Under the pieces are notes generated by a model that saw nothing but the letters and a program-made list of their open reading frames with translations, had not been told where the DNA came from and did no database searches. The translations under genes were made by a program, and so were the position numbers. Below are positions 1-43,703 of a stretch of 43,703 nucleotides of DNA, one piece after another. Source of the DNA: Bacteroidia bacterium (GTDB taxonomy: Bacteria; Bacteroidota; Bacteroidia; JAYUJA01); the NCBI GenBank assembly GCA_043765495.1, contig JAYUJA010000009.1, forward strand, positions 1 to 43,703. The letters are read 5' to 3'. The first letter of the stretch is position 1. Each line of letters starts with the position of its first letter.

Positions 1-129
1 ACTTAGCACTTCTCTCCTACCAGTAAGGCTTGCCTGACGGCTTTCATTTATGATTCTGTAATCTTCTAACACAGCACTTTTGAATTGTTCAAAAGTAAGG
101 CTTGCATTGGTTTGGGTTGCTGTATGCAT
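1..129 (-). CDS. N-terminus (truncated by window edge) of a TPP-dependent 2-oxoacid dehydrogenase E1 alpha/beta fusion
   Basis: Manual translation from ATG at 129: MHTATQTNASLTFEQFKSAVLEDYRIINESRQASLTGRREVLS, resembling the Bacteroidota E1 fusion N-terminus (F..F...VL.DY......SR..SL.GRREVL). A TAnnTTTG motif lies on the minus strand at 191-198. Confidence 0.75.
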   Translation of the reverse strand, partial: MHTATQTNASLTFEQFKSAVLEDYRIINESRQASLTGRREVLS

Positions 130-393
130 GGGGTTTATTTTTTTATTTAGAATAGAAAATAGCTACTTTTACTTTACAGTGAATGTATGGCAAAAATAAT
201 AAAAAAGATATAGCTAGCAATAATTTAATGGTAAGTACAACAAATTAGTATAAAATTTATTTTTCGCTTATTATTTACTATTTTAGAATCTTGCTTTATA
301 CGAAATTAGCATTTTATAACGTTTTAATCATTACCTTTGCATTTCTCTATTTATTAAAATTAAAAATAATCATTCAAAACGTAATTTATCCCT

Positions 394-1716
394 ATGCTTT
401 CTTTTCGTAAATTTTTTGTTTCTAGCTGTATAGTATGTATTTTTAGTAGTATATTTGTTTCGTGTGAGAAACCCGAGCAAAATAGTGGACTCCTTCCTAA
501 TGAGGATTTAGTAAATATTTTATCTACCGATTCTTTCCAGATTAAAGCCACTACCCAAGCCATAGATTCATTGTCTGTAAGCCAGTCGGCTGGATTGGTA
601 CTAGGTAGTTACAACGATCCTATTTTTGGAAAAGTAGCAAGTGAATTATATTTAGGTTTTACGTTAGACAAAAGTAATGTTGCTTTTGGCAACGATATCA
701 TGGATTTGGTGGCGGATTCTTTGGTAGTAGTATTGCCTTATACAAGCTACTACGGAAACGAAATACCTACCGCAGACGCTCAAACAATAGAAGCCTATGA
801 ACTTACCCAAAAAATAGAGCTTGCACAAGCCTACTACTCCACGAATACCATAGAATATAACCCAACTTTGCTAGTAGCCAATACGGTATTACCGAAGCCT
901 ATGGATAGTATTATCAATAGTGTGACGAATAGAAAACAAGCCCCTCAAATGCGTTTTAAGCTAGACGCAGGTACAGCACAACGTTTTTTGGAGGAAGGTA
1001 CGCCAGGGCATATAGGATTACAAAATGACGCTAATTTTCAAAATTTCTTTAAGGGAGTTTGTCTTAAAAGTAACACCAATCAGACAGCGGGACATGGTGG
1101 TATCGCTACCTTCAACCCTATTACCACCAAGCTAGTACTATACTATCATTTTGTATCTACGGGCAAAAGTAGCTCTTTCGAGTTTATTGTAGGATCATCG
1201 CCCAAAGTAGTGAATCATTTTATCCATAAATACGATGGTACAGAAGTAGGACAAGCCTTAAATAATGCTACTAATAGTGTGGCAGGATATGTACAAGGTG
1301 TAGCAGGGACGTACATGGAAGTAAAATTCCCTTCTATGCCTGCTTTTTATGCTGCTAATACTATCCATGTAGCAAAAGCAGAATTGACTATCAAACCCGA
1401 AGCTGCTCCTATATTTGTCGCTCCAGCAGGGTTGTTTGTATTAAGAAAAGATGCTACTAATAATTTTCGTTCATTGCCTGAATATGGTAGCGGCAGTGTG
1501 TATAACTCTGTATCGTACGATTATTCTAAAAGCGGTTATGTAGTGAATGTTACTTCCTATATTCAGGATATACTAGGGCGGGAAAATGGAAAAACACCAC
1601 AAGCTATTACTAGTGGCTTATACTTCCTTACGGCTAATGGTGCTATCAGCCCAGCAAGAGCGAAATTCCTACTGTCTAACATGAAACTAAAAGTATACTA
1701 CCAAGTAGTGAATTAA
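394..1716 (+). CDS. DUF4270-family lipoprotein
   Basis: Lipobox-like FVSC; LVLGSYNDPIFG, DSLVVVLPY..YYG, FQNFFKG and YVQGVAG motifs. TACCTTTG at 332-339. Confidence 0.75.
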   Translation: MLSFRKFFVSSCIVCIFSSIFVSCEKPEQNSGLLPNEDLVNILSTDSFQIKATTQAIDSLSVSQSAGLVLGSYNDPIFGKVASELYLGFTLDKSNVAFGNDIMDLVADSLVVVLPYTSYYGNEIPTADAQTIEAYELTQKIELAQAYYSTNTIEYNPTLLVANTVLPKPMDSIINSVTNRKQAPQMRFKLDAGTAQRFLEEGTPGHIGLQNDANFQNFFKGVCLKSNTNQTAGHGGIATFNPITTKLVLYYHFVSTGKSSSFEFIVGSSPKVVNHFIHKYDGTEVGQALNNATNSVAGYVQGVAGTYMEVKFPSMPAFYAANTIHVAKAELTIKPEAAPIFVAPAGLFVLRKDATNNFRSLPEYGSGSVYNSVSYDYSKSGYVVNVTSYIQDILGRENGKTPQAITSGLYFLTANGAISPARAKFLLSNMKLKVYYQVVN

Positions 1717-1721
1717 GGGAA

Positions 1722-2444
1722 TTACTTTCCTATCCACGATAAAAACAATTCCAATCCTTGTTTTTTTCTTTCATCTAAATAGTAGTGAATGTACTGCGTC
1801 CAGTAGGTTTCATTATCAGGGTATAGCTTGCTTAATGCGGGTATACTTTCTACACCGTACTGTAATGCTTGATTAAAAACACGTATTATTTCTGTATCCA
1901 AACTAGGAAGTGTAGTAGCCCACACCGCAAATACAAAAGGTAGATTGGTATGGTTTTTCCACATTTCTGCCAAGTCGTATTGGTATGTATAACCTAGATT
2001 AAACGCTTTATCCCCGATTATTACGCCTGCGGTAGTGCCTTTTATTTTTTGCTGGTAGTGTTGTTTTGCGGGTTCTAAAACGGGTTGTATGTGCCAGTAA
2101 TTTTTACATAGTATGGTAGCTAATTGTATGGAAGTTCGGGATTCAAAATCTAGTAATAGTGTTTCTACTTCTTGGATAGGGCACTCACTGCACAGTAGTA
2201 CGGATTGTACTTTGCCATCTGCTGCGATTCCATAATCGCTAATTATTTTATAATAAGGCAATAATGGCAATATAGCCACTGGTACAAGTCCTATATCTAT
2301 CGTATTATCTAGCAATGCTTTTGCGCATTCTGCTGGCGAAAAAGTTTGTAGCGTGACTTCCATCTCCTTCGCAAAAGGTTTATTTTTTATACCATATAGA
2401 AATGGGATACTATTGGTATAGTTCACACAGCCTATGCGTATCAT
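1722..2444 (-). CDS. mqnA: Chorismate dehydratase (futalosine menaquinone pathway), MqnA family
   Basis: IG.VNYTNSIPF, DIGLVPV, G.VQSVLL, SRTS, IIGDKA and DLAEMW...T.LPFVFAVW motifs. Start placed at 2444, giving an ATGA overlap with the upstream stop. Confidence 0.85.
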   Translation of the reverse strand: MIRIGCVNYTNSIPFLYGIKNKPFAKEMEVTLQTFSPAECAKALLDNTIDIGLVPVAILPLLPYYKIISDYGIAADGKVQSVLLCSECPIQEVETLLLDFESRTSIQLATILCKNYWHIQPVLEPAKQHYQQKIKGTTAGVIIGDKAFNLGYTYQYDLAEMWKNHTNLPFVFAVWATTLPSLDTEIIRVFNQALQYGVESIPALSKLYPDNETYWTQYIHYYLDERKKQGLELFLSWIGK

Positions 2445-3376
2445 AAGGTAGTATATTTGTAAGCAGTATCGCAAAGTATGGTGACTACTCTTGCATTGTC
2501 ATCGTTTTTTTGTTCTAGGTATTTTATGGCTGCTGCTACGTTTGCACCTGCGCTATAGCCTACGTACAAAGCTTCTTTTGTGGATAATAATTTGGTAGTA
2601 GTAGCTACTTCGTCATCGGTAAGGGTGTAGATAGCATTTGCCACATTCTCCTCCCAGTGCGTAGGTACGAATCCATAGCCATTTCCTTGTATTATATGCT
2701 GTGGGTTTTCTATTTTTCCTGTTTTTAATATCGCAGCCGAAGCTGGTTCTACTGCAATACAATCGATGGTATTATTTTTTTCTTTCAAGTAAGTAGAAGT
2801 TCCAGTAAAAGTGCCAGCACTACCGATAGTAGCCACAAAAGCAGTGACAGTACCTTCAGTATCGTTCCATATTTCGGGGCCAGTAGTAGTGTAGTGTGCT
2901 TGTGTACCATATTCATTATTAAACTGATCTACATAATAAGCTCCTTGCCCTATCGCTATTTGACGTGCTACTTCGTCTGCTTTTTTTATGTCGTTGCCCG
3001 TTACTTTTCCCATTACTCCATCTACTTGTGGTACTAATATAATATTTACGTCTAGGGCTTTTAATATTTTTAGCCTTTCAGGGCTATTGCCTGCCGACAT
3101 TACTACGGTATACGGGTGTCCAAGTGCCAAACAAGCTACTGCTAACCCTGCTGCCATATTCCCGCTCGACATTTCTACTACTGCTTGATTAGGGGCTAGT
3201 ATTCCTTTTTGTTTTGCTTGGGTGAGAATGTAAAAAGCAGCTCTATCTTTTACAGAACCACCTGGTTGTATGAATTCCATTTTTCCATATAATTTTCCTT
3301 TTCCTGTGTATATTCTGGATAGTTCTAGTAATGGAGTATTGAATATAAAATCCGTAATACTGTGTAATATTTTCAT
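2441..3376 (-). CDS. PLP-dependent cysteine synthase family protein
   Basis: NTPL, KME..QPGGSVKDR (PLP lysine), SSGN, QFNN...AHY.TTGPEIW and VVTILCD motifs; several motifs deviate from CysK. Confidence 0.85.
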   Translation of the reverse strand: MKILHSITDFIFNTPLLELSRIYTGKGKLYGKMEFIQPGGSVKDRAAFYILTQAKQKGILAPNQAVVEMSSGNMAAGLAVACLALGHPYTVVMSAGNSPERLKILKALDVNIILVPQVDGVMGKVTGNDIKKADEVARQIAIGQGAYYVDQFNNEYGTQAHYTTTGPEIWNDTEGTVTAFVATIGSAGTFTGTSTYLKEKNNTIDCIAVEPASAAILKTGKIENPQHIIQGNGYGFVPTHWEENVANAIYTLTDDEVATTTKLLSTKEALYVGYSAGANVAAAIKYLEQKNDDNARVVTILCDTAYKYTTL

Positions 3377-3477
3377 AAAAAATAAGTAGTGTTAAAAAGG
3401 CAAATTTATTTTTTTTATTCCTAATAAAAAAAATAAATTACATTTGTGCATTCCAATACTTTATACCTAGTAATACG

Positions 3478-3813
3478 ATGAATAAATACCTGTTCAGCAT
3501 AGCCATAGTAGCATCTTGTATAGCAGCATCTTGCAAAACTAAAACGGTGGTTACTACCGCTCCCAAAGTAGCAGCTACTCCAGCACTATTAGCACAAGGA
3601 AATAAAGTATACCAAACCAACTGTGTGGGCTGCCATGCTGCTGCTTCTTACAGCGATTGCAAAGGTCCAAATCTAGCTAGTATGACACTTTCTACTATAA
3701 AAATAACCAAAGTAATAAATAATGGAGATGGCTGTATGCCAAGCTTCAAAGAAAACCTATCCGCCGTAGATATAAACGCAGTAGCAGAATACGTACACAG
3801 TATACAACGATAA
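3478..3813 (+). CDS. Class I c-type cytochrome, probable lipoprotein
   Basis: Lipobox-like AASC, CVGCH heme motif, GPNL, MPSF axial Met and a C-terminal AVAEYV helix. Confidence 0.85.
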   Translation: MNKYLFSIAIVASCIAASCKTKTVVTTAPKVAATPALLAQGNKVYQTNCVGCHAAASYSDCKGPNLASMTLSTIKITKVINNGDGCMPSFKENLSAVDINAVAEYVHSIQR

Positions 3814-3815
3814 TT

Positions 3816-4631
3816 ATGCTCCCAACTATCGCCCTCCTGAAAAAATATAGCCAGCCAAGTTTTTTTTTAATGGCAGGCCCATGTGTGATTGAAAATGCTA
3901 TCAATCCTTTTGAAATAGCCGAACAATTAGTAGCTATCACCAGCGAGTTACAAATTCCTTTTATATTCAAAGCTTCGTTTCGTAAAGCCAATAGAAGCAA
4001 ATTAAGCTCTTTTACTGGTATTGGTGATAAGCAAGCACTAGAAATAATAGCACAAGTAAGTAAGCAATACCAAATACCTACTGTCACGGATATACATAGC
4101 CCCGAAGATGCGTATCTAGCGGCAGAATATGGTATAGATGTGTTACAAATCCCAGCTTTTCTTTGCCGCCAAACAGACTTACTAGTAGCAGCAGCAGCAA
4201 CAGGTAAGTACGTGAATGTGAAAAAAGGACAATTTTCGTCCCCAGCTTCCATGAAGCATGCAGTAGAAAAAATACAAGCAAATGGAAATAGTAACGTGAT
4301 GCTCACGGATAGAGGTACACAATTTGGCTACCAAGACCTAGTAGTAGACTATAGAGGGATACCTATCATGCAATCCTTCGGTGTGCCAGTATTGCTAGAT
4401 GTGACGCATTCATTACAGCAACCTAACCAAGAAATTGGCGTCACTGGTGGGCAGCCGCAGTACATCGCTACCCTCGCCAAAGCAGCCATAGCAGTAGGCG
4501 TAGATGGCTTATTTATAGAAACCCACCCTGACCCCAGTAAAGCACTATCCGACGGGGCTAATATGCTAGAAATAAGCAAAATAAAAGACTTGTTATTACA
4601 GTTAAAAGCCATATACCAAGCCGTACAATAA
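3816..4631 (+). CDS. kdsA: 3-deoxy-8-phosphooctulonate (KDO8P) synthase
   Basis: AGPCVIE, KAS..KANRS, LQIPAFLCRQTDLL, NVKKGQF, DVTHSLQQP and ETHPDP..ALSDG motifs. Confidence 0.97.
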   Translation: MLPTIALLKKYSQPSFFLMAGPCVIENAINPFEIAEQLVAITSELQIPFIFKASFRKANRSKLSSFTGIGDKQALEIIAQVSKQYQIPTVTDIHSPEDAYLAAEYGIDVLQIPAFLCRQTDLLVAAAATGKYVNVKKGQFSSPASMKHAVEKIQANGNSNVMLTDRGTQFGYQDLVVDYRGIPIMQSFGVPVLLDVTHSLQQPNQEIGVTGGQPQYIATLAKAAIAVGVDGLFIETHPDPSKALSDGANMLEISKIKDLLLQLKAIYQAVQ

Positions 4632-4715
4632 ATAATAACATACCTATCCTATATACGAAATACGTGTGTATAAGCGTTTATCTTTATATTAAAAAAACCA
4701 ATACTTACTCTATCA

Positions 4716-6272
4716 ATGGAAAAATTTCAAATTTTATGGGCAGATGACGAAATAGAGCTACTGAAGCCCTACGTCATGTTTCTGAAAGAAAAAGAATACG
4801 ATGTGACTACCTGTAATAGCGGCGTAGATGCCATTGATCTAGTGACTCAAACCAATTTTGACATCGTATTTTTAGACGAAAATATGCCAGGTTTAAGTGG
4901 GTTAGAAACACTTACAAAAATCAAAAGTATACGCCCACAGTTGCCCATTATAATGATTACCAAAAGTGAGCAAGAGCAGATTATGGAAGATGCTATTGGT
5001 TCTAAAATAGCGGATTATCTGATAAAACCAGTGAACCCTAACCAAATATTATTGACCCTAAAAAAAATATTAGATCACAAGCGTTTGATACGAGAAAAAA
5101 CCACCAAAAACTACCAACAAGAATTCCGACAGTTAGGCATGCAGATTAGCCCGTACCTATCGTGGCAAGAATGGGTAGAATTGTATAAAAAACTAATATT
5201 TTGGGAGTTAGAATTAGAAAAATCTAGAGATGAAAGCATGTTTGATATGCTACTTATGCAAAAGCATGAAGCAAATACGAACTTTGCTCGTTTCATCAGC
5301 AATAATTACGAAGACTGGGTAAATATGCGTGTACCAGACGTGCCAACGCTTTCGCATACGCTGTTCAAAAATAAAATAGCACCCGAAATCGATAAACCCG
5401 AAAACCTGTATTTAATAGTAATAGATAACCTACGCTACGACCAATGGAAATCCATAGAGCCCATCATATCCGAGTATTTTAGAGTAGATAAAGAAGAAGT
5501 GTTTTTTAGTATTCTCCCTACTGCCACCCATTACGCCCGAAACAGCTTGTTTGCAGGATTAATGCCTTCAGAAATCGCCAAAAGACACCCACAATACTGG
5601 GTAGGAGAAAGCGAAACAGACGAAGGAAAAAATCAATACGAAGCAGAATTATTAGGCGAGCAACTACGCAGACTAGGCAAAAATGTAAAACATAGTTACA
5701 ATAAAATTACTAATCTTACCAATGGTAAAAAATTAGCGGAAAATTTTTACCAATTAGATGCTAATAAACTAAATGTAGTAGTATACAACTTCGTAGATAT
5801 GCTTTCGCACGCACGTACCGACATGGAAGTAATAAAAGAACTTGCCGACGATGAAGCAGCTTACAGAGCTTTAACCGTATCATGGTTCGAACATTCGCCA
5901 CTATGGGAAATGATGCAGCAGATATCCGATAAAAAAGGACGTATGATAATAACTACCGACCATGGCACCATAAAAGTAAAAGAAGCTACACAAGTAATAG
6001 GCGATAAAAATACCAATACTAATTTACGATACAAAGTAGGCAAAGCACTGGACTACGATCCCGATGATGTATTTGAAGTAAAAAACCCAACGAGTATATT
6101 TTTACCAAAAGAAAATGTAAGTAGTAGCTATATATTTGCGAAAACAGATTTATTTTTTGCGTATAGAAATAATTATAATTATTATGTAAGTTACTATAAA
6201 AACACGTTCCAACATGGTGGTGTATCGTTAGAAGAAATGATTATCCCAGTTATTACGTTGAGCAGTAGATAA
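4716..6272 (+). CDS. porX: PorX-type response regulator (REC + PglZ/alkaline phosphatase domain), T9SS regulator
   Basis: ILWADDEI, FLDENMPG, ITKSE, IDNLRYDQW, LPTAT.YARN, TTDHG and FQHGGVSLEEM motifs; 518 aa. Confidence 0.93.
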   Translation: MEKFQILWADDEIELLKPYVMFLKEKEYDVTTCNSGVDAIDLVTQTNFDIVFLDENMPGLSGLETLTKIKSIRPQLPIIMITKSEQEQIMEDAIGSKIADYLIKPVNPNQILLTLKKILDHKRLIREKTTKNYQQEFRQLGMQISPYLSWQEWVELYKKLIFWELELEKSRDESMFDMLLMQKHEANTNFARFISNNYEDWVNMRVPDVPTLSHTLFKNKIAPEIDKPENLYLIVIDNLRYDQWKSIEPIISEYFRVDKEEVFFSILPTATHYARNSLFAGLMPSEIAKRHPQYWVGESETDEGKNQYEAELLGEQLRRLGKNVKHSYNKITNLTNGKKLAENFYQLDANKLNVVVYNFVDMLSHARTDMEVIKELADDEAAYRALTVSWFEHSPLWEMMQQISDKKGRMIITTDHGTIKVKEATQVIGDKNTNTNLRYKVGKALDYDPDDVFEVKNPTSIFLPKENVSSSYIFAKTDLFFAYRNNYNYYVSYYKNTFQHGGVSLEEMIIPVITLSSR

Positions 6273-6417
6273 AATTTTGCTTCCGCTATACCGCTTTTTT
6301 AATACATTATAGATACTTAATCTCTAACTATTCTTATGGTAAAAATAGTTGGAGATTTTTTTCATTCATTACACTAATTATCTTTATTTTTGCAGCTCTT
6401 TCCTAAAAAAACATTCT

Positions 6418-9141
6418 ATGCAATTTAATACTTCTACTATAGACCAACAAAGCCAACAAAAATGGCAAAAATACGCTATCTATAAAGTAAATAATACCTC
6501 CGATAAGCCAAAATACTATGTGCTAGACATGTTCCCCTACCCATCAGGAGCAGGCTTACACGTAGGACACCCACTAGGCTACGTAGCTTCGGACATATTT
6601 GCTAGGTATAAACGCCTAAAAGGATACAATGTACTACATCCAATGGGCTTTGACGCTTTCGGGCTACCAGCAGAGCAGTACGCTATACAGCAAGGTAAAG
6701 CACCACAAATCACTACCGAAGAAAATATCGCTAATTATAAAAAACAATTAGCTAAAATAGGTTTAAGCTATGACTGGGATAGAGAAGTAAATACCTCTGA
6801 ACCCGCTTATTATAAATGGACACAGTGGATATTTACACAAATTTATAGTAGCTATTTCAATCCCATCATCCAAAAAGCTACTCCCATCTCCGAACTAGAA
6901 ACTTTATTTACGAACGATGGAAATAGTAGCCTAAAACAATACCTAGGTAGAATGCACTCCTGTACTACTGTTTTCAGTGCTATGGAATGGAAAAATTATT
7001 CTAGTATAGAAAAACAAACTATTTTATTGAAATATCGTTTAGCTTACATAGACTATGCGAGTGTAAACTGGTGCGAAGCACTGGGTACAGTACTAGCAAA
7101 CGATGAAGTGATAAACGGACTATCGGAAAGAGGAAACCACCCCGTAGAAAGAAAAAAGATGCGACAATGGTTTTTACGAACTACTGCACTAGCAGACAGA
7201 CTACTCGACGGGCTGGATACACTCGACTGGACAGATGCCTTGAAGGAAATGCAGCGCAACTGGATAGGCAAATCCGAAGGGGCAAGTATTCATTTCCCAT
7301 TAGATAATTCTACTGCTACCATTGAAGTATTCACTACACGCCCCGATACCATCTACGAAGCTACTTTCCTTACTATCGCCCCTGAACACCCCCTAGTAGC
7401 CGCATTGATAGATAGTAGTACTGCCATAGCGGATTATGTTTATAAAGCAAAAAACCGCTCTGATAGAGATAGAATGGCAGAAGTAAAAAAAGTGACAGGC
7501 GTATTTTCTGGATTATATGCTATACACCCATTTCGTAATACTAAAATACCAGTATGGATAGGCGATTATGTACTAGGAGGCTATGGAACTGGTGCAGTGA
7601 TGGCAGTACCCATATCCGATGCACGAGATTTTGCATTCGCTACCGAATTTAATCTTCCTATCCAAGAACCAGAAACCGATACCGACGAAGATATTCCTGC
7701 CCTAAAAGAAAAAGCTATACAAAAAATAGAAGCAAAAGGTATCGGCAAACGTACTATCAACTACCGACTGCGAGACGCAGGATTTAGCCGTCAGCGGTAT
7801 TGGGGAGAGCCTTTCCCTATTACGTACAACAAAGAAGAAATAAATGTAGTACAAGAATTACCAGTTATTTTACCGATAGTAGCAGGATACCAACCCACCA
7901 AAGACGGAAAATCGCCACTAGCAGCTATCACCGAATGGACACACTTACCCGACGGTAGTATACGCGAAACCGACACCATGCCAGGATTTGCTGGTTCTTC
8001 TTGGTACTTTTTAAGATACATGGATCCAACGAATACAGAAAGATTCGTAGGGCAGGGTATAGAAAAATATTGGCAGCAAGTAGATGTATACCTAGGCGGT
8101 ACAGAACATGCAGTAGGACATTTATTGTACGCACGATTTACGCATAAAATACTATTCGATTTAGGGCATGTAAGTGTAGACGAACCATTCAAAAAACTAG
8201 TAAACCAAGGCATGATACTGGGTAGAAGTAGTTTTGTATACTATGATGTAGCTACGAACAGCCTTGTAACGCATTCCTTACTATCGCACTACCCCGAAGC
8301 CATCGCTATACACATCGCTATCCATTGGATAAAAGAAATAAATGGAAAAGATATATTAGATAAAGATCTTTTTATACAAAATAGAAAAGACTATACTACT
8401 GCAAACTGGGTACTAGAAGCCGATGGTAGCTATGTATGTGGGCACGAAATAGAAAAAATGTCTAAATCCAAATTCAATGTAGTGAACCCCGATGATATAG
8501 TAGACAAATATGGTGCAGACACGTTTAGAATGTATGAAATGTTCCTAGGTCCTATCGAGCAGTCCAAGCCTTGGCTTACCAATGGAATAGAAGGAGTGTA
8601 TAGATTCCTACGCAAGCTATGGCGTTTGTTTTACGATGAAAATGATAACTATATAGTAACAGAAGAAATTCCTACTGAAAAAGAACTAGCTATTTTACAC
8701 AAAACCATCAAAAAAGTAGGCGAAGACATAGAACGATTTTCCTTCAATACCTGTGTAAGCTCTTATATGATAGCCGTAAACTCTTTTGCAGAGATAAAAT
8801 GCCATAAAAAAGCAATACTAAAAGATTTCTTGGTACTGCTATCTTCCTTTGCACCACATACTACCGAAGTATTATGGGAAAGTATAGGAGAAAAAGACTG
8901 CATCATAACAGCGGAATTTCCTATTTATAAAAACCAATATTTACAAGAAAGTAATTGTGAATATCCTGTTTCTTTTAATGGCAAAGTACGCTTCAAAGTA
9001 ATACTACCTACAACTATGCCCGCACTAGAAGTAGAAAATTTTATCCGTAGCCATGCACAATTAGAAACACACACAGAAGGTAAAAGCATCAAAAAAATAA
9101 TCGTCGTTCCTACCAAAATTATAAATATCGTTTTGGGATAA
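6418..9141 (+). CDS. leuS: Leucine--tRNA ligase
   Basis: MFPYPSGAGLHVGH, TTRPDT, SRQRYWGEPFP and KMSKS motifs. Start moved to ATG 6418, downstream of TATTTTTG at 6385-6392. Confidence 0.97.
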   Translation: MQFNTSTIDQQSQQKWQKYAIYKVNNTSDKPKYYVLDMFPYPSGAGLHVGHPLGYVASDIFARYKRLKGYNVLHPMGFDAFGLPAEQYAIQQGKAPQITTEENIANYKKQLAKIGLSYDWDREVNTSEPAYYKWTQWIFTQIYSSYFNPIIQKATPISELETLFTNDGNSSLKQYLGRMHSCTTVFSAMEWKNYSSIEKQTILLKYRLAYIDYASVNWCEALGTVLANDEVINGLSERGNHPVERKKMRQWFLRTTALADRLLDGLDTLDWTDALKEMQRNWIGKSEGASIHFPLDNSTATIEVFTTRPDTIYEATFLTIAPEHPLVAALIDSSTAIADYVYKAKNRSDRDRMAEVKKVTGVFSGLYAIHPFRNTKIPVWIGDYVLGGYGTGAVMAVPISDARDFAFATEFNLPIQEPETDTDEDIPALKEKAIQKIEAKGIGKRTINYRLRDAGFSRQRYWGEPFPITYNKEEINVVQELPVILPIVAGYQPTKDGKSPLAAITEWTHLPDGSIRETDTMPGFAGSSWYFLRYMDPTNTERFVGQGIEKYWQQVDVYLGGTEHAVGHLLYARFTHKILFDLGHVSVDEPFKKLVNQGMILGRSSFVYYDVATNSLVTHSLLSHYPEAIAIHIAIHWIKEINGKDILDKDLFIQNRKDYTTANWVLEADGSYVCGHEIEKMSKSKFNVVNPDDIVDKYGADTFRMYEMFLGPIEQSKPWLTNGIEGVYRFLRKLWRLFYDENDNYIVTEEIPTEKELAILHKTIKKVGEDIERFSFNTCVSSYMIAVNSFAEIKCHKKAILKDFLVLLSSFAPHTTEVLWESIGEKDCIITAEFPIYKNQYLQESNCEYPVSFNGKVRFKVILPTTMPALEVENFIRSHAQLETHTEGKSIKKIIVVPTKIINIVLG

Positions 9142-9265
9142 TCGTAACTAAATAGTAGCTACCATTATAGAACTAAAAAAAATATTACACTAGTTTTATT
9201 TGGAATTACAAAATACCTTTGTAATTTTGCACCAGAAAACCAACCATTCTACCCCAACCCCAACT

Positions 9266-10159
9266 ATGAAAAAAGCGTTATTCATCGCTGCATCTGTTGC
9301 CATCTCTTCTTTGGCTTCCGCTCAAAACTGTTCTGATTTATTTATCTCAGAATACGTAGAAGGCACAGGTAACAACAAAGCTATTGAGTTTTACAACCCA
9401 ACAGCAACCCCTATCAACCTGTCTGGTTACAAGTTTATCCGTTATTCTAACGGTAGCTTCACTGGTACAGATTCTACGTCTTTAGTAGGTACAGTGCCAG
9501 CGTATGGTACTTTTGTACTAGTAAATGGACAAAAAACTTCTGACGCTAACTCCCCAGCATGTGATCTAGTATTGCAAGCATTGAGTAATCAATTAGATGG
9601 TGCGTATCCTGCTCCTACTTATGTAAATGGAGACGATGCTTTAGTATTAAGAAAAGGAGGAGTAGTATTAGATATTTTTGGTAAAATAGGCGAAGATCCA
9701 GGTAGTGCTTGGTCAGATCCTGCAGATGCTTCTAACCGTTGGTGGACAGCTAACCATACTTTAAGACGTAAAGCTGGCGTAAATAAAGGAGTAAGTACTA
9801 ACCCTATCGCATTCAACGTAACTACCGAGTGGGATTCATTACCAAATAATTCTTGGGTAAACCTAGGACAGCATAATTGCGTATGTGGCAACGCTGGTAT
9901 ACAAGATATATCTGCTCCACAAGCTAGTATATTCCCTAACCCATCTACCGATGGTAACTTCACTGTTGTAGCTCCAATTAATATTTCTAAAGCTAGTATA
10001 TACAATAGCCTAGGACAATTAGTAACCGTTATCACCAATGAAATACCTTCTAAAAACTTAACTGTAAAAAACAATACTCTACCAGTAGGATTATACGTAG
10101 TAGCAGTACAGTACGCAGCTAACAACCAAGTTACTACTACTAAATTTATTGTAAAATAA
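9266..10159 (+). CDS. Lamin-tail-domain protein with T9SS type A C-terminal sorting domain
   Basis: Signal peptide; LFISEYVEG.GNNKAIEFYN and NGDDA.VL motifs; C-terminal IFPNPS...IYNSLGQ...LPVGLY...KFIVK. Confidence 0.85.
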   Translation: MKKALFIAASVAISSLASAQNCSDLFISEYVEGTGNNKAIEFYNPTATPINLSGYKFIRYSNGSFTGTDSTSLVGTVPAYGTFVLVNGQKTSDANSPACDLVLQALSNQLDGAYPAPTYVNGDDALVLRKGGVVLDIFGKIGEDPGSAWSDPADASNRWWTANHTLRRKAGVNKGVSTNPIAFNVTTEWDSLPNNSWVNLGQHNCVCGNAGIQDISAPQASIFPNPSTDGNFTVVAPINISKASIYNSLGQLVTVITNEIPSKNLTVKNNTLPVGLYVVAVQYAANNQVTTTKFIVK

Positions 10160-10186
10160 TATTCTTTTCAAATCTAACAAAAATAC

Positions 10187-10215
10187 AAGGGAGGTAAATT
10201 TATCTCCCTTTTTTT
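10187..10215 (+). terminator. Probable intrinsic terminator
   Basis: AAGGGAG...CTCCCTT stem followed by a T run. Confidence 0.6.
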
Positions 10216-10258
10216 GTTGTCTTTATTTATTTTCTATTCTAAATATTCTCTTTTTTTT

Positions 10259-12964
10259 ATGAATAAGATAGTACTTTTATTGTGCATAGCCCTTCCTAGT
10301 TTCTCTACGTATGCCCAAACCGTAGTGACAGGGTTATTAAAAGATATGGATAATAACGAAGCCTTGATGCAAGGGGTCATATTATTCAATGGCAAACCTA
10401 CCGAAACAGACCTAGATGGCAACTACCGTATCACCCTACCAGCTGGTGACTATAAAGTAGATGCTAGCTATGTAGGCTACCTGCCGTATAAAAAAACAAT
10501 CGCTATACAAGGCAAAACAATGACCTTGGACATTAGCCTCGACTTAAAGCAAGTAACAGAAGTAAAAGTAGTAGGAGATATCGCCAAAACTAGAGAAACC
10601 CCAGTAGCATTCTCTACCATTGACCCTATTAAAATAAGAGAAGAACTATCTACCCAAGATCTACCAATGGTACTGAACTCTACACCAGGCGTATACGCTA
10701 CCCAAACAGGCGGTGGGATAGGAGATGCAAGAGTATCGTTACGTGGGTTTAGCCAGCAGAATATCGCTGTAATGCTAGACGGAGTACCCGTAAATGATAT
10801 GGAAAATGGACAAGTATACTGGTCTAACTGGCCTGGGCTAGACGTAGTGACCAAACAAATGCAAGTACAACGTGGACTAGGAGCTTCCAAACTAGCGATA
10901 CCAGCAGTAGGAGGGAGTATAAACGTACTCACCAAAGGCATAGACTCCAAACTAGGAGCTACCGTAAAACAAGAATTTGCAAGTGGTAATTATTATAAAA
11001 CAACCCTAGGATTCACGTCTGGAAAACTAAAAGGTGGCTGGGGTGTAACCTTTGCTGCATCGTACTTACAAGCTGCAGGCTGGGTGAATAATATGTACGG
11101 AAAACAACTATTTGGATACTTAAAAATAGAAAAACGAATCGGTGATAACCATACCCTAACCATATCTGCAATGGGAGCACCACAAGAACACGGACAACGT
11201 AGAAACCGTCTTGGAGCTTGGGCGTATGATACCACCTATGCAAAAAATAAACTAGGCGTAGATACGAACTTTTCAGGAATTGCAGATAAAATAGTAAACA
11301 AAGGCTTGCGTTATAACCTACACACAGGTACGCGTACCCTAGCAGATGGAAGTACAGAAACTATCAACGAAGCAGTAAATTTCTATTTCAAACCTATCTT
11401 TAATTTTAAACATTTTTGGAACGTATCGGATCAGTTTTCTTTGTCTACTATCGTATATGCTTCGTATGGAAATGGTGGTGCCAGATCTACCCCAAACTCG
11501 TTACAAATACCAAGAACAAATGATGAAGCTCGCTCCATTAATTGGGACGCTATGTACGCCGAAAATACAGCTTCTACCCACATAGATCCCTTGTATAGCA
11601 CTACCGAGAAAAAAGCAGATCCCAAATATATCTTACGTTCTAGTATGAACAACCATAGCTGGTATGGCTTATTATCTACTTTTAATTACCACCCAAATCA
11701 ACACATAGAACTATCGGGCGGGCTAGATATTCGTACGTACAGAGGCTTCCATTATGTTCGTCTAGAAAACCTACTAGGAGCGGATTATTATGTGGATAAT
11801 GTAGATAAAAACCAAACGAGTAAAGTAAAAAAAGTAGGTGATAAAATAGCGTATAATAATGATGGTGTAGTAAAATGGGCTGGAGCTTTTATGCAGTTAG
11901 AATATAAAAAAGATAAATATAGCGGATTTGTAAGTGCTTCTTTTGCAGAAACTGGCTACCAACGAGTAGATTATTTCCGTAAAAAAGACATCGTATTACA
12001 AGACACTACCTTGAATGAAATAGTAGGAGCTGGTGAAACCGTAAATTACAAAGGAACTAACTATACTATAGATTCCAAAGAAGCAAGAGCCGCTACTACA
12101 CAAAGAATATGGCTACCAGGATATACACTAAAAGGAGGATTGAACTATAATATAAATGCGCACCACAACGTATTTGCTAATGTAGGATACCTATCCCGTG
12201 CACCAAAATTTAACAATGTATTTGATAATGCTAATAAATTGTATCAAAATATCAAAAATGAAATAGTACAAGCAGTAGAATTAGGCTATTCGTTCAAAAA
12301 AGCACCGTTTTTAATAAATGTAAATGGATACTATACCAATTGGTTGAACAAGCCATTTACCCGTTCAGGAACTACGCTAGATGGGCAGGATTGGGTAGCT
12401 AATATTACAGGAATAGGCGCTTTGCACAAAGGTATAGAACTAGATTTGGCTTGGGCTATCACTCCTACCATCAATTGGGAAGTAGTGACTTCTATCGGAG
12501 ACTGGACTTGGAAAGGCAAAAATGATAAATTAATCATCTATAACCAACTTACCAACGACTCGCTTACTACTGTTAGTTATGACGCAACAGGCGTACACGT
12601 AGGCGATGCAGCTCAAATACAAGTAGCAAGTGCTATACGTGTAGAAATAATTAAAGGCTTGTTTATCAAACCTCGTATCACTTTCTTTGATAAAAACTAT
12701 GCGAATTTTGATCCTTTTACCTTAAATGGTGTGAATGCAGGTCGTGAATCTTGGAAATTACCATCGTACTATACACTGGATATACATGCTGGATACGAAT
12801 ATAAGCTAAAAAATAAATACCGATTAGGAATAAATGGGAGTGTGTTGAATGCACTGAATGCGATGTATATATCCGATGCAAGCAATGGGTTCGATGCCTA
12901 CAAAGGACAAGTATACATGGGGCAAGGTCGTAGATACAGTTTAGCACTTACTTTAGGATTTTAA
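10259..12964 (+). CDS. TonB-dependent receptor with N-terminal CarboxypepD_reg-like domain
   Basis: TDLDGNY, SYVGY, RETPVAFS and plug motif GD.R.SLRGF.Q.NIAVM.DGVPVNDMENG.VYWSNW; C-terminal Phe. Confidence 0.92.
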   Translation: MNKIVLLLCIALPSFSTYAQTVVTGLLKDMDNNEALMQGVILFNGKPTETDLDGNYRITLPAGDYKVDASYVGYLPYKKTIAIQGKTMTLDISLDLKQVTEVKVVGDIAKTRETPVAFSTIDPIKIREELSTQDLPMVLNSTPGVYATQTGGGIGDARVSLRGFSQQNIAVMLDGVPVNDMENGQVYWSNWPGLDVVTKQMQVQRGLGASKLAIPAVGGSINVLTKGIDSKLGATVKQEFASGNYYKTTLGFTSGKLKGGWGVTFAASYLQAAGWVNNMYGKQLFGYLKIEKRIGDNHTLTISAMGAPQEHGQRRNRLGAWAYDTTYAKNKLGVDTNFSGIADKIVNKGLRYNLHTGTRTLADGSTETINEAVNFYFKPIFNFKHFWNVSDQFSLSTIVYASYGNGGARSTPNSLQIPRTNDEARSINWDAMYAENTASTHIDPLYSTTEKKADPKYILRSSMNNHSWYGLLSTFNYHPNQHIELSGGLDIRTYRGFHYVRLENLLGADYYVDNVDKNQTSKVKKVGDKIAYNNDGVVKWAGAFMQLEYKKDKYSGFVSASFAETGYQRVDYFRKKDIVLQDTTLNEIVGAGETVNYKGTNYTIDSKEARAATTQRIWLPGYTLKGGLNYNINAHHNVFANVGYLSRAPKFNNVFDNANKLYQNIKNEIVQAVELGYSFKKAPFLINVNGYYTNWLNKPFTRSGTTLDGQDWVANITGIGALHKGIELDLAWAITPTINWEVVTSIGDWTWKGKNDKLIIYNQLTNDSLTTVSYDATGVHVGDAAQIQVASAIRVEIIKGLFIKPRITFFDKNYANFDPFTLNGVNAGRESWKLPSYYTLDIHAGYEYKLKNKYRLGINGSVLNALNAMYISDASNGFDAYKGQVYMGQGRRYSLALTLGF

Positions 12965-12989
12965 TACTATTTAACGAATATATTTTTTC

Positions 12990-13027
12990 AAACTCTAGCA
13001 TTAATACTATGCTAGAGTTTTTTTTTT
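12990..13027 (+). terminator. Intrinsic terminator
   Basis: AAACTCTAGCAT-loop-ATGCTAGAGTTT followed by poly-T. Confidence 0.8.
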
Positions 13028-13057
13028 CGTAGATTTGCCACCTAACATTATTTTTTT

Positions 13058-15163
13058 ATGCAAGAAAAAATCCTACTTATCAAAGAAAGCATACTCCATG
13101 TATGGAATCAACTCCATTGGATAGATGCTACTATTATTTTTGCTTACTTACTATTATCTTTGTGTATAGGGTTATGGTATAAAAGTAGAGCAGGCAAAAG
13201 TACTTCCGAATATTTCCTTGGTGGGCGTAATATGCCTTGGTTGCTAGCAGGGCTATCCATGGTAGCCACTACCTTCGCTGCCGATACACCACTAGCAGTA
13301 ACAGAGTTAGTAGCTACGGATGGTATTTCAGGTAATTGGCTTTGGTGGAATGCCTTACTAGGTGGCATGCTTACTACTTTTTTCTTTGCAAAACTATGGC
13401 GGAGAGCCGAAATAATGACCGAGTTAGAACTCATAGAAGTACGGTACAGTGGCTTGCCCGCAAAATTCTTACGAGGCTTCAAGTCTATTTATATGGGAGT
13501 ATTTATGAATGTACTAATACTAGGCTGGGTAAACCTTGCAATGGCATCTATCTTACAAGTATTTTTTAATATCCCAGCAGATAAGGTTATTTATTACATA
13601 GCAGCACTGATGTTGCTTACCGCGTTTTATTCTACTATATCTGGTATATGGGGCGTAGCGGTTACCGATGCTATTCAGTTTTTGATAGCTATGTCAGGGT
13701 GTATTATACTGGCTTACATTGTATTACATAGCCCCGACGTAGGAGGAGTAGCTGGGCTTAAAGCAAGCTTGCCTGATGGGGTGTTGGATTTTTTTCCTTC
13801 TACTAAAAGTACAGCTGCCACCCAGTCAGGAAGTTCCATAGGGCATACGTTACGGCTTACATTAGGAGCTTTTTTAGCTTTTACGGCATTTCAATGGTGG
13901 GCAAGCTGGTATCCAGGTGCCGAGCCAGGTGGTGGAGGCTACATAGCACAGCGTATGATGAGTGCGAAAGATGAACAATCGTCTGTATTTGCTACTTTGT
14001 TTTTTCAGATTGCACATTATTGCCTTCGTCCTTGGCCTTGGATTATCGTAGCTTTGTGCGCATTGAGTATTTATAACAAAGATATTACCCCCCAAATAAA
14101 AAGCCATATAGCAGCCATAAAAACCATAAAAATAGAAAATGGAAAAGAAACTCCTTGGCTACTACCTGCTACTATTACATCAAAAGAAAGTAAGGAAGCC
14201 GAAATAAAATACTTACGAAGCCAAGGATTTAACAACCCTGAACTAATGGTATACTTCCCTGATTCTATCCGTCAAAAAGCAGCCAAAGATGCCCGTTTTC
14301 AAAAATCCATCTATTTTAACAACGATACCAAGCTAGGATACGTATATGCCATGCAGGATTTCCTACCCGAAGGCTTCCGAGGATTACTATTAGTAGCATT
14401 CCTAGCAGCGTATATGAGTACTATTTCTACACAATTAAATTGGGGAGCTAGCTACTTGATTAATGATTTTTATCGCAGATTTTTATTTCCTGAAAATACG
14501 TTTAGTTCCTATGCCAAAGCCGAAAAGAATTACCTTTTTTATGGTAAAATATTCACTATCATGACAGCTGGTTTGTCGCTTTATGCTACTACCTTGATGA
14601 CAAGTATATCAGGCGTATGGAGCTTTATTATAGAATGTGGTGCAGGGCTAGGACTAGTACTTATACTACGCTGGATGTGGTGGAGAATAAACGCTTGGAG
14701 TGAAATAGCTGCAACCATCGCCCCATTCATCGGGTTTGGATTCTGTAAATATATCTACGAACCCTATATATTAAGTTCACAAGGTCCAGAAGCACTCGCT
14801 ACTTTCAACGACAATAGAATCAGCTTTTTTATTACCATCGGCTTCACTACTATTGCTTGGATAGTCACTACTTTTGTCACGAAACCCGAATCCAAAGAAA
14901 CATTAGAAAGTTTTTATCTAAAAGTACGCCCTAATGGCTACTGGACACCGATAAGAAAACAAGTAAACATGCCAAGCAACAACAAAGAATTAGTATTCCA
15001 AACCATCTGCTGGATAAGCTCTATCATCATGGTATACTGCTGCCTATTTGGTATCGGTGAAATAATATTGATAGAATACGATAAAGCAATAATGCATTTA
15101 AGCATCGCTTTTGTAGCTGGTGTTATAATGGTTTTGGGAATTAGAAAGATAAAGTTCTCGTAA
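13058..15163 (+). CDS. Sodium:solute symporter family protein
   Basis: YFLGGR.MPW.LAGLSMVATTFAADTPL, PGAEPGGGGYIAQRM and AAYMSTISTQLNWGASY motifs; many TM segments. Confidence 0.92.
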   Translation: MQEKILLIKESILHVWNQLHWIDATIIFAYLLLSLCIGLWYKSRAGKSTSEYFLGGRNMPWLLAGLSMVATTFAADTPLAVTELVATDGISGNWLWWNALLGGMLTTFFFAKLWRRAEIMTELELIEVRYSGLPAKFLRGFKSIYMGVFMNVLILGWVNLAMASILQVFFNIPADKVIYYIAALMLLTAFYSTISGIWGVAVTDAIQFLIAMSGCIILAYIVLHSPDVGGVAGLKASLPDGVLDFFPSTKSTAATQSGSSIGHTLRLTLGAFLAFTAFQWWASWYPGAEPGGGGYIAQRMMSAKDEQSSVFATLFFQIAHYCLRPWPWIIVALCALSIYNKDITPQIKSHIAAIKTIKIENGKETPWLLPATITSKESKEAEIKYLRSQGFNNPELMVYFPDSIRQKAAKDARFQKSIYFNNDTKLGYVYAMQDFLPEGFRGLLLVAFLAAYMSTISTQLNWGASYLINDFYRRFLFPENTFSSYAKAEKNYLFYGKIFTIMTAGLSLYATTLMTSISGVWSFIIECGAGLGLVLILRWMWWRINAWSEIAATIAPFIGFGFCKYIYEPYILSSQGPEALATFNDNRISFFITIGFTTIAWIVTTFVTKPESKETLESFYLKVRPNGYWTPIRKQVNMPSNNKELVFQTICWISSIIMVYCCLFGIGEIILIEYDKAIMHLSIAFVAGVIMVLGIRKIKFS

Positions 15164-15397
15164 AATATACTACCTATTCCTTCACTAAAAATAACGTATA
15201 AAGTAAGTATCTAATTTTGTATAAAGTAGTTAAAATTGTTTTCGGTAAAGTAGTAATACTATTTTCTCAAAAAAAACAAAAAATGTAGTATTTTAATACA
15301 AAAAATAGTAAGTTTGCAGACTTTTTGAAATGTTCTTATAAGTACGTTATTTTTATATTTAATAATCCTATATCTACTATTTATTCCTTTTTTTATT

Positions 15398-15904
15398 ATG
15401 GAACTTTTAACCCCCAGTATTGGTTTGTTTTTTTGGATGCTAGTATGCTTCCTATCCTTGTTTTTTATACTAAAAAAATATGCTTGGACACCAATATTAA
15501 GCGGCATACAAGCACGTGAAAACTTCATCGATGATGCACTAAAATCTGCCGAAAGAGCAAAAAATGAAATGGCTGCACTCACTGCTACCAACGAGAAACT
15601 ACTCATACAAGCTGGCGTAGAAAGAGACGCTATACTAAAAGAAGCAAGAGACGCTAAAGATATGATAATCGTAGAAGCAAAAGGTAAAGCTACCGAAGAA
15701 GCAGATCGTATTATCCAACAAACCCGTGAAGTAATCCAAAATGAAAAAATGGCAGCTGTTACCGAATTGAAAAACCAAGTAGCACAACTATCATTAGAAG
15801 TAAGCCAAAAATTAATGCGTAAAGAATTAGCAAACGACCAATCTCAAAAAGACCTAGCTAACCAATTATTAGCAGAAATTACACAAAAAGTAACACTTAA
15901 CTAA
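15398..15904 (+). CDS. atpF: F0F1 ATP synthase subunit b
   Basis: P.IGLFFW...F.ILKKYAW.PIL....RE N-terminal anchor followed by a coiled coil. Confidence 0.93.
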   Translation: MELLTPSIGLFFWMLVCFLSLFFILKKYAWTPILSGIQARENFIDDALKSAERAKNEMAALTATNEKLLIQAGVERDAILKEARDAKDMIIVEAKGKATEEADRIIQQTREVIQNEKMAAVTELKNQVAQLSLEVSQKLMRKELANDQSQKDLANQLLAEITQKVTLN

Positions 15905-15924
15905 TTCTTCTTGCTAGTATATTT

Positions 15925-16485
15925 ATGAAAAACCCTAGATTATCCCAACGATATGCCAAATCCATATTCGACTTGGCAATAGAAAGAAACGAAGTAGGTG
16001 CAGTACAACGAGATATGCAGCTAGTACACACCACTTGTACACAAAACCAAGATTTAAGAACCCTTATCAATAGCCCTATAATACAAGGGTACAAGAAAGC
16101 GAAAGTCTTCCATTACTTATTTGAAGGTACTATGTCGCCGATTACCAAAAGTTTCTTTGATTTAATATTTTCAAAAGGTAGAGAAATGTTTGTGGACGAT
16201 ATAGCTGCAGAGTTCGTAGTATTGTACAATAATTTCACGAATGTAGCAAAAGCGTCTTTGATTACAGCTGCTAGCGTAGACGAAGTTTTTACGACTAAAA
16301 TAATGAATTTTCTGGCAAAAGAAATGGTAGGCAAAAAGATAGAACTAGACCACAAAATAGATGCTACCCTCATCGGCGGATTCATACTCAACTACGATAA
16401 CAAACAAATAGACAAAAGCATCGCTAGAGAAATAAGAATGGTAGAGCAAAACTTCTCTAAAAATCTTTATATAAAAGACTTCTAA
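15925..16485 (+). CDS. atpH: F0F1 ATP synthase subunit delta
   Basis: RYAKSIF, L..SPII, KGRE and ID..LIGGFIL...QIDKSI motifs. Confidence 0.93.
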   Translation: MKNPRLSQRYAKSIFDLAIERNEVGAVQRDMQLVHTTCTQNQDLRTLINSPIIQGYKKAKVFHYLFEGTMSPITKSFFDLIFSKGREMFVDDIAAEFVVLYNNFTNVAKASLITAASVDEVFTTKIMNFLAKEMVGKKIELDHKIDATLIGGFILNYDNKQIDKSIAREIRMVEQNFSKNLYIKDF

Positions 16486-16548
16486 TTACTTATTTTTAGT
16501 ATCCTTGTAGATTATTACAAGGATTTTTTTTTGTTAAATGATACTATT

Positions 16549-17292
16549 ATGACTTTATTATTAGAAAATAAAATAGCACTAGTAACGGGAGGAAGTAGAG
16601 GGATAGGCAGAGCCATCTGCGAAGCACTAGCCAAAGAAGGGGCAATAGTGTGTTTTACGTATAAAAATAACGAAATAGCTGCACAAGAAACCATCGCTTT
16701 ATTACAAAAAACTACTCCTAATGTGTACGCATTCTGCTGTGATGGAAGTAAATCTTTGGAAGTAGAAAAAATAGTAGACAAAATAATTACTACTATTGGG
16801 CATATCTCTATCCTAGTAAATAATGCAGGGGTGACTGCGGATACATTGAGCATGCGCATGTCCGAAGAACAATGGAATACTACGTTACAAAATAACCTTA
16901 CAGCCGTATTCCTATTTACCAAAGCAGTACAAAGAAGCATGCTAGCCCAGCGTGCAGGAAGTATAATAAATATAGCATCTATAAGCGGTATATACGGCAA
17001 TGCAGGACAATCTAACTATGCAGCTGCCAAGGCTGGGGTGATAGGCTACTCCAAAAGTATAGCCAAAGAAATAGGAAGCCGCAGTATCCGCTGTAATGTA
17101 GTAGCACCTGGCTTCATCACTACCGATATGACGAACCAACTCAACGACACTCTATTACAAAAAGCAAAAGAAAGTAACGCCCTAAAACGAATAGGTACAC
17201 CCGAAGAAGTAGCCCATGTAGTAGTATTTCTAGCTTCTGATAAAGCATCTTTCGTGACAGGGCAAGTAATACCTGTGTGTGGTGGCGTGTGA
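16549..17292 (+). CDS. fabG: 3-oxoacyl-ACP reductase (SDR family)
   Basis: TGGSRGIG, NNAGVT.D, GNAGQSNYAAAKAG and APGFI.TDMT motifs. Confidence 0.88.
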   Translation: MTLLLENKIALVTGGSRGIGRAICEALAKEGAIVCFTYKNNEIAAQETIALLQKTTPNVYAFCCDGSKSLEVEKIVDKIITTIGHISILVNNAGVTADTLSMRMSEEQWNTTLQNNLTAVFLFTKAVQRSMLAQRAGSIINIASISGIYGNAGQSNYAAAKAGVIGYSKSIAKEIGSRSIRCNVVAPGFITTDMTNQLNDTLLQKAKESNALKRIGTPEEVAHVVVFLASDKASFVTGQVIPVCGGV

Positions 17293-17334
17293 AAATAATC
17301 CTTCTTTTTTATACTAAAATAAATATACTATCCT

Positions 17335-18321
17335 ATGCGCTACACCCTATTATTACTATGGAGTATACTGTATACCCTTACTGCCCAAAATTATATACAA
17401 AAAGACATTACTATACCTTGTACTTTGCCGAATAAAATAGCAGGAAGCCTACAAGGAAAACTAATGCTACCTACTAGCAATACGAATGGCTCTATACCAT
17501 TGATAATACTAATCCAAGGCAGCGGTGCTACCGACTCTAACGAAACAATCGGCAGCAATAAACCTTTCAAAGATATAGCCATAGGACTAGCCAATAAAGG
17601 CATCGCTACCCTACGTTACAACAAAAAAAACTACCAATACAATAGAGAGTTAAGCGACGTACTACTCTCCCCTGATGCCGAAATAGTGGACGATGCTATC
17701 ACAGCTATACAAGTAGCCCACACGCTGGATAATATAGACAAAAACGCTATCTTCGTAGCTGGGCATAGCCTAGGCGGATACCTACTCCCCAAAATAGTGA
17801 AAAATAGCGATATGCCAGTAGCAGGTATGGTATTACTAGCTGCACCAGCAAGGTCGTTAGAAAACACGTTACTAGAACAAAATACATATATATTAAGCCT
17901 AGATGGGTTGGTAAAAGAAGAAGAACTGCAACTAAAAATACTAGAAAAACAATTACAAAAAGTAAAAAAAAGATTGAACCCCAATACTCCCAATACCGAA
18001 CTACCACTAGGGCTGCCAGCAGAATACTGGCTATACATGAAAAAATACAAAGCTACCAAAGGAATTAGAAAACTCAAAAAACCAACCCTCGTAATACAAG
18101 CCGAAAATGACTATCAAGTGACGATGAAAGATTTTAATACATGGAAAAAAGCACTAAAAAGAAATAAAAAAGCAAAACTTATTTCCTACCCAGGCTTGTT
18201 CCACTTACTGATGCCTTCCCAGAACCCTACCAAAGCTACCCCCAAAGACTATAGTAGAGCAAATAAAGTAAGCCCACTGGTGATAGAAGATATAGCAAAA
18301 TTCATACTAGAAAATAAATAG
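17335..18321 (+). CDS. Exported alpha/beta hydrolase
   Basis: GSG..D..E, GHSLGG nucleophile elbow, DYQV and YPGL.HL motifs; N-terminal signal-like segment. Confidence 0.85.
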   Translation: MRYTLLLLWSILYTLTAQNYIQKDITIPCTLPNKIAGSLQGKLMLPTSNTNGSIPLIILIQGSGATDSNETIGSNKPFKDIAIGLANKGIATLRYNKKNYQYNRELSDVLLSPDAEIVDDAITAIQVAHTLDNIDKNAIFVAGHSLGGYLLPKIVKNSDMPVAGMVLLAAPARSLENTLLEQNTYILSLDGLVKEEELQLKILEKQLQKVKKRLNPNTPNTELPLGLPAEYWLYMKKYKATKGIRKLKKPTLVIQAENDYQVTMKDFNTWKKALKRNKKAKLISYPGLFHLLMPSQNPTKATPKDYSRANKVSPLVIEDIAKFILENK

Positions 18322-18383
18322 TAAACTTGGAGTATACCTCTATTTATTTTGTTAAAAATTTAACCTACTCCTTCCATAATCAT

Positions 18384-18845
18384 ATGAAACATACTACCAT
18401 ACCATCATTAACTGCAATTAGAAATAACAAAAAAAATATTTCTAGTATTAATTCTACCTACCAAGAAAATCTTAATCCTATGGATAAAGCCGCCCTCTGG
18501 ATTACGAATAAAGTAGGAAGTATGGGGTTTTTCTTATTGATTTTTAGCTGGACAGTAGTATGGCTGAGTTGGAATACGCTAGCGAATCCTAGCCTGCGGT
18601 TCGATCCTTATCCTGCATTTGTATTATGGCTTTTTATATCTAATATGATACAAATATCCCTCATGCCATTAATCATGATAGGGCAAAACTTACAATCCAA
18701 GCACGCAGAATTACTCGCAGAACAAGATTTTGAAATAAATAAAAAAGCAGAGAATGAAATAGAAATTATCCTAATGCACCTAGAAAATCAAAATGAATTA
18801 ATAACAAAATTGCTTCAAAAAATAGAAAATTTAGAAAATAGGTAG
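18384..18845 (+). CDS. DUF1003-family membrane protein
   Basis: D..A..IT..VGS..F, FDPYP.F and PLIMIGQN motifs. Confidence 0.85.
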   Translation: MKHTTIPSLTAIRNNKKNISSINSTYQENLNPMDKAALWITNKVGSMGFFLLIFSWTVVWLSWNTLANPSLRFDPYPAFVLWLFISNMIQISLMPLIMIGQNLQSKHAELLAEQDFEINKKAENEIEIILMHLENQNELITKLLQKIENLENR

Positions 18846-18969
18846 TTTCTATATACGAAATCAAACTTTATAAAACACTTATTCCAGTAGTTTTAGCAGA
18901 TAGTTCACCAATTTTTCGTTTACGCTATTATAAAAAAACGTATTTTTGTGTTTTATTTTAAGTTATTCT

Positions 18970-20823
18970 ATGAAATCCTCTATTATATCCATCGCCTTGC
19001 TGGCATTCATTCCTACCATCGCATCTGCTCAATTAGGCTTTGAACCCCTGTATACAAACTATCCTTTACTACAAAGTACTACCAATGCTACCGAACCCAC
19101 TGCACTCGATAAAGCCGCTGTGGACACCCTGCCGTTACCTTTTGTAGAAGATTTTTCGTATCGCCCTGATAATAATTATCCTTCCATGAAAAAATGGGTA
19201 GATAGCATGGTGTACATTAACCACACTTTCCCTATACACCCGCCTACATACGGCGTAGCTACTTTCGATGGGTTGAATAAATATGCAGCGCCCTACTCCA
19301 CCAATATACTACTGCATGCAGAAGCCGATACCCTTACCTCCAAGCCTATCGATTTGTCGAACCTTACCATCGCCGATTCGGTGTATTTGAGTTTCTATTA
19401 CCAAGCTGGTGGACGTGGTGATATGCCCGAGATTAGCGATTCCATCATGCTAGAAGTAAAATCCCCAGCTACTGCTAATTGGGAAAGGATATGGAGTAAA
19501 AAAATGCCTATTCTAGCCCAAACTACTAGCAAACCGTTCCAGTCTGTACGCCTACTTATCAACAATCCTACGCACCTAAAAAGAGGATTTCAATTCCGAT
19601 TCCGAAATTTTGCTAATCTATCTTCTAACGCCGACCATTGGCACATAGATTATATTCGCTTAAATAAAAACAGAAACCAAAACGATACATTAGTAGTAGA
19701 CGCAGCTTTTACAGAGCCTGCTAGCTCGTTACTCAAAGAATATTATAGCATGCCTTGGCAGCATTTTTTAATCAACCCACTGGATAATCTCAAAGATAGT
19801 CTCATAACCGCCATCTATAATAATAATAATACCAACCCAGCTATTAATTACCAAGCTTTTATTAAAAATATAAATACTGCTAGCAACGCTTCTTTATTTA
19901 ATGGAAATGAAAATGCTGTACCCGTTGGAGATTTATATTTTAGAACCGTAGTAAGTCCAGTATTCAATGCACCTATGACAGATAATGCTGCTTTTTTTGA
20001 AATAATACATCAAATAAGCTTGAATCAGGATATACTAAAAAGAAACGATACACTAGTACAAATACAAGCTTTCTCGGACTATTATAGCTACGACGACGGC
20101 TCGGCAGAGGTAAGTGTATTCCTTCAAAATAATGGCGGTGCGTCGAATGGCATGCTAGCCTACCAGTACAATACCAAAAAAGCAGATAGCCTAAAAGCAG
20201 TGGATATATTTTTTAATAGAATGCTGACCGATGTAAGCAACAAAACATTTTATTTGACAATATGGGCGGATAATGCTGGCAAGCCTGGTAACGTAATCTA
20301 TACCCAAGCAAATACAATACCTACCTACCATTTGAGCCACAATATTTTTCACCGTTATTACTTGGATAGTATATTGTACCTAGAACCTGGTACCTACTAC
20401 ATAGGCTGGATACAAGGAGATAATTTTAAGATGCAGGTAGGATTCGACAGAAATACCAGTAGTGAAAATAAAATATACGTAAATTTTGCTGGAAATTGGC
20501 TAGGCTACTCTGCAAACGAAAAAGGCTCTCTTATGATGCGTCCAGTAGTGGGTAGCGAAGTAATATTCACGGCTATACCACCCATTTCCGAAACTACAAA
20601 AACTACCATCTACCCAAACCCTACTAGCCAAGAAATAAATATCCAAACCGATGCCTTGGACTATGAAATAAGTATCTACGACCTAGCCAGCAAACTAATA
20701 TACCTACAATCCAATACAAAAACTGTCCCCGTAGAAAACATACCCAACGGCATCTATCTACTACAATTAAAAGATAAACATACCCAAGCCATTAGCCACC
20801 ATAAAATAGTAATTAGTAAGTAG
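18970..20823 (+). CDS. T9SS type A sorting-domain protein of unknown function
   Basis: Signal peptide; LPFVEDFS, GVATFDGL, D.LTS.PIDL, DHWHIDY and YYSYDDGSAE motifs; C-terminal IYPNPT...IYDL..K...NGIYLL. Confidence 0.85.
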   Translation: MKSSIISIALLAFIPTIASAQLGFEPLYTNYPLLQSTTNATEPTALDKAAVDTLPLPFVEDFSYRPDNNYPSMKKWVDSMVYINHTFPIHPPTYGVATFDGLNKYAAPYSTNILLHAEADTLTSKPIDLSNLTIADSVYLSFYYQAGGRGDMPEISDSIMLEVKSPATANWERIWSKKMPILAQTTSKPFQSVRLLINNPTHLKRGFQFRFRNFANLSSNADHWHIDYIRLNKNRNQNDTLVVDAAFTEPASSLLKEYYSMPWQHFLINPLDNLKDSLITAIYNNNNTNPAINYQAFIKNINTASNASLFNGNENAVPVGDLYFRTVVSPVFNAPMTDNAAFFEIIHQISLNQDILKRNDTLVQIQAFSDYYSYDDGSAEVSVFLQNNGGASNGMLAYQYNTKKADSLKAVDIFFNRMLTDVSNKTFYLTIWADNAGKPGNVIYTQANTIPTYHLSHNIFHRYYLDSILYLEPGTYYIGWIQGDNFKMQVGFDRNTSSENKIYVNFAGNWLGYSANEKGSLMMRPVVGSEVIFTAIPPISETTKTTIYPNPTSQEINIQTDALDYEISIYDLASKLIYLQSNTKTVPVENIPNGIYLLQLKDKHTQAISHHKIVISK

Positions 20824-20877
20824 ATGGGGGTTAAAATAACTGAAAATATATCTAAAAACAAAGAAAAAAATATAGAA

Positions 20878-21723
20878 ATGTCAAATTTATTACAAGCTAT
20901 AAAAACCATTATTGATAATCCAGTAATAAAAGTTAAAGATTATTATACAGGTCGCAATAGAGCTAATTCTGTCGGAGAAGCATTAGAAAATTATATAAAA
21001 GATGTTTTTGCAAATTCTTTTGAATTATCAGAAGTAGAGAGATTGAAAAAATTTAGTAAAGTTTTTTCTTATTTAGGAAATCAGAACAACCCACCCGATA
21101 TTATTCTTCGCAATAATGATGCGATTGAAATTAAAAAAGTTCAAAGTCCTACAAGTGCTTTGGCTCTAAATAGCTCTTATCCTAAAGCTAAACTTTTTGC
21201 TGATAGCCCTATGCTTACGCAAGCTTGTAAGAGTTGTGAAGACTGGGTTGAAAAAGATCTTATTTACATTGTGGGTCATACGAATGATACAGATATTAAA
21301 TATTTATGGTTTGTGTATGGTGACTGTTTTTCTGCTGATAAAGAAGTTTATGAGAAAATTAAAAAAACTATTTCTTGTGGGATAACTGAAATCCCCAATG
21401 TCGAATTTACAGAAACCAACGAATTAGGAAAAGTCAAAAAAGTAGATCCCTTGGGTATTACTGATCTACGAATTCGTGGAATGTGGCATATTGAAAATCC
21501 TCACAAAATATTTTCTTATTTGAACAAAGTTGATGCAAATGCCACATTTCAAATTATGTGTTTAATGAAAACTGAAAAGTTTAATTCATTTTCTGCTACG
21601 GATAAAGCACTACTTGAAAACCTTATAAAAGATAATTATTACTTTGAAGCTACTCAAATCAAAAACCCAAACAATCCTGCTCAATTATTAGATTGTAAAT
21701 TAATCACTTTCAAGATATTTTAA
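20878..21723 (+). CDS. Type II restriction endonuclease, NgoPII family (predicted GGCC)
   Basis: NRANS.GEALE.YIKD.F, YLGNQNNPPD, DAIEIKK, ALNSSYPK, ETNELG.V.KVDPLGIT.LRIRGMW motifs; directly upstream of a C5 methyltransferase. Confidence 0.88.
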   Translation: MSNLLQAIKTIIDNPVIKVKDYYTGRNRANSVGEALENYIKDVFANSFELSEVERLKKFSKVFSYLGNQNNPPDIILRNNDAIEIKKVQSPTSALALNSSYPKAKLFADSPMLTQACKSCEDWVEKDLIYIVGHTNDTDIKYLWFVYGDCFSADKEVYEKIKKTISCGITEIPNVEFTETNELGKVKKVDPLGITDLRIRGMWHIENPHKIFSYLNKVDANATFQIMCLMKTEKFNSFSATDKALLENLIKDNYYFEATQIKNPNNPAQLLDCKLITFKIF

Positions 21724-21724
21724 T

Positions 21725-22741
21725 ATGAAATTAGTTACCTTTTTTGCAGGTGCAGGCGGTTTAGATTTAGGTTTTTCAAAAGCAGGATTTGATGTTATTT
21801 GGGCGAATGAATACGATAAATGTATATGGGAAACGTACGAAAAAAATCATACAGGTGTTTATTTAGATAAACGAAGTATTACCAATATACCAACCAATGA
21901 AGTGCCTGAATGCGACGGTATTATCGGCGGGCCACCTTGTCAAAGTTGGTCAGAAGCTGGTGCTATGCGAGGTATTGGCGATAAAAGAGGACAGCTTTTT
22001 TACGATTTTATTCGAATTTTAGCCGCCAAACAACCCAAATTTTTTCTTGCTGAAAATGTATCAGGAATGTTGCTATCTGCTCATGGTAACGCTTTGGAAA
22101 ACATTAAAACCATGTTTCGTGAATGTGGGTATAATTTGTCTTTTCAAATGCTAAATGTGTCGGATTATGGTGTGCCACAAGATAGAAAAAGAGTTTTTTT
22201 TATTGGTTATCGTACGGATTTAGGAATTGAATTTGAATTTCCTCCCCCAGTAATATTACAAAACAAAACAACATTGGAGCAAGCTATCGGTGATTTGAAA
22301 GATACGGTTCTACCTGCTCAAAAAGGGAATCTAACGAACGGGGATAACTGTTTAGTATGCAACCATGAGTACATGACTGGCGGCTTTTCTAGTATGTATA
22401 TGTCACGGAATAGAATTCGTTCTTGGGACGAAGTTTCGTTTACTATCCAAGCTGGAGGCCGCCATGCACCTTGCCACCCACAAGCTCCAAAGTTTCAGTT
22501 TGTAGAACAAAATATTCGAATTTTCGTCCCTAGTAAGGAAGAATTATACCGTAGATTAAGCGTAAGAGAGTGTGCAAGAATTCAAACTTTCCCAGATACG
22601 TTTCGTTTTTATTATAAAAATATCGCAGACGGATACAAAATGATAGGCAATGCTGTACCTGTAGAAATGGCTACTATATTGGCAAACAAGATACTACTTG
22701 ACTTATCTACAATACAAATCCCTAAATCTTACAAAAATTAA
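21725..22741 (+). CDS. DNA (cytosine-5) methyltransferase, M.HaeIII/M.NgoPII-like (predicted GGCC)
   Basis: FAGAGG, GGPPCQSWS, ENV, QDRKR and GNAV motifs. The target-recognition region NHEY..G..S..YMSRNR.R.WDE.SFTIQA.GR...HPQAP closely resembles M.HaeIII as recalled. Confidence 0.93.
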   Translation: MKLVTFFAGAGGLDLGFSKAGFDVIWANEYDKCIWETYEKNHTGVYLDKRSITNIPTNEVPECDGIIGGPPCQSWSEAGAMRGIGDKRGQLFYDFIRILAAKQPKFFLAENVSGMLLSAHGNALENIKTMFRECGYNLSFQMLNVSDYGVPQDRKRVFFIGYRTDLGIEFEFPPPVILQNKTTLEQAIGDLKDTVLPAQKGNLTNGDNCLVCNHEYMTGGFSSMYMSRNRIRSWDEVSFTIQAGGRHAPCHPQAPKFQFVEQNIRIFVPSKEELYRRLSVRECARIQTFPDTFRFYYKNIADGYKMIGNAVPVEMATILANKILLDLSTIQIPKSYKN

Positions 22742-22815
22742 TCCCCAATATTTTACTATTCGTCCCTATTCTAAACAAAAAAGTTGTACTTTTGTATCCT
22801 ATACCTTAAAGCACA

Positions 22816-25800
22816 ATGAATAATTCTTCCGCCTACCAAGTTATTTTAGATAAATTAGACGCATTCATACGCAAATACTATAAAAATCAAATACTAAAAG
22901 GGATTTTATATACAGCAAGTATCCTTTTGATATTCTATTTGTTAGCTATTGTATTAGAATATTTTTCTCGGTTTAGCCCAGCTATTAAAACAGGCTTGGT
23001 GGGTACACTAGCAGTAGTAAGTGGTAGTATTATCCTGTATTTTATTATCATTCCTTTATTCAAATTATTAAAATTAGGAAAAACCCTCTCCTACGAGCAA
23101 GCTGCCGAAATCGTTGGTAGCCATTTCCTAACCATCAAAGATAAGCTATTAAATACACTACAGCTGAACCAATTAGCATTACAAAAACCTGCTAACATAG
23201 CCCTCATAGAAGCCAGTATCCAACAGCGGACGAATGAGCTGCGCCCTGTGCCTTTTACCAATGCTGTAGACCTAAACGAAAATAAAAAATACCTCAAATA
23301 TTTAGCCATTCCCCTTACTATTTTCTTCTTACTATTCCTATTCTACCGACAAGTAATCACCGAAGGCACTAGCCGACTACTGCAATACAACAAAGAATTT
23401 TTGCCACCAATGCCTTTTTCTTTTCAATTAGAAAACGAAAACTTACAAACCCGTTCCCAGCAAGATTTTGAACTAAATGTAGTAGTGAAAGGCACAGAAT
23501 TGCCCGAAATAGTATACGTAAAAGAAGGAGATGCAAAGTTCAAAACCATTAAAATAGATAATAACCATTTTTCGTATACCTTCCGTAATCCTACCCAAGA
23601 TGTTGGTTTTCAACTATGGGCAGACGGTTGGAGTTCGGATAAATACAATTTGGAAGTATTGCCAAGCCCTTCGTTGGTGGATTTTGAAGTAAACCTATCC
23701 TACCCAGCTTATACAGGTAAGAAAAACGAAGTAGTACAAAATTCAGGCGATTTGATAGTGCCAATAGGTACGACGGCTACATGGAAATTCAAAACCCAAA
23801 ATACAAACGATTTTTCGCTAGTATTTTCGGATAGTAGCCAAAAAACCATTTCCCCAAATACCGAAAACAATTATTCGTATACCGAAAAACTAGTCAAAAA
23901 TAAAAAATACATGGTAGCCGTAGCCAATGAACATTTTCAAGGTAGAGACTCCACCAAATACGCCGTGACAGTAATCCCCGACGCTTACCCATCTATCAAT
24001 ATAGACGAGATAAGAGATTCTCTAAACGAACAAAAAATATACTTTAATGGCGATGTATCCGACGATTATGGTTTCAGCCGCCTTGCATTTCATTATACCA
24101 TTATCAACCCCGATAATCCTGGTCGTAAAGTCGCGAATAGTTTCAACCTTAACGTAGATAAAGCCGTGATAGAAGCACATTTTACCTATGCCATAGATAT
24201 TGGTTCGCTGCCAGTACAGCCAGGCGATGAGATAGATTACTACTTCGAAGTGACGGATAATGATGGTGTTTTTGGTGCAAAATCTGCCCGCTCACAACAA
24301 GGTACTTACCACGTAAAAACCGTAAATGAACTCAAAGAAGAAGTAGAAAATGATAAAGAAATGATGAAAAATGACATGGAAAGTACGCTCAAAGATCTGA
24401 AAAAAATACAAAAAGAAATAGACGAATTGAATAAAAAAATGCTCGATAAAAAAGAATTAGACTATAACGATAAAAAACGGTTGGAAGAGCTAATGAAGCA
24501 AGAAAAACAAATCCAGCAACAGCTACAAGACATACAAAAGCAAAGTACCGACAACCAGAAAGAACAAAAAGAAATGAATAAAAAAGAAAATTATGAAAAA
24601 AGTGAACGAATATTAGAAAAAGAAAAACAAATCCAAGACCTTTTTAATAAAATAATGGACGAGGATATGAAAAAGAAATACGAAGAACTAGAAAAATTAA
24701 TGAAAGAAATGGATAAAAATAAACTGAAAGAACAATTGGAAAAAATGAAAGAAGAAAACAAAGATTTGGAAAAAGAACTGGATAGAACCCTCGAATTATA
24801 CAAACAACTAGAAGTAGAACAACAGCTAGATAAAGTAATGCAAGAACTAGATAAGCTGCAAGAAAAACAAGAAAAACTAGCCGAAGAGTCCAAAAAAGCT
24901 ACTACCAAGCCCGAAGAAATAAAAAAACAACAAGACGAATTGAATAAAAAAATGGACGAACTAAAAGACGATTTGGATAAATTGCAAGAAAAAAATAAAG
25001 AATTAGAAAAGCCTTTTGAATTAGAAGAAACCAAAGAAGAGGAAGAAGAAACCAAAAAAGATATGGAAGAAAGCTCCGAAGATTTGGAGAAAAAAGAGAA
25101 AGAAAAAGCTTCTAAAAAACAAAAGAAAGCAGCAGCAGGAATGGCAAAAATGAAAGATAAGTTGAATAAAATGAAAAAAGATATGGAAGAAGAAGAAGGC
25201 GAAGATTTGGAGAAATTACGTAATCTATTGGAAAATGTAGTCCAGCTCTCCTTCGACGAAGAAAGAATCATGAAACAACTCAAAAAAATAGACATCAATA
25301 ACCCACAATACAAAGAAATAACCAAAGACCAACGTCGACTACGTGAAAACGCTCAAATGGTCGAAGATTCGCTTTTTGCATTGAGTAAAAGGGTGGTAGA
25401 ATTGCAATCCATCATCAATACCGAAATAGCAGATATAAATAGAAATATGGACGATGCACTAGAATTACTAGCCGAAAGATACCTATCGCAAGCTACTGGA
25501 AAACAACAGTTTGTAATGACACATCTCAATAATCTAGCCTTACTATTAAGCGAGATAGTACAAGACAAACAACAAGACCAAGCAGAATCCGAACAGCAGA
25601 TGAAAGGAAACGGCTCGTGTAAAAAACCTGGTGGAAACGGCAAAGGTGGCAAAAAAGGAAAGAAAAAAGGAAACAAACCTTCGCAATCCCTTCAAAGCAT
25701 GCAACAGATGCAAGACCAACTGAATAAGCAACTCAAAGACATGAAAGAAGGGAAAGGAGAAAGCAAAGGCGGTAAAGGTAGCGAAGGCAAACAAGGCAGC

Positions 25801-26217
25801 GAAGGACTAGCACGCATGGCAGCAGAACAAGAAAAACTACGCCAAGAACTCCAAAAAGTAATGCAAGAAATAGAAGAAGGAGGGCAAAAACCTGGTGGGA
25901 ATTTACAAAAAGTAGCCGATGATATGGAAAAAACTGCTACCGACATCGTAAATAAAAACATCACCAACGAAACCCTGAACCGCCAGCAAGAAATAATGAC
26001 CAAGCTACTAGAAGCCGAAAATGCACAAAGAGAAAAAGAACAAGACGAAAAACGAGAAGCCACCGAATCGCCGATTGAAAATAAAAAATCCCCGTCGCAA
26101 TTCATCGAATACAATAAACTAGTGCAACGCCAGCAAGAAATGCTACGAACTACCCCGCCAGCTATGCGAGAATATTATAAGAAAAAAGTAAATAAATATT
26201 TCAATAGTATAAAATAA
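22816..26217 (+). CDS. Large membrane-anchored coiled-coil protein, DUF4175-like (conserved in Bacteroidota)
   Basis: KL..FIRKYYKN, N-terminal TM helices, DKLLN.LQL, SDDYGFS.L and YYFEV.DND motifs; long E/K/Q coiled coil; ends YYKKKVNKYF. Confidence 0.8.
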   Translation: MNNSSAYQVILDKLDAFIRKYYKNQILKGILYTASILLIFYLLAIVLEYFSRFSPAIKTGLVGTLAVVSGSIILYFIIIPLFKLLKLGKTLSYEQAAEIVGSHFLTIKDKLLNTLQLNQLALQKPANIALIEASIQQRTNELRPVPFTNAVDLNENKKYLKYLAIPLTIFFLLFLFYRQVITEGTSRLLQYNKEFLPPMPFSFQLENENLQTRSQQDFELNVVVKGTELPEIVYVKEGDAKFKTIKIDNNHFSYTFRNPTQDVGFQLWADGWSSDKYNLEVLPSPSLVDFEVNLSYPAYTGKKNEVVQNSGDLIVPIGTTATWKFKTQNTNDFSLVFSDSSQKTISPNTENNYSYTEKLVKNKKYMVAVANEHFQGRDSTKYAVTVIPDAYPSINIDEIRDSLNEQKIYFNGDVSDDYGFSRLAFHYTIINPDNPGRKVANSFNLNVDKAVIEAHFTYAIDIGSLPVQPGDEIDYYFEVTDNDGVFGAKSARSQQGTYHVKTVNELKEEVENDKEMMKNDMESTLKDLKKIQKEIDELNKKMLDKKELDYNDKKRLEELMKQEKQIQQQLQDIQKQSTDNQKEQKEMNKKENYEKSERILEKEKQIQDLFNKIMDEDMKKKYEELEKLMKEMDKNKLKEQLEKMKEENKDLEKELDRTLELYKQLEVEQQLDKVMQELDKLQEKQEKLAEESKKATTKPEEIKKQQDELNKKMDELKDDLDKLQEKNKELEKPFELEETKEEEEETKKDMEESSEDLEKKEKEKASKKQKKAAAGMAKMKDKLNKMKKDMEEEEGEDLEKLRNLLENVVQLSFDEERIMKQLKKIDINNPQYKEITKDQRRLRENAQMVEDSLFALSKRVVELQSIINTEIADINRNMDDALELLAERYLSQATGKQQFVMTHLNNLALLLSEIVQDKQQDQAESEQQMKGNGSCKKPGGNGKGGKKGKKKGNKPSQSLQSMQQMQDQLNKQLKDMKEGKGESKGGKGSEGKQGSEGLARMAAEQEKLRQELQKVMQEIEEGGQKPGGNLQKVADDMEKTATDIVNKNITNETLNRQQEIMTKLLEAENAQREKEQDEKREATESPIENKKSPSQFIEYNKLVQRQQEMLRTTPPAMREYYKKKVNKYFNSIK

Positions 26218-26230
26218 CCCCTCAAAAAAT

Positions 26231-26261
26231 AAGGCTGATAAGTAAAAAAATCAGCCTTTTT
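26231..26261 (+). terminator. Probable intrinsic terminator
   Basis: AAGGCTGAT...ATCAGCCTT stem followed by Ts. Confidence 0.6.
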
Positions 26262-26305
26262 CCATGTAGTATTTTTGTTTTAAATTACCTAAAAAATCCT
26301 TCTTT

Positions 26306-28732
26306 ATGCCATTATCTATTAGATTGCTAGTACTCTTTTGTCTATCGTTACCGAATTATATTTTTGGTCAGAACACTACTATTCAAGGATATATAAAAGA
26401 TGCCGAAACCAAAGAAATACTATCCGACGTATCCGTACTATTACAAGTGAAAGTAGATACAGGTTGGAAATTCAAAACCGCCACCAATACCGATGAACAA
26501 GGAAAATTTATGTTTTCGAATATAGAAGCAAATCCTTACCAAATAGTAATACAATTAATTGGTTATAAAACACATACACAAAAAATAACGAATACATCTA
26601 TTCCTATACAAATAGCCTTATCCCCTTCGTCCAAAAACACGCTCACCAAAGAAGCAGAAGTAGTAAGCGAAAAATCCATACTACAAACAGGCGTCGAGAA
26701 AAAAGTATTTCAAGTAGGGAAAGACCTTTCTGTGACAGGCGGCACCGCTACCAATGTATTACAAAATGTACCTACTGTAAACGTGGACATGGAAGGCAAT
26801 GTATCGCTGCGAGGAAGTGGCAACGTAACCATCTGGATAAACGGCAAACCTACGGGCGTGACTGGCGACAACAAAGCACAAATATTACAACAAATACCTG
26901 CTAACCAAATAGAAAGCGTAGAAATAATTACCAATCCATCTTCCAAATACGACGCCAACGGCAGTAGTGGAATCCTGAATATTGTACTAAAAAAAAATAC
27001 CCAAACTGGCTGGAATGCCACTGCAGCCATTACACTCGGCACTATCCAAAAATATACCCCAGCTGGCACTTTCAATTATAGAAATAAAAAAATAAATCTC
27101 ACCACTGCCTACACCTATCGCTACTATCCTAGCTATGGCAAACGGGTAGTAGACAGAACCTTCAACTATACTACTACCGATTTTTTATTCCACCAAGACC
27201 TAAAAACCAAAGACACCACTATCAGCCATACAGCACGCATCGCATTGGACTACAATCTTACTAGCAAAACTACCACTGGCATCAGCCTTACCTTCGCTCA
27301 CAAGGATTTTGATAGAACAGAACTATTCAACAATTATTACACCGACCTACAACGCAATCCCATAAAAACTAACCAAAGAACTATTCAAGATGTAATGAAA
27401 ACCAATAATATAGACGCTATTTATTTTATAAAACACATATTCCAACCCAAGAAAGAACTAAACGCAGCCGCATCGTACTCCTACAATTATTCCAATACCT
27501 TTACAAATTATACCCAAACAGGAGATAATAGCAACAGAGATAACAACGATTTTACAGAAAATAATACCTTCGCTACCGCCCAAGTAGATTATACACAGCC
27601 TATTTTCTCTTCTATTAAACTAGAAACAGGAGCAAAATGGACACAAACCCAAGTAGATAATCTAGTGGACTACAAAAGCTACAATACCACTACCACTAAT
27701 TGGATAAATAATCCGTTGTATACCAATCATTTTTTATTCAAAGAAAATACCTATGCCGTTTATTTACAAGCGAGTGGCAATGCACGAAAAGAAGGCAAAT
27801 GGAGTAAACTAGCCTACCAAGCAGGATTGCGTTACGAATATGCTACCAATAATTCTACGCTACTAACTACCAATGAGCAATATACCAACGTATTCAAAGC
27901 ACTATTCCCCTCCGCTAGTGCGAAATATAACCTAAAAGAAAACATAGAAATATTCGCTACTTTCAGCAAACGTGTAAACCGACCAGGTGCAGGGCTAGTA
28001 AACCCTTTTCCTAACTACGCCGATCCGCTTACCATTCGAAAAGGAAACCCCAACATAAAACCTGAATACGCCTATAATTACGAATTAGGTGCTACCCGCT
28101 ACCACGATAAACTATTCCTTACTACTACTATCTACTACCGTCATACTGTACAAGCATTCAGTAGAGTAGGCTACCCCGATAGTACAGGCAAAATGCTCAT
28201 ACTACACCAAAACGTAGGCACTGCGAATAATATAGGAATAGAAATTACTGCCAAATATACGATTAATAAAAAGATAGATATACTATTCAACCCTAACCTA
28301 TACCAGCAAGAAGTACAAAGTAACCTCGCTATCATTGATAATAAAGTAGTAAAAGGGTGGGCATCTACTTACAAACTTATCCTAAACTATAAACCAGATA
28401 AAGTAACTGATATACAACTACTTGGAAATTATATGACCCCACTACGCTATGCACAAGGCACGTACCAAGGTATGAATATGGTAAATATATCTGCACGTAG
28501 AACTATTTTTAACCAAAAAGCAACTATCGCCCTTACATTAAGCGATATACTAAACCAAATGCAACACCATATAAAAAGTCAAGGAATTAACTTTAAAAAT
28601 GAATTACAAGGTAAAAGAGAAAGCAGAATCCTAAACCTTACCTTCACCTACAAATGGGGGAATACCGACTTGCCTACCAAAAAACAAACCCCAGCTATGC
28701 CCACAGGTGGCGGCGGCGGAGAAGGGTATTAA
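26306..28732 (+). CDS. TonB-dependent receptor / outer-membrane beta-barrel family protein
   Basis: KKVF.V, GG.A..VL.NVP.V.VD.EG.VSLRG, IE.VEIITNPSSKYDA.G..GI.NIVLKK and GNP.IKPE motifs. Confidence 0.9.
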   Translation: MPLSIRLLVLFCLSLPNYIFGQNTTIQGYIKDAETKEILSDVSVLLQVKVDTGWKFKTATNTDEQGKFMFSNIEANPYQIVIQLIGYKTHTQKITNTSIPIQIALSPSSKNTLTKEAEVVSEKSILQTGVEKKVFQVGKDLSVTGGTATNVLQNVPTVNVDMEGNVSLRGSGNVTIWINGKPTGVTGDNKAQILQQIPANQIESVEIITNPSSKYDANGSSGILNIVLKKNTQTGWNATAAITLGTIQKYTPAGTFNYRNKKINLTTAYTYRYYPSYGKRVVDRTFNYTTTDFLFHQDLKTKDTTISHTARIALDYNLTSKTTTGISLTFAHKDFDRTELFNNYYTDLQRNPIKTNQRTIQDVMKTNNIDAIYFIKHIFQPKKELNAAASYSYNYSNTFTNYTQTGDNSNRDNNDFTENNTFATAQVDYTQPIFSSIKLETGAKWTQTQVDNLVDYKSYNTTTTNWINNPLYTNHFLFKENTYAVYLQASGNARKEGKWSKLAYQAGLRYEYATNNSTLLTTNEQYTNVFKALFPSASAKYNLKENIEIFATFSKRVNRPGAGLVNPFPNYADPLTIRKGNPNIKPEYAYNYELGATRYHDKLFLTTTIYYRHTVQAFSRVGYPDSTGKMLILHQNVGTANNIGIEITAKYTINKKIDILFNPNLYQQEVQSNLAIIDNKVVKGWASTYKLILNYKPDKVTDIQLLGNYMTPLRYAQGTYQGMNMVNISARRTIFNQKATIALTLSDILNQMQHHIKSQGINFKNELQGKRESRILNLTFTYKWGNTDLPTKKQTPAMPTGGGGGEGY

Positions 28733-28834
28733 TTCATCTTTTTAGCAAAAAAAATAAGCAAAAGACTTTTTTTAATTTTAATTATAAATAAATTATCTTT
28801 GCCTACTAAACCATACTCAATATTCCTTACCACT

Positions 28835-29800
28835 ATGTTATTCAACGAAATTCCAACTGTGGATTTAAGCCATTACATGAATGGTACAAAAGAACAAAAA
28901 GACGCTTTTGTACAAGAATTAGGTAACTCTTTTTCCAACATTGGCTTTGCTATCATTAAGAATCATACCGTTTCTAATGAATTAATTAACAATACATACG
29001 AAACCTTCAAATCTTTTTTTAACCTCCCAGACGAAGTAAAGAAAAAATACGAAATAGTAGAACTAGCAGGACAACGTGGCTATACCTCCAAAGGAAGAGA
29101 ACACGCCAAAAATAGAAACGTAGGAGACCTAAAAGAATTTTACCACATAGGACAAACAGTAACCGACGGCGACCCAATAAAAAAAGAATATCCCGATAAT
29201 ATATTTGTAGAAGAACTGCCTAGTTTAGAAAAATATGGCGTAGAATTATACAATGCACTAGAAAACAATGGGATTCATGTATTAAGAGCTATCGCAGAAT
29301 ATTTAGATCTAGATATTAATTATTTTGATAGTAAAGTACACAATGGCAATAGTATATTAAGACCTATCCACTACTTCCCTATCGAAAACCCCGATGAACT
29401 ACCAGAAGGAGCAGTACGTGCAGCCGAACATGAAGATATAAACCTAATTACCTTATTAGTAGGAGCTAGTGCAGATGGGCTACAAGTATTACGCAAAGAT
29501 GGTGTATGGATTTCGGCAAACCCACAACCTACCGAATTAGTAATCAATGTAGGCGATATGCTACAACGATTGACTAACAATAGACTAAAATCTACCACCC
29601 ATAGAGTAGTGAACCCACCACGTGAAAGTATGCACCTACCTCGTCATTCCATGCCATTCTTCTTACACCCTACTTCCATCACCGATTTGACGTGTATCGC
29701 TTCCTGTACATCGGATAGCAACCCAAAAAACTATGCCGATACCACCGCAGGCGAATACTTAAACGAAAGATTAAGAGAATTGGGATTATTAAAAGCCTAA
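28835..29800 (+). CDS. Isopenicillin N synthase-like 2OG-Fe(II) oxygenase
   Basis: IPTVDL, GQRGY, DLKEFY, HEDINLIT (HxD), NVGDML and STTHRV..P...R.SMPFFLHP motifs. Confidence 0.92.
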   Translation: MLFNEIPTVDLSHYMNGTKEQKDAFVQELGNSFSNIGFAIIKNHTVSNELINNTYETFKSFFNLPDEVKKKYEIVELAGQRGYTSKGREHAKNRNVGDLKEFYHIGQTVTDGDPIKKEYPDNIFVEELPSLEKYGVELYNALENNGIHVLRAIAEYLDLDINYFDSKVHNGNSILRPIHYFPIENPDELPEGAVRAAEHEDINLITLLVGASADGLQVLRKDGVWISANPQPTELVINVGDMLQRLTNNRLKSTTHRVVNPPRESMHLPRHSMPFFLHPTSITDLTCIASCTSDSNPKNYADTTAGEYLNERLRELGLLKA

Positions 29801-29893
29801 AATAAAAATTTTATTTTTCCTTGTAAATAATTAGGAGATACCAATACTTTTACTATCTTTGCTGCCCTTATTAAATAAAAAAAAATTTCATAA

Positions 29894-30727
29894 ATGGCAG
29901 TAAAAATCAGATTGGCAAGACATGGTAAAAAGAGAAAACCTTTTTATCATATCGTAGTAGCCGATGGTCGTGCACCTCGTAATGGTAAATACATTGAGAA
30001 ATTGGGTATCTATAACCCAGTTACCAATCCTGCGACCATTGAATTAGACTTTGACAGAGCATCGTACTGGATGGGCAATGGAGCTATCCCAACCGATACC
30101 TGTAATGCAATATTACGTTACAAAGGCGTACTATACAAAAAACATTTGGACGGTGGTGTTCGTAAAGGAGCATTAACCCAAGAACAAGCAGACGCAAAAT
30201 TAGAAGCTTGGTTAAGTGAAAAAGCTGCTAAAATAGACAGCAAAATCACGAAATTAGCTGACAATAAAGATGCTGACAAAAAAGCAAAACTAGAAGCAGA
30301 AATAAAAGTTAAAGCAGCTGTTGCAGCAAAATTAGCTCTTAAAAATGCTCCAGAAGTAGTAGAAGTAGTCGAAGCAGAAGCACCAGTAGCGGAAGTAGTA
30401 GCAGAAGCACCAGTAGCGGAAGTAGTAGCAGAAGCACCAGTAGCGGAAGTAGTAGCAGAAGCACCAGCAATTCAATTAGTAATAGTAGAAGGAATCGGGC
30501 CAAAAGTACAAGAGTTATTACACGAAAGTGGGATAGTAACAATCTCTGACCTAGCAAGTGCACCAGTAGAAAAACTGAAAGAAGTACTAGACGCAAAAGG
30601 TGGAATATATGCAGCGATGAACCCAGAAACTTGGGCACAACAAGCAGCATTAGCAAGAGATGGTAAAATGGACGAATTGAAAAAATGGCAAGATGAATTA
30701 GATGGCGGAAAAGTCACTAACGAATAA
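29894..30727 (+). CDS. rpsP: 30S ribosomal protein S16 with Ala/Glu/Val/Pro repeat linker and C-terminal HhH (DUF4332-like) domain
   Basis: MAVKIRLARHGKK..PFY.IVVADGRAPR.GKYIE; C-terminal VEGIGPK...L...GI....DLA...ETW.QQA.LA..G...EL..WQDELDGG. Confidence 0.95.
   Translation: MAVKIRLARHGKKRKPFYHIVVADGRAPRNGKYIEKLGIYNPVTNPATIELDFDRASYWMGNGAIPTDTCNAILRYKGVLYKKHLDGGVRKGALTQEQADAKLEAWLSEKAAKIDSKITKLADNKDADKKAKLEAEIKVKAAVAAKLALKNAPEVVEVVEAEAPVAEVVAEAPVAEVVAEAPVAEVVAEAPAIQLVIVEGIGPKVQELLHESGIVTISDLASAPVEKLKEVLDAKGGIYAAMNPETWAQQAALARDGKMDELKKWQDELDGGKVTNE
30374..30467 (+). repeat. 27-bp in-frame tandem repeat, about 3.5 copies (AEAPVAEVV)
   Basis: GCAGAAGCACCAGTAGCGGAAGTAGTA x3 exact copies plus a partial copy. 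Confidence 0.95.
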
Positions 30728-30737
30728 TTTTATACCT

Positions 30738-30773
30738 TAAAAAGCCGCTTCTTACACAAGAAGCGGCTTTTTA
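30738..30773 (+). terminator. Intrinsic terminator of rpsP
   Basis: TAAAAAGCCGCTTCTT-ACAC-AAGAAGCGGCTTTTTA perfect inverted repeat. Confidence 0.9.
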
Positions 30774-30829
30774 TTTACAATTCAAATTTTTTAGTAGGTA
30801 GGTTCAATCCCCAGAATAGCCTAATAAAT

Positions 30830-30951
30830 AACCTAGTATTTACGAAAAAGTGTCGGAGGGAAGTTATCGAACTTTACTACTGTACCCAGCAGTGGTACTA
30901 AACCTGTGCTTTGTGCTTTCTATCCCACTTCTTCGTAAATACTTGGACGTT
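30830..30951 (+). repeat. 122-bp palindromic element, copy 1 (attC-like recombination site)
   Basis: Begins AAC and ends GTT; arms AGTATTTACGAAAAAGTG / CACTTCTTCGTAAATACT; 5 mismatches to copy 2 at 35108-35229. Confidence 0.85.
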
Positions 30952-30993
30952 GGTGGCAATGAAAAAAAAAATCTCACCTTATACTAATTTTAC

Positions 30994-31001
30994 TAATTTT
31001 G
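30994..31001 (+). promoter_or_regulatory. Bacteroidota -7 promoter element inside the cassette
   Basis: TAATTTTG (TAnnTTTG) 29 nt upstream of ATG 31031, spacing similar to other genes in the window. Confidence 0.55.
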
Positions 31002-31030
31002 CGTTACTACTTCTAACATAACCAATACCA

Positions 31031-31663
31031 ATGACTAACTTACTAAAAAGCTATGCCGAAACAGGCGATGTAGCAAATACACAGGTAGGAGAAGATTTTT
31101 TGAGTCCAATATTGAATTTCCAACAAAAAGCCAAAGCTACTTGGAAAACAATTACATTTAAGGCATTATGGGAAAATTATCCAAGCAGTACAGTGGAGCA
31201 TTTGGACACAAATAATAATGATATTTATAAAAACCATTGTGCCATTCATTTGAGTGAATCTCTTTTTCAAAGTGGTATAGAATTTATTGGTGATTGTAGT
31301 AAATATTCTTGTCCTAATGGTAGAAGTACCCATATTTTACTTGCAACAAGCCTATCAGTTAAAATTAATGTACAAACAAATGGTATAAAAAATATACTAC
31401 GAAAAGATCTTACTGGTGCAACGTATGAAGCCTATGTAAAAGATAAAACAGGGATAATTTATTTTGAAAACTACTGGAAAAGACCGCAGGAAACAGATGA
31501 AAAAAGAAGTGGTGATCATATAGATTTGTGGAATAAAAATGAACTGGCAAGTAATGGTGTGCTCAAAACTTGGTTAAGACAAGCCTTTCCATCAGTTGCG
31601 GAAAGATTGGGTTCATCTGATTTAACAAAATCTAAAAACGTAATATTTTGGGAAATAAAATAA
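31031..31663 (+). CDS. Tae4-family peptidoglycan amidase effector with shared 21-aa N-terminal leader
   Basis: TF..LW.NYP, NHCAI.LS (catalytic Cys), K.GIIYF.NYW, GDHIDLWN (catalytic His) and V.FWEI motifs; no Sec signal. Confidence 0.8.
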   Translation: MTNLLKSYAETGDVANTQVGEDFLSPILNFQQKAKATWKTITFKALWENYPSSTVEHLDTNNNDIYKNHCAIHLSESLFQSGIEFIGDCSKYSCPNGRSTHILLATSLSVKINVQTNGIKNILRKDLTGATYEAYVKDKTGIIYFENYWKRPQETDEKRSGDHIDLWNKNELASNGVLKTWLRQAFPSVAERLGSSDLTKSKNVIFWEIK

Positions 31664-31926
31664 TAACAAACCTGTTCTTCTTACTTATCTCAATGGTAAG
31701 TAGCATATTGATAGCCTTTGGCATTCTTACTTTAAGAAATGAGAATAAAATCGTTTCATTAATTTTCAATAAAGTTTTAAAATTGAAAAGAACTGCTCAT
31801 TATCAAGGAGAAAGTTTAGCAAATGAAATTTGGGACATTGGGTTATTTTATTTGTTACCTCTTGTTTTCATAATAGTATCCATAATAATTTACTTTTTAA
31901 GAAGATATTTCAAGAATAAGATGTAA
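31648..31926 (+). CDS. Small two-TM membrane protein, candidate immunity protein
   Basis: Overlaps the amidase stop (TTG start; alternative ATG at 31693); two hydrophobic segments; very AT-rich. Confidence 0.55.
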   Translation: MGNKIITNLFFLLISMVSSILIAFGILTLRNENKIVSLIFNKVLKLKRTAHYQGESLANEIWDIGLFYLLPLVFIIVSIIIYFLRRYFKNKM

Positions 31927-31976
31927 ATTACAATTAGTATTTGAGTACCATTTTTCAACCTTAAAACAACAATAGT

Positions 31977-33737
31977 ATGCCCAAAGATTTAAACACCCTC
32001 GTCCTAGAACGCCGTAGCGACCTTACCAACTGTGCTGGTGGCAAGCCCCTCATTACCTTTGGAGGTGGAGATGCCCCTGTACTGGATTATCGTATGCCAC
32101 AATCTACCTCGTTTGACACGTATAGCCCTGTAAAATTAGTTGTAAATGAAAAATGTTGGAGTGCCAAAGCCCTAAAAGTGTACCCGAATGCCTATGCCAA
32201 CCTTACACCATCACAAATAAGTGCAGTAGTAGCACAAAATAGTTCGCAAGTAGTAGATGCTAAACAACCCATTACCAACCTACTGCGTGCAGTAGCTCAT
32301 AACTTGCAAGCAATGGACGATTCCGTGCTTCGTCAAGCTAAAGATAAAGCAGATACCAAACCAAGCCCTACACCCGAAGCTACACCCGATACCGTGTTCC
32401 AGTTGTTCAAAAATGGATATACCGCCCGTTTCTTAAATAAGTTTAATGGCAAAGAACAAACCTTGCTTTTAGAACAACGCCCTACACAAGCAAACCCTAC
32501 ATTATTCGTATTACACAAGTACAAAACCAAATCTTTTTTAGGAAATTATGGTGCAGGGCAAACCATCAGTACATTTAGCCTTTTGCCAGGGGAGAAAACC
32601 ACCATTATAATTAAATCATTTAAAGAAATTTCAGAAGTAAAAACCTCGTCCAGTAATATTGTAGATAGTTTTAGCAAAGAAAGTGCCGATGAAATGGAGA
32701 ATTTGTTAGAGGCGGAAACTTCTACCAATCAATCCAATAGCAACACAGGTACACTCACCACCAACGAAGGCAAAACACGCACCGCAGAAGCCCATTTTGA
32801 TGTAAATGCAAGTTTTAAAATTGCGGGACAAGGTGGCAGTGCCAGTGCAGGCGGTAGCATCAATGGTACAAACTCATCAAACACTACCAATACCGTAAGC
32901 ACGTCTGCGACTTCTGCCCAAAATGCAAAAGATTTGCACAAAGCACTCGAAAAACACGTAAATAAAAGCAATGCCAACCGTACCCATACCATACAGCAAA
33001 GCGACACTACAAGCAGTAAAGAAACGTACGAGAACACCACCACCCGAGAAATAGTAAACCCCAACATAGGACGAGTACTTAATTTTGTATTCCGAAACCT
33101 AAACCAAGGCTATAAAGTGCTTACAAGTTTGGAAGAGATAAAAATAGGATTTACCAACGGACAACCCGAAAGCGAAATAATGGTAGATATAAGTCAGCTT
33201 GATTTTTTGCTAAATGAAGTCCTAAAAAACGATGCAGAAGGCGAAAAGTGCAAACAAACTTTACGGGATTACATTTTTTGCCAATACGGTACAGTTACAG
33301 ATTATAATGGTGTAGAACGCCCTTTTATCCAGCCTCATACCGAGGATAAACCTTGTGGAAATATTTCTTATTTCAGAAAAATACCCAAACTGCAATACTT
33401 TTACAACACCGTTACAGACGAAACAATAACCAAAGAACAAGCTGACGATAAAGGCGTAGCTGGCATATTAAAATTAGCTATGAATGGTGTGATACTCAAT
33501 GCCGATGAATTTGTACTAAAAACCGATGCCGTAATCATTGATGCCCTTTTGGGACACGCTTCTGCGTTAGACTGTTTTAATGCCAATGTTCAAGAAGAAA
33601 AGAAAAATGAATTACTACTCAACAACCTAAAACAAGAACTTGCTTTTGAGACATTGAAGCAAATAGCAGACCCCATAAAACGAGCCGAAATGTATGCCGA
33701 AATGTTTAACCCTCGCCAAACAATCAGCAAGCAATAG
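31977..33737 (+). CDS. Uncharacterised 586-aa protein with Ser/Thr-rich amphipathic core; candidate carrier or pore-forming translocase
   Basis: Long clean ORF. FLGNYGAG.T..TFSLLPGEKT and TTREI.N.N.GR.LNFVFR blocks flank a Ser/Thr/Asn-rich stretch; helical C-terminus; no signal peptide. Function is inferred only. Confidence 0.6.
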   Translation: MPKDLNTLVLERRSDLTNCAGGKPLITFGGGDAPVLDYRMPQSTSFDTYSPVKLVVNEKCWSAKALKVYPNAYANLTPSQISAVVAQNSSQVVDAKQPITNLLRAVAHNLQAMDDSVLRQAKDKADTKPSPTPEATPDTVFQLFKNGYTARFLNKFNGKEQTLLLEQRPTQANPTLFVLHKYKTKSFLGNYGAGQTISTFSLLPGEKTTIIIKSFKEISEVKTSSSNIVDSFSKESADEMENLLEAETSTNQSNSNTGTLTTNEGKTRTAEAHFDVNASFKIAGQGGSASAGGSINGTNSSNTTNTVSTSATSAQNAKDLHKALEKHVNKSNANRTHTIQQSDTTSSKETYENTTTREIVNPNIGRVLNFVFRNLNQGYKVLTSLEEIKIGFTNGQPESEIMVDISQLDFLLNEVLKNDAEGEKCKQTLRDYIFCQYGTVTDYNGVERPFIQPHTEDKPCGNISYFRKIPKLQYFYNTVTDETITKEQADDKGVAGILKLAMNGVILNADEFVLKTDAVIIDALLGHASALDCFNANVQEEKKNELLLNNLKQELAFETLKQIADPIKRAEMYAEMFNPRQTISKQ

Positions 33738-33739
33738 CT

Positions 33740-34555
33740 ATGGGAAATCTAATAAAAAGCTACGCCGAAACTGGCGATGTAGCAGATACGCAGGTGGGGG
33801 AAACTACCATTGCAGATACGAATAGAGTTTTGAATTTCTTTGCAAAAAATAAAGATACAATTCGCTTTGAAAATAAAACTATAAAATGGGATTTCGTACT
33901 CACTGATGCTATGATAAAAAATGGTATTGAAGGAAAATATGATAACGATAGAAATTGTCCTATGTGCTGCTTAAAAGCATTTGCTAGCAACTTATTAGTG
34001 TTATACCCTCATTTGAAAAAATCAGATATTAAGACAAATGATATTATGTCAACTGCTTTAAGCACTCTAAAAAAAGATGAACTCGTTTCTTCTAAAATCA
34101 AAGTTCCACCATTTTACCAAGGAAAGAGATTAACTTCTAAATCTCATTCCGAAGTTGCTTTGGAGGATATTGAGAGCAAAATAAGTGATAGACTTTTAGA
34201 ACTAACACCAGATAAATCTATTTGTGTATTTGCAGTAGGTATAGCGGCTGAATATCATTCAACTTTAATTATAGTTTCTAAAGATACAGAGTATGAAGTA
34301 GATTTAAGCGAGAATGGAACTGAACAAATTTATAGCACAACTAATGATAATCCTTTATTTGTATTCGTAGAAGATAATGGAGGATCTCGTTATTTCAATG
34401 CAAGCGACCTTGATAATAAAATCTCTGAATTTATCAATGGTGCATATGAATATTACAGAGGAGAGAAAGAAATCCAAGGGGCAAGAGGTGTTAATATAAA
34501 TATAGATTATAATTTAGATGCAAATGTTTATCAACTTTTTTATCCAAATCAATAG
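33740..34555 (+). CDS. Putative effector with shared 21-aa leader; possible papain-like Cys-His-acidic hydrolase
   Basis: Leader is 18/21 identical to that of 31031. CPMCC, VGIAAEYHSTLI and FVFVED could supply a catalytic triad. Starts 2 nt after the upstream stop. Confidence 0.55.
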   Translation: MGNLIKSYAETGDVADTQVGETTIADTNRVLNFFAKNKDTIRFENKTIKWDFVLTDAMIKNGIEGKYDNDRNCPMCCLKAFASNLLVLYPHLKKSDIKTNDIMSTALSTLKKDELVSSKIKVPPFYQGKRLTSKSHSEVALEDIESKISDRLLELTPDKSICVFAVGIAAEYHSTLIIVSKDTEYEVDLSENGTEQIYSTTNDNPLFVFVEDNGGSRYFNASDLDNKISEFINGAYEYYRGEKEIQGARGVNINIDYNLDANVYQLFYPNQ

Positions 34556-34558
34556 CCA

Positions 34559-35089
34559 ATGAAGAATAATTTAAAACTATATTTTGTGATTTCTATTTGT
34601 TTTTTATTTACTAATAAATGCTTATGTCAGATAGATTCATTAAATAAAAGTATCAAAAAGGAGTTTGTAAATAGTAAAATTATAAAGAAGAACATTAGTT
34701 TTTTTAAATCTAAATTAGATATTTGTTTCAAGAATCAAATATCTAATTACACAGCAGTAACTTATTATATTTTTAAAAAAATAAGGAGACAAAACGTAGT
34801 ATCTGTACTGACTTTTGATAATGACAGTATTGCAAATCTACAGTTTAATATTTTAGAAAAAGAAGCTAATTTTGTTAGACAAACTCGTAGAGAATTGTTC
34901 CAAGAAATTTGTTATCTACCATTTGGAGGTAATCAGTTTTATTTTGTAACTGTAAAAAGTAATAAAGTATATTTATTTGGCGACAATGGTGGTTATAATT
35001 ATTCATTTGATTTTGAAAATTACAATTTTCAAAAAGCAATTGAACGCCAAAATCCTGAATTATTTCTACTTGTAAAATGCCTAAACTAA
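34559..35089 (+). CDS. Exported protein, candidate immunity protein
   Basis: Signal-peptide-like MKNNLKLYFVISICFLFTNKCLCQ; 3 nt after the upstream stop; very AT-rich. Confidence 0.55.
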   Translation: MKNNLKLYFVISICFLFTNKCLCQIDSLNKSIKKEFVNSKIIKKNISFFKSKLDICFKNQISNYTAVTYYIFKKIRRQNVVSVLTFDNDSIANLQFNILEKEANFVRQTRRELFQEICYLPFGGNQFYFVTVKSNKVYLFGDNGGYNYSFDFENYNFQKAIERQNPELFLLVKCLN

Positions 35090-35107
35090 ACCTTTTTCAC
35101 TGCCACC

Positions 35108-35229
35108 AACATAGTATTTACGAAAAAGTGGCGGAGGGAAGTTATTGGTCTTTACTACTGTACCCAGCAGTGGTACTAAACCTGTGCTTTGTGCTTTCTA
35201 TCCCACTTCTTCGTAAATACTTGGACGTT
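35108..35229 (+). repeat. 122-bp palindromic element, copy 2 (attC-like recombination site)
   Basis: Direct repeat of 30830-30951; starts 18 nt after the last cassette stop codon. Confidence 0.85.
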
Positions 35230-35404
35230 GTATACAAATAGCTTTTTGATTTCCTTTTCTTGTGAAACACTCACTAGCTGTTTCGGGCGACTTCTTTTAG
35301 TTGCATCTATTATTTAATCCACTGCATAAAATAAAAGTATTAAAAAATGTTTTTTTCTATATTTGCACGCAATTAATAACTATTTTCTATAATAAATAAA
35401 AACA

Positions 35405-35971
35405 ATGAGTACTGAAAAAGCCAATCAATTAGTAGCTAATTCTAATCAGCAGATGGAAAAAGCGATTCAACACCTAGAAAGTGAATTAGCTAAAATACGA
35501 GCAGGTAGAGCCAACGCTTCTATGCTAGATAGCATCAACGTGGATTATTATGGCATGGTAGTGCCATTGAGCAATGTCGCTAATGTGAGCTCGCCAGATG
35601 CCCGCACCATCGTTATCCAGCCGTATGAAAAGAACATGTTTTCTCCGATAGAAAAAGCAATTATGATGTCTAACCTGAACCTAAATCCACAAAATGATGG
35701 CTTAGTAATCCGCTTAATCATACCACCACTTACCGAGCAAAGAAGAAAAGACCTATGCAAACTAGCCCGCCAAGAAAGTGAACACGCTAAAGTAAGTATC
35801 CGTAATATACGTAGAGATGTGAATGATGCTGTAAAAAAGCTTACCAAAGAAGGATTATCCGAAGATGAAGCCAAAGGGCTAGAAATAAAAGTACAGCAAA
35901 AAACGGACAGTTTTATCACCCAAATAGACAAATTAGCCGATACAAAAGAAAAAGATATTATGACTATCTAA
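35405..35971 (+). CDS. frr: Ribosome recycling factor
   Basis: IRAGRA, VDYYG, NPQNDG, PPLTE.RRK and SIRNIRRD motifs. TATATTTG at 35358-35365. Confidence 0.97.
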   Translation: MSTEKANQLVANSNQQMEKAIQHLESELAKIRAGRANASMLDSINVDYYGMVVPLSNVANVSSPDARTIVIQPYEKNMFSPIEKAIMMSNLNLNPQNDGLVIRLIIPPLTEQRRKDLCKLARQESEHAKVSIRNIRRDVNDAVKKLTKEGLSEDEAKGLEIKVQQKTDSFITQIDKLADTKEKDIMTI

Positions 35972-36016
35972 TGATACGTATTATTATGTATATTTGTGAA
36001 GTCATAAAAAAATCCT

Positions 36017-37570
36017 ATGAAAAAAAATTTATTCATTTGCCTTTTGTTAGTACTACAACAAGGCAGCCTATACGCACAGAACTGGAGTAGTAATATAGCC
36101 AATATTGTATATACTAAATGTACACAATGCCATAGAACAGGAAATATAGCACCTTTTGCACTAGAAAATTACCAACAAACCTATAATATGCGGTTTGCGA
36201 TACAGACTTCTATCAATGCAAAACGTATGCCTCCTTATCCTCCTGACCTTACCTACCAACGATACACACACGAAAGAGCCTTAACCAACAACCAACTACA
36301 AAGCCTAAACGACTGGATAAACGCTGGCGCACCCTCTGGTGATCTTGCACAAGCCCCAACTATGCCTAGCTATGAAAATAGTACAGGGCTAGGAATGCCA
36401 GATGTAACCCTACAACTGCCTACCTACACTTCTACCGCAGACTCTACTGATGTGTACAGAGTATTAGTAGTACCCACTGGTTTTACAGAAACAAAAAAAA
36501 TAAAAGCCATCGAAATAGTAGCAGGAAATTCGGAAATAGTACACCACGTATTAGTTTTTGAAGATGTAAATGGCGTGTGTAAAAGCAAAGATGAAGAAGA
36601 CCTAGAAGTAGGGTATAGAGCTACTGATGGAATGGTAAACAACCTATCTGCCGTATTCGTGGCAGGGTGGGCACCAGGAAGTAACGCACTGATAATGCCA
36701 ACTGGCATGTCGCAAAGGATACACAGTGGAGCAGACTTAGCCGTACAAATACATTTTCCAAGAGGCACTATTGGGCAGTCCGACAACTCTAAAATAAACA
36801 TATACTTCGCCGAAGATACCGACGAAAGAGAAGTATTATTCCAGCCGTTACTCATACATACCGCCCCTATACTCACCAATGGGCCATTATTCATACCAGC
36901 TAACGAAACCCGAGATTTCCATGAGCAATTCATAGTAGAACCGTTCACCGATTATAGTGTACTAGCTATCATGCCACACATGCACATGGTAGGCAGGACG
37001 ATGGAGATATATGCCCGCCCTTTCTTATCAAACTCTACTATACCATTAATAAAAATAGACAATTGGGATTTTAGTTGGCAAGGAATATACACTTTCCGAC
37101 AGCCTATAAAACTAGAAAGAGCTACTTCCATACACGCTTATGCACACTACGATAATACTACCAACAACCCGAATAATCCAAACAATCCGCCCCGTGATGT
37201 AAGAGATGGTGAAGCTACTACCGATGAGATGATGCTTACTTTTGTAGCATTTACAAAATACGAATCAGGAGATGAAAATATATGGCTAGAAGATACTACT
37301 ACTCTTTTTGCAAAAATAGAAGAAAGTAGCCTTCCTACATCTGCTATAAAACTATATCCGAACCCCGCTAATAATCTAGTACACCTACAACAAAAAGAAG
37401 ATGCCCTAGCTACAATTTCTATCTACGATGTACTGGGCAAACTAGTAAAACAACAAACTACCAATACAGCCGAAACAAACATAGATATTTCTACTTTTGC
37501 AAAAGGCGTGTATACGCTTCAATTCGTAAATAGTAAAGGCAATAAGAATATAAAATTCGTAAAAGAATAA
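36017..37570 (+). CDS. Secreted copper type II monooxygenase-like protein with N-terminal CxxCH motif and T9SS sorting domain
   Basis: CTQCH...IAPF.L, MPPYP, VHHVL, QIHF, PHMH, WDFSWQ..Y and DEM motifs; C-terminal LYPNPA...IYDVLGK...KGVY...KFVKE. Confidence 0.8.
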   Translation: MKKNLFICLLLVLQQGSLYAQNWSSNIANIVYTKCTQCHRTGNIAPFALENYQQTYNMRFAIQTSINAKRMPPYPPDLTYQRYTHERALTNNQLQSLNDWINAGAPSGDLAQAPTMPSYENSTGLGMPDVTLQLPTYTSTADSTDVYRVLVVPTGFTETKKIKAIEIVAGNSEIVHHVLVFEDVNGVCKSKDEEDLEVGYRATDGMVNNLSAVFVAGWAPGSNALIMPTGMSQRIHSGADLAVQIHFPRGTIGQSDNSKINIYFAEDTDEREVLFQPLLIHTAPILTNGPLFIPANETRDFHEQFIVEPFTDYSVLAIMPHMHMVGRTMEIYARPFLSNSTIPLIKIDNWDFSWQGIYTFRQPIKLERATSIHAYAHYDNTTNNPNNPNNPPRDVRDGEATTDEMMLTFVAFTKYESGDENIWLEDTTTLFAKIEESSLPTSAIKLYPNPANNLVHLQQKEDALATISIYDVLGKLVKQQTTNTAETNIDISTFAKGVYTLQFVNSKGNKNIKFVKE

Positions 37571-37582
37571 AACATAAAACAT

Positions 37583-37617
37583 AAATGGCTATCTTACTTA
37601 CAAGATAGCCATTTTTT
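37583..37617. terminator. Intrinsic terminator between convergent genes
   Basis: AAATGGCTATCTT-loop-AAGATAGCCATTT followed by Ts. Confidence 0.8.
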
Positions 37618-37654
37618 GTTTTTGTAAAAATACGTTGTAATGCTTTATTTTTGT

Positions 37655-38128
37655 TTAGATATGATGGTAAGGGCTATGGTTCAAAATAGAATAGGCTCTA
37701 TACACTTGCTCTACTAATAATAAACGAACCATCTGATGCGAAAAAGTCATAGCAGAAAGAGAAAGCATGCCATCTGCCCGCTGGTAGATATTCTCACTGA
37801 ATCCATACGCCCCTCCTATTACTAGTGTAACTTGCTTATTAGACTGTAATTGCCATTTCTCTATTTGTTCTGAAAACTGTAAAGAAGTGTACGATTTTCC
37901 GTTTTCATCTAATAGTATTATTTTTTCAGTAGGAGAAAATTCTTGTAACAATAGTTTTGCTTCGGCTTGCTGTAGCTGTGGGATAGATAAGCTGTGTGCT
38001 TGTTTTATTTCAGGTAATGTTTTTACTTCATACGGAACATAATTTTTTAATCTTTTTAGATAAATATCTATTCCTTCTTGTAAGTAAGATGCTTCTGTTT
38101 TTCCTATCCACACTATTTTAATTTTCAT
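37655..38128 (-). CDS. rlmH: 23S rRNA (pseudouridine1915-N3)-methyltransferase
   Basis: IGKT, Y.KRL, LDENGK, IGGAYG and SLS.MTFSHQMVRL.L.EQ.YRA......PYH motifs. Confidence 0.96.
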   Translation of the reverse strand: MKIKIVWIGKTEASYLQEGIDIYLKRLKNYVPYEVKTLPEIKQAHSLSIPQLQQAEAKLLLQEFSPTEKIILLDENGKSYTSLQFSEQIEKWQLQSNKQVTLVIGGAYGFSENIYQRADGMLSLSAMTFSHQMVRLLLVEQVYRAYSILNHSPYHHI

Positions 38129-38622
38129 TTTTTTGCTTTCTTTTTAGATTTTTTTGCTTTCGTATTTTTCGTATTTTTCTTCTTTTTCGTGATTTTTGTA
38201 ATCTTTACTTTACTACTTTTCTTTTTTGGTATCGTCGTTAGTTTTTTCTTATTTTCTTTTACTTCTATTCCTATTACTTCGTAGTCTATTTTTGCCCTTC
38301 CAGCTTTTACCATATCTAGCTCATTAGCAGCTTTTTTAGTTAGGTCAAAGCAAGCAGTAGACTTCATGTGCATGCGGTCGTTTACACGTACTACGATGGA
38401 TTTTTGGTTTGCTTTATTCGTGATTTTTACTTTCGTACCAAAAGCCATCGTTTTGTGTGCTGCTGTGTAGCCACTGTGTCGGAATATTTCGCCTGTAGCC
38501 GTCTGCCGTCCTTCAAATTTTGGAGCATAGTAAGTAGCTGTACAGTTTTGAGCCATTAAGCCATTACCCATTCCAATAAATAGGAAACCAGTTATTAGAA
38601 GTATTTTTGTTATGAAATGCAT
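38125..38622 (-). CDS. RlpA-family (DPBB) lytic transglycosylase with Lys-rich tail
   Basis: ATYY...F.G..TA.GE, TAAHKT..FGT.V.ITN, V.VNDR and DL.K.AA..L motifs; no SPOR domain. Confidence 0.85.
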   Translation of the reverse strand: MHFITKILLITGFLFIGMGNGLMAQNCTATYYAPKFEGRQTATGEIFRHSGYTAAHKTMAFGTKVKITNKANQKSIVVRVNDRMHMKSTACFDLTKKAANELDMVKAGRAKIDYEVIGIEVKENKKKLTTIPKKKSSKVKITKITKKKKNTKNTKAKKSKKKAKK

Positions 38623-38633
38623 GAACTATTTTT

Positions 38634-39656
38634 TTAAGGCTGTACAGGGGTAGTAGTTTTGTCTTTTTTGCCGCCAAATAACGAGAAATGGACATATTTT
38701 TTAGGATTAGCTTTTAGGTCTACAAATAGAGCATCTAAATCTGCTGCTGATTTATTTAAGTTATTATACAAGCCATCATCTTTCAACAATTTACCAATAG
38801 AGCCTTCTCCTTTATCTATTTTACTAGCAATGGTATTGAACTTGTCTAGCACGTCTTTGGCACTTTGGATAGTAGCCGTCAAGTTTGCCTTTGCTACATC
38901 GTCGGTTATTTTTTCTACATTAGCTAGTACTTTATCTATTTTAGCACCATTTTTCTCAAATCCTGACGTTATTTTTTGCACACTAGCCAGTATATTATCT
39001 AGTCGTTTTTCTTCTTTGGTAATCAGTCCGCTTGCTTTTTCGGATAGTGCTGCCGCGTTTTTGGACGTGATGCTCAAGTTTTGTATCGTATATTTTAGGT
39101 CTCTTTGTACTTGTGCATCTAGCAAGCTATTTACTTGATGTAGTGTTACATCCATCGTAGAGAGTACTGCTGCTGCTTTTATAGTTACTGGCTCTATCAT
39201 TTTTTCTACTTCTTGTATTTTTTGTTCTGCCATTGCCATCATTCCTTTCTCGGTAGCTACTTTTATACTCGACCCTTCTGGCATAGCGGCACCACTATTT
39301 ATATTATCTAGTTTAATGGCTTTGGTACCCAGAAAATCTACACTTGTAATAGCCGCAGTAGTAGTACTGGATATAGTAATATTCGGATCTTGGATAATGA
39401 TGTCTACTTTTATGATATTGGAATCTTTGGCAGCAAGGTCTAAATATACCTTTTCTACTTGTCCTACTTTTAAGCCATTCACTACCACATTATTAGACTT
39501 GGTAAGCCCTTCTACGTTTTTATAACTAATAGAATACTTATTAGAACGATTAAACAAATCTCGTCCTTTCAAAAAATTTATCCCTATGTATAATATAGCC
39601 AATGCTATGAGCAATGCTAACCCTACTTTTATTTCTTTGGATACTGTAACATTCAT
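38634..39656 (-). CDS. MCE/MlaD family protein
   Basis: SKEIKVG, G.NFLKG, V.GL....V.VNGLKVG.V, GSIGKLL.D..LY.NL and DLK.NPKKYVHFSLFG motifs. Confidence 0.92.
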   Translation of the reverse strand: MNVTVSKEIKVGLALLIALAILYIGINFLKGRDLFNRSNKYSISYKNVEGLTKSNNVVVNGLKVGQVEKVYLDLAAKDSNIIKVDIIIQDPNITISSTTTAAITSVDFLGTKAIKLDNINSGAAMPEGSSIKVATEKGMMAMAEQKIQEVEKMIEPVTIKAAAVLSTMDVTLHQVNSLLDAQVQRDLKYTIQNLSITSKNAAALSEKASGLITKEEKRLDNILASVQKITSGFEKNGAKIDKVLANVEKITDDVAKANLTATIQSAKDVLDKFNTIASKIDKGEGSIGKLLKDDGLYNNLNKSAADLDALFVDLKANPKKYVHFSLFGGKKDKTTTPVQP

Positions 39657-39742
39657 GGTAATGGAAATAGTTATATTTTAGAAGAAAACAAGAAATACAG
39701 TGGCAAATATAGGTATTTTCTTGTTAGTGAATGGTATATTTA

Positions 39743-40705
39743 TTACAACCCCAATCGGGCAGATATTTCTAGCATTCTACGGATAGGTAATTCTGCTTTT
39801 TGGCGTATAGTTTCGTCCATTATTAGTTCAGGAGTTTCGTCACGTAGGCATAGGTATAGTTTTTCCAATGTATTAAGGCGCATGTGTGGGCATTCGTTAC
39901 ATGCACAAGCATTATTGGGAGGAGCAGGAATAAAGGTTTTGGTAGGCGCTTTTTTCTGCATCTGGTGTATTATACCCACTTCGGTAGCGATGATGAACTC
40001 TTGCTTACTGGATTGTACTGCATAGTTCAATATAGCCGTAGTAGAACCAATAAAATCCGCCTCGGCGAGTACTGGCTCTTCGCATTCGGGGTGTGCTAGT
40101 ACCAATGCGTCTGGGTGTTGGTGTTTTAATTTTACTATTTTTTCTTTGGAAAATATTTCATGTACCATACAAGCTCCGTCCCATAATACCATATCTCTGC
40201 CAGTTTGTTGGACAATATAACGGCCTAAATTTTTATCTGGTGCAAAAATTATTTTTTGCTCCACGGGTAAGCTTTGTACTATTTGCAGTGCATTGGTAGA
40301 AGTACATATAATATCCGTAAGTGCTTTGATACCTGCCGAACAGTTGATATACGATATTACTAAATGGTTCGGATATTGTGCCTTGAAAGCGGCAAATGTA
40401 TCTGGCGGGCAACTATCTGCTAACGAGCATCCAGCATCTAGGTCAGGCAGTACTACTTTTTTGGTAGGACAAAGGATTTTTGCAGTTTCGGCCATGAAAT
40501 GTACCCCAGCGAATACAATTATATCAGCTTCCGTTTTTGCTGCTTGCTGCGATAGTCCTAGGCTATCTCCAATATAATCCGCCGCATCTTGTATGTCCGC
40601 ATCTTGGTAATAATGCGCTAATATTACTGCATTTTTTTGTTTTTTTAGAATAGTAATTTCTTCTAATAAGTCCAGTGTAGGGTCTATGTAGGAAGTAGTA
40701 AGCAT
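39743..40705 (-). CDS. nadA: Quinolinate synthase
   Basis: [39 protein letters not shown] and C.CN.CP.M motifs. Start placed at ATG 40705. Confidence 0.97.
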
Positions 40706-40890
40706 ATTAGGAATAAAAGTAAAGGTAACAAAAATAGAAAACAAAGGTAACATTAACATTTAATTCAACAATTTTATTTATGAACTCCTTTGTAAAGTTT
40801 TTATTTTTTTAGTATCTTTGTGGAATACTCTTTGTTGTAGAATTTGTTACTACTCCACTTATTACTTTAACTATTTATTGTATTAAAAAC

Positions 40891-41373
40891 ATGAAAAAAT
40901 TCTTTTTAATAGCGTTATTATTTACTTCTAGCACTATAGCGCTTACAGCTCAAACCCAAGTAATATCCAACAAAAGAGCCGAAAGCCTCTCCAAGCCACA
41001 CCTTACTCCTGCACAACGAGTAGAAAAGCGAGTAGACCAGCTAGATGCTATACTAGGGCTTACGCCAGAACAAAAAAATAAAGTAATAGCTATACAAACC
41101 AAGTTAGCTGCCGACTTGACAGCTACTCGCAAAGAATACGGCAAAACAGACGTGGAGAAATTCATGGCAGAACGTAAAAACCTATTCCAAGCTTCTAGCC
41201 AAGAAATAAAGGCTTTTTTGACAAAAGAACAGCTTACCAAATGGAGAAATTATAGAACGGATCAAAAAAATATTCGTCAAAATGCTAAAAATGCTGCCAC
41301 TGGTGCAAAAACACCAGCTAACGTAATTCCAAAAACAACCCAAGAAGATGAATTCGATTTTATCGGTTTTTGA
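40891..41373 (+). CDS. Exported helical protein with LTxxQ motifs (Spy/CpxP-like or DUF4890-like)
   Basis: Signal peptide; LTPAQ, LGLTPEQ and LTKEQ motifs. Confidence 0.65.
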   Translation: MKKFFLIALLFTSSTIALTAQTQVISNKRAESLSKPHLTPAQRVEKRVDQLDAILGLTPEQKNKVIAIQTKLAADLTATRKEYGKTDVEKFMAERKNLFQASSQEIKAFLTKEQLTKWRNYRTDQKNIRQNAKNAATGAKTPANVIPKTTQEDEFDFIGF

Positions 41374-41413
41374 TGTATTAAAAATACAAAATACAAGGCT
41401 GTACTTTACAAGT

Positions 41414-41995
41414 ATGGCCTTATTTGCACTATGTAACCTTATCCCTATGCAAGCACAAAATCAAACCCAAACTGCTACCTTCGGAGCAGGCTGCTTCTGG
41501 TGTGTAGAAGCCGTATTCCAAGAACTAAAAGGAGTAAGTAAAGTAGTATCAGGATACAGCGGTGGACATATAAAAAACCCATCTTACAAAGAAGTATGTA
41601 ACGAAACCACAGGACACGCCGAAGTAGCACAAATCACCTTCGACCCTACGGTTATTACTTATGCCGAGCTACTAGAAGTATTTTTTACGACCCACGACCC
41701 TACTACCCTTAATAAACAAGGCAACGATAGTGGTACGCAATACCGATCTGCCATATTTTACCACACGCCAGAGCAAAAAATAATTGCAGAAAAAGCCATA
41801 CAATACGTTACTTCTATTGCCCTTTATGATGTCCCTATCGTAACGGAGATAGTACCTCTTGTACACTTCTATGCTGCCGAAGATTACCACCAAAATTACT
41901 ATACTTTGAACGCTAATAAAAACCCTTATTGTAGTGCTATCATAAGCCCGAAAGTAAAAAAGTTTAGAGAAAAATTTGCAAATAAATTAAAATAA
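41414..41995 (+). CDS. msrA: Peptide-methionine (S)-S-oxide reductase
   Basis: GCFWC, GYSGG, TGHAEV, HDPT.LN.QG.D.GTQYRS and AEDYHQNY motifs. Start uncertain (41348, 41414 or 41447). Confidence 0.95.
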   Translation: MALFALCNLIPMQAQNQTQTATFGAGCFWCVEAVFQELKGVSKVVSGYSGGHIKNPSYKEVCNETTGHAEVAQITFDPTVITYAELLEVFFTTHDPTTLNKQGNDSGTQYRSAIFYHTPEQKIIAEKAIQYVTSIALYDVPIVTEIVPLVHFYAAEDYHQNYYTLNANKNPYCSAIISPKVKKFREKFANKLK

Positions 41996-42771
41996 TGAAT
42001 AACCACCTACCGATTACAAAAAGTAATGTTCAACATATCCAACAATTACAAAAAGAAAAAAACTATCGATCTACCCATGCTAGCTTTGTAATAGAAGGCG
42101 AAAAATGGGTAAATTTTGCCTTGGATAATTACCCCCATCTAGTGCGTATAATAGTAGGTACTAGAGAATGGTATACCAATAATAAAACCGTATCAGAAGA
42201 AGAAGAAATCACCCCTATTACCTACTATTTCATAAAAGATATAGAATTAAATAGAATTTCTACCCAAAAAACGCCTAATAAAGTAGTAGCCGTATTGGAT
42301 ATACCCAGTACGGACACTACTCTAACCCCTGCCCCAAAAGGCATTACTTTGGTGATAGACAATATGAACGACCCTGGTAATTTTGGGACTATTATCCGTT
42401 TAAGTGGCTGGTTTGGTATCCAGCAGATTGTATGCTCGGAACAAACAGTGGATTGCTACAACCCCAAAGTAGTACAAGCTACGATGGGCAGTTTATTAGG
42501 TATTTCTATCACCTATACCGATTTGGCTACTTACCTAGCAAATACTACCTTGCCTGTATATGCTGCAGATATGAAAGGCGATACACTAGCACAAATAAAA
42601 TTCCCCGAAGCTTGTATTATTTTAATAGGACAAGAATCTAACGGGCTTTCTGCGGATTTGTACCCTCATATTACCCAACGGATACATATCCCTTCTGCTC
42701 CTTCTACGGAGGTGGAATCTTTGAACGTGGGTATGGCTGCAAGTATTATTTGTTACGAATTTTATAGATAA
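41995..42771 (+). CDS. TrmH/SpoU-family RNA methyltransferase
   Basis: FVIEG, DPGN.GTIIR, YNPKVVQATMGS, IG.ES.G and ESLNV..AA.I motifs. Confidence 0.93.
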   Translation: MNNHLPITKSNVQHIQQLQKEKNYRSTHASFVIEGEKWVNFALDNYPHLVRIIVGTREWYTNNKTVSEEEEITPITYYFIKDIELNRISTQKTPNKVVAVLDIPSTDTTLTPAPKGITLVIDNMNDPGNFGTIIRLSGWFGIQQIVCSEQTVDCYNPKVVQATMGSLLGISITYTDLATYLANTTLPVYAADMKGDTLAQIKFPEACIILIGQESNGLSADLYPHITQRIHIPSAPSTEVESLNVGMAASIICYEFYR

Positions 42772-43295
42772 CTATTTACAGCTTGGATAGCATTTTGTAC
42801 GCGCTGCTCTCCTGTTCCATCTATCACTACAAAAGGCTTTTTATAGGTTTGGAGAAGTGCTTTATAAATATCAAAAAAATGAAGTTGTAGGTGCGGGTGT
42901 TCGCGTAATGGGTCGTACTGCCAAGGGATATCGGGGTACATTAATAAGTAAAGAGCATAATCCGCTTGTAGAATATTCTGTTCTATCCAAGCATCGCAAA
43001 AGCCAAAAGCATGTTCACACCACACTTTAGTAACCAATAATTCTGTATCACAAAACAAAACATTATTCGCTTGCGGTGTATACTCGTTTTCTAGTGCCAG
43101 CTGCTGCTGGGCTATGTGTAGTATATCATTTGGTACATACTCCCTATGCAGCTTACTGGCATACTCACGGGCATACTCACGGGCATACTCTGGTACACTA
43201 ATGGTATGATAATAAGCAGCTAACTGGGTAGATAGTGTACTTTTTCCAGTACTTTCTCCGCCTGTAATAGCTATTTTTATTACCTTATTATGCAT
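42762..43295 (-). CDS. NadR-type kinase/ATPase (AAA_28 family)
   Basis: Walker A GGESTGKSTL, VPEYAREY, FCDT and PDIPW..D.LRE motifs. Confidence 0.85.
   Translation of the reverse strand: MHNKVIKIAITGGESTGKSTLSTQLAAYYHTISVPEYAREYAREYASKLHREYVPNDILHIAQQQLALENEYTPQANNVLFCDTELLVTKVWCEHAFGFCDAWIEQNILQADYALYLLMYPDIPWQYDPLREHPHLQLHFFDIYKALLQTYKKPFVVIDGTGEQRVQNAIQAVNSYL
43158..43190 (-). repeat. 12-bp in-frame tandem repeat (EYAR-EYAR-EYA)
   Basis: GGCATACTCACG x2 plus GGCATACTC on the + strand. Confidence 0.9.
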
Positions 43296-43561
43296 AATGC
43301 AGGGGTGTTTTTATATGAAAGAGAGGTAGTAAATACGGGATTTTTGTTACTCCAAATTCTTTGGGTTTGGGCATTTTTAATTTAAGCTAGGTTTTTAGTT
43401 TAGTTTAAAACCTTAATTGTAAATTTAGTTTAAAATTACTCTACCCGATAAAAAATGTTGTAAGTTCAAGTAATAAATGCAACTTTGGGAGCAATTTTGA
43501 AAGACTTTAGTTTTGTAAAAGAGAAAATAAATTCTCATTTTCTTTTTTACCAGTTAAATTT

Positions 43562-43703
43562 GGTAGTCTGTCTAATGTAATGTTTTACAATTTAGATTGT
43601 AATTACAAATAAAGTATTTTATTGCTCTGATATGATTTTCTAGTGATTTGGAAAAGCTCAATGTTTTTCTAACTAATCTAGCAGCTCTTTGCCTTAAAGT
43701 ACA
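43562..43703 (-). mobile_element. IS1-family insertion sequence, 3' end (truncated by window edge)
   Basis: Transposase C-terminus followed by a probable terminal IR reading GGTAGTCTGTCTAATG from 43562; IS1 ends typically begin GGT. Confidence 0.75.
43572..43703 (-). CDS. IS1-family transposase (InsB-like) C-terminal fragment
   Basis: Manual translation CTLRQRAARLVRKTLSFSKSLENHIRAIKYFICNYNLNCKTLH*, matching the InsB motif TLRQR..RLVRKTLSFSK...NH. Confidence 0.85.
   Translation of the reverse strand, partial: CTLRQRAARLVRKTLSFSKSLENHIRAIKYFICNYNLNCKTLH

Follow-up and report, generated by a model that had tools for sequence, protein, structure and literature searches.

Two near-identical AAC...GTT hairpins around five genes between rpsP and frr: probable recombination sites of an integron-like cassette system in Bacteroidota

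How did five co-directional genes come to lie between rpsP and frr, two core translation genes, with a near-identical hairpin at either end? The locus belongs to a window of 43,703 nucleotides, the whole stretch of DNA that was analyzed (Bacteroidia bacterium, assembly GCA_043765495.1, contig JAYUJA010000009.1, forward strand). The upstream chromosomal neighbor, rpsP (29894..30727, + strand; ORF, Pfam Ribosomal_S16, 6.2e-26), encodes a ribosomal protein S16 whose C-terminal extension is long and rich in repeats. Downstream of it lies a probable intrinsic terminator (30744..30776, +), read from the sequence as a 10-bp GC-rich palindrome with a 4-nt loop and a T-run and not listed by the consensus terminator scan. 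The downstream chromosomal neighbor is frr, encoding ribosome recycling factor (35405..35971, +; Pfam RRF, 6.1e-65). An earlier note, made from the letters of the window, had proposed a cassette of a divergent, integron-style system in Bacteroidota. This reading is supported by the hairpin family, its covariation, a rule obeyed by the flanks and the linkage to a recombinase; we consider it very probable that both hairpins serve as recombination sites in an integron-like cassette system native to Bacteroidota, with one cassette between them. As to "divergent", the system is not wholly new, parts of it being in print (rAID-1 and an attC-like stem-loop in Riemerella).

A repeat search of the window returns a single two-copy family (30830-30952 and 35108-35230; 123 nt, 96% identity, spacing 4278), within which the hairpins run from AAC to GTT over 122 nt: copy 1 at 30830..30951 (+) and copy 2 at 35108..35229 (+). 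Alignment bears out the five mismatches counted previously and places all of them inside the left 45 nt; in a BLAST search within the genome, copy 1 recovers copy 2 at E 1.5e-52. Both copies open with AAC and close with GTT, and the stem of each has a single A·C mismatch. The terminal inverted arms measure 18 nt, and the right arm has three extra bases, GAC, before GTT; the arms and the extra bases had been given in the earlier note, and the sequence bears them out. As DNA, the top strand of copy 1 folds at -23.0 kcal/mol (z -5.0; 0/200 shuffles equal it) and that of copy 2 at -19.6 kcal/mol (z -2.4; 4/200 shuffles as good). The bottom strands, which had been suggested as a check, give folds similar to those of the top strands, and all are long imperfect hairpins; the strand that folds is inferred. 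The 96% identity of the two hairpins counts against the cassette reading, in that RecA-dependent recombination could likewise delete or duplicate the segment.

The flanks carry a second regularity. The bases following copy 1 (30949-30967) are the reverse complement of those leading into copy 2 (35093-35110) at 17/18 positions, as had been noticed at the outset; the complementarity is 7/7 beyond GTT/AAC and extends to 18 nt, broken once, at position 11, which in the family is occupied by an A facing a C. The former stretch (30949..30967, +) is by family comparison an R'-type box forming the 5' end of the cassette, GTT plus 15 nt, with R at +4, G at +8 and A at +11. The latter (35093..35110, +) is an R''-type box of 18 nt ending in AAC and resembles the family in carrying C at both -11 and -8 and Y (here C) at -4. 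To the right of either copy, +4 is G and +11 is A. The A at +11, a position outside the repeat, is invariant in the family (64/64 elements). With a G|TT crossover, as the family rule would place it, the cassette would span 30950..35227 (+), or 4,278 bp, equal to the repeat spacing.

The whole genome (1.92 Mb) holds three full hairpin copies and one remnant, as found by BLAST and model search, and an array with many hairpins is absent from it. Each copy sits after the end of a gene or operon: after rpsP, after p5 (the last gene of the segment), downstream of rpmE on contig C7 and after a gene end on contig C112. Searching the genome with the sequence outside the pair (to the left of copy 1 and to the right of copy 2) and with both sides of the C7 copy returned self-matches only. 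The earlier note had proposed BLASTN of the repeat against the genome and its relatives; the genome yielded the copies just listed, and the 123-mer matched in 0/60 relatives, arrays being found elsewhere by covariance model. The nearest representatives share only the class with this genome, so that an empty-site comparison is impossible. In the contigs of three sequencing runs from one biofilm study, one run possibly the source, we found no joints, no circle junction and no empty site, but contigs drop rare variants, so that this absence weighs little for or against excision; the one signal came from loose ends, which showed other contigs with the same right arm and different flanks.

Hairpins of this type occur across the phylum. 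When 185,579 species genomes were scanned with a gapped motif, 12 stretches came back, and the 11 of them judged true elements belong to several Bacteroidota orders; an Emticicia stretch from the scan (L034) was discarded by eye as unrelated. Of 151 Bacteroidota genomes sampled, 60 have the element according to a covariance model built from 14 training sequences (R2), as do 41 of 89 genera, and in five genomes the model gives 2-53 matches each, arranged as same-strand arrays; an earlier model (R1, from the window and C7 copies only) was not applied to other genomes. R2 scores the window copies at 103.1 bits (copy 1, E 7.6e-27) and 111.4 bits (copy 2, E 3e-29), values that are partly circular, both copies being among the training sequences. 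Neither the window region nor two arrays matched anything in Rfam 15 at E ≤ 1. The element is ~124 nt long (mostly 121-130 nt). In 74 elements 91.2% of cells are paired, compared with 63.1% in shuffles; compensatory change occurs at 17/18 main-helix pairs; and the covariation score is 0.675 compared with 0.166 in shuffles (0/500 reach 0.675; slid controls, 0.04-0.08), all counted on a model-fitted alignment, which biases toward structure. AAC is conserved at 97-100%, GTT at 99-100% and the A·C mismatch of the stem at 100%/99%. The hairpin structure is under selection, and structure rather than sequence is conserved. The misfit of the window cores, CACCAAC and GTTGGTG, to the consensus RYYYAAC/GTTRRRY, remarked on at the start, extends to the family, of which 7/64 and 5/64 elements fit the respective halves. 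Elements often stand on short, high-coverage contigs.

The complementarity of the flanks recurs as well; the earlier note had staked its reading on finding it elsewhere. After 13 of 77 model matches had been removed (11 opposite-strand shadows of stronger matches, 2 partial), the bases after one GTT complement those before the next AAC, at no fewer than 6/7 positions beyond GTT/AAC, in 39 of 55 adjacent pairs, 25 of them perfectly. The controls are 23/539 for non-adjacent pairs and 112/3438 for across-contig pairs (3-4%). Most of the 16 adjacent pairs that break the rule do so at long gaps, at IS insertions or among the alternating short elements of genome G139. The pattern is explained only by circular cassettes recombining at GTT. 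Shuffling is visible in two loci (L026 and L031), which have a common left flank and hairpin and diverge just past GTT. The arrays carry defense and toxin-antitoxin genes and, in Riemerella, resistance genes.

No recombinase was found on the 43.7-kb contig, in line with the original observation that no integrase lies nearby; the PF00589 matches of the genome are on three other contigs. Neither a cognate recombinase nor an IS91 transposase was found in this MAG (79% complete). Its best Xer-like match is a XerD-type fragment, 33% identical, and a 349-aa integrase on contig C241 matches the array recombinase weakly (33% over 49 residues, E 5e-4). In other genomes an Xer/IntI-like tyrosine recombinase is associated with the arrays, as had been anticipated: of 65 recombinase matches (≥122 bits), at least 18 lie no more than 15 kb from a hairpin listed on the same contig, and among the hairpins listed the enzyme lies at the 5' end of the array in 17 of these 18 cases (12 co-directional, 5 divergent), figures that refer to 147 non-G000 hairpins among the 150 listed, with 90 further matches outside, in genomes that are kin and not independent. 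The array-linked enzyme is nearest to XerA and IntI4. On TIGR02249 it scores 168 bits (cut-off, 265 bits), the alignment falling into two parts with model positions 180-236 passed over, and its match to PDB 2a3v is likewise split; by these alignments it is without the IntI-specific insertion.

A transformation experiment in Riemerella anatipestifer bears on the same boundaries. There aph(3')-IVb is described as integrating site-specifically and homology-free, taking along 27 bp on its upstream side and 140 bp on its downstream side, and the authors call the 3' UTR stem-loop attC-like (2026; PMC13148043). On the plasmid of the same strain the family boundaries give 28 nt, the CDS and 139 nt, a flanking total of 167 nt as published; by these boundaries the integrated unit is exactly one cassette. 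On plasmid pRCAD0416RA-1, R2 hairpins lie 3' of aadS, both tet(X) copies, lnu(I) and a RelE/HTH pair, and also after blaOXA, estT, a phosphotransferase gene and aph(3'). Homology-independent capture in this species reportedly extends to lnu(H) and blaRATA; the likeness of all three captures to our system is that the same hairpin family stands 3' of plasmid resistance genes. As far as their available text goes, the Riemerella papers concern single genes in one species and name no recombinase, flank rule or family.

We propose that a cassette begins with the TT of one GTT and closes with the G of the following GTT; it would hold, in order, a few dozen bases, the cargo genes and its own hairpin. 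In the circular form, the first 10-18 nt of the cassette would anneal to the 10-18 nt preceding its hairpin, lengthening the stem. In the window, one cassette (30950-35227) would have entered a resident hairpin, at its GTT, just past the rpsP terminator, copy 1 being the probable receiving site and copy 2 the hairpin that came with the cassette. Insertion and excision would most likely proceed in trans by an IntI/XerA-like tyrosine recombinase, labeled XerD in databases, of which a candidate sits at array heads in other genomes; this cassette may have moved by such a route, and the enzyme acting in this organism would presumably be of that type.

It is improbable, in our judgment, that the mover is instead an IS91-type HUH (Y2) rolling-circle transposase, alone or with the recombinase. 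HUH enzymes cut single-stranded DNA beside hairpins. In genome G061 a 2.2-kb unit of IS91 transposase and recombinase, seen in two aligned copies, stops precisely at a hairpin's AAC, and ten places in that genome have a recombinase-like stretch next to a hairpin; a Myroides plasmid has the same trio of IS91 transposase, recombinase and hairpin together, and the available account of tetX-catB-IS91-XerD clusters gives the same linkage (PMC11194056). Against this, the head of the co-directional array in genome G181, the only one with ORFs scanned, yielded no IS91 gene, and the AAC/GTT crossover with paired R-type boxes follows the logic of tyrosine recombinases on attC.

Less probable again is that the hairpin is mainly a transcript-level element, a terminator or stabilizer, and that the segment entered by homologous recombination or duplication, with no dedicated site-specific system here. 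Every copy does follow a gene or operon end, 96% identity over 123 nt is enough for RecA, and the MAG yielded no recombinase; but homologous recombination makes no 18-nt inverted complementarity between the start of an insert and the flank of the insert's own hairpin, and it would not repeat the flank rule in 39/55 neighbors. The invariant A at +11, outside the repeat, and the published homology-free integration (PMC13148043, in its available text) speak against it too. The 18-nt terminal inverted arms, together with the short, high-coverage contigs, would suit MITE/REP-like non-autonomous transposons that flank the genes by chance in composite-transposon style, a reading we hold to be scarcely credible: target-site duplication is not visible in the window flanks, the arrays keep one orientation, the flanks obey the cassette rule, and the genome has three full copies and a remnant where the earlier note, in naming this alternative, had pictured a dispersed element. 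The MITE/REP reading is largely refuted by the flank complementarity of adjacent pairs.

As in integrons, ORF(s) are followed by an imperfect AAC...GTT hairpin that keeps structure over sequence, of a length (mostly 121-130 nt) inside the attC range; the first bases of the cassette pair with those before its own hairpin (R''/R' boxes), as found in the window; and arrays have a single orientation, a recombinase at the head and a cargo of defense, toxin-antitoxin and resistance genes. Unlike in integrons, the array-linked recombinase is free of the IntI-specific insertion and is usually co-directional with its array (12/17 among the hairpins listed), the R-type boxes are longer (10-15 nt as against 7 nt) and set a fixed A against C at position 11, the RYYYAAC/GTTRRRY consensus is seldom matched, and the extra unpaired bases are on the 3' arm, whereas attC has them on the 5' arm. 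No attI-like site was identified, and insertion in the window would be of hairpin into hairpin. With CALINs the window has in common recombination sites and a cassette with the recombinase not nearby; it has only two sites, and the likeness is one of arrangement, the CALIN definition resting on the IntegronFinder attC model.

In print, judging from the available portions of the sources, the system exists only as fragments: rAID-1, the tetX-IS91-XerD clusters and the "attC-like" 3' UTR. No publication that we found describes these hairpins as one system. Surveys with IntegronFinder recover hardly any integrons from Bacteroidetes (PMC9024848), and the available part of the NAR 2024 MITE census has nothing on the family. 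rAID-1 in gut Bacteroidales (Ross et al. 2019) has a XerD-like recombinase 5' of co-directional short genes, "repetitive intergenic sequences reminiscent of integrons" and interbacterial-toxin-linked cargo (bioRxiv 10.1101/471110; PMC12247911). As described there, it is defined for Bacteroidales by orphan immunity genes, whereas the window has toxins and candidate immunity genes and no recombinase, and hence does not show the rAID-1 order of a 5' XerD-like recombinase followed by at least two co-directional low-GC genes; arrays in other genomes do show it and are likened to rAID-1 by architecture, not by repeat sequence. In Flavobacteriales, xerD lies next to tet(X), and tetX-catB-IS91-XerD clusters place IS91 and "XerD" beside resistance genes (PMC11194056; PMC7473080). 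The same IS91-recombinase pair abuts the hairpin on the Myroides plasmid and in G061; the papers, in the text available, give gene neighborhoods only, predict no integron and describe neither hairpins nor cassettes. Finally, according to a preprint (10.1101/542381) the tyrosine recombinases of IS91 ("integron-like" YR subgroup) are the closest IntI homologs and are without the IntI insertion, and the array-linked enzymes behave likewise; the accessible part of the preprint gives neither function nor recombination site for the IS91 enzymes.

With moderate confidence, we favor a wider reading: a second integron lineage native to Bacteroidota, in about two fifths of species, with IntI-sister "XerD" enzymes, hairpin-on-hairpin recombination without a classical attI and an occasional ride on IS91. 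It would unify the rAID-1 arrays of gut Bacteroidales, the tet(X)/XerD/IS91 clusters of Flavobacteriales and the defense islands of environmental Bacteroidota, and solo hairpins by ribosomal-protein genes, of which this window has an example, would serve as landing pads at which promoterless cassettes gain expression. A Bacteroidota counterpart of integrons, the textbook engine of cassette capture, would mean that a large share of the phylum's accessory genes moves by a defined, testable mechanism, the mobile cargo being phage defense, toxin-antitoxin genes and interbacterial toxins, to which duck- and human-associated Flavobacteriales would add tet(X), blaOXA, lnu, estT and aph(3'). Cassettes that integron finders and resistance-context pipelines report as "no mobile element" could then be found at once with the covariance model, and the comparison of IntI with an insertion-free sister enzyme that apparently uses folded sites would bear on the origin of integrons. 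In the window, an odd island between two core translation genes would be explained and a toxin module with a common leader peptide flagged.

All five cargo genes are on the + strand, in DNA with a GC content of 0.27-0.42, compared with 0.35-0.41 in the flanks. p1 (31031..31663; 210 aa) encodes a predicted Tae4-family peptidoglycan amidase toxin (Pfam PF14113 Tae4, 2.1e-17, above cut-off) with an N-terminal leader motif of ~20 aa that is common to p4. The ORF p2 (31648..31926; 92 aa) is small, with hydrophobic stretches and no family match, and from its position is a candidate immunity protein for p1. A second putative toxin, p4 (33740..34555; 271 aa), has 24/42 N-terminal identity to p1 and no Pfam match; an Atlas feature score of 0.94 with 171 shared features relates it, as a lead only, to the papain-like Peptidase_C58/Toxin_15 clan. 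p5 (34559..35089; 176 aa), an ORF with a signal-peptide-like N terminus and a sub-threshold match to DUF4221 (18.1 bits; cut-off, 23.4), is a candidate immunity protein for p4. The leader has no further copy in the genome; among 80 p3 loci it is present in one (L084), with a weak match (E 0.92) inside the p3 homolog of another (L131). TssC (PF05943) was not found in this MAG (79% complete). Between the two pairs, p3 (31977..33737; 586 aa) belongs to a large uncharacterized family, mostly from Bacteroidota (336 relatives, no Pfam), whose members repeatedly take first place among the genes of cassettes of this kind; its homologs are flanked by hairpins in 8 of 80 metagenome loci. An AF2 model of p3 (pLDDT 63) has no match in the PDB at E ≤ 0.001, and weak aerolysin-type and Cry-type rows are leads only. 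The cargo had been called unusually large, which is true in degree: 4,278 bp is the longest of 39 complementarity-verified cassettes measured, ahead of a runner-up of 3.6 kb, and one metagenome cassette reaches ~8.7 kb.

A repeat search of the window returned one two-copy direct repeat of 123 nt (30830-30952 and 35108-35230; 96% identity, spacing 4278), and BLAST within the genome aligned copy 2 to copy 1 with an E value of 1.5e-52. Measured from AAC to GTT, both copies are 122 nt long, and alignment confines their 5 mismatches to the left 45 nt and shows the remaining 78 nt, on the right, to be identical; the length and mismatch count are those reported in the earlier note. The hairpin arms and the 3 extra bases before GTT that it described are present in the sequence, as is a single A·C mismatch. 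Folding predicts a long imperfect hairpin for copies 1 and 2 on either strand; as DNA, the top strand of copy 1 folds at -23.0 kcal/mol (z -5.0, equalled by 0 of 200 shuffles) and that of copy 2 at -19.6 (z -2.4, equalled by 4 of 200). Reverse-complementing the 18 nt that run up to and include the AAC of copy 2 reproduces, with 17 of 18 bases matching, the 18 nt that begin with the GTT of copy 1, which confirms the proposed flank complementarity with one mismatch. The window is the entire contig C9 of a metagenome-assembled genome (MAG) of 1.92 Mb, 247 contigs and 79% completeness.

One genome from each of 185,579 species was scanned for a gapped pattern built on three conserved 8-mers. The scan returned 12 stretches, 11 of which are clearly the same element and come from Chitinophagales, Saprospiraceae, Cytophagales, Flavobacterium and other MAGs; the remaining stretch, from Emticicia, was rejected by eye. 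Conservation starts at AAC and ends at GTT in all scan elements. Loci from two MAGs (L026 and L031) have the left flank and hairpin in common and diverge right after GTT. A covariance model built from 14 sequences (R2) gave 23, 20, 7, 2 and 53 matches in five of the scan genomes, many of them in same-strand arrays with a spacing of 0.2-5 kb, so that the arrays which the earlier note suggested seeking in relatives exist in other Bacteroidota. In an even sample of the phylum (E<=1e-6, strict filters), R2 finds the hairpin in 60 of 151 genomes and 41 of 89 genera, the MAG included. Annotated array cargo comprises a diversity-generating retroelement, three restriction-modification systems, two Shedu, AIPR, DndB, GmrSD, ThsB-TIR/SLATT, a reverse transcriptase with a UvrD helicase, ParDE and HigBA toxin-antitoxin pairs and an RHS protein.

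The hairpin structure is under selection. When 74 elements are aligned to the model, standard pairs fill 91.2% of pair cells against 63.1% in column shuffles, and the covariation score is 0.675 against 0.166 (reached by 0 of 500 shuffles); a structure-fitted alignment favours structure, and controls in which the partner is slid by 1-3 columns, which are equally biased, score 0.04-0.08. Both sides of the main helix change at 17 of 18 pairs. Near-invariant positions are AAC(A), (C)GTT, one T-A pair and a mid-stem A opposite C. This A·C becomes a G·T wobble on the bottom strand, so the two strands are not equivalent, and either may be the one that reacts. In attC sites, extrahelical bases are carried on a particular arm and lengths fall within a range.

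The complementarity of the flanks recurs in the arrays of other genomes. From nine contigs or regions we retained 64 same-strand elements out of 77 matches, the 13 left out being eleven opposite-strand shadows and two partial matches. At least 6 of the 7 bases beyond GTT and AAC are complementary in 39 of 55 adjacent pairs (25 perfectly), against 23 of 539 non-adjacent pairs on the same contig and 112 of 3438 across contigs. Most of the 16 failing pairs lie around long gaps or IS insertions, around three intervals of another Bacteroidota genome (G061) that are not cassettes, or around the alternating short elements of a second (G139). Typically 10 nt are complementary, followed by a mismatch at position 11 and about 4 further nt; the pair in the window has the same pattern, reaching 18 nt. 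The right flank carries A at +11 in 64 of 64 elements and the left flank C at -11 in 52 of 64. Because the outer arms of the palindrome are split by a whole gene set, they can have arisen only through a circle with a complete palindrome recombining at AAC/GTT, which is the logic of integron cassettes. We regard the window feature as a true cassette, belonging to an integron-like system that has been poorly described.

The alternative raised earlier, a dispersed MITE or REP element, is disfavoured by the genome itself: BLAST, nhmmer and a first covariance model found only a single further full copy and one remnant. The full copy, on contig C7, is diverged in sequence, and its stem is preserved by compensatory changes; it lies downstream of rpmE, from which it is separated by a probable IS, a two-ORF element that looks like a frameshifted IS transposase (locus L014: 1355-1496 (-), 1593-2266 and 2491-2781). 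The remnant, a right end of 28 nt (93%) on C112 at about 22272-22300 (L003), ends in GTT and immediately follows the stop codon of a gene. The outer flanks of the window pair have no partners anywhere in the genome, as expected of chromosomal flanks, and under the cassette reading copy 1 is best taken for the site already resident there and copy 2 for the hairpin that arrived with the cassette. That reading leaves the 96% identity of the copies and their one-sided differences without explanation; attC sites within sedentary chromosomal integrons are highly similar. A search limited to assembled contigs of the community showed no excision product of the window cassette. Loose ends in these contigs show the right arm of this hairpin subtype joined to other flanks, and more cassettes of the subtype therefore exist in the same community. 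Both full loci of the MAG are preceded by a ribosomal-protein gene, rpsP or rpmE, which suggests that cassettes might be expressed by read-through.

A tyrosine recombinase is absent from the window contig, as the earlier note had remarked; PF00589 has no match there, and the three in the genome are all on other contigs. Neither a cognate recombinase nor IS91 was found in the 79%-complete MAG, where the nearest candidates are an XerD-type fragment (33% identity) and, on C241, a 349-aa integrase that matches the array recombinase only weakly. The missing enzyme says little about true absence, since 21% of the genome is missing and multi-copy elements often go unbinned. Elsewhere, the associated IntI- or Xer-like recombinase that had been proposed for checking does occur. 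Among matches of at least 122 bits in the phylum sample, 18 of 65 have a listed hairpin within 15 kb, and in 17 of these 18 cases the recombinase gene marks the array's 5' end, 12 times co-directional and 5 times divergent; these counts rest on 147 hairpins among the matches listed. Such a recombinase occurs in 50 genomes and a listed hairpin in 48, with both in 29; hairpins without the enzyme are thus common, as in our MAG.

The arrays differ in what accompanies the enzyme. In genome G062 the array is adjoined by a 295-aa recombinase and then an IS91 transposase, and a mobilizable Myroides plasmid carries the same trio of hairpin, recombinase and IS91 transposase. In G061, a 2.2-kb unit of recombinase and IS91 transposase ends exactly at the hairpin AAC (two copies aligned), and at ten places in this genome hairpins are adjoined by recombinase-like stretches; ISCR-style one-ended mobilisation exists. 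The unit is multi-copy on the chromosome (CP058702; for example L075 5119-7400 and 15944-18001), and eight copies of the recombinase share the same in-frame TAG, which could mark a pseudogene, a split gene or recoding. At the head of a 35-kb array in G181 stands a 355-aa recombinase, co-directional with the array and 34% identical to its G062 counterpart, and IS91 is absent there. Inside this array (L080/L081, C1 110001-150000) are five copies of a 324-aa ORF, an IS110-family transposase by the one copy scanned, of which at least three adjoin hairpins with identical left flanks; it recalls IS1111-type elements, which target attC. In the G139 array (L082, C1 1992001-2006149), full-length hairpins alternate with short ones of 77-81 nt, and one cassette start sequence is present four times, suggesting that a pair of cassettes was amplified in tandem.

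The system works as an integron does but departs from one in two defining features, the IntI insertion and the R-box consensus; the poor fit to the latter had been pointed out and is upheld. The array enzymes fall below the cut-offs of the XerA/IntI, IntI, XerC and XerD models and align with the IntI model in two segments, leaving out the insertion; their nearest solved structures are XerA (141.6 bits), IntI4 (128 bits, split match) and XerD (95.6 bits). A preprint describes IS91-linked recombinases as the closest IntI homologues, without its insertion (10.1101/542381). According to the IntegronFinder 2.0 paper, Bacteroidetes have In0 elements only and a single complete integron (PMC9024848). 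In architecture, the system is closest to the recombinase-associated interbacterial defence arrays (rAID-1) of Bacteroidales (10.1101/471110). A search of openly accessible main texts found no published description of the hairpin family, the flank rule or the phylum-wide spread.

R2 also finds 12 hairpins in 18 kb of the Riemerella anatipestifer plasmid pRCAD0416RA-1, where they follow aadS, both tet(X) copies, lnu(I), a RelE/HTH pair, blaOXA, estT, a phosphotransferase gene and aph(3'). The resistance array spans NZ_CP073240 913-18977 (L164; 18 kb), with a hairpin after most genes. The left box of the blaOXA cassette does not pair with its neighbour; its partner is the right flank of another hairpin, 7 kb upstream, a sign of past reshuffling. 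A 2026 paper reports that natural transformation, whether by genomic DNA or by a PCR product, inserts aph(3')-IVb into strain ATCC 11845 at a single site in the absence of flanking homology. The gene is always accompanied by 27 bp of upstream and 140 bp of downstream sequence; that 140-bp stretch adopts an attC-like fold, and lnu(H) and blaRATA behave in the same way (PMC13148043). By hairpin boundaries, the aph(3') cassette is 28 nt, the CDS and 139 nt, equal in total to the published one with a one-base offset inside the shared GTT. "XerD" and IS91 are reported beside tet(X) and catB, with no integron predicted, in two other papers (PMC11194056, PMC7473080).

The window cassette lies between rpsP upstream and frr downstream and holds five co-directional ORFs, p1 to p5. 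The first is a Tae4-family amidase (210 aa; Pfam 2.1e-17) whose end is overlapped by the hydrophobic p2 (92 aa); p3 (586 aa) and p4 (271 aa) have no family assignment, and the start of p5 (176 aa) resembles a signal peptide. The first 42 residues of p4 are 57% identical to the start of p1, and the two have a common N-terminal leader of ~20 aa (31031-31100 and 33740-33810; consensus M-x-N-L-[LI]-K-S-Y-A-E-T-G-D-V-A-x-T-Q-V-G-E). A similar motif opens the gene after the closest metagenome homologue of p3 (L084 5967-6029), and the leader may act as a signal for sorting or for loading that is linked to p3. Homologues of p3 recur as cargo: 8 of 80 metagenome loci have a hairpin within the retrieved flanks, and in 5 of these 8 p3 starts about 100-500 nt past the hairpin with complementary flanks. 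p3 itself (31977-33737) belongs to a large family (336 matches) without a Pfam domain; its model has long β-hairpins, with weak leads only, to aerolysin/ETX-type pore formers (Foldseek E 0.07; atlas 0.77), and on this modelling p3 may help to deliver the two putative toxins p1 and p4 or form a pore for them. By language-model features, p4 (33740-34555) is nearest to the Peptidase_C58 (YopT-type) and Toxin_15 (ShET2-type) clusters (score 0.94, 171 features shared), an assignment with no HMM support.

Upstream, ribosomal protein S16 (29894-30727) has a C-terminal extension of ~190 aa with a DUF4332/helix-hairpin-helix domain and 27-nt (9-aa) tandem repeats (30331-30492). The rpsP terminator (30744-30776), a perfect 10-bp palindrome with a T-run, was read from the sequence and left unlisted by a consensus terminator scan. 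A 1133-aa ORF at 22816-26217 contains several internal Lys/Glu-rich direct repeats (repeat families D2, D3, D5 and D9).

Follow-up and report, generated by a model that had tools for sequence, protein, structure and literature searches.

Why do two genes that encode otherwise unrelated proteins open with nearly the same 21 amino acids? The question is raised by the window analyzed here, a stretch of 43,703 nucleotides from a Bacteroidia genome (assembly GCA_043765495.1, contig JAYUJA010000009.1). The 210-aa ORF at 31031-31663 (+) opens with MTNLLKSYAETGDVANTQVGE and the 271-aa ORF at 33740-34555 (+) opens with MGNLIKSYAETGDVADTQVGE; the gene for a 586-aa protein, referred to here as the hub, lies between them. 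The features of this island are as follows.

30830..30952 (.), left-hand boundary repeat of the island (123 nt, direct), downstream of rpsP
31031..31093 (+), leader copy 1, MTNLLKSYAETGDVANTQVGE, from the alignment with copy 2
31031..31663 (+), effector 1, 210 aa, a Tae4-family peptidoglycan amidase behind the leader (Pfam Tae4 PF14113)
31648..31926 (+), 92-aa protein with two hydrophobic segments, putative immunity protein (role from position only)
31977..33737 (+), hub, 586 aa, uncharacterized family (no family match; many homologues)
33740..33802 (+), leader copy 2, MGNLIKSYAETGDVADTQVGE, which opens 3 nt past the end of the hub gene
33740..34555 (+), effector 2, leader plus toxin domain of an unnamed family, 271 aa (five homologues, one Rhs-annotated)
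34559..35089 (+), putative immunity protein for effector 2, 176 aa, N-terminus resembling a signal peptide (role inferred from position)
35108..35230 (.), right-hand boundary repeat (123 nt, direct), upstream of frr

The two leaders were identical at 18 of 21 residues, and 10 codons differed between the copies, 7 of them synonymously and 3 by replacement (T/G, L/I, N/D). BLASTP of the two whole proteins, a single comparison, aligned the N-termini with 24/42 identities, an ILNF/VLNF stretch included (E 2e-10), and found no further significant similarity beyond them (second HSP E 0.23); a weaker similarity continues beyond the leader to about residue 40. In the 210-aa frame there is no ATG other than that at 31031, and the start at 33740 sits 3 nt past the hub stop. 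By the Nei-Gojobori method, with the start codon left out, pS was 0.56, pN 0.09 and dN/dS 0.09 (Fisher p 3.7e-4 for synonymous versus non-synonymous sites). At the nucleotide level the two leaders were 81% identical, compared to 40% over the 40 nt that precede them and 25% over the 63 nt that follow, and the longest exact DNA run common to the two copies was 12 nt. Because pS is near saturation, pN is low and the flanks are unrelated, the pair is not a recent DNA duplication; the leader peptide is kept by purifying selection. An earlier sequence-only reading of the window had reached this conclusion, and its codon counts were reproduced exactly, codon by codon. It had named true starts lying downstream of the leaders as a refutation; the start codons at the leaders are sound.

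That the shared N-terminus is a functionless leftover of recent duplication or gene conversion is hardly credible. The two copies do lie 2.7 kb apart in one island, as a leftover would; against this stand the pS and pN values, the 12-nt longest identical run between unrelated flanks, the presence of the leader type on a third domain in another metagenome and the recurrence of the pattern across loci. Recent duplication of the leader DNA was rejected on the same values, flanks and recurrence. When all six frames of the entire 1.92-Mb assembly were searched for the 16-residue leader motif with up to 5 substitutions, 2 copies only were found, both in these genes, and leader residues 1-45 used as a database query returned the query alone.

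The proteins behind the leaders point to the cell wall. Effector 1 matched the Pfam Tae4 model (E 2.1e-17, 63.8 bits against a cut-off of 27, profile 1-125 of 125 aligned to residues 66-207) and phrog_27157 (E 3.5e-23), a PHROG without assigned function. It has no signal peptide and contains a cysteine (..KNHCAIH..) and a histidine (..GDHIDLW..), which we take to be the putative catalytic pair of a peptidoglycan amidase. Residues ~50-271 of effector 2 had five homologues, which include the C-terminal part of a protein named at source 'RHS repeat-associated protein', and this region is a toxin domain also found as an Rhs C-terminal toxin. It bears Cys/His motifs and is probably a papain-like peptidase; the nearest Atlas clusters, Peptidase_C58/Toxin_15 at 0.93-0.94, are a lead only.

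Each effector gene is followed by a gene for a small membrane or exported protein. The start of the 92-aa protein gene overlaps the end of effector 1, and its product had no family match; the 176-aa protein had a weak DUF4221 match (E 0.0022, below cut-off). Both have a hydrophobic N-terminus by a heuristic, and both look like putative immunity proteins. Across the hub loci, 42 of 59 testable leader genes had a gene within 200 nt downstream whose product has a hydrophobic N-terminus, compared to 26% of 1050 other genes, and none of 61 leader proteins had such an N-terminus itself. The match of effector 1 to the Tae4 model recalls Tae4-Tai4 pairs, as do Tae4 genes at two other hub loci (L014 and L079) that are followed by genes for related 154-158-aa exported proteins. 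In contrast to such pairs, Tae4 in the window has a leader added at its N-terminus and is not set in a T6SS context, and the gene behind it encodes a 92-aa two-segment membrane protein.

The hub had no match in Pfam, NCBIfam or PADLOC and no significant match in PHROG (best E 0.004 over 29 residues). It had 336 homologues, with a Pfam domain in 0 of the 120 listed, and the family comprises 1710 cluster representatives (E <= 1e-3). Its members are beta-rich proteins of 550-700 aa with a low-complexity insert. Among 1812 pairs of same-strand neighbors at 68 hub loci, 21 pairs, spread over 11 loci, were similar at the N-terminus only, compared to 0 of 838 control pairs of other genes from 51 of these loci; 8 of those 11 loci were leader-type by inspection. 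Toxin-like genes beside Bacteroidota hubs repeatedly open with a short leader, common within one locus, different between hub clades and joined to different toxin domains. These leaders are short and acidic and, judging by their sequence, likely unstructured. The leader type of the window recurs on a metagenome contig whose hub is 52% identical to that of the window: the gene 3 nt downstream of that hub opens with MGNILKSFRKSQDVANTQVAE, identical at 12/21 and 13/21 positions to the two leaders of the window, and carries Peptidase_C92 (E 2.4e-11). These data fit the earlier suggestion of a functional peptide, for targeting or cargo loading, that is tied to the 586-aa protein.

Polymorphic toxin systems, in the available text of Zhang et al. 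2012 (PMC3482391), combine a conserved N-terminal trafficking element with variable C-terminal toxins and a downstream immunity gene. As far as that text describes the combination of N-terminal element and variable toxins, it is found here, with one leader type on Tae4, on the 271-aa protein's toxin domain and on Peptidase_C92. Conversely, Tae4 stands behind visibly different leaders in the window and at six other loci (L014, L036, L040, L069, L073 and L079). This modular architecture, the same toxin with different leaders and the same leader with different toxins, agrees with one part of a further proposal, that the leader serves as a homology point for swapping toxin domains; homologous recombination at the leader is less supported, since 12 identical bases in a row is short for it.

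On a tree of 71 hubs, the leader classes, which were defined post hoc, needed 27 changes compared to a shuffled mean of 43.9 (0/200 shuffles as low), a result that can reflect shared ancestry alone. In the hub clade of the window (SH-aLRT 98), downstream genes open with MGLLDSY.., MGLLDFK.. or MGSVLDS... A mixed leader HMM gave the leader of the window only E 2.1, so that homology between leader classes was not detected, and the Pseudomonadota hub clades had no downstream leader gene. Leader copies lay at the hub in 2/2 cases in the genome of the window, 2/2 in a 100%-complete genome and 4/5 significant matches in a third genome, where one leader gene is away from the hub contig. The named cargo domains all act on peptidoglycan (Tae4 six times and Amidase_3 twice above cut-off; Tlde1 and YkuD below), and they account for 10 of the 62 neighbor proteins scanned, the remaining 52 being without a Pfam family. 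Immunity-like small genes follow the effectors and none was assigned to the hub; besides these and the effectors, no other gene was conserved next to the hub across the Bacteroidota loci.

Taken together, the tagged toxin genes and the hub look like a previously undescribed bacterial toxin-delivery module. We give roughly an even chance to the explanation that the leader is a trafficking tag coupling polymorphic cell-wall toxins to the hub as their delivery vehicle. The unit would be a small polymorphic-toxin island made up of the hub, leader-tagged cell-wall effectors and, behind each effector, an immunity protein that is exported or sits in the membrane, with the leader marking otherwise unrelated antibacterial effectors as cargo of the hub encoded between them. 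The leader would dock on the hub, and the hub would act independently of contractile injection systems, most likely as an oligomer resembling an aerolysin-type beta-pore that lets the signal-less effectors cross a competitor's outer membrane and reach the peptidoglycan, while periplasmic immunity proteins would protect kin. Export from the producer is left unexplained in this model because neither the hub nor the effectors have a signal peptide.

The pore-like part of this proposal comes from structural modeling. In two unbiased scans of 48,161 chains with the hub model, aerolysin-type pore formers dominated the top rows: Tpp80Aa1 (Z 4.8 and 4.4), Cry78Aa (4.5 and 4.4), a Bombina aerolysin-like protein (4.3), the lysenin pore (3.9) and the aerolysin prepore (3.5). 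All Z values were at most 5.0, with unrelated models typically at 7-8. Foldseek with the hub model gave nothing at E <= 1e-3 (best 0.058), and the nearest named Atlas clusters, Aerolysin/ETX_MTX2 at 0.76-0.77, were below the noise bar. The Aerolysin, ETX_MTX2 and Toxin_10 Pfam models had no match at E <= 1 in 44 hub members, and a hub profile search against PDB sequences found nothing relevant. The insert is rich in S/T/G/N/A (S 21% compared to 6.9% in the rest of the protein); its amphipathic strand had z 3.9 in the hub of the window and z > 2 in only 9 of 44 members (mean z 0.9). The models thus suggest that the hub weakly resembles aerolysin-type pore formers, every Z being below 5. Like binary toxins and pore formers of this type (Tpp/Bin, Cry78, aerolysin, lysenin), the modeled hub has an elongated, beta-rich shape with long hairpins, and its S/T-rich insert is putatively amphipathic. 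Unlike them, it matches the class at Z 2.6-4.8 only, without a sequence-family match, has no signal peptide, would target bacteria and is known here from sequence and models.

In the B-component concept, a pore former carries separately encoded enzymes that recognize it by their N-terminus. The hub may be a bacterial 'B component', a released aerolysin-type pore former that would assemble in competitors' outer membranes and conduct separate cell-wall enzymes into the periplasm, recognized by the leader, which would enter first; we put this forward tentatively and consider it doubtful. If true, it would describe a secretion-system-independent binary bacteriocin with exchangeable enzymatic cargo, widespread in Bacteroidota. 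The same weak resemblance of the model to aerolysin-type proteins also suits a hub that is an independent pore-forming bacteriocin or toxin, with the leader acting in the target cell, as an import box or pro-peptide, and not by hub binding. Colicins and pyocins have disordered N-termini that serve as an import box, the leaders here have the character expected of one, and cell-wall effectors need cross only the outer membrane. However, an import box should track the conserved machinery of the target, yet the leader classes follow the hub clades of the producer; the leader is also almost confined to the hub locus within a genome, and the immunity-like genes accompany the effectors and not the hub. 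We regard action in the target cell as unlikely.

Encapsulin cargo offers another precedent: a terminal peptide is common to genes beside a large partner gene and varies with the partner, the cargo being metabolic enzymes. The genetic logic here is the same, a short terminal peptide on genes adjoining a large gene and varying with the hub, and hub and cargo both lack a signal peptide, as would suit a shell or cage loaded through the leader and released by lysis or in vesicles. In contrast, no capsid-like or encapsulin chain appeared in the top 50 rows of any hub fold search (an unlisted family is possible), the predicted hub shape is elongated with long beta hairpins, and the cargo consists of antibacterial toxins with putative immunity genes. 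A shell is quite improbable in our estimation.

The preferred explanation, a hub that delivers leader-tagged toxins, places these effectors outside contractile systems. TssC (PF05943) was found in 0/6 hub genomes (that of the window and G018, G009, G033, G041 and G042), and Phage_sheath_1 (PF04984) above cut-off in 0/6 of the same genomes, three of which are at least 96% complete; the genome of the window is 78.9% complete, and an unlinked apparatus may be missed there. G018 had two sub-cut-off PF04984 matches on another contig, and the hub loci listed showed no further genes of contractile systems. The leader could instead be a secretion signal for separate machinery whose genes lie elsewhere, be it a T6SS, an extracellular contractile injection system or some unknown exporter, with the hub only an adaptor, chaperone or co-secreted accessory. 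Toxin domains of the Tae4, Tlde1 and Rhs types are typical cargo of a T6SS, T6SS adaptors are usually encoded next to effectors, and the incomplete genome, the leader gene away from its hub and the weak sheath-like matches in G018 are all consistent with a separate apparatus. On the other hand, neither TssC nor a sheath match above cut-off was present even in the near-complete genomes, nothing but effectors and immunity-like genes is conserved beside the hub in Bacteroidota, and a beta-rich hub of 550-700 aa with a low-complexity insert is unlike known T6SS adaptors, which are small. We consider a separate apparatus a real but minor possibility.

The MIX, FIX and RIX markers of T6SS effectors are domains of roughly a hundred residues and are T6SS-dependent. 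As with these markers, an N-terminal element is common here to polymorphic effectors whose C-terminal toxins vary and which are each followed by a putative immunity gene, and the cargo includes Tae4 and toxin domains of the Rhs type. RIX is, in the portion of PMC10435454 available, one class of N-terminal T6SS effector markers. The tag of the window differs from all three in its length of ~20-40 residues, in its co-occurrence with an uncharacterized 550-700-aa hub and in hub genomes without detected TssC (0/6). PVC/eCIS payloads have N-terminal packaging signals of tens of residues that load diverse toxins into a delivery device. The leader is of similar length and also stands on diverse toxins, but the hub genomes lack a sheath gene above cut-off (0/6) and the loci listed contain none of the other contractile genes. 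TANFOR-domain toxins (PMC7073777) and the Bxa prophage family (PMC11699363), to judge from the available parts of those reports, are Bacteroidota proteins with a conserved N-terminal region fused to varied toxins. In contrast to the leader, the N-terminal region of those toxins is an entire domain inside a large protein, and the same parts describe no separate hub gene.

Interbacterial toxins are normally found through a known delivery machine (T6SS, T7SS, CDI, Rhs or contractile particles). Here, T6SS-type cell-wall toxins occur in genomes without a detected sheath gene and are tied by a leader to an unannotated family. If the link between leader and hub is true, it would define a new route by which polymorphic toxins are trafficked, effectors could be found by a simple rule that would yield many new toxin and immunity families (52/62 neighbors are without a family), and proteins could be loaded onto a natural carrier by means of a short tag. 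If the hub is a protein-conducting pore in bacterial outer membranes, it would represent a new principle of antibacterial delivery.

The two copies of the 123-nt repeat that bound the island are 96% identical. They are the only full copies in the assembly, which also has a 28-nt partial copy on another contig (C112). No Rfam family reached threshold with the repeat, which folds as a long hairpin (dG -40.9, z -3.6).

The two leader-bearing effector genes lie with the hub gene in a five-gene island of 4.3 kb between rpsP and frr. The island is bounded by direct repeats, and its features are as follows.

30830-30952, first 123-nt direct repeat
31031-31663, + strand, effector 1, a 210-aa Tae4-family peptidoglycan amidase (PF14113, E 2.1e-17, residues 66-207)
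31648-31926, 92-aa protein with two hydrophobic segments, after effector 1
31977-33737, + strand, the 586-aa hub, between the two effector/small-gene pairs
33740-34555, + strand, effector 2, 271 aa, predicted toxin domain at residues about 50-271
34559-35089, 176-aa protein with a signal-peptide-like start, after effector 2
35108-35230, second 123-nt direct repeat, 96% identical to the first

By their position, the 92-aa and 176-aa products look like putative immunity proteins. Effector 2 had no Pfam family. Its residues from about 50 to 271 had five homologues, one of which is the C-terminus of a protein named by its source as an 'RHS repeat-associated protein', and the domain carries invariant Cys and His motifs. 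The closest protein-atlas clusters bear Peptidase_C58/Toxin_15 at 0.93-0.94, which we treat as a lead only. Taken together, the Rhs-type homologue, the motifs and the atlas clusters argue from sequence that this is a genuine polymorphic-toxin domain, and that it is probably a papain-like peptidase. Each 123-nt repeat folds as a long hairpin (dG -40.9, z -3.6), and there was no other full copy in the assembly. Rfam returned no match for the repeats and nothing at gathering score on the island. The repeats may be scars of island insertion or a small palindromic mobile element. A phage or defence reading of the island was tried and rejected, as PHROGs returned only a function-unknown family for the Tae4 protein and a holin hint (E 0.71) for the 92-aa protein, and PADLOC had no match on the island.

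Residues 1-21 of the leader are MTNLLKSYAETGDVANTQVGE in effector 1 and MGNLIKSYAETGDVADTQVGE in effector 2, identical at 18 of 21 positions. The sequence-only reading had reported this common leader, and the observation was confirmed as far beyond chance. Its division of the 10 differing codons into 7 synonymous and 3 replacement changes was obtained again in a codon-by-codon recount. By the Nei-Gojobori method, pS was 0.56, pN was 0.09 and dN/dS was 0.09, with synonymous sites changed far more than non-synonymous sites (Fisher p = 3.7e-4). The DNA of the two copies was 81% identical within the leader, compared to 40% in the 40 nt upstream and 25% in the 63 nt downstream, and the longest identical run between the leader copies was 12 nt. 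Selection acts on the leader tag. BLASTP of effector 1 against effector 2 aligned 42 residues at the N-terminus, 24 of them identical (E 2e-10), and nothing beyond. Both start codons are credible because 31031 is the sole ATG in the effector 1 frame and 33740 is 3 nt past the stop of the preceding hub gene. There was no further copy of the motif in the window's assembly (1.92 Mb, 78.9% complete), and a database search with leader residues 1-45 left the query alone among 4 candidates, in a word-index search that does not demonstrate absence. The RVLNF stretch of the leader was also considered as a mimic of the invariant SRVLNF strand of the hub. The window had the highest mimicry score (24), and there was no enrichment among 45 effectors relative to 430 controls (means of 13.0 and 12.3, Mann-Whitney p = 0.13); mimicry was rejected as a likely coincidence.

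Leaders recur beside other hubs. ORFs were called in all fetched hub loci and same-strand genes within 7 kb of the hub were compared, for a total of 1812 pairs. Similarity restricted to the N-terminus was found in 21 gene pairs from 11 of 68 hub loci, compared to 0 of 838 pairs among other genes in 51 of the same loci. By inspection, 8 of the 11 loci were of the leader type (the window, L014, L034, L049, L052, L055, L058 and L079), and the remaining 3 had signal peptides, an HTH pair or an unclear basis. Loci L003, L006 and L051 showed the same N-terminal pattern outside the 11-locus count. In most Bacteroidota loci a short recognizable motif opens the gene directly 3' of the hub, for example ..FKNPWG.GG.., ..DFWR.EW.., ..ILDS[YK].. 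or MGLLDF... The largest cluster of pooled N-terminal similarity held 37 proteins from 24 loci, and a single HMM built for all leader classes missed the leader of the window (E 2.1). The sequence-only reading would have been refuted by absence of the motif from other genomes, and this ground falls away: a leader of the window's type was found on a metagenome contig, L086, whose hub is 52% identical to that of the window. A 212-aa gene 3 nt after this hub starts MGNILKSFRKSQDVANTQVAE, which is identical to the two window leaders at 12 and 13 of 21 positions, and the domain of its product, the third seen with this leader type, is Peptidase_C92 (E 2.4e-11), a permuted papain-like amidase. A gene with an L034-type leader was also found in a hub-bearing genome on a contig other than that of the hub locus (G043:C81:131523-131597, E 1.1e-6), so orphan leader-tagged effectors exist away from the hub.

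Leaders and toxin domains are modular. Tae4 was found behind clearly different leaders in the window, L014, L036, L040, L069, L073 and L079, and in L034 as many as four different C-terminal regions share one leader. The leader is also linked genomically to the hub. Within a genome, almost all leader copies sat at the hub locus: both in the window's genome, both in another that is 100% complete and, in a third, 4 of the 5 significant matches, the fifth being elsewhere. On a quick maximum-likelihood tree of 71 hubs, leader classes, defined by regular expressions set after seeing the data, required 27 changes compared to 43.9 when shuffled, and none of 200 shuffles reached a value that low. In the window's hub clade (SH-aLRT 98), downstream genes start MGLLDSY.., MGLLDFK.., MGSVLDS.. 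or MINFTDIL... The tree pattern fits co-variation of leader and hub, and shared ancestry alone could yield the same pattern.

A Pfam scan covered 62 neighbor proteins, of which 59 were leader candidates and 3 were products of partner genes in other phyla. It gave a match in 10, all of them peptidoglycan enzymes, comprising Tae4 (six) and Amidase_3 (two) above cut-off and Tlde1 and YkuD below it; the other 52 had none. A hydrophobic N-terminus was present in 0 of 61 leader proteins. A product with a hydrophobic N-terminus was encoded within 200 nt after 42 of 59 testable leader genes, compared to 26% of 1050 other genes. Enzymes that work in the periplasm yet lack a signal, each with a small exported partner, are the hallmark of interbacterial effector-immunity pairs. 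In L037, L049, L060, L069 and L083, members of a family of membrane proteins of ~100 aa follow effectors sharing ..GGVDY.NEGAYG.., a candidate new toxin/immunity family pair.

These data indicate that the leader very probably serves as a functional tag within a polymorphic toxin system associated with the hub. In the mechanism that we propose, the leader would be a trafficking tag by which various cell-wall toxins are coupled to the hub, the latter would be the vehicle for their exit from the producer or their entry into the target, and periplasmic or membrane immunity proteins would protect kin. We give this complete scheme an even chance of being correct. We infer direct binding of leader to hub, a pore-like hub and the route across membranes; that the signal-less proteins leave the producer by lysis or vesicles is a guess. 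Besides effectors and immunity-like genes, nothing was conserved beside the hub in Bacteroidota loci, which makes the hub the sole candidate for a dedicated leader partner. Polymorphic toxin systems and T6SS marker domains follow the same logic of a conserved N-terminus, swapped toxins and downstream immunity. Likewise, encapsulin or eCIS loading peptides are short tags on genes adjoining a carrier gene. However, T6SS and eCIS differ in that no sheath gene was found here: the T6SS sheath PF05943 was not found in the window's genome or in five further genomes with a hub (three with a completeness of 96% or more), and the phage-type sheath PF04984 was not found above cut-off in the same six. Hub-bearing genome G018 had two weak PF04984 matches on another contig. 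No description of the hub family or the leaders was found in the literature covered, including passages of a 2012 survey of polymorphic toxins (PMC3482391), and an earlier description may exist.

The hub had no sequence match to any known family, with none in Pfam, NCBIfam or PADLOC and no significant PHROG (best E 0.004 over 29 residues). A word-indexed search found 336 homologues; none of the 120 listed had a precomputed Pfam domain, and those with names were called hypothetical. An exhaustive profile search returned 1710 cluster representatives with E <= 1e-3; the number fell to 1166 with E <= 1e-10 and to 756 with E <= 1e-30. The hub was present in 4 of 41 genomes of the same class (one genome per family, the window's included). 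A scan of species-representative genomes found 147 relatives, for which 80 loci were fetched. A metagenome scan with a single hub sequence found no relative, and the scan repeated with an alignment of hubs (A2) found 16 loci. Relatives were mostly from Bacteroidota, with some from Pseudomonadota, Acidobacteriota and Actinomycetota, and a few of these phylum labels are doubtful. Two hubs labelled Candidatus Saccharibacteria (L029 and L058) were near-identical in the tree to Cytophagales/Bacteroidota hubs, and one labelled Halopseudomonas (L021) was near-identical to Kiloniella/Rhodospirillales hubs. Mis-binning is the probable explanation for these three contigs, and the phylum range therefore calls for caution. 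In Pseudomonadota (L021, L024, L045, L071 and L072, about 6800-7960) a conserved gene of ~367 aa (MADPTDTP...) precedes the hub with no leader gene downstream, and in L067, L084 and L085, from Actinomycetota, the gene after the hub is conserved and encodes ~300 aa; other partner architectures therefore exist outside Bacteroidota.

The conservation profile of the hub showed an N-terminal motif (residues 21-60), a variable stretch (81-140), a strongly conserved core (181-240, 321-400 and 501-540) and a gappy S/T/G/N-rich insert (about 241-320). Serine made up 21% of the insert vs 6.9%, and the insert of the window's hub had an alternating-strand signal (z 3.9 vs shuffles) that was clear in only 9 of 44 members. 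No toxin domain, as in a natural hub-toxin fusion, was found in 16 long homologues scanned, where matches were sub-significant or unrelated (DUF1508, E 2.3e-5, in one).

AlphaFold models of the whole hub (pLDDT 69.6, pTM 0.63) and of residues 140-530 (pLDDT 71.9, pTM 0.67) predicted very long beta-hairpins, a C-terminal helical hairpin and two helices flanking a disordered low-complexity insert. Foldseek with these models returned nothing at E <= 1e-3, and Z never exceeded 5.0 when 48,161 chains were scanned exhaustively with VIA, twice. The top VIA rows, which fell below the tools' own noise bars like the Foldseek and atlas likenesses given next, kept returning to aerolysin-type pore formers: Tpp80Aa1 (Z 4.8 and 4.4), Cry78Aa (4.5 and 4.4), a Bombina aerolysin-like protein (4.3), lamprey immune protein (4.2), the lysenin pore (3.9), Sip (3.7), Mpp75Aa1 (3.6), aerolysin prepore (3.5), parasporin-2 (3.3), and monalysin and Cry23Aa1 (3.1). 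The Foldseek list, when re-examined, also contained C. perfringens enterotoxin and BinAB, and the closest named atlas clusters were Aerolysin/ETX_MTX2 (0.76-0.77). The modeled likeness to aerolysin-type proteins is a consistent lead and no finding, and we consider it rather unlikely that the hub is an aerolysin-type translocator. In BFVD, an uncharacterized 642-aa protein of the giant virus Yasminevirus (A0A5K0U6Q4) aligned with the hub model across 615 columns (E 3.2e-9 in Foldseek), which could reflect gene transfer or contamination.

Further observations concern three other genes of the window. The ribosomal protein S16 gene (29894-30727) encodes a 200-residue C-terminal extension in which a ..EAPVAEVVA.. 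unit is repeated four times in tandem and a DUF4332 domain is present (E 2.5e-6). An 1133-aa DUF4175 membrane protein (22816-26217) contains ~500 residues that are extremely K/E-rich and coiled-coil-like. A 517-aa protein (36017-37570) has a T9SS C-terminal sorting domain (Por_Secre_tail, E 2.2e-15) and a CxxCH motif close to its N-terminus, which together hint at a secreted haem protein.

Follow-up and report, generated by a model that had tools for sequence, protein, structure and literature searches.

Described systems closest to the locus

Aerolysin-type pore formers are elongated, mainly β-stranded proteins whose strands span the whole molecule and whose Ser/Thr-rich module bears an insertion loop, represented in epsilon toxin by a 26-residue insertion loop or a 79-residue hairpin domain (PMC6572795). 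The 586-aa protein P0001 (hereafter, the carrier), encoded in the 43,703-nucleotide stretch of Bacteroidia DNA analysed here (hereafter, the window), resembles these toxins (that is, aerolysin, epsilon toxin/ETX-MTX2, C. perfringens enterotoxin, Toxin_10/Tpp, Cry78 and monalysin) in the molecule-long strands of its model, the Ser/Thr-rich module and amphipathic hairpin loop of its sequence, a variable putative binding region and a C-terminal element that might need removal. However, its insertion (138 residues with two predicted helices) far exceeds the loop and hairpin sizes given for epsilon toxin in the same source, and the carrier matches none of the corresponding profiles (PF01117, PF03318 and Toxin_10) and superposes on none of the structures significantly (Z ≤ 4.7). 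Further differences are its length, a conserved N-terminal motif, a helical C-terminal hairpin, the lack of a signal peptide and its coupling to separate enzyme toxins and immunity genes, with bacteria as the probable target.

In binary AB toxins (for example, anthrax protective antigen and the Bt Cry23/Cry37 and Tpp pairs), as here, a conserved pore-former-like protein is encoded beside separate enzymatic or accessory partners, whose N-terminal element could engage the B component. Unlike in those systems, the partners of the carrier are polymorphic antibacterial enzymes accompanied by immunity genes. The first-pass annotation had likened the protein to protective antigen and other binary-toxin B components; nothing in Pfam pointed there, no sequence match to such systems was found and no protective antigen, C2-II or Ib type chain stood among the listed fold matches, although a member of that family may be missed by such a list.

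Polymorphic toxin systems (Rhs, CdiA and type VI cargo islands) combine a conserved delivery part with a toxin that is hypervariable and with an immunity gene next to it (PMC3482391), a layout that the carrier loci share, together with tandem and orphan cassettes that keep a remnant of the conserved part. Unlike these systems, the carrier and its toxins are separate polypeptides whose sole link is a leader of ~20–40 residues, the carrier matches no described trafficking domain, and the toxins recognised as its partners are restricted to cell-wall enzymes. A search of that survey for the terms aerolysin, pore-forming, binary toxin and protective antigen returned no such carrier, and full-text literature searches (subscription journals lying outside their coverage) turned up no account of the family, nor of any polymorphic toxin system linked to a pore former.

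As in colicin-like bacteriocins, the toxins lack a signal peptide, have a disordered N-terminal element and a C-terminal cytotoxic domain, and are directly followed by an immunity gene. Unlike colicins, they are short (~170–420 aa) and without receptor-binding and long translocation domains, roles that would, by analogy, pass to the separate carrier. When the leaders of related loci were sorted into classes by motif, one class (FxNPW(S/G)xxNSxW) resembled the TolB box of colicin E9 (32-GASDGSGWSSENNPW-46; PMC2821528), a resemblance of motif only; the leaders of the window are without the Trp motif of this class. Our best reading of the carrier system is an undescribed, widespread two-part bacterial weapon with interchangeable toxins and antidote genes.

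Gene layout and the carrier family

In the window, two unrelated toxins with a common leader lie on either side of the carrier gene (Table 1), a single open reading frame whose translation agrees with that reported in the first-pass annotation; the strings quoted there fall at residues 127 (TKPSPTPEATP), 187 (FLGNYGAG), 200 (FSLLPGE), 267 (TRTAEAHFDVNASFKIAGQGGSASAGGSINGT) and 355 (TTREIVNPNIGRVLNFVFR).

Table 1 Features of the carrier locus, in window coordinates; residue numbers are those of the carrier unless stated otherwise
Feature	Position	Strand	Basis or detail
P0121, 210 aa, leader-bearing Tae4-type peptidoglycan amidase (toxin 1)	31031..31663	+	Pfam Tae4 E 2.1e-17, residues 66–207 of P0121
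Toxin 1 leader, about 39–40 aa, MTNLLKSYAETGDVANTQVGE...ILNF	31031..31147	+	Identity to P0123 N-terminus
P0122, 92 aa, two hydrophobic segments, candidate immunity protein for toxin 1	31648..31926	+	Position
P0001, 586 aa, conserved 'carrier' or B component	31977..33737	+	Table 11 translation, single ORF
N-terminal motif, residues 19–62, consensus SCxxxEPFIKLGxGxAPxLNYNLPQST	32031..32162	+	Conservation
Variable N-terminal region, residues 63–165, with Pro/Thr linker 127–137	32163..32471	+	Lowest conservation, 0.30
Long β-hairpin, residues 175–214, with YLGxYGAG and FSLLPGE motifs, pre-insertion strands	32499..32618	+	Modelled strands 175–202 and 207–214
Insertion, residues 215–352 (138 residues)	32619..33032	+	Helix 234–254, Ser/Thr/Asn tracts, hairpin, helix 309–334
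Conserved amphipathic β-hairpin, residues 270–291, predicted membrane-inserting element	32784..32849	+	Column alternation, 136 homologues
β core, residues 353–528	33033..33560	+	Strand 368–393, small variable β domain 439–503, long strand 505–525
C-terminal helical hairpin, residues 529–577, from conserved GxxALDCFN motif	33561..33707	+	Helices 529–561 and 566–577, both models
P0123, 271 aa, second leader-bearing toxin (toxin 2)	33740..34555	+	Shared leader
P0124, 176 aa, signal-peptide-like N-terminus, candidate periplasmic immunity protein for toxin 2	34559..35089	+	Hydrophobicity score 2.41
Terminator-like stem-loop downstream of the final cluster gene	35287..35304	+	Consensus match only

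The carrier founds a large unnamed family, with 336 matches and 950 clusters at 50% identity (E ≤ 1e-3); a search of GTDB genomes gave 280 matches, for the most part in Bacteroidota. As the first-pass annotation had found, no named family could be assigned: Pfam-A (hmmscan, E ≤ 0.01) and NCBIfam gave zero families, PHROGs a single 29-residue match to a family of unknown function, and the PDB only chance-level matches, whether searched with the carrier sequence or with a 60-member family profile (just two matches, both helical). Pfam domains are likewise absent from family members, and a Pfam scan of the 17 longest revealed no informative or fused toxin domain. Members come from soil, water, rumen and gut Bacteroidota and from other phyla, the span taking in Bacteroidota, Proteobacteria and Acidobacteriota.

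Conservation is unevenly distributed along the protein. The commonest residue has a mean frequency of 0.56 in the N-terminal motif, where C19, G31, L36, Y38, P41, Q42 and F61 are each at least 90% conserved, versus 0.30 in residues 63–165, and the alignment of many homologues to the carrier starts only at about residue 135–170; residues 63–165 are thus a candidate specificity or receptor-binding part. Invariant positions occur in the long hairpin (Y191, G192, G194, P204 and E206), in the β core (the RVLNFVFR motif, residues 366–373) and at the start of the C-terminal helical hairpin (G526, A530, L531 and D532). No export signal or signal peptide was detected in the carrier.

The leader-bearing enzymes that the first-pass annotation had placed with this protein are indeed its neighbours. 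P0121 and P0123 are identical at 24 of their 42 N-terminal residues (E 2e-10) and share no other sequence; at the DNA level, identity starts from the start codon. The leader has just two copies in the 1.92-Mb assembly, both at this locus, and in its exact form is absent from 79 related loci, in which the lone fuzzy match was spurious. Toxin 1 has no signal peptide: its N-terminus scores 0.72 for hydrophobicity and does not resemble a signal. P0122, whose N-terminus is hydrophobic (score 2.62), is by position a candidate immunity protein for toxin 1, although it may instead be a release factor; its PHROG holin match is non-significant (E 0.71). Toxin 2 starts with an ATG 2 bases past the stop codon of the carrier and is probably a papain-like (YopT/C58-like) cysteine peptidase, given that 23 of its 30 nearest ESM-Atlas clusters belong to the set carrying Peptidase_C58 (scores of 0.93–0.94, a lead only); Pfam gave no match to it, and the PDB none by sequence. 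P0124 is a candidate immunity protein because it occupies the slot in which 41 of 56 second-downstream ORFs of related loci look signal-like.

The region upstream of toxin 1 has no homology to the 3′ end of the carrier gene, so this cassette is no obvious orphan with a carrier remnant, and BLAST of the toxins and immunity proteins of the window against the ORFs of the 79 loci returned nothing at E ≤ 1e-3. A promoter scan was uninformative, the sigma-70 consensus used being probably unsuited to Bacteroidota.

Predicted fold and the conserved hairpin

The carrier is predicted to be an elongated, mainly β molecule with traversing strands: in the AlphaFold2 models, strands 175–202, 368–393 and 505–525 are 21–28 residues long each (pLDDT mostly 80–96 in these parts, and low over residues 1–40). 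Comparison of the models with pore-former structures by Foldseek, a check proposed with the first-pass annotation, gave nothing significant: neither the whole nor the core model matched a PDB entry at E ≤ 0.001, and all E values were 0.02 or higher. The top rows of VIA-align were matches of helical hairpins to the C-terminus (Z 5.0–5.6), which we judged uninformative. Among the rows that cover the β core, 12 of 14 in one fold search were aerolysin-type pore formers (Z 3.0–4.7), and in two further searches the β-core matches were such pore formers only, among the matches listed. The best was Tpp80Aa1 (Z 4.7, 92 aligned residues, rmsd 4.7), followed by a lamprey immune protein (5zu4, Z 4.5), Cry78Aa (4.4) and a Bombina aerolysin-like protein (4.3), with enterotoxin (3.9), monalysin (3.1) and aerolysin (3.1) lower; as VIA Z is below 5 for all of these pore formers and rmsd is 4.7–8 Å, the matches may reflect a common arrangement only. 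The closest named ESM-Atlas clusters were Aerolysin and ETX_MTX2 (0.76–0.77).

The segment of alternating polarity with a Gly turn and its Ser/Thr/Asn-rich surroundings, both described in the first-pass annotation, are borne out by the family. In an alignment of 136 members, residues 270–291 show strict column alternation between hydrophobic and small or polar residues, with a G/K turn at 281, and in an independent alignment of 60 sequences (A1) the top two windows of period-2 hydrophobicity in the carrier are 271–281 (2.29) and 283–293 (1.88), the third being 47–57 (1.86). The alternation of this segment is not due to chance. A cruder alternation score, calculated for each sequence separately, is weak: only 13% of the 136 sequences beat composition-matched shuffles at the 5% level. 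Ser, Thr and Asn together make up 43% of residues 218–352 versus 22% of 1–217 and 18% of 353–586, and reach 68% in the tracts that flank the hairpin (248–269 and 292–316); both insertion helices (234–254 and 309–334) are conserved. In the predicted model, the insertion is placed between strand 2 (207–214) and strand 3 (353–360), and the long β-strands on either side of it measure 26–28 residues.

Of the earlier proposal that the protein resembles pore formers, there thus stand the hairpin in the position of the aerolysin-type loop and the weak β-rich neighbours, whereas a significant structural match and a Pfam model are lacking. That the hairpin forms a pore we consider an evenly balanced proposition. 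The helical C-terminus, likewise noted earlier and present in both models, is possibly a latch or autoinhibitory element.

Related loci, proposed mechanism and alternatives

Across the 79 loci related to the carrier, the usual order is the carrier, then a variable, signal-less, leader-bearing protein, and then a signal-peptide protein, and this architecture is well supported. A close same-strand ORF follows 69 of 81 family ORF ends, with stop-to-start gaps of 0–100 bases from carrier to toxin in most loci; signal-like N-termini occur in only 2 of 69 first-downstream ORFs, versus the second-downstream proportion given above. Recognisable leader motifs are present in at least 35 of 58 downstream proteins, and a common leader is joined to differing toxin domains within single loci elsewhere as well (L005, L012, L021, L038 and L074). 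Conservation is far higher in the carrier than in its neighbours, the families of which vary highly. Remnants of the carrier C-terminus precede orphan cassettes in L036 (E 7e-8) and, twice, in L038, and the GC content of cassette genes (0.23–0.33) is below that of the carrier (0.37–0.45). The pattern differs in 10 loci, mostly proteobacterial, where the carrier is partnered by a conserved upstream gene of 367 aa and not by a polymorphic downstream cassette.

Of 65 downstream proteins scanned, 10 exceeded the Pfam cut-off for a peptidoglycan amidase or peptidase family (8 Tae4, 1 Amidase_3 and 1 Peptidase_M15_3), and no nuclease, deaminase or ADP-ribosyltransferase family was recognised. The recognised cargo thus fits a delivery that ends at the periplasm; as 50 of the 65 have no recognised domain, toxins acting in the cytoplasm could hide among these. 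The connection to leader-bearing enzymes put forward in the first-pass annotation therefore stands as genetic coupling across many genomes, and the binding and translocation of toxins we infer. Complex prediction from carrier alignment A1 and leader alignment A3, run without controls, gave scores of 0.12 and 0.00 where the threshold is 0.32, and speaks neither for nor against binding.

We suggest the following scenario. On a rival Gram-negative cell, the carrier, an elongated β-sheet protein with the amphipathic hairpin 270–291 set within its Ser/Thr-rich insertion, would oligomerise in the manner of the pore-forming module of aerolysin-type toxins, and the insertion would refold into a β-barrel across the outer membrane. 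The short N-terminal leader would couple the partner toxins, which lack signal peptides (that is, the Tae4 amidase and the C58-like peptidase in the window, and other peptidoglycan hydrolases in related loci), to the carrier and thus bring them into the target periplasm, and siblings would be protected by the signal-peptide immunity proteins. Recombination would swap in toxin–immunity cassettes, with the 3′ end of the carrier gene and the leader as handles, and we assume that the proteins leave the producer by lysis or an unlinked export route, no export or lysis gene being conserved near the carrier in the 79 loci. No conserved immunity gene dedicated to the carrier was found in the related loci, a lack that would be tolerable if the carrier pore sits in the outer membrane. 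That the carrier is the conserved partner of a polymorphic toxin–immunity locus is, taken alone, very probable; the mechanism as a whole, in which it acts as the pore-forming half (B component) of a polymorphic binary toxin directed at bacteria, we hold tentatively, at somewhat less than an even chance.

If true, a wholly unannotated large family would be the delivery half of an unrecognised interbacterial weapon, in which a pore former is combined with freely exchangeable cell-wall enzymes and a secretion machine is not needed. Aerolysin-like pore formers would gain a branch directed at bacteria, many 'orphan' Tae4-type genes far from type VI loci would be accounted for, and the short portable leader would serve as a marker for new toxin and immunity families, given the many partners without a known domain. 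The system would also be a simple one in which to study protein passage over the outer membrane.

A pore might instead act in the producer, where the hairpin, much like a gasdermin or holin, would enter the cell's inner membrane from the cytoplasm and free the leader-tagged enzymes, which lack signal peptides, a role that can be likened to that of colicin lysis proteins or lysis-based release systems. The missing signal peptides of carrier and toxins, the conserved amphipathic hairpin, a C-terminal helical hairpin that could be an inhibitory latch and the lack of conserved export genes nearby are consistent with this, and the lower part of the Foldseek list includes one bacterial gasdermin. 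However, that match is non-significant (E 1.5), the loci show no conserved activating protease, and release would explain neither how peptidoglycan hydrolases pass the outer membrane of a rival nor why the toxins need a locus-matched leader. We regard it as unlikely.

We likewise doubt that the carrier is an adaptor or structural carrier for a separate machine (type VI, extracellular contractile injection or other), with the leader as loading signal and a hairpin that has no membrane role. Tae4 belongs to the classical cargo families of type VI systems, and both the order of conserved gene, cargo and immunity gene and the orphan cassettes recall vgrG/hcp islands. Yet no secretion-machine gene is conserved across the 79 loci, VgrG, Hcp, PAAR and known adaptor folds are absent from the listed fold matches, and the recognised cargo acts in the periplasm only; nucleases are numerous among type VI cargo. 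Of 20 genomes that carry the family, 4, all of them proteobacterial, gave a match to the type VI sheath family VipB (PF05943), and the window's own genome (79% complete) gave none, counts to be read with the caution that this model, for which there was no Bacteroidota positive control, may miss Bacteroidota sheaths.

The resemblance to colicins could also be carried further, to an autonomous, contact-independent binary bacteriocin (a 'split colicin') in which small polymorphic A toxins thread a disordered leader through a β-barrel conduit that an aerolysin-like B protein builds in the outer membrane of a rival, and Tol or Ton pulls the enzyme in; we give this little credence. The leader, one class of which resembles the colicin E9 TolB box, would then engage this energised periplasmic system. 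If true, the arrangement would be a new machine-free route of protein import across the Gram-negative outer membrane.

Less probable still is a stand-alone pore-forming bacteriocin or cytolysin beside toxin cassettes that are independent weapons and have no more in common with it than an integration hotspot and a release signal. The hairpin, the weak aerolysin-type neighbours and a carrier conserved far above its neighbours would suit such a protein; the tight linkage (a gap of only 2 bases here), the travel of orphan toxins with carrier remnants, toxins without any other delivery domain and a carrier without dedicated immunity argue against it. A capsid-like shell, nanocompartment or filament scaffold, the alternative named in the first-pass annotation, is very unlikely indeed: encapsulin cargo is indeed targeted by a short terminal tag common to unrelated enzymes, and the carrier is large and probably oligomeric, yet a shell has no use for a membrane-type amphipathic hairpin with Ser/Thr-rich flanks, the immunity genes with signal peptides indicate extracellular attack, PHROGs gave only the short match noted above, and searches of PDB and viral structures contained no HK97, encapsulin or other capsid fold, the phage and virus set yielding a single uncharacterised homologue from the giant virus Yasminevirus (E 4e-10).

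Conserved hairpin and predicted fold of an unannotated family

P0001, the 586-residue protein under study, has no match in Pfam, NCBIfam or the PDB sequences, and its sole PHROG match spans 29 residues and leads to a family of unknown function. A word-indexed search returned 336 relatives, all named 'hypothetical' at source and none (0 of 336) with a Pfam domain; an exhaustive search placed 950 clusters at 50% identity in the family (E ≤ 1e-3; 380 of these at E ≤ 1e-30). GTDB contigs (one genome per species) hold 280 confirmed matches, the majority in Bacteroidota (Chitinophagales, Sphingobacteriales, Flavobacteriales, Bacteroidales, Cytophagales and Saprospiraceae) and others in Alphaproteobacteria (Kiloniella, Reyranella and Rhodospirillales), Gammaproteobacteria and Acidobacteriota; within the window's class the distribution is patchy (2 of 30 other genomes searched). 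Yasminevirus sp. GU-2018 encodes a full-length structural homologue (A0A5K0U6Q4 in BFVD, 642 aa; Foldseek E 4e-10, 14% identity), probably the result of a gene having passed between bacteria and a virus of amoebae.

AlphaFold2 models of the whole protein (mean pLDDT 72.5) and of residues 165–586 (124 sequences; mean pLDDT 76.2) agree on the layout given in the table. The sequence strings quoted in the first-pass annotation were all located in P0001 (at residues 127, 187, 200, 267 and 355), and the Ser/Thr/Asn-rich stretch that it described is evident: these residues make up 43% of positions 218–352 versus 22% before and 18% after, rising to 68% in two tracts (248–269 and 292–316). The alternating-polarity segment also proved to be a family feature, given that across 136 members, aligned between the FSLLPGE and RVLNFxFR anchors, P0001 columns 270–291 switch between hydrophobic (V/I/L/F/A) and small or polar (G/S/N/K) residues, with hairpin arms at 270–280 and 283–291, a G/K turn between them and Ser/Thr tracts on both sides. 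In a separate 60-sequence family alignment, the strongest period-2 hydrophobicity windows of the entire protein are 271–281 and 283–293. A cruder per-sequence alternation score barely exceeds shuffles, and the signal is therefore one of positional conservation rather than of each sequence singly. The 60-sequence alignment has 20 invariant positions (including Y191, G192, G194, P204, E206, R357, N361, N363, L368, N369, R373, G526, A530, L531 and D532); conservation peaks (0.56–0.71) in the long strands and near the helices of the insertion and is lowest (0.30) at residues 63–165 and 439–503, which are candidate specificity regions.

The pore-forming module of the aerolysin family is described as Ser/Thr-rich, its insertion loop refolding to give an amphipathic hairpin (PMC6572795), and P0001 shares, as judged from sequence and model, a Ser/Thr-flanked amphipathic hairpin inside an insertion. 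Foldseek gave no PDB match at E ≤ 0.001 for either the whole or the core model, the best weak rows for the whole model being Cry35Ab1 and Tpp80Aa1. In an exhaustive VIA-align search, most rows matched the C-terminal helices alone; among the matches listed for the core model, all rows over the beta core were aerolysin-type pore formers (Tpp80Aa1, Z 4.7; lamprey immune protein, Z 4.5; Cry78Aa, Z 4.4 and 4.2; Bombina aerolysin-like protein, Z 4.3), and the whole-model listing held two rows of this kind, with Z 4.5 for Tpp80Aa1 and Z 4.4 for the lamprey protein. A second-look search listed 14 core-spanning rows, 12 of them aerolysin-type (including C. perfringens enterotoxin, monalysin, aerolysin and the Bt protein 2d42 and Cry23Aa1, both of which we take to have this fold) and two proteasome subunits. 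The closest named ESM Atlas clusters were Aerolysin and ETX_MTX2 (0.76–0.77, graded by the tool as a lead only). As all fold scores lie below the tools' advised trust level, we treat aerolysin-family membership as unproven; the initially proposed likeness to pore formers stands as far as the conserved hairpin and the consistent kind of structural neighbour are concerned, and the latter supports a protein that, on its predicted model, works like aerolysin-type pore formers.

Coordinates and properties of the features discussed (P0001 segments from both AlphaFold2 models)
Feature	Position	Remarks
P0001	window 31977–33737 (+)	open frame, translation table 11
N-terminus	P0001	ill-defined
Very long beta-hairpin	P0001 175–202, 207–214	two strands
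Insertion	P0001 215–352	138 residues; helix 234–254, low-confidence Ser/Thr/Asn/Gly stretch, helix 309–334
Strands	P0001 353–360, 368–393	
Small beta domain	P0001 439–503	
Long strand	P0001 505–525	
C-terminal helical hairpin	P0001 529–577	
RVLNFVFR strand	P0001 366–373; window 33072–33095	family-invariant
P0121 (toxin 1)		Tae4 amidase, Pfam E 2.1e-17
P0122 (candidate immunity)		92 aa, two hydrophobic segments
P0123 (toxin 2)	window 33740–34555	271 aa; starts 2 bases past the P0001 stop codon
RVLNFF	P0123 29–34; window 33824–33841	
P0124 (candidate immunity)		176 aa, signal-like N-terminus
S16 gene	window 29894–30727	277 aa; S16 domain at residues 9–67
517-aa protein	window 36017–37570	type IX secretion C-terminal sorting domain
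FxNPW-class toxins	L067:7866–8480, L069:7892–8560, L074:1884–2687, L075:2040–3293, L038:1313–1837, others	
Carrier remnant	L036:8997–9188	P0001 524–572, E 7e-8
Carrier remnants	L038:1155–1310, 2642–2803	C-terminal
Carrier remnants	L021:2268–2456, 9063–9302	N-terminal
~367-aa upstream protein	L010:4844–5944, L013:2954–4060, L024:4801–5961, L032, L050, L053	

Toxin–immunity cassettes beside the carrier

P0001 lies inside a five-gene same-strand cluster (P0121, P0122, P0001, P0123 and P0124, in this order) flanked by rpsP (an S16 homologue) and frr. The two toxins of the window, suspected from the outset to be leader-bearing enzymes, indeed share an N-terminal leader (24 of the first 42 residues identical, E 2e-10) and no likeness beyond it; their DNA identity starts at the start codon, and the 1.92-Mb assembly (79% complete) holds these two leader copies only. 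P0123 has no Pfam match, and its nearest ESM-Atlas clusters (23 of 30 Peptidase_C58, YopT-type, scores 0.93–0.94; 0.91–0.94 when Toxin_15 clusters are counted with them) suggest a papain-like peptidase; it probably represents a new family of papain-like antibacterial toxins, against which P0124 would confer immunity in the periplasm. The GC content of the toxin and immunity genes (0.23–0.33, versus 0.37–0.45 in the carrier; window 31000–35250, with flanking housekeeping genes also higher) is consistent with cassettes gained by recombination. Nearby, the S16 gene product continues past its domain into a long C-terminal extension with a DUF4332/helix-hairpin-helix match (approximately residues 198–260), and the 517-aa protein has weak matches (E 0.0011 and 0.0072) to the two halves of copper type II ascorbate-dependent monooxygenase and may, on these matches, be a secreted PHM/DBH-like copper enzyme.

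Across 79 related loci, the family gene is the sole widely common gene, the next neighbour clusters occurring in at most 10. A same-strand ORF lies within 250 bases of the end of the family ORF in 69 of 81 cases, and a signal-like N-terminus is found in 2 of 69 first and 41 of 56 second downstream ORFs. The first downstream proteins are greatly diverse, yet begin with short related motifs: FxNPW..W in 19 of 58 pairs, xxYWxxxW..TDTS in 9, NxWGxxVLDSKD in 5 and an NTxVL type, to which the window's leader aligns, in 2; many of the other 23 start with a Trp-containing acidic stretch. In the 65 downstream proteins with a length of 100 aa or more, Pfam recognised Tae4 (8), DUF6402 (2), Amidase_3, Peptidase_M15_3 and, below cut-off, YkuD (1 each) and evident housekeeping genes (2), but no nuclease, deaminase or ADP-ribosyltransferase family; 50 had no match.

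Multi-cassette loci (L005, L012, L021, L038 and L074) carry one leader on different toxins, and carrier remnants precede orphan cassettes in L036 and L038 (two remnants in the latter) and additional toxin–immunity cassettes in L021; by analogy with rhs and cdiA orphan modules, these remnants are recombination scars. The loci thus bear the hallmarks of polymorphic toxin loci in their shared leaders, variable toxins and orphan cassettes with carrier remnants, but here two distinct proteins make up the conserved part and the toxin. In 10 loci, mostly proteobacterial, a conserved protein of ~367 aa without a Pfam domain instead lies directly upstream of the carrier, its N-terminus (..DTPVLEKGALETTAV..) resembling the NTxVLE leader type; as these loci have no polymorphic downstream cassette, they may be a fixed-cargo variant.

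Possible routes of delivery

Our leading, although tentative, interpretation is that the carrier and the leader-tagged enzymes form a binary weapon: the carrier would oligomerise, insert its hairpin and open a rival's outer membrane, the leader would couple each enzyme to the carrier, and the signal-less toxins would act in the rival's periplasm. This fits best given the conserved hairpin module of pore-former type, the linkage of the carrier to leader-tagged, signal-less toxins, recognisable cargo that acts in the periplasm, immunity proteins with signal peptides and a carrier without an immunity gene of its own; oligomerisation, insertion, the membrane targeted, leader–carrier contact and exit from the producer are steps that we infer. 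A release pore on the producer side seems unlikely, and we regard an adaptor role for an injection machine encoded elsewhere as similarly improbable: no more than 4 of 20 genomes with the family gave a match to the type VI sheath family, although the model used may overlook the sheaths of Bacteroidota. A stand-alone pore former is less probable still. A shell or scaffold, the capsid or filament alternative raised initially, is very improbable, as the viral-structure search brought up no fold of a capsid, portal or tail, its single match being an uncharacterised homologue from a giant virus.

The binary weapon would combine known kinds of system (that is, polymorphic toxin systems, aerolysin-like pore formers and binary toxins) on a protein family wholly without annotation. 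Neither the family nor a pore-former-linked polymorphic toxin system is described in the full-text literature searched, which excludes most subscription journals, or was retrieved by term search in a 2012 survey of polymorphic toxin systems.

The commonest leader class in related loci, FxNPW(S/G)xxNSxW (for example, FDNPWSAENSEW in L067 and FKNPWG.G in L038, L039 and L018), is often followed by Gly-rich sequence and resembles the colicin E9 TolB box (32-GASDGSGWSSENNPW-46, anchoring residue W46; PMC2821528), although so short a likeness could be due to chance. Both lie in disordered N-termini of signal-less toxins whose genes precede immunity genes. The leader may thus be a Tol-binding epitope and might engage the target's Tol/Ton, in place of or besides the carrier; the window's own leader, unlike this class, has no Trp motif. 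It contains RVLNFF in toxin 2, similar to the RVLNFVFR strand of the carrier, and ILNF at the aligned place in toxin 1, which hints at strand mimicry or complementation of the carrier.
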